From Amoebidium appalachense (lineage: Eukaryota; Protista; Ichthyosporea), in NCBI GenBank assembly GCA_963693365.1, contig CAVNZM010000010.1, positions 372,001 through 436,000 on the forward strand: a stretch of DNA of 64,000 nt, given 5' to 3'. Of the stretch, positions 1 through 64,000 are shown one piece after another. Within the stretch, counting starts at the first letter, position 1. The number at the start of each line of letters is the position of its first letter. A program made the translations under genes and the position numbers. The notes beneath the pieces were generated by a model that was given only the letters and a program-made list of their open reading frames with translations, had not been told where the DNA came from and ran no database searches.

Positions 1-418
1 GGTATGTGCTTTTTGGCTACGAGAGCCAATCACATACGGTTCACGGTTCTGTCCCATGGCTATCACGGTTCCAATAAACCTAGTGAGCCAATCGGGTGAC
101 AGTATTGATTATCGATGCATTCCACAGTCATACCTCACGGCTACTTGCATATTTTCCCATGATAAAACTATAACTTAACGCTCATGGTTCCTCTACTACG
201 TGTCGGTCCCATGTGGCTATTATATCTGTTTTCCCATGAATAATCCTGCAAGTTGCACGTGCACATATGTTTAACTCCATGCTCATGCGCACAAGACTGG
301 GGGGGACATGCATACTGGCCTACCTAAGATCAAACACAGTGGTATATATACATGTACACGTGTGCGTATATCTCAACCTGTGTACATCCATACTAGATAT
401 CCGGTATAATATACCACA
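1..418 (-). repeat. 3' LTR of element A (partial)
   Basis: Direct repeat of 14170-14590. Begins TGTGGTAT on the minus strand, immediately after the G-rich tract GGTGGGGCG (419-427, PPT). Confidence 0.95.
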
Positions 419-458
419 CGCCCCACCGTAAAAAGAAGTATGTCGTCCTCGACATACG

Positions 459-2308
459 TCACCATGCTCCACACAATGAGTCAATGTATCCGTGGAACGA
501 TGCAAGGTCACCTCTGCGTTGGTGGAACTCTCGGATCTTGTCCGGGCAGGCTAAGTCTTTCTCACACTCCCAAGAGGTGAATGAATCATCTTTGCCTGCC
601 CACTTGATCTGGTACCACTTGTAAGGGGTGGATTGCTTGCGCCGTTTCTGAATTCTTACGTCAAGCACCTTTTCCACCACCCACTCGTCCGGCAGAACCT
701 TGTTGAAGTTGTGACTATCGCCCGTGTCCGGGAGGTGAGAGAGATCTTGAGGCCGAATTCTATTTTGCTCACTCAATTCAAGCTGAATATCGTCCACGTG
801 CCACTTAGATTTCTTCATAGTTGCTAAGCTTCGGATCTCGTACGTGACCGGGCCGACCCTTTTGACGATTTCGTAACCCGTAATCCACCGTACATCCCAG
901 GCACCGATATTTTTGGCTTGATTCCGAACACGTATCCGTGCACCCTTCTTAAATTCACGAGCCACCGAGGGGCCTGGGGGCTCTCGTACGGCACGTTGCT
1001 GGACCACAGCACGGAGCAGAGGCAGACGGGCTAGTAACTCTCGCCGGTATGCCTTCCACTCTGGGTCCTTGAGTGCCGGGTGGTTACTGCTAAGAAGGGC
1101 AACGTCAGGGAATTGTGTTGCTTCTTGCCCGTACACAAGATAATACGGTGTACATTGCAAAATTTTGTGTGTTGTTGTGTTGTATGCATGTGTAACCACC
1201 GGCAACAGAGTGTCCCAATTAGTGTGCTCATAATTAACGTACTTTGAGAGTGCATTATTAATAAATCTATGAGACCGTTCATTGGAACCGTTGCTTTGTG
1301 GGTGATATGCAGAGGTGCTCACTTGTGCAATATTTGCTATACGGCAAATCTCAATAATTAGCTCATTGAGAAATTCTGATCCTTGATCACTCAAGAGTGT
1401 ACGAGGGGGGCCGTGTATATAGCAAATTACATTCATGAGTGCATGTGCAACATTAACGGCATGCTTAGATTGGATGGGCACAGTGATTAAATACTTCGTT
1501 GCCATATCCATAAACACACAAATGAAAGTATTACCATTTTTCGTTTCTGTGAACGGACCCATAAGGTCAACAGAAACACGAGAGAACATTTTTAAATTTT
1601 CGTATCTCTGTTCAAATGGCCTACTTCTCAAGTGTGGGTTATCGTTACGGCCTTGGCACTCAGGCTGTGTGCAGGCATTCACATAAGCAGTGATATCTTT
1701 GTGCATGCGTGGCCAATAATAATTGTATAATCTTTCGTAAGTTCGTTCAATGCCAGTATGAGCCCCCCCGTCGTGCACACTTCTTAATAAATCAGCACGA
1801 AGGATTTCGGGCACATACAGGCAACGACGACCATCCTTAGCCACATGATAAAGCACGTCATCCTCTATCACACACATTTGTGCTATTTTCTTAACCTTTT
1901 TGTATCCGAAATACTCAAGATTAAGACCGTGTGCAGCTCGTTCCCCCCCTGCCTGCCATTCTCGTTTGGCCTCGGCTTCGAGGGAGGCAAGCCACCGTAG
2001 CCACGTGATTATATCCTTACACATTTTGTCCCCCCCTGTGCCATCATAATTGCTTCCTTCTGATAGCCGGCACCACCGAGTGCAGAAAGGGAGGGCAGGC
2101 CGGCTTGACTGAGTGCAGAAATTTGTGCACATTTCAAGCGGTCTGGATCGAAAATGTGTGTGAATTCGAGTGCATCACCCCAATCAACAAACACTTCTGC
2201 TGGTTTCGAGCTAAGCTCGGATAAATCTGCTGTGAGAACCTCTTGTAATTCCTTTTTCACATCCCACCTTTCCAGTGGTATGTTTTCGTTCTCATGCAGA
2301 ATATATCC
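459..2308 (-). CDS. pol: Element A pol, C-terminal part: linker, integrase (HHCC, DDE) and chromodomain
   Basis: HDGGAH...C-x4-C zinc motif; VDLMGP, SDQGSEF and NGSNERSH catalytic motifs; C-terminal WVVEKVLD...YQIKWAG...SWECEKDL chromodomain. One frameshift lies in the C run near 2030-2037 (possible homopolymer error). Confidence 0.93.
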
Positions 2309-2912
2309 TGTCATGTGCTGAGCTGATTCGTATTAGTTTGCTTCTATATTTCGTGTTTTGGTGAGTGAATTTCGGGGGTTTTCTTGCATAGTGATGCCGG
2401 GGTCTAAGTGGGGTATTAGGAGATTAATCAGTGGTATGGGGAGAACCTGATGCAGCGGCGGCTGATTGTTTGGTGCGCGCGTGCATGCCCCATGCCTCTG
2501 CGTACTCTGCATGTTATATGTTGTATTGCTTCTTGCTGTGTGCTTGGCGAGACCCATGTTGCCTGCTCGCGTGTGTGTATGCTTATATGTATTGTGAGTA
2601 AAGGTGTGTACGTGTTGTAGTGCTGTAGGGGTGTCTCAGGTGGCGGTAGCCAATGGTGTGGAGTGCGTGTAGTCTGTGGGGGAGGGAGTGTTGTGATTGG
2701 CTGAATGTCACTGTGGTATTTGTCTGGCCAGTGGGCCGCGTGTCTGTGAAGTGTCTCGCGGGGTCGCGGGCTTTTCGAAGTTCTTCTCAGGACTCGTTTA
2801 CTCGCTTCCCACCCAACTCAAAGAAAAGTTTATACGTATACACGGTTTCGAGCCCCTTTAAGCGTGCAGATAGTTAGAGTAGTTTGTATACACACTGTTT
2901 GTTGCCACGACA
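2309..2912 (+). repeat. 5' LTR of element B
   Basis: TG...CA ends; direct repeat of 5211-5802. Confidence 0.95.
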
Positions 2913-2924
2913 AGCTACACCCCC
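2913..2924 (+). promoter_or_regulatory. Putative primer-binding site of B (AGCTACACCCCC)
   Basis: Abuts the 5' LTR. Identical to 12 nt of the site abutting A's 5' LTR. Reverse complement GGGGGTGTAGCT resembles a tRNA-Ala 5' end. Confidence 0.7.
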
Positions 2925-3029
2925 TTTCTCTGCAGTTTTTTGCAGGGAGGGGGCACACGCACTGTTAGTCCTTCTGGGCTGTTGCTTTCACCCCTAGTTT
3001 TTTTTTTTTTCTCTTCACGCCTAGCGGTT

Positions 3030-4252
3030 ATGAGTGGCTTTGACTTAGGACTTTTTCGACAGTTAGAGGTAGAAGAAACATACGCACACACAGGCCTACA
3101 GCTAGCAACAGTTGGCTTAGGCAACATGAGCAGTAGGACTAGTATCACAGGGGACTTAGTCCTCGCTCAGGACCTCGCCCTCCCTAGGTGGCTTAGCAAG
3201 CTCAGGGCTGTTTGCCCAGCAGAGGCCACTGAGGGGAAGGACGTCCAAACCCCTCGAAGGATGGCCACACTCATCATGAACACTGTGGGCTCCTCAATGC
3301 TGGAGTTCCAGAAAGTGCTTGAAAGCACACAACTGCCTACCGACGAGCCGTCTGTGCGCACAGTTGCGTACGCCCGCACAGTGGCGGGTGGAGCCCGCAA
3401 CCCGGCCGCACTCCAGCTGGCCGCCCGCTACGAAGCGGCCAACGCACAGGTGCCTCTTGTTACAGGCGGCTCCGGGGACGTGGTTGAGGTTTTGCGCCCC
3501 GAGAATGAGCTTGAGTGGCTTGACAGGGCGGTGGCCAAGTACCTGGACGACGGACGACGACGGGAGTTTGACGCTGATCTCAGACAAGCTAAGTTTACTT
3601 ACCCCCCCCTCACCATGTCTGTGACCGAAGCTAGAACCCACTTTGAGCTGTTCGAAGAAAATTTTCGTGCTCTTGTGTTTCTTGCTGGGTTGGAGAATGA
3701 TGCTCATGGAAAGTTTCATGCTGCGCGCTCTCTGTTTGTAGATAGCAGTCAGTTTGGTGAGCTGTTTGCTCAGCATGAAGAGCAAGCATGAGGTAGACTT
3801 GGCGTGGAGGGCGGTGAAGAGGCGGTTTTTAGCGCAGTTTGAGAGTAAGCTGGCTATGAGGGATAAGCATGCTGCTGAGGTTATGGAGGTAAAGCATGGG
3901 GCTGGGCAGGACACGCCTACACTCACTGCTCTCTTGAAGCAGGTGGCTGTGCTCACCAAGCGTCTGGAGGAGAAGGACCAGGGAGGGGGACCGGTACAGA
4001 GGAGACAGGTACCGGGACCGTGAGAGGGAGGAGGGCAGAGGCCTCAGAGGGGACCGGCGGCGGTCACCCTCCCCACGGCGCTACCAGCCCTACCAGCCAC
4101 GGCCACAGCGGGATGATGGGCCAGGCTGGCGTCGTCGGGCGGGACAGCAAGAGCCGGCGCCGGACTCTTTCCCAGGCACCTGCGACAACTGCAAGGAGCG
4201 GGGGCACACATACGCGTGGTGCAAACAGCCCCGTCGTGGGGGACGTCGGTGA
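3030..4252 (+). CDS. gag: Gag of element B (two frameshifts, near 3780 and 3985), ending in a CCHC zinc knuckle
   Basis: ATG at 3030 (MSGFDLGLFRQ), helical capsid-like region, Arg-rich region, then CDNCKERGHTYAWC at 4181-4222 and TGA at 4250-4252. Confidence 0.8.
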
Positions 4253-5210
4253 CCGTGTTGCAGGTATGAAGGTTTTATTAGGGGGTAGGCCGTCTCTTGG
4301 GTTGTTCAAGTTGTTGTTGTATGGGAGTTGTGTGGTGTGTTTTTTTCGCTGAGTTTTCTACTGGTGCCTGGCGTTTTCGACGTGTGTATGAGTCCTGTGT
4401 TGGCGACGTGTCTGGTTAGGGTCAGTGGAATAGAAAGTCCTGCTGCTGTCTGGGAGCTCGGCCCTCTGACGAGGGGGCTGGGGGGGGGGGTCGAAGTGTA
4501 GTCATGGCAGTGGCAGGCCCCCACTGTTGTGAACCCCCGTCGTCAAAGGGCCTGGTGCTGAGGCCCCTTGGAGTGGCTGCCCTGGGCCTGGTGTTGAGGC
4601 CCTTTGGAGTGGCTGCCCGTAGTGTTGTTGAGTAGTGTTGTGGTGCCCAGTGCAGCAGTAGGCCTTAGACACACCGCTGTGTAGGGCACGGTTGGGGCGG
4701 AGGCATTCCCAAACCACCGGGACCTACGTAGTAGGAGTCTTTGTCGGGTAGAGGAATGGCCAGCAAGAGAGTCTGGAGGTGTACGTCACATGAGTCTGGA
4801 GGTGTTCGTCATGGCATGTTTGGACAATGTGTTAGGAATTCTTTGTGGATGGGGCATGCTGAGTGTGGTTGTATGGATGGTGTCTGTTATCATGTCTGTT
4901 GCTATGTTCCACTCGATATAACATTGTGCCAGGGGCATGGGGTTTTGGGTGCAGGTTGTGGACGGGGGCAGAGGTGCATCTACAGGGCAACGTCAGTGGC
5001 GGTTCATAATTATCCTTGTTTTGGGGTTGGGTTGGGTATTAACCATGGTGGGGTGGTGTGTGGATGCATGTATATGTTTTATGTTATATGTTAAATGTTG
5101 CTTCCTGCATGGGTAGCGGTAGTTGTAGTCGCTCAGCACATAACTTTATTTTGTTTTTAGGTAGTTTTTACTGAGGTGGAACTCAGTTATTTTCTGTGCG
5201 AGGGGGGAGT

Positions 5211-5802
5211 TGTCATGTGCTGAGCTGATTCGTATTAGTTTGCTTCTATATTTCGTGTTTTGGTGAGTGAATTTCGGGGGTTTTCTTGCATAGTGATGCC
5301 GGGGTCTAAGTGGGGTATTAGGAGATTAATCAGTGGTATGGGGAGAACCTGATGCAGCGGCGGCTGATTGTTTGGTGCGCGCGTGCATGCCCCATGCCTC
5401 TGCGTACTCTGCATGTTATATGTTGTATTGCTTCTTGCTGTGTGCTTGGCGAGACCCATGTTGCCTGCTCGCGTGTGTGTATGCTTATATGTATTGTGAG
5501 TAAAGGTGTGTACGTGTTGTAGTGCTGTAGGGGTGTCTCAGGTGGCGGTAGCCAATGGTGTGGAGTGCGTGTAGTCTGTGGGGGAGGGAGTGTTGTGATT
5601 GGCTGAATGTCACTGTGGTATTTGTCTGGCCATCTGTGAAGTGTCTCGCGGGGTCGCGGGCTTTTCGAAGTTCTTCTCAGGACTCGTTTACTCGCTTCCC
5701 ACCCAACTCAAAGAAAAGTTTATACGTATACACGGTTTCGAGCCCCTTTAAGCGTGCAGATAGTTAGAGTAGTTTGTATACACACTGTTTGTTGCCACGA
5801 CA
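5211..5802 (+). repeat. 3' LTR of element B
   Basis: Direct repeat of 2309-2912, preceded by the PPT. Confidence 0.95.
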
Positions 5803-7944
5803 TATCCTATACGGCTTAACCCATCAGCATCGTGCATGGTAGGGCCAGGACGGTAGTATAGATCGAAATCATACTCCTGCATTTCCAAAGCCCACCGTTG
5901 CATCCGTTCGTTTGCTATCCGTTTGACACCTTTAAGAGAAAGACAGGGCTTATGGTCACTTTCCACAATAGTATTCACTCGACCATACACGTACACCCTA
6001 AACTCTTTCAGTGCCCAATAGATTGCATGCGTTTCTCGTTCGATGTTGCTCCACCTACGTTCGGTAGGTTGAAACATCCGGGAGGCATATGCCACCGTGC
6101 GGAACTTGCCATCTTTTTGTTTTTGATACAGGCAAGCCCCTTCCGAGAACCGACTAGCATCACAACGAATAAGAAACTGACCCCCCGTGGGGGAAAGATC
6201 GGGCAGGGCAAGCACTTCCTCCGATAACGCCGATTTTAAATCTTTAAACGAGCGATCTAATTCGTCCGTCCATTTTAACCGTCGGTGTTTTTCTCCGTAA
6301 CACTCGGCATTCATGGGTCGGGCTCGCTCTGCATAATTTAAAATGTGACGGCGGAGATAGGAAGTAATACCCAGAAAACACCGGAGTTGGTGTAGTGTGT
6401 TTGGTACCGGCCAATCTTTCACTGCCTGAACCTTTTTCGGGTCGGGCCGAATGCCATTCACACCTACAATCCAACCCAAAAACGGTATTTCCGTTAGCCC
6501 AATGTATGTCTTTGCCCCATCGAGCTTAACACCATATTCACCGAGACGGGTGAAAAGTCGGTCAAGCTTCTGTAATAATTCTTTTTCGGTGTGTGCACCC
6601 ACAGCTAAATCATCGGCATATATCACCACGTCATCGGCCAGGGGGGCCAAAATCTGTGTCATGATAGATGCTAGCTGGGACGGGGAAGTACTGAGCCCCT
6701 GTGGTGCCACACAATAACGATACTGCACACCAGCCACAGAAAATCCTGTTTTTTCACGTGACTCAGCGTCTAGCAGTATTTGGTAAAAGGCACCCGACAT
6801 ATCAGCTTTACAGAAATACTTATACCCAGCCAACTTCTCTATTTGTTGTTGCAAGTTGGGCATGGGCCAGGCAGATTTTCGAATTTGCTTGTTAAGAGCA
6901 CGAAAATCAGTCAGCAGACGGTATTTTCCGTTTGGTTTTCGTATTACGAAGGTGGGTGAATTATACTGGCTGTGTGCTTGTTCCATCTGCCCTCTACGAC
7001 ACATATCCTCCACGATCTCCTTTGCAGCCTGCTCTTTCACTTGTTCCAACCTCCACTGTTTTAATCGAATCGGTGGGTTATCTCCCGTGTCTATGTGCAT
7101 GGTGAATCCTTTAATCTGAGGAAATTCGTCGGGGTCCGTAGTGATGAAGCAACGAGAGTGTGCTTCTAATAGTTTCTTTACCTCCGGAAGCATACTCTGA
7201 GGCACCCTATTCCAATCAAAACCGTGGGGAGCCTGGCCGGCATCGTGTGCACCCCCACCCGAAATTTCCGAAATTTTCCGCGGGGGGGGGGGTTTTCATG
7301 ATCAACGGCACACATTGATTGGTCGATCGGTGAGTGTATCGGACCGCCTCGTGTCCCACTCACATGCCCTTCGTGCCCACACATGTTATCGGTAGGCACC
7401 CGGCCCGGTGGCACGGCCGGAGGTGAATTGGGTAGGCAACCTTCTCCACCCCCCGTTGCCCACCTGATGCACTGCGCTATTGCACCAACGACGGTTTGTG
7501 TACGACTGGGGTGGGGTTCGGCTTGCAAAACACTCAGTTCGTGTATGTACTCATGTCGGCTCGTAGGAACGAAATGGCCGATGGTACCGAACACGCTCAA
7601 ATCCGGACCCACACCATTTTCGCACACAACAGCAATAGATTTATCCACACTAATTTCACAGATGGTGGGGGGGGACTTATCTCGAAATTCACGAGTAGGC
7701 TCGAAGATACCGAGGGTGCCAGCAGCAGCAGCAGCAGCAGTCACCTGCACCGTTGCACGTAATACACATCCAAAGCCTGATTTGACGGTGGTGTCGTGCT
7801 TGACGGTAACAGGACACATTGTGTAGGGGGTGTGCAAAGATGACGTCGGCACCACCATCCCCGACACCAGTGTTAGTGAGTGTGCTTGATGATTAGTGGT
7901 GGCAATGTGTTTGTTGGCAAAATCGTTCCCAATAATCATGTCAT
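5803..7944 (-). CDS. pol: Element A pol, middle part: protease C-terminus, spacer, reverse transcriptase and RNase H
   Basis: IIGNDF (protease); LLTDFRALNK, APQGL and YADD (RT); CDAS, ERETHA, SDHKP and DADGLSR (RNase H). One frameshift lies in the G run at 7282-7292. Confidence 0.95.
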
Positions 7945-8424
7945 TGTAAACAGTTGGACTAGTTAGGATAAGGCAGAGTACAACTGAATCAAAATAAAGA
8001 CAGAGAACGGGTAGAAAGGCACACGTGGCCAGGTTGCTTTTACTATGGGCCGACTCAGTCTGTCTCAGACTTCACTGATGTGATCCCCGTACTGGGACGG
8101 CTTTGTTATATAGCCCCCAGGTTTCGGATCAAGGCCCAGGATTGGTTCATCCGCGGCCAGCGCGGGTGGCAACATGCCATTCGTGATTCTGGTGCGGTCC
8201 GAGCCAGTCAGACCTTTGTCCTATTTATGCAAACCTCTTATTGGTTCACTTCGTTTATGTGGTATGCAGCTGAAGAACCATATATGGTTCAATTCTTAGG
8301 TCAGAGTGAGTCCTATTGGTGCGGACATAATATTTATGTGATATTCATGACAAAGCACGAATCGTGTGCTAGTAGATCACATTCTTTAGTAAACATGTAC
8401 AGTTCATGTGTACAGTTGTTTACA
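7945..8424 (-). repeat. 3' LTR of element C
   Basis: Direct repeat of 11019-11498. Confidence 0.95.
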
Positions 8425-8899
8425 CTCCCCCCCTTGTCGGGAGCCTGGTGGTGTCGTTAGACAAGCAAACCACCAGGCTGAGAGGCGATAAACAACCTTC
8501 AGCGAGAATTCTTGTGTGTGCCGAGCTGCTGGACAGAACAGAGCAAGGACGGTGGAATAGAGTTGTGCACGTCTATGAGCACTTCTTCATTTGCCAAAAC
8601 GTAAATTCATGCAGCATTCTTCTGTGATTTCATTTTCGTGGCGAAGATTGTTGCAGAGTGTGCGTGCGAATAATTCGCTAAGCCTTCGTCTCTGTGCTTG
8701 GCTTTTCTGTAGAAGTAGTATTTTCCTTTTTGGGAATTTTTCCTTTTTAGGATACTCCCGCAGATTCGTTTTCAATTGCGAGTAATTTGGTTGTGTGGAT
8801 GAATGATCATACCAAACATTCGATAATGAATATAACTCGAGCCTTAGGTCACTTCGTAGCTCAGGTAGTGGTGGATAGCTTCAAGGCTTAGCCACTGCT

Positions 8900-10000
8900 C
8901 CTTATCCCGGTTCTACCATAAGACTGTAAGGCGAGTCACCATGGCCGGAAAAGCCGCTTCTTTCATGAACAAATAGCACTTCTTTCCTTTCAGCTTTAAC
9001 TCTGCATCATCGGAGCTGGGAAAAACATGAATAAAAATGCCCAAGTGTTCTTCGTTGGGCGACATAAAGAAATATATCACCCGTCAGAACCAGTAAAAGC
9101 CCGGTTCATAATTCATAAGAAGAGGGTAGGCAAAGCAAGCCTTCTTCAGAAAACACCTGCTTCCATTCGTGAGCAGTTTTCGTATCCCATTTGCCAGCCA
9201 TTTTCGTTGAGCAGGGGGATTCCAGGCATAATACATTCTTCTGGAGGCTTGGCCTAAAAAGAAAAGTCGTCGGAGTCGCCCTTTCTTTTGTAAGCAACTT
9301 CGTGAGCGCGCTTCGTGTTTTCATATCCTCCAGTGCAGGTCTGGATGGTGCCCCATCCTCTGCTTCATTTGTAGGTGGCCCTACTGTAGGTTCTGTTCGT
9401 TGTGTGGAATACCAAAACCATTCGTATTCGTGGAACTGCTTTGTGCTGTGCTTTCTTTCGTGTTGGTGTTCATGAAGTTACCCCGTTCACACACCCTACT
9501 TCTTACATACATTAGATGTAAGTAGCTGCCTGGTGAGTGTGTGGTTCGTGTTCGTGGCATTCTTCTGTTCCTTCGTGAGAAGAATATTCGTTTTAGCAGA
9601 GGTGCCCAATAAGGCAGCTTGTGGGGTTGTCTCCCGCATGTGCCCATTGGTGGGGTATGCACGTGCTAAATTGTTACAGTGTCATCATATTGCAAGGGAA
9701 TAACATGGTCACCTCCGTACCAGGGCCTAGTAGGTACACATGATGGTCCGATGTGTTAGTCAACAACACCTTGCATTCGTATTCGTATTTGTCTTCCACG
9801 TCACTTTCTTCAGTAGTGAAGGAGGGTATTCGTAATTCGAAACTGAAAGGCTTCCAGCCAAAATACTGACACTGTATGATGGGGTTGTGAGGGAGCGGTG
9901 CCCATACCACATTCTTTTGTTCTGGTGGGGGTGTGCCGGCAGCTAGTGCAAGGCTTGACAGTGTAATTGGTATGTTACACCGTATTGCCACAGACGGGCA
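8900..10000 (-). pseudogene. Highly decayed pol remnants in element C
   Basis: Stop-riddled minus frame contains SPNEEHLGIFIHVF...LKLKGKKCYLFMKEAAF, resembling the post-YxDD RT segment. CKVLLTNTSDHHVYLLGPGTEV resembles the PR-RT spacer (dUTPase-like) seen in some Gypsy elements. Confidence 0.5.
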
Positions 10001-10921
10001 TTCACCTTAAAATTCGTACCCAACACCTTCTTTGTTTTTCACATGCATGAACAAAAGTTCTGCATCGACTTTATTACATGCCTTTTGTGCACCAAGAGTG
10101 CAAATTCGTTAGGGCGTGGCACCAGGAAGGGCCGCCATACATGAGTCAGGCATATGTTCGTAATGTGTTTAGGCATGCCAGCATACATTCATGCGCATGT
10201 TGTGCATCCTGGGCGCTAAACTATGGGGCATGCTGTATTCGAGAACAGCAAGGGATTCGAAGCATGCATGCAACACTACTTTCATAAGATCTTAGGTCCT
10301 ACATGCTATAGCAACAGCGACTATCTTCTTCGTTAAGTGCATTTGTGCTGAAAGTGGCCGTGCATCTGGCTTGCGAGTGTGGACGTGCATGCGGTGGCAT
10401 GGACACGATGGCAGTGTGCAATAGGGCAATGCACGCAAGGGCAACGGTTTTATTTTCTTCCTAACATAGAGGGGGCTGTGTGCATTGCAACCCAAGCAGT
10501 GTTGTGCATTCGTCCTTTCATTTTCGTATTTCCAGTTCATTTTGCTTTCGTTTTTCGTTTTTTGTCGTTTGATAACTTCGTTACTTCGTTTTGTTTTCGT
10601 GTTGCATTCATTTCGTATTTCCTCTATGCAATCGTTTGTCGTTAATTCTTTATTTCATTGCGTATTCGTGATGGTTCGTTTTTCGTTGGTTCATTGCTTC
10701 GTTAGCAATTCTTTATTCGTTTGTTCGTGTATTCGTTGTTTCGTTGTGTATTCGTTTTTCTTCACATTTTTGATGTGTCGTAGCAAAAGAAGTTTTACAT
10801 GCTTTCAATTCTTTCCGTGTAGGTGGGCTGGCCACTTCAAACTTGTAGGTGTATATATTCTAAGCCGGACAAGGAAAGATGTGCCTATCATCGGGGTAAA
10901 AAGGATTGTGATCGGCCATGG

Positions 10922-11005
10922 GAGATTCTTGAGCTGATTGAAAGATGTGAGATTCTTGAACTGATTGAAAGATGTGAGATTCGAAGGATGCGAGATTCTT
11001 GAACT
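10922..11005. repeat. Short tandem repeat (GAGATTCTTGAACTGATTGAAAGATGT-like, ~3 copies) in C's 5' UTR
   Basis: Visible directly in the sequence, next to C's PBS. Confidence 0.8.
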
Positions 11006-11017
11006 GCGCGGTCGCCA
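11001..11017 (-). promoter_or_regulatory. Canonical tRNA-3'-end PBS of element C
   Basis: TGGCGACCGCGCAGTTC lies 1 nt after the 5' LTR and starts with TGG (complement of CCA). Confidence 0.8.
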
Positions 11018-11018
11018 A

Positions 11019-11498
11019 TGTAAACAGTTGGACTAGTTAGGATAAGGCAGAGTACAACTGAATCAAAATAAAGACAGAGAACGGGTAGAAAGGCACACGT
11101 GGCCAGGTTGCTTTTACTATGGGCCGACTCAGTCTGTCTCAGACTTCACTGATGTGATCCCCGTACTGGGACGGCTTTGTTATATAGCCCCCAGGTTTCG
11201 GATCAAGGCCCAGGATTGGTTCATCCGCGGCCAGCGCGGGTGGCAACATGCCATTCGTGATTCTGGTGCGGTCCGAGCCAGTCAGACCTTTGTCCTATTT
11301 ATGCAAACCTCTTATTGGTTCACTTCGTTTATGTGGTATGCAGCTGAAGAACCATATATGGTTCAATTCTTAGGTCAGAGTGAGTCCTATTGGTGCGGAC
11401 ATAATATTTATGTGATATTCATGACAAAGCACGAATCGTGTGCTAGTAGATCACATTCTTTAGTAAACATGTACAGTTCATGTGTACAGTTGTTTACA
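11019..11498 (-). repeat. 5' LTR of element C
   Basis: Direct repeat of 7945-8424. Confidence 0.95.
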
Positions 11499-12017
11499 GT
11501 CATGCTTAATATTTTTAATTACTAAGCAAGGCCACATGAATGTTTGAGAACCGAGGCATAACGGGAGCATTACTTCACCACTCACAGCTAGAGCTTTATC
11601 GTTTTTCCTTACAGAAGTAACAATCACATCCGAGGGTTGCAAAGCAAACTCCTGCATGTGTCGGGAAAAAACAGCTTCACTAACCACCGTGAATGATGCC
11701 CCAGTGTCAAACAATGCAAAGTATTTTTCATTACTCAACGTAACATTAACATAGATACGTCTTCCTGCATTGCATATGGCACTTATATTGAACACTTTTC
11801 TTATTCTATCGAGTGTTCGAAGTTTCTTTGTGGGGGGGGATAGGTGTGGGGGGGTGGGGGGTCGGGGGTCGGGGGAAGAGGGCTCGGAGGGGGGAATATC
11901 AGAAGAAGCCGGGGCAGAAGCACATGGTATAGGCACATTTTTAATTACTTTTTCGTGACCCACTGGGTCACAATGTGCAATACATGCCGTATTCGTGCTT
12001 CCAGCACCGGCAATTAC
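11499..12017 (-). CDS. pol: Element A pol, N-terminal part: aspartic protease, in frame with gag
   Basis: ALFDTGAS active site. The frame is open from directly after the gag TAG (12018-12020) to the C insertion. Confidence 0.9.
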
Positions 12018-13913
12018 CTATTTATCACTTTGCTTGCCCTTGTTCTTCTTGGCAGCTCGGGTGGGGCAATCTTTAAAACGATGCCCCGGCTGCTTGCAAG
12101 CCCAACAATTGGGCCCCCTCTTATCTTTCTTATTATCCTTAGCCCATTTGCCCCCCCCATTAGATTTACCCTTACCACCAACATTACCCCCACTACCTCC
12201 GTGGCCACCCCCGTGACCACCACCACCACCACCATGCCCCCCATTACCACCACCCATCTCATCTACAGCACCCACATTACGGTTACATTTTAAATTGTGA
12301 GCACCCACATCAGCCTCATACCGTCGGATGACACGGGCCATGGCTTGCTTGAGGGTGGTTGCAGCCCGGGCCTCCGAACAAAGGTCCGGGTAGTCGTTGA
12401 GGGTACGTTGGTAATGATGAAGCACAACCTCGGGCATGTTCTTGAGACCCGAGTTGGAGACGATGCAATTAAATTTCTTGTGGAATGTCTTTATCGAGGC
12501 CCGAGTGTGCATAAAACGAAGCTTGTTCAGCTCGTTAAAATGCTCCTCCTTACGTTCCTTGTCTAAATACTTCTCAAGGAACTTAGCCCAAAAATCGTCG
12601 ATGCCGGTGCACGTGGAAAGGTCGACGTTGTCGGCAGCATCTCGGGGGTCCCCGGGGCCCATGCACATACGAATAAACATCAACGTGCGATTTAAGCCCA
12701 CCAACTCCATAATACAAAAGAAAATTAAATGATGTTGGAGTTGTTTGTAGAATTCGTCGATATCGGCATCTGCCTCGAGCATAGGACGGGACTGAATTGC
12801 TGCTGAGGGGATGTGTTGAATCTTTTCCTTCCCCTCCCGGTCGTCACCGTTGCCGTCGTTACCGTCACCGTCATCACCACCGTCACCGCCGTCACCACCA
12901 CCATCACCACCACCGGCACCACCAGCACCGTTAGCACCTCCGGCACCATTAGCACCACCGGCACCACCGTCAGCACCACCGTCCGGGGGAGGTGGGGGGC
13001 CACCGCCACCTGCATTACCATCCCCATTTTCGTTGGCAGCAGGAGGGGGGTTGTTATGCCCCCCCCGGCCACCACCACGTCCACCCCTACCACCACGGCC
13101 AGAGTTCTTACGGGGGCCCCGTCCGGCACGAACCCACGAGGGGAGCATGCTTGGATGAAATTTCCGAGGGCCCCGGTTACCATAATAAGTAACCACTAGG
13201 TCGAGCTCACCACGACTAAGAGTCACTAACTGATTGATAAATTCATGTGACTTAGTGATGGGGGAAGACTGCCCTGAAAGGCACGCGTAGTTTTGCCTGG
13301 AAGTGAATACATTCACGAGGGCGAGTAGTTGTTGGTGGAGCATGGTGAGTGCCGACGACGAACGGTACAGTGCCGTGCGCGCTGTACAGCTGGCAAACTT
13401 CGATACCAAAAATGCCAGCAGCACGAACAGAAGGAGACACCCAAGAACGCACCAGCACCAAGCTGCCAGGCTCACGCCCGTCTTGTTGTGCAAATTTGCA
13501 TACTCCGTTAGGGCGCGTATCAGGGCGTCTGGTGCCTCTGCTTGCGTTTGCGTTGACCTCGACTTCCAGCCCGTGGAGAAGGTCGACTGATGAATGTCGA
13601 TTGTCTTCAGGTGGCAGGTCTTCGGGGTCAAATGATTGGCCATAGTCGGTTTCCCCTGAACGAAAAGAGAAGCAGTATTGATTGTCGTGTTGCAGGTCGT
13701 GTGAACGGAAGTAGACACGGTCGAGCAACGGAATGTCTGCTCCAGGAGGGTGCCACGGTGAAGAGCCGGGGGGGGAAAGGGGAACATTATAGCCGAGTTC
13801 TTCAAGGAAAATGAGGTCGGCGTTTCGAGCTTCCCCCCCATGCAGGCCACTAGGGCCGGCATTGTTGTCACCAAGGTGGTTAGACATGTTAGGACCCAAA
13901 CAACTAAAAACAT
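12018..13913 (-). CDS. gag: Gag of element A with an N-terminal signal-peptide/transmembrane-like extension
   Basis: C-terminal CWACKQPGHRFKDC zinc knuckle, capsid-like helical region and Gly-rich linkers. First ATG at 13913 gives MFLVVWVLTCLTTLV. Hydrophobic SLAAWCWCVLGCLLLFVLLAFLVS at 13401-13472. Confidence 0.85.
   Translation of the reverse strand: MFLVVWVLTCLTTLVTTMPALVACMGGKLETPTSFSLKNSAIMFPFPPPALHRGTLLEQTFRCSTVSTSVHTTCNTTINTASLFVQGKPTMANHLTPKTCHLKTIDIHQSTFSTGWKSRSTQTQAEAPDALIRALTEYANLHNKTGVSLAAWCWCVLGCLLLFVLLAFLVSKFASCTARTALYRSSSALTMLHQQLLALVNVFTSRQNYACLSGQSSPITKSHEFINQLVTLSRGELDLVVTYYGNRGPRKFHPSMLPSWVRAGRGPRKNSGRGGRGGRGGGRGGHNNPPPAANENGDGNAGGGGPPPPPDGGADGGAGGANGAGGANGAGGAGGGDGGGDGGDGGDDGDGNDGNGDDREGKEKIQHIPSAAIQSRPMLEADADIDEFYKQLQHHLIFFCIMELVGLNRTLMFIRMCMGPGDPRDAADNVDLSTCTGIDDFWAKFLEKYLDKERKEEHFNELNKLRFMHTRASIKTFHKKFNCIVSNSGLKNMPEVVLHHYQRTLNDYPDLCSEARAATTLKQAMARVIRRYEADVGAHNLKCNRNVGAVDEMGGGNGGHGGGGGGHGGGHGGSGGNVGGKGKSNGGGKWAKDNKKDKRGPNCWACKQPGHRFKDCPTRAAKKNKGKQSDK
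13252..13887 (-). CDS. Overlapping 211-aa ORF of unknown function in the 5' gag region
   Basis: ATG at 13887 (MSNHLGDNNAG); stop-free for 211 codons in a different frame from gag; codon pattern looks coding-like. Confidence 0.45.
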   Translation of the reverse strand: MSNHLGDNNAGPSGLHGGEARNADLIFLEELGYNVPLSPPGSSPWHPPGADIPLLDRVYFRSHDLQHDNQYCFSFRSGETDYGQSFDPEDLPPEDNRHSSVDLLHGLEVEVNANASRGTRRPDTRPNGVCKFAQQDGREPGSLVLVRSWVSPSVRAAGIFGIEVCQLYSAHGTVPFVVGTHHAPPTTTRPRECIHFQAKLRVPFRAVFPHH

Positions 13914-13962
13914 AGTACTTGCTTGATACGAGCACACTTGCAGCACAAAAACTAGCGCTGCA

Positions 13963-13978
13963 GGGGGTGTAGCTCAGC
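13963..13978 (-). promoter_or_regulatory. Putative primer-binding site of A (GCTGAGCTACACCCCC)
   Basis: Abuts the 5' LTR end (…ACAACA) with no TGG. Plus strand reads GGGGGTGTAGCTCAGC, a tRNA-Ala-like 5' end. Confidence 0.72.
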
Positions 13979-14590
13979 TGTTGTATAATATGATCGTGTG
14001 TCTGTGACAAACAATATGTTTATAAATGAACGGGGTTGACTAGACCACGCTTTGCTTATTTACGTGCTAGTCCTACTTACACCTAGTAAGCCGAGCACAC
14101 TGAGTGAGCTCTGAAGCCCCCGACATGCCCTTATATCGGAGCTCGCACAGCGGCTCAGACATGCGCATCGGTATGTGCTTTTTGGCTACGAGAGCCAATC
14201 ACATACGGTTCACGGTTCTGTCCCATGGCTATCACGGTTCCAATAAACCTAGTGAGCCAATCGGGTGACAGTACTTGATTATCGATGCATTCCACAGTCA
14301 TACCAGTCACGGCTACTTGCATATTTTCCCATGATAAAACTATAACTTAACGCTCATGGTTCCTCTACTACGTGTCGGTCCCATGTGGCTATTATATCTG
14401 TTTTCCCATGAATAATCCTGCAAGTTGCACGTGCACATATGTTTAACTCCATGCTCATGCGCACAAGACTGGGGGGGACATGCATACTGGCCTACCTAAG
14501 ATCAAACACAGTGGTATATATACATGTACACGTGTGCGTATATCTCAACCTGTGTACATCCATACTAGATATCCGGTATAATATACCACA
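13979..14590 (-). repeat. 5' LTR of element A (612 bp)
   Basis: Imperfect terminal inverted repeat TGTTGTATAATAT / ATAATATACCACA; the 14170-14590 part matches 1-418. Confidence 0.9.
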
Positions 14591-14604
14591 GTGTGTGTGT
14601 GTGT

Positions 14605-14643
<39 letters not shown>

Positions 14644-16000
14644 TGTGTGTGTGTGCGCGTGCGCTATAATTTTGTAGTGATGTGTTTCTCAAGCCAATCA
14701 ATACATCTAATAAACAGGTCGTAGTTACGCGTGTTTAGTATAAAATCAAGGATGTTGTAATTTACAGGTAGGCTATCTTTCTGGGTGTCTGTTGTGAATG
14801 TGACGTGTGTGTGTTGCGGTATTATGTGGTCTATCAAACTACATTTGGCGATACATGACCGGTTAAACTGGTGTGTGTGTGTGTTGTTTGGGCATGCAAA
14901 TGATGCCACCTTATACTTATTAGATCTCCACTGTATAGCACGTGTACAGTAAAAGCGTGGTAATTGATCAATAATACCATCAGCTAGAGAAAGACCAGTT
15001 CTACAGGAAGGTAATATGTATTTAGATGTTATACATTTGCGAGTGCCATATTTGGCAATATGGTTGAGGCGGTCAGTATATATAAAACGAGACATAAGGC
15101 TTAGTTTTTCAAGGTGTATGCTTTCATCGGGTCTAGTGTCGTGTGGTATCTTTTTCCATTTGTTATATTGCGTGATTATCTTGTGATTGTGTACATGTTT
15201 AATAAGTAAGTGGCAGTCCAAAGTTACACACACACTATTGCGGGGTTTATTTGTATTTGTGCCCAGGGGAGAAGGGGAGAGAGAGGGGAGGAAAGAGGGG
15301 AGAGGTGAGGAGGGGACAGGTCGGATAGAGAAGAGAGGGTGGGAGGGCAAATACTTCTTTAAGCGGCTTATGTGCTTATTGAATTTCAGCGCGAGATAGG
15401 ATACTCTAGCAGCTATTGGGACCAGACCATATATCGAGAGCGTTACAGGCCCAGGTTTACAACAGTTGTTAGATAGAAAGGAGGCAACTTCTGCTTCAAG
15501 GAAATTTGCCAAGGGTTTAAGCGCTCTAGTTCTCTCTTTCTTGATCCAAGCGGCGAGAAGGGGTAAACCATATTCACATGCCGGGAAGACAAAAGTGCGA
15601 ATAAATGTAAGTCTAATAGAAGGATGGAGGGGTGTGTCTTTAAAAATATTAGCCGAGAAGAAAGCTAACCGCTTACGAGCCAACTCTACCCTCTTTTCGA
15701 CCATATGGGGAAACATAACACCAACAGAATCAACCGGAACACCAAGATATTTGTATTCTGGAACTATAAGTACAGGTTTAGATGATAATGTAAATGTGTG
15801 TAAATTGTTAGCTATATCAGGTACAAGAACACCACATTTGTCTATGTTAAGGATCATAAGGTTTGCCTTGCACCACTCTGACACTACATCGAACAATCTT
15901 TGCAGGCGTCTAGGGGTACGGGCAAGGAGGGACAGATCATCAGCATAGAGAAGTGCAGGCGGAAAGTTATTAATAGGGTCATCGGTCGAATAAATCCAGT
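14591..16000 (-). mobile_element. 5'-truncated non-LTR retrotransposon (LINE-like) ending in a (CA)n tract
   Basis: RT C-terminal half, then stop at 14664-14666 followed almost immediately by (CA)n on the element strand. The 5' boundary is approximate. Confidence 0.85.
14664..15990 (-). CDS. Non-LTR reverse transcriptase, C-terminal part (5' truncated)
   Basis: ALLYADDLSLL (~15930-15955), NIDKC, YKYLGV, RTFVFPACEYGL, and a C-terminal Cys/His-containing segment. Confidence 0.88.
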
Positions 16001-16038
16001 CAAAAGAAAAAGTTTTACAGCGCCAACACTTGTGTTAC

Positions 16039-16339
16039 AGGGGGTTTCTTTTAGCTTTTCGGGCCGGGTCGGGTCAGAGGCGATTCTAGCTATATGATTG
16101 GTGTGCTGCGCATCAGTTGCGCACCATCGTTTGGCCAGAAGCAAGGTACAGATGGGCCATAATACAAGAAAAAAGAAAAAGAAAAGAGAAAAAAAAGAAA
16201 CGAACAATTGAATAATAATAATAAAGCGGTTGGAATAAGACTACAGTTCATATCATGATTTGTATGCCGAATTCGAATAAATGGTTTGACCCGGATGTGC
16301 TGGAATGGGTGCAATGAATCGGCCTAAAAGAAACCCCCT
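16039..16339. mobile_element. MITE with 16-bp terminal inverted repeats
   Basis: AGGGGGTTTCTTTTAG...CTAAAAGAAACCCCCT; a related inverted copy lies at 41486-41785. Confidence 0.75.
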
Positions 16340-17325
16340 TTAAATTTGCCTGTGCTCTCACCAAATGCTGTAATTTTTTTGCCATCCGTATCCCTCTTTG
16401 GCTCCTTGGAATCCTTGGAACATCCGGGACGTGCGGATATCCCTGCGCATGTGCCTATAGCTACATCAAGGCCTTGCTCCCTGGCACGCTCTTTAGTTTA
16501 AACCACATGGAACCAAATAACACGCAGAAAGCCTTCTACCCCAATGTATCAGTTGTGCACGTGTGCGCCGGTGACACGCCGTACAACTTGATAAATGCCC
16601 GGTTGAAGTGGTTGCCAAAGTGCACGTGCACAGAGGAGCTTCAGACGGTCCGACAACAAAACGGGAGAACGTTGTTGTTTGCACCGCTCCGTGCGCAGCC
16701 AATAGGAAGAGACGGGTCTGAGGGGTGTAGACCGGGATCTTGAAGCCCCAAATGATGCAATACATGAGAGTACCTAGTAATTAGCGTGTAGCGTATATAA
16801 GTTATTTAAAATTTGCCATATATATTATTTTGATGCTAGTTTATGGTTAATTTTTATGCTTTTTGATACCACTATACCTGTTCCCATATCTTGCTGAGCA
16901 TATCATCGTGACTTTTCTAAAAGTCTGCAATAATTCTTTGTTGTCGATCTCATTTTTGCCCCCCTTTTGGTCCTGGCCTCCGACGAATCAGGGAGCTCCC
17001 TGATCATCAACCGTATTTCGTAATTGTAAGGTTAAACTGAGCACTGGGGAGTCACTTAAACTGATGAAGCTATGATGCTCACGCTTGCTATGCAACACGC
17101 TGGAAACAGCAAATAATAGTAAATTTAACGTACTTTAGAAATAAATAATAAAATGCAAGATAACAAAGTTGAACAGCTTTATTTATGGCCGCTGGGTGTT
17201 CGATTTTTGGCACTTTCGTCAATGAGACTAAGGATACGCCATCGTGACCCTGGAAAAAAGCACTGAACAAGTAAATACCATACATGGTAATAAGATCAGT
17301 CTCAGTTTCTCAGGATTCGTTTTAG

Positions 17326-17390
17326 CCAATCAGGAGCATTGACCCTGGCTCACCAGATTTAGCGGGGGGGAGAACAAACCAGCTATAAAA
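17326..17390 (+). promoter_or_regulatory. Putative promoter: CCAAT box and TATA box
   Basis: CCAAT at 17326 and TATAAAA at 17384, upstream of the ORF at 17629. Confidence 0.45.
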
Positions 17391-17628
17391 CCTGAGTACC
17401 CGGCCCAGAAACGCTCTACCAATGCGCTGCTTTTCTTCTTCCCTGCTGTTTTGAAACGAAAACGAATATTAACGTCTCATTTTGCGTTGATTTCTGAGTC
17501 ATAAGAATTACGAGGGGCTTGCATGTCCCTCTACCAAAGAACGTTATCTAATAAACTCACGAGAATTCCTCTAGTTTTTTAGCACGGTGTTATCACGTTT
17601 CTTTTTCGTTGTTCTGCATGACTATACG

Positions 17629-18580
17629 ATGACCAAAAGCATAGCCATTGTCGGTCGACGTCTTAGCATCACCAGCACCATCATTTCAAACTTTGCCTCA
17701 CCAGCAGGCAAGCATGCGCTTTTTCGCAAAGCAAGCCTCCCAGAGGGCGAAAAAGTGACAAAGGAAGTTCCCGATGCGCCCGTTACCCTCTCACAGATCT
17801 CCTTTCTATCCCCCGATGTTCGCTCCCTCGTCGAATCAAACGATCAACTCCTGGATGAGTATCGCAGGCTTCAGTTGCTAGTTGCCGTCTTACTGCGTCT
17901 CGGATGTTGTGATTACTCTCGTTTGGTTGCACTGAACACGATTTCTGGCACGGTTGCTCCCGAAGTTTCTACCCCAAAACTGCTCAAGACGCTCGAGAAG
18001 GGGTATGACCGGGTGACCAAGTTGGCGCAGGGCAAGGATGGGTGCAGCTGCGGTGCTTCTGCACTGGGCAAGTGAGTGTTTTCCCCTTTTCTTAACCCTC
18101 TTGTTGGGTTGGCTCTATGTGACCTTCCTCGAATCCTAGCCACCAACACATTCCTTGTCTTTCATTCTGTTGTTGAATGAGTGCTTCTTGGTGATCTTTT
18201 CTTTTTTTTTTTTTCACCACATCTTTCTGGCCTCTTTGGTGAACCGATAGCCATTTCTCACAATTACTCATTTCCCTTGTTGCCTCAGGTATGCGGATCT
18301 CTACCATTGCTGGTGGTCAAGCGCCTATTACACTTCGGGCCACGACATTCTCGACACCCTATTGGTCGACCTGAACAAGCACGTACCCTCCCTCCGCGCT
18401 TATCACACCTGCTCAAGTCGCCGGATCAGTCTGGAACTTTCCGACACCGAGGAGGGGCAGGTCAAGATGTCGTCTTCTCCGCTTGGGGATGTGAGTGGAA
18501 ACATGAAGGCCAGGGCGGTGGGGTGGTCTGGAAAACTGCTGAGGTTGCCACGTGCATCTCTGGCTGCAAATTACGCGTAA
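17629..18580 (+). CDS. Two-exon hypothetical protein (~244 aa; exons 17629-18071 and 18289-18580)
   Basis: GTGAGT donor at 18072 and a pyrimidine-rich CAG acceptor at 18288 join two ORFs in frame (…SALGK|YADLYHCWW…). No recognisable domain. Confidence 0.6.
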
Positions 18581-19485
18581 ATATGTGTGACTTTTTGTAA
18601 ATTTTGGTTTGTTTGTTTGTTTGTTTGTTTTGGTTTTTTTGTGTTTTGTTTGCTTGGTTTCCTTGGTTTCTCTGTCTTTTTTTCCCTTCTTCTTTTTGGA
18701 CTTGCATTAGAATAGTTTTCATATCGATATATTGCACATGTTGGTTTTATATAGGGTATATATATATATCAGGGTTCGGTTCTGCTATTTTTCATTAGTG
18801 CAATGTGCAGGATGTGATCTACGTTTCTCGGTTGCTTGTGTTTTTCCCCTCCTGCTTATGTTCTGTTCACATTGTCCGTTTGTAATGTTTGGCTCGAACG
18901 AAAGCGTTTGTAATTGTTGCTTGTGTTTGCAGAAAGTTTATAGTGTGCTGGGTAGTTTTATATTTCTCGTTTTCTTGTTTCCTTTCTTTCTTTTGACCCC
19001 TGATAACCCCACACAAAAGCCTTTTTGGCGACACAGCATTACGAAACTAAGTAGGTAGTTTGTGTATTGCATGAACGTAACATGTCCCCTTGTCTTGTTC
19101 TGAACAGGCATACTAGAAACATGGAAAACGGAATATGCGCCCAGCTGTGAAATTTTAATTTCTTTACCATCGGTGCTTATATTACCGTTTGATACCACAC
19201 CTATACATACTCTACCCCTGGAGGGACGCGCGGTTTAAGATATATACATAGTTTTACGACGTATGGAAACGATACTATGAAAAAACTGTGAAGGAAAAAC
19301 CTGCTTGGACGGCAATGTGTCGGTAAAGCAGAGGATGGTACTCATTATGATAAGGTGATTTGTTTGCAGGCAGCATGAAATTACCGGTGCAAAGATCAAC
19401 AAATAAATAAACCTTGGGATGTTTGAAAGGCTGTTGTTGGCTCATGAAAAGAACTTTCTTACATGAAGCTCCCCCTCCCCCCCCC

Positions 19486-20065
19486 ATGGGCTCTGCTTAT
19501 GACGCATACTGTGCACATGGCTGATGTTGCATACTTGAATGTTTGCCTTTGCATGTGTCCTGCACCATGCTTCTCGTCGTGTATGCGTACCTCGTACCAT
19601 GTTCCGCATTCAAACCCCCCCAGTCTTCTTTCAGAGGTGTCTTTCAGGACAGACCACTGTGTGGAGACCGCTTTACTTCCATGAAATCGGGCATGGTTGC
19701 TCTGTGTCGTGCATCTGTAAGCACATATGCATTTTTCGCTGCACTGCATTAGTTTGCACACACATCTTCGCCGTTTTGCTCACCTTGCTTGCATAAGCAA
19801 CCCTGCTCGTCTTCGATCAAGACGGGTTGACCCGCCCAAGTTCAGTTGATGTTGCTGTCTGAGTTGGAGCGTCGTATATACGCGGGCTAAGGGGTCGAAA
19901 CTCAGACGCAATTGATGACTTCGGTCCTCCCTGAGGATGGGCTCTGCTTATGACACATACTGTGCGCATGGCTGATGTTGCATACTTGAATGTTTGCCTT
20001 TGCATGTGTCCTGCACCATGCTTCTCGTCGTGTATGCGTACTTCGTACCATGTTCCGCATTCAAA
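19486..20065 (+). mobile_element. Partial-tandem retroelement 3' fragments, family S1 (19486-19614 and ~19622-20065), each ending in poly(C); probably Penelope-like
   Basis: Shared 3' end ...GTTCCGCATTCAAA+(C)n with variable 5' ends; near-identical to 43273-43576 (minus). Confidence 0.75.
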
Positions 20066-20079
20066 CCCCCCTCCCTCCC

Positions 20080-20119
<40 letters not shown>

Positions 20120-21115
20120 CGTGCGTGTGCCGGTTCGTTCATTTATTTATTCGGTCCAGACCCGCTCATCTCATTCTGTTGCCCGTGAATCTCAGCACAT
20201 GGTGCCCAGGTGGCACTTGCACACAGATACAACCAGATACTATTAGACACTTGAGTTCACACGGACGTCCGGAGGTGCCCTGTTATAACGGTAGGTTCGT
20301 TGCGATTGGAGAAGTATGTGTAGCTAAATATATGTACTGGGTATTTATAATAGTTTGCAAGGAGTGATCACAAAGATGCTGTTTTTTATGATTAGTACCA
20401 CGTAACCGTTACATGTATGGGCACAGGCCACCATGACAATGTACGACGATGTTGCATGTGCAGTATTTTAGTATCAAAGTATTCCTACTTTTTTAGCGGT
20501 TCTATAAAAACTTTCATAGGTGGATGCGGTTTGTATAAGAATATTGACAAGCACTGCCAGGCTGCTATGTCATAGCTATGGTAACTAATATGCATGTTAG
20601 AGCTGACACCGTGTTGAAAAAACTGTTGCATGTGCTGATATAGATATAATACGTATGTCACTGCCATACGATAGGTCCCAACCACGTATCGGCAGAGCGA
20701 GTCAACTTGCTCCGAGCAAATTTAGACCCTGAAGTTTAAAAAACTGAATTATCATACACACGTATGCCTGATAATGTAATAGTACCGCCACGGTGTAACA
20801 CCCCTACGGACATATATTCATTGAATATCCACAATCGGATAATTATATATTTATAACACCAGTGCTCACACGATAAGGCTCTAGAAAATATGAGTGCATG
20901 CATCTTGGAGGTGTTTATAAACACAAGACTATATATCCCAATTACTGATTTTATAAATATTATTATTAGGATATCGATCTCAGACCGGATGCAGCCGATG
21001 GCATCAAGTATCACACAGCCACACATGTACACAGAATGGAGTATTACCACGAACACACTTCTGTATCAGCATTACGCAAGGATTTTAAATCGCCAAAAAG
21101 GTGCAAACTGTTACA

Positions 21116-21173
<58 letters not shown>

Positions 21174-21379
21174 ACACACACACCACCACCACCTGACCAC
21201 CACCGCAACAGCCACCACCACATATTGCCAAAAAAAAAAAAAAAAAAAAAAAAAGAAAGAAAGAAAAAGAAAAAAAGAAAACCATTTATAAACAGCCTTT
21301 TGTTAATAGGGATGGTATGATGGCAAACAAAAGCACTTCCGATATAAACTGGCACTATAAAAGTGGGTCATGCACACCC

Positions 21380-21451
<72 letters not shown>

Positions 21452-22197
21452 CGCAAGCGCAAGCGCACGCGCTGGTTTGGATGTGGAGGGGGGAGGGGAT
21501 GGGGTGGGGTTGAATTCATCCAATGTCGTGGCATCAGACGGCAGCCCCCCCCCCCCCCCCAACACACACACGATGGGTGAAGGTTTTTCTTATTTCTTGG
21601 TTTGTTTGTTTTTTGGGTGGGTGGGTGGCCGGGTGCGTGTGTGTGCCTGTGTGGGAAAATTTGTTTGGGGGGGGAAGGGGGGGGGGGAGGAGGTTTGCTG
21701 TTGTATTGTCACCAGTTGCAACTTTTATTCTTACCAAGCCTCTGCTTATCTCAACTCATCACGATTACTACGTAGCTACCTAATGCATACCACATATCAG
21801 ACTGCACGAAAAATATCAGCAAAAGGCACCAAAAGAGATCTTTAGTGTTTATACATCTTTGAAAAAGTGAAAACAATTACTATCTTTGTAACCAACACCT
21901 TATTGCATAGCCAAGACTTCATTCTAACATCAAAAAAGCTATTTCTCTTTCTTCTACTTCTGGAGATTCTTTGTGGTTTTCTCACGACCACACACTAATT
22001 GAAAGCTTTAAATTCTTCCTCATTCACCTCAACATTAGAGAATTGAACGAAGCATCAAATCTTACTGCAGCGTTATTACAGGCAATACTTTACTTATGAT
22101 AGCATTCCAAAACAAACTCAAGATGCTGCCCCTCAAAATCAAAAAACGAAGAAAACCCCAACTTATTTCGTTACATTCAGCAGCACCCCCCCCCCCC

Positions 22198-22820
22198 CAT
22201 GTTACCCGCCGGCGTAACATAACTCGGACTATCGGTTTGGCTTTTTTCAAGCCCAAAGCAATGGGTGATACCATATTTCCGGCTGACATCCGGGGGCATA
22301 GCTTTCCGTTCGAAGACGATAAAGTTCCGCCCTAGTAAGCGTGTTACTACCCTGCGGCGTGGGTCAAATCTCATATTTTCCCCTCTGATTACGAATTCTG
22401 TGGCCTTCGGGACTTAATTCTTTTCAGCTGGTGTAGTATGTTAGCCAGGGAAGTATCGACTTAGGTATCGACGGGGGAGCTTCCTAGAAGCCCCGTCTCC
22501 TGAGTTCCTATCTATATTTTTCTTGCTTCTGCTTACTGCTGCAACTTTAACCCCCGGCCTTTCCCACTGCCCTTGCCTGCATAAGCAACCCTGCTCGTCT
22601 CTGATCAAGACGGGTGACCTACTCATGTTCAAGTGAAACAGTATCTGAGTTGGGTTTCGTTAACGAGGGGAATAGGTCGAAACTCGGGTACTGTGGATGA
22701 CGTGGGCCCCCCCTGAGGATGGGCTCTGCTTATTATGCATACTCTTTATGTATGGCTTGCATTCTGCATCGTGTTATCCGTTTGTTCTTGTGTACTTCGT
22801 ACTTTTTGACGCATTCAAAA
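22198..22820 (+). mobile_element. Retroelement 3' fragment, family S2, flanked by C runs; probably Penelope-like
   Basis: Near-identical to 62484-63105 (minus). Encodes …IGLAFFKPKAMGDTIFPAD…*, resembling the post-thumb motif of PLE RTs. Shares 3' UTR motifs with S1. Confidence 0.75.
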
Positions 22821-22985
22821 CCCCCCCCCCCCCCCCCCCCCCCTTGCACCCCCCAAACAGGGTAAAGAACCTACAAAACATAGCTGTCAAGCTAAAAACA
22901 CTGATAACACGGATACATAAATACTGCACAGCCCAAACTTCAAAATCAAATGCCCATATCCGCTGAAAGTGATCAAGGCACCCGT

Positions 22986-49236
<26,251 letters not shown>

Positions 49237-50328
49237 CTCCCGCAGGCGATGCTGGGCGGGGCGGACGCCCGGGCCCTTGCCCTGGCATTTTACCGCTGGT
49301 GTACATTGTTTATGTTTTGTTTTAAGGTTGTTGGATAGAATAATACAGTGATGATGGGAGGGGGGGAGATGGGGCGAGAGCGAGGCTTGAAGTGACCTGA
49401 ATTTTTGTTGCGGTTGGCAACTGTTGAAGCAAGATTTTGTTGCCGGTGAAATGTCTCACATGTCAACCAATCAGATTCTTCCATAGCCTCATTTGATTGG
49501 CTCGTTATAATTTACCTGCCATTATATGTCGGTATGTCACGTCCAAATTCCTCCGCAAAAATAGTGGTACTTCTTCAGCCAATCGGTAGGCACTGAAAGG
49601 GTTGAAACTATGTGATCACAGATCGCCGCGAGCGCGTGTGAACAGTTTTTTTCAAAGTTTTGTTTTGAAGTTAGAGACACACCCACACACAGCTCTTTTA
49701 TTCAAGTTGAGGACGGCGTCTACGTCAGCTTTAATATGCATAGGCTGCGTTCACACCGCGCGGGGCATCTCACAGTCAGCATGATGCTTAGCCAGTTGGG
49801 TATTCATTCTCACTATGGTGGTGCACGTGCACCTTGGCACCATGCATATGACTCAACGGTATCTTATCATCTGTGTATGTCCTGTTCGTCTGAATAAAAA
49901 CACGGAGGCAAAAGAGCATGGTCACCAAAACTTGCACCGCGGGAACTTTTCAAACATGCCGTACACCGCCCACGTAGCCCCTCGAGCTCGCTTCACGGTG
50001 CCAACGTTCCAGTTAGTGGGGTTGTATTGGCGCTTACAGTTGGGCTATTTACAGTGTCAGCTCCTAGTATGGCATTCCCCCCAGCCGGCGAATCGGGTGG
50101 TTTGACTGCTGGGGGGCCGGGTCAGGCACCTTTACAGTACGTGACAGGGTCACAAGATAATTACCCATGCACTGGCAGATTGGGCGTGTGACAGTCCATG
50201 TAGAAACCGTGAAAAATAGAATCTTGCATGACATGGTTTCAAACCTGAACTGAAGATACATGAATTAGGGTTCACCTCAGGTGGGTGTTTTTCGTAGCCT
50301 AAGTTAGTGGCATACAGATCATCATATT

Positions 50329-50383
<55 letters not shown>

Positions 50384-50420
50384 CTCCACCCACCCACCCA
50401 CCCCTTCCCTTCGAGAGCTC

Positions 50421-50461
<41 letters not shown>

Positions 50462-50505
50462 ACACGCACACCTCCACCCACCCACCCACACCTTCCCTTC
50501 GAGAG

Positions 50506-50658
<153 letters not shown>

Positions 50659-51096
50659 ACACCCACACACACACACACGTGTACACACACACACACACAC
50701 ACACACGTACACAAACACACACACAATCGCTCATTCAACTCACACACATTGTCATCAAGTTGATCCATCTCGTAGGGAAAGTGAAGAGGATTGTGCTGGG
50801 TTCTGAAGACAGTCAGATTGACTTCAAACTAGCCACACCACGGCGGTGCACATGCACACCCACACATGTGCAGCTCCCCCTTCCCCCCCCCCCCTCACCC
50901 CCAACCTCTCCTCCCCCTCCCCTCCTCCTCTGAGAATCCCCGAAGTCTTTAAAAAATAAAGTAAATTAATACATAGAACAAAAAAAAACACAAGAGCTCG
51001 AGAGGAGCACGAGAGGACACCAAGCATTTTGCCCACGGAGAGAGGAGGAGGTGGAGGTGGGAGAGGGCAGGCGGAAGAAGGGGGAGAGGCGGGGGG

Positions 51097-51127
<31 letters not shown>

Positions 51128-51542
51128 AGTGGTTTCTGCAAAAGGAGTCCGTTTATGTCGATGTTATTTTTATTGCGCCAATACAGCTGAATATCGTAGC
51201 GAGTTCTAAACAGACTAGAAGCCCACGCAGACTCCAGATATTCACTCGTAGCACAGCTAATAACGAACAATAATCAGTCAATATTATCACACACCACTTA
51301 ATTTAACTTGATTGCTGTTAAGCCTATGTTTGGTAAACACATGTTACATGGGTTTAAACTTCATAGCAGTTAAACTAAATTTATATGCAACCTTGGTACA
51401 TATTTCACACTCACATATACATGATAATTGTACATATCACGAAGACGATTTAGAAATCAATTTCAACCCACCAAATCTTGTGCATAAAATACACAAAATT
51501 GCTAAGTGGGGCGGGGGGGGCGGGGGGGTTTCAAATCAAAAA

Positions 51543-64000
<12,458 letters not shown>

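Follow-up and report, generated by a model that had tools for sequence, protein, structure and literature searches.

Two unrelated LTR retrotransposons of Amoebidium appalachense carry, directly after their 5' LTRs, the same putative primer-binding site, and this site is complementary to the 5' end of a tRNA. Our results suggest that both elements likely begin minus-strand synthesis on a fragment from the 5' end of a host tRNA, 10-16 nt long and probably cut on the template, a reading that we favor with modest confidence. When such a cut and the use of a ready-made tRNA fragment are counted together, priming by a 5' tRNA piece is distinctly probable.

A nest of three LTR retrotransposons

The first 14.6 kb of the window (the whole 64-kb stretch of DNA that was analyzed) consist of three nested LTR elements, here called A, B, and C. 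Contigs from three public DNA runs bridge the insertion points of B and C and, because they join across both points, the three elements are separate mobile units. All are young, since their LTR pairs are 98-99.6% identical. The features of the nest are as follows, with the evidence for each in brackets.

13979-14590, minus strand: 5' LTR of A, TG...CA, 612 nt (self-BLAST, termini)
13963-13978, minus strand: putative primer-binding site of A, complementary to tRNA nucleotides 1-16, tRNA-Ala type (sequence comparison)
12021-13973, minus strand: gag-like ORF of A, 651 codons from stop to stop, with a C-terminal CCHC knuckle (translation, Pfam)
7181-12017, minus strand: protease region of A, split by element C (weak aspartyl-protease matches, C-skipping contigs)
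5803-7295, minus strand: reverse transcriptase and RNase H of A (Pfam RVT_1, RT_RNaseH)
459-2174, minus strand: integrase of A with C-terminal chromodomain (Pfam Integrase_H2C2, rve, Chromo)
419-427, minus strand: polypurine tract of A, GGTGGGGCG, before the 3' LTR (sequence)
1-418, minus strand: 3' LTR of A, truncated by the window start (self-BLAST)
2309-2912, plus strand: 5' LTR of B, TG...CA, 604 nt (self-BLAST, termini)
2913-2924, plus strand: putative primer-binding site of B, complementary to tRNA nucleotides 1-12 (sequence comparison)
3126-4250, plus strand: gag-like region of B, frame broken in this copy (translations)
5200-5802, plus strand: polypurine tract of B, GAGGGGGGAGT, and 3' LTR, the latter at 5211-5802 (self-BLAST, sequence)
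7945-11498, minus strand: element C, with target site duplication GTCAT, inside the protease region of A (self-BLAST, termini)

Element A has the protease, reverse transcriptase, RNase H, integrase order of Ty3/gypsy elements, together with TG...CA LTRs and a polypurine tract, and not the Ty1/copia order in which the integrase precedes the reverse transcriptase. The closest solved structure to its reverse transcriptase is that of Ty3, and the chromodomain at the C-terminus of its integrase (Pfam Chromo, E 2.4e-9) makes it a chromovirus by domain content. Its 5' LTR and the 3' LTR piece at 1-418 are 99.3% identical over 421 nt (self-BLAST). The knuckle of its gag-like protein matches Pfam zf-CCHC at E 0.002, which is under Pfam's own cut-off. 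The gag-like ORF (13973-12021, minus strand) opens inside the putative primer site, and its long N-terminal part includes a hydrophobic stretch of 19 residues (173-191, mean hydropathy 2.7), separated from the core by a Gly-rich linker; a membrane-anchored Gag would be unusual, if the stretch acted in this way.

Element B lies inside the pol of A (2309-5802, plus strand), just past the reverse transcriptase and RNase H, flanked by the target site duplication TATCC at 2304-2308 and 5803-5807; its 5' LTR is 98% identical to 5211-5802 (self-BLAST), and contigs that skip it have their joint at 2302-5802. It has only a gag-like region, with a CCHC-like knuckle near its end, and no pol; the region had no match in Pfam or in the Atlas. 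Element C, whose LTRs lie at 11498-11019 and 8424-7945, has no recognized coding domain, and the contigs that skip it place the joint at 7939-11499 in the protease region of A. The polypurine tracts of B (5200-5210, GAGGGGGGAGT) and C (8425-8435, AAGGGGGGGAG) are alike despite their differing primer sites. The tract of B is closer to that of C than to that of A, and B may therefore depend on an autonomous family other than that of A.

In the rest of the window lie exons of two genes, one for a myosin with a TH1 tail and one for a phospholipase C, from which the host can be recognized as an intron-rich eukaryote. The myosin exons are of class I type (head and TH1, 24572-46370, minus strand), those of the phospholipase C (X and Y) lie at 54277-61800 on the same strand, and the introns of both genes are densely filled with poly-G/C runs and CA repeats. 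Some of the acceptors consist only of (CA)n followed by G. A fragment of a non-LTR-type reverse transcriptase with very high summed contig depth adjoins the 5' LTR of A (14664-16034, minus strand). Two families of dispersed repeats in opposite orientation, one at 22198-22853 and 62451-63106 (656 nt at 99%) and the other at 19486-20104 and 43263-43743 (83-96%), are probably small mobile elements.

A shared site complementary to tRNA 5' ends

Straight after the CA that ends its 5' LTR, element A reads GCTGAGCTACACCCCC (13963-13978, minus strand), and element B reads AGCTACACCCCC (2913-2924, plus strand). The 12-mer common to both occurs twice in the 64 kb when both strands are counted, and only at these two places. 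The elements are otherwise unrelated: their LTRs, as the original prediction had proposed, do not align at E<0.1 (the best match is 11 nt long, E 0.15), nor do their gag-like proteins (best E 12). By simple arithmetic, the odds of a common 12-mer in a fixed register are near 1e-7, as are those of matching any one of about 100 tRNAs over 15 nt at its 5' end. The shared site is real and not a product of chance. The 11-nt match between the two LTRs is a CCAAT-type motif, TGTGATTGGCT, found at 14203-14193 (minus strand) and 2692-2702 (plus strand), i.e., at the nearly equal LTR positions 388 in A and 384 in B (E 0.15).

In a canonical site, TGG comes at most a few bases after the LTR. According to the original prediction, neither A nor B starts in this way and C does, and we found TGG after the 5' LTR of C and in neither of the others. 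Element C, where the terminal CA is followed by T and then TGGCGACCGCGCAG (also given as TGGCGACC), thus has a site of the ordinary TGG type at 11017-11004 (minus strand) and acts as an internal control. We take this site to match the 3' end of a tRNA-Arg; among the 97 tRNA genes screened, none matched it.

The sites of A and B match the other end of the tRNA. The A site is complementary over 15 of 15 nucleotides to the tRNA-Ala 5' end GGGGGUGUAGCUCAGUGGU listed in Table 1 of PMC3653858, the part of that paper used here, which gives fragments of tRNA-Ala(AGC/UGC) 5' ends. Among tRNA genes from phage and giant-virus contigs, which belong to organisms other than the host, it pairs over 16 of 16 nucleotides with a tRNA-Ala(CGC) gene (locus L191), or over 18 nt when the terminal CA of the LTR is included, and over 14 nt with a second gene (L180); the B site pairs over 12 nt with each. 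Five C close both sites exactly, at tRNA base 1, where the mature tRNA begins. The complementarity covers tRNA nucleotides 1-16 and not the anticodon stem-loop used by copia and Ty5. No tRNA gene was found within the 64-kb window. In one of the fetched loci (L241, 334-430), a tRNA-Ala 5' piece is present in tandem copies about 28 nt apart.

The fetched loci contain 97 called tRNA genes, with a bias toward Ala that stems from the search patterns, and 27 of the genes start with GGGGGTGTAGCT. Because six of these are Lys, Phe, Ile, or Asn genes, the other 21 being Ala, the 12-mer of B is not specific to Ala. The original assignment to a tRNA-Ala 5' end is thus upheld by the documented complement, by its presence after two unrelated LTRs, and by variation that fits the tRNA partner (see below), but it is too narrow for B.

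Self-priming as an alternative for element A

Element A might instead prime itself like Tf1, from a transcript that starts near 14101 and provides its first 11-12 bases as primer, once these have annealed to the site and been cleaved off. The resemblance to a tRNA would then be a relic, and B would be primed otherwise or also by a tRNA. Three features of the LTR of A are relevant.

14130-14135, minus strand: TATA-like box TATAAG (motif; putative promoter)
14103-14098, minus strand: Inr-like TCAGTG, 32 nt beyond the TATA-like box (motif)
14090-14100, minus strand: GTGTGCTCGGC, imperfect complement of the A site, candidate self-primer or lock (duplex)

The two promoter-like motifs lie just upstream of the complement, although the last base of TCAGTG mismatches the INR consensus TCAKTY given in the consulted part of PMC3601003. 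Opposite the first 12 bases of the site, GTGTGCTCGGC forms 11 bp with one bulge and one G-U, in a duplex that is flush with the end of the LTR. Only 1 of 1000 random 25-nt windows is as good when flush, for a window that was picked after the fact. One fold of A includes a second duplex between LTR and U5, and the integrase of A has a chromodomain, as in the Tf1/sushi chromoviruses, which self-prime (PMC6317226 and 10.1101/2022.12.06.519325, both in part). The complement and the predicted start thus have the geometry of Tf1 self-priming, with an imperfect 11-bp duplex.

The bulge and the G-U nevertheless count against this duplex (-17.7 kcal/mol, compared with -34.5 if the match were perfect), an equal one exists somewhere in 39 of 200 shuffled LTRs, and the CCCC of the site is left uncovered. 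The sequence GTGTGCTCG is also present in the leader of A, where it would compete for the site. With a 54-nt leader, no hypothetical start from LTR position 486 onward pairs at least 4 site bases with the RNA 5' end; in the scan of such starts, the paired site bases number at most 9 in A (start at LTR position 485) and reach 8 in B, whereas control C, with its ordinary TGG site, shows 10-11 at five starts (its LTR bounds were 3 nt off in the fold and start scans, which leaves its use as control unaffected). B has the same core, yet no flush LTR complement above chance, 65 of 100 shuffles being as good.

The phylogeny may also count against self-priming. In a quick reverse transcriptase tree of 38 chosen rows, with weak deep forks and no Tf1 or Skipper reference among them, A and ten of the 37 chosen proteins form an 11-row clade (SH-aLRT 100) that stands apart from the plant chromovirus rows, i.e., those of rice and Closterium. 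The relatives of A are 28-38% identical to it in a word-based protein search and up to 45% in an exhaustive one. Four of the eight clade relatives scanned with a full-length match list have a chromodomain (P0136, P0148, P0158, and P0177).

Self-priming cannot explain a perfect tRNA complement common to two unrelated LTRs, and we regard it as unlikely for A. The original prediction had dismissed it for both elements. This holds in that neither LTR includes a perfect complement and B has none above chance, but the imperfect flush duplex of 11 bp makes the dismissal too strong for A.

Leader structure and family variation

Priming by a tRNA 5' piece is also consistent with the predicted folds of the two leaders, in which a hairpin follows the site at once or after one base.

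13939-13962, minus strand: 8-bp hairpin from the base right after the A site, predicted to abut tRNA base 1 (folds)
13930-13937, minus strand: leader segment GTGTGCTC, predicted to pair back on the A site when no primer is bound (fold)
2926-2949, plus strand: 10-bp hairpin one base past the B site (folds)

Both hairpins have a TGCA stem and a T-rich loop. In the predicted folds of each element, a downstream stretch can pair back over the site; in B, this is the GGGGG at 2949-2953, opposite the CCCCC of the site. When co-folded with the tRNA sequence, the 16-mer of A and the 12-mer of B bind fully and the adjacent hairpin stays in place, abutting tRNA base 1, with dimer minimum free energies of -81.2 (A) and -61.2 (B) against leader ensembles of -57.4 and -53.1. 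The last four C of the A site are unpaired with both internal complements and are paired only with the tRNA in these folds. A search of Rfam with positions 1-16000 returned four matches, all far under the cut-off and none at the primer sites.

The same arrangement bears on whether the site is a signal other than a primer site, for instance a splice acceptor or a place where a tRNA fragment docks for regulation or packaging. Both elements read CCCCC...TGCAG, i.e., pyrimidines and then CAG, and some host acceptors are CCCCCAG or TGCAG. However, the TGCAG is paired in the conserved predicted hairpin, none of the 15 joints listed (of 39) is splice-like at these sites, and the site lies flush with the LTR, where a primer must bind, neither A nor B having another candidate. 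We find such a role very improbable.

Contigs of divergent A subfamilies provide further evidence, with 14 variant positions listed in 13880-14120 (for the most divergent A contigs, 6 of the 14 differences of record 10 of X7 fall outside those listed). We classified the 12 at 13917-13967, leaving out the LTR-internal positions 14059 and 14062. Eight are unpaired, three keep the pair, and one breaks it (P 0.007 against random substitution), in a test that takes the fold from the window copy and covers the listed variants, those near contig ends lying outside. This gives moderate support to the retention of the predicted hairpin pairing in the A family. None of the listed variants falls in the leader segment at 13930-13937.

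The sole change listed in the A site itself, at 13967, turns GGGGG into GGGGA in one contig (depth 186/1084 in run X4). GGGGA starts 13 of the 18 loci of a tRNA-Ala pattern scan, 16 of which are called tRNA-Ala. A switch to the other common tRNA-Ala start is what one would expect of a site that is rewritten from the tRNA pool or under selection to match it, even if the change is a common transition and a G-U pair is kept in every model. The variation of the A family appears to fit a tRNA partner.

A proposed mechanism

The sequences, their positions, the tRNA complementarity, the predicted folds, and the variant pattern, all from one organism or its close kin, suggest a sequence of annealing, cutting, and priming. 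Gag would open the leader that is otherwise folded over the site and anneal the 5' strand of the tRNA (acceptor strand and D-stem), which would place tRNA base 1 directly against the hairpin after the site. A cut near the LTR boundary would yield the 3'-OH, the simplest agent being the element's own RNase H, as in Tf1. The RNase H of Tf1 is said to cut an RNA duplex to make the primer, a result attributed to Levin in 1996. The primer of A would be 16 nt long and that of B 12 nt, or 14 and 10 nt should integration remove two bases by trimming, and the priming tRNA would begin GGGGGUGUAGCUCAG(C/U), i.e., be of GGGG(G/A)UGUAGCU type. Plus-strand synthesis would then copy the primer to its 5' end, run off, and thereby rewrite the site from the priming tRNA. 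The LTR complement of A may act as a lock on the site or be a relic of self-priming.

Alternatively, the primer could be a ready-made cellular small RNA, either a D-loop-cleaved tRF-5 or the transcript of a tRNA-derived repeat, trimmed to fit. Such a fragment would carry no cost of tRNA unfolding. RNase T2-type cuts leave a 3' phosphate, which cannot prime without healing. Fragments of suitable size have been described, among them 5a-tRFs that arise by D-loop cleavage and measure about 15 nt, and tiny tsRNAs of 13 and 16 nt (PMC12105621, in part), whereas the tRNA-Ala fragments in the consulted part of PMC3653858, where 5' fragments of this tRNA are abundant in at least one animal, are 18-24 nt long. 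In A, the match extends to tRNA position 16 and in B to position 12, the limit being set in each by the start of the LTR, and this favors a cut or trim measured on the template over a single cellular fragment. A ready-made fragment thus seems quite unlikely, yet it shares the annealing step with the template cut, and sequence alone cannot separate the two. The original prediction of a primer of 12-16 nt agrees with the lengths of both sites, but these lengths suit a cut on the template better than a cellular tRF-5 of fixed length.

Searches for the site elsewhere

We searched broader collections for relatives of A and for the site. Scans of related loci in the viral collection (35 and 3 loci) gave no clear best match in the clade of A. 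Searches with the A reverse transcriptase in metagenomes, with P0136 in viral contigs, and with the clade alignment in prokaryote genomes found nothing. A scan for the site pattern covering 22 of 64 parts of the viral collection gave 120 loci, none with a reverse transcriptase match. In metagenomes, it gave 49 loci, one with an integrase, and none of the 17 viewed in detail was an LTR end. The locus with the integrase upstream (L227) has its match in coding-like sequence after a chromodomain, with no polypurine tract or LTR, and was discarded as a chance match. A metagenome gypsy polyprotein, P0210, has a C-terminal TatD DNase domain.

Comparison with known priming modes and implications

The consulted part of a survey of plant elements (PMC6317226) recognizes three primer types, namely whole tRNAs that prime by their 3' end, half tRNAs produced by a cut in the anticodon stem, and self-primers, and leaves 6% of elements without a known primer. 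Canonical priming by the 3' CCA end (Ty3, most gypsy elements, and element C) also uses a host tRNA and a site beside the 5' LTR, but the tRNA primes from its other end and does not have to be cut. Half-tRNA priming (copia, Ty5, Osser, Bryco, and Bianca, and fungal Copia and Helenus) is closer, because it uses a 5' tRNA piece truncated at its 3' end and a site without TGG (PMC6317226 and PMC10886601, in part). In those systems, however, the anticodon stem-loop of an iMet, Ile, Tyr, or Asp tRNA primes Ty1/copia elements: the mode is confined to this group in the plant survey (the same part of PMC6317226), and priming at the anticodon loop was extended to four tRNAs in fungal Copia and Helenus (PMC10886601, in part). 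The site described here, in contrast, pairs with nucleotides 1-16 (A) or 1-12 (B) of an Ala-type tRNA, and A is a Ty3/gypsy element.

Tf1, Tf2, and Tj1 have an RNA 5' end that anneals beside the LTR and must be cut to a short primer, as proposed for A, and they resemble A in their chromodomain integrase and structured leader (PMC4600332 and 10.1101/2022.12.06.519325, in part). The primer of Tf1 is nonetheless its own 5' end, held in a structure of three duplexes, whereas A and B share the site after two unrelated LTRs, an LTR complement is lacking in B, and a host RNA makes the best partner. The dictyostelid Skipper is alike by its description in the consulted part of PMC5006619, as a chromodomain gypsy element with a pyrimidine-rich site, no TGG, no LTR complement, and a primer left unknown there; by the same description, it differs in having a degenerate polypyrimidine stretch with a characteristic C. 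Its site sequences, compared by description only, may bear on the novelty of the site of A and B.

In the original prediction, no element primed in this way was known to have been described, and in the literature searched, which lay mostly outside subscription papers and Repbase, we found no description of a gypsy element whose site matches tRNA bases 1-16. A term search of the available parts of two transposable element surveys of unicellular holozoans returned no mention of a primer site. The site of A and B thus appears to represent a form of tRNA-fragment priming not described for gypsy elements in this literature.

More tentatively, the clade of chromodomain gypsy elements to which A belongs might carry out Tf1-style priming in trans, with an intact tRNA 5' end annealed, docked on the hairpin, and cut by RNase H at the LTR boundary; we find this general form rather doubtful. 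If it were true, A, whose own likely 5' end also carries a complement that mimics the tRNA, would stand midway between tRNA priming and self-priming, and the mechanism might explain other gypsy elements without a known primer.

Pairing with tRNA bases 1-16 fits none of the three primer types set out in the consulted part of PMC6317226. If real, it would mean that 5' tRNA fragments can serve as primers of replication, and it would suggest how self-priming and tRNA priming interconvert. It also provides a simple test for elements without a known primer, Skipper included: the bases after the LTR should be compared with the 5' ends of tRNAs, and not just with their 3' ends.
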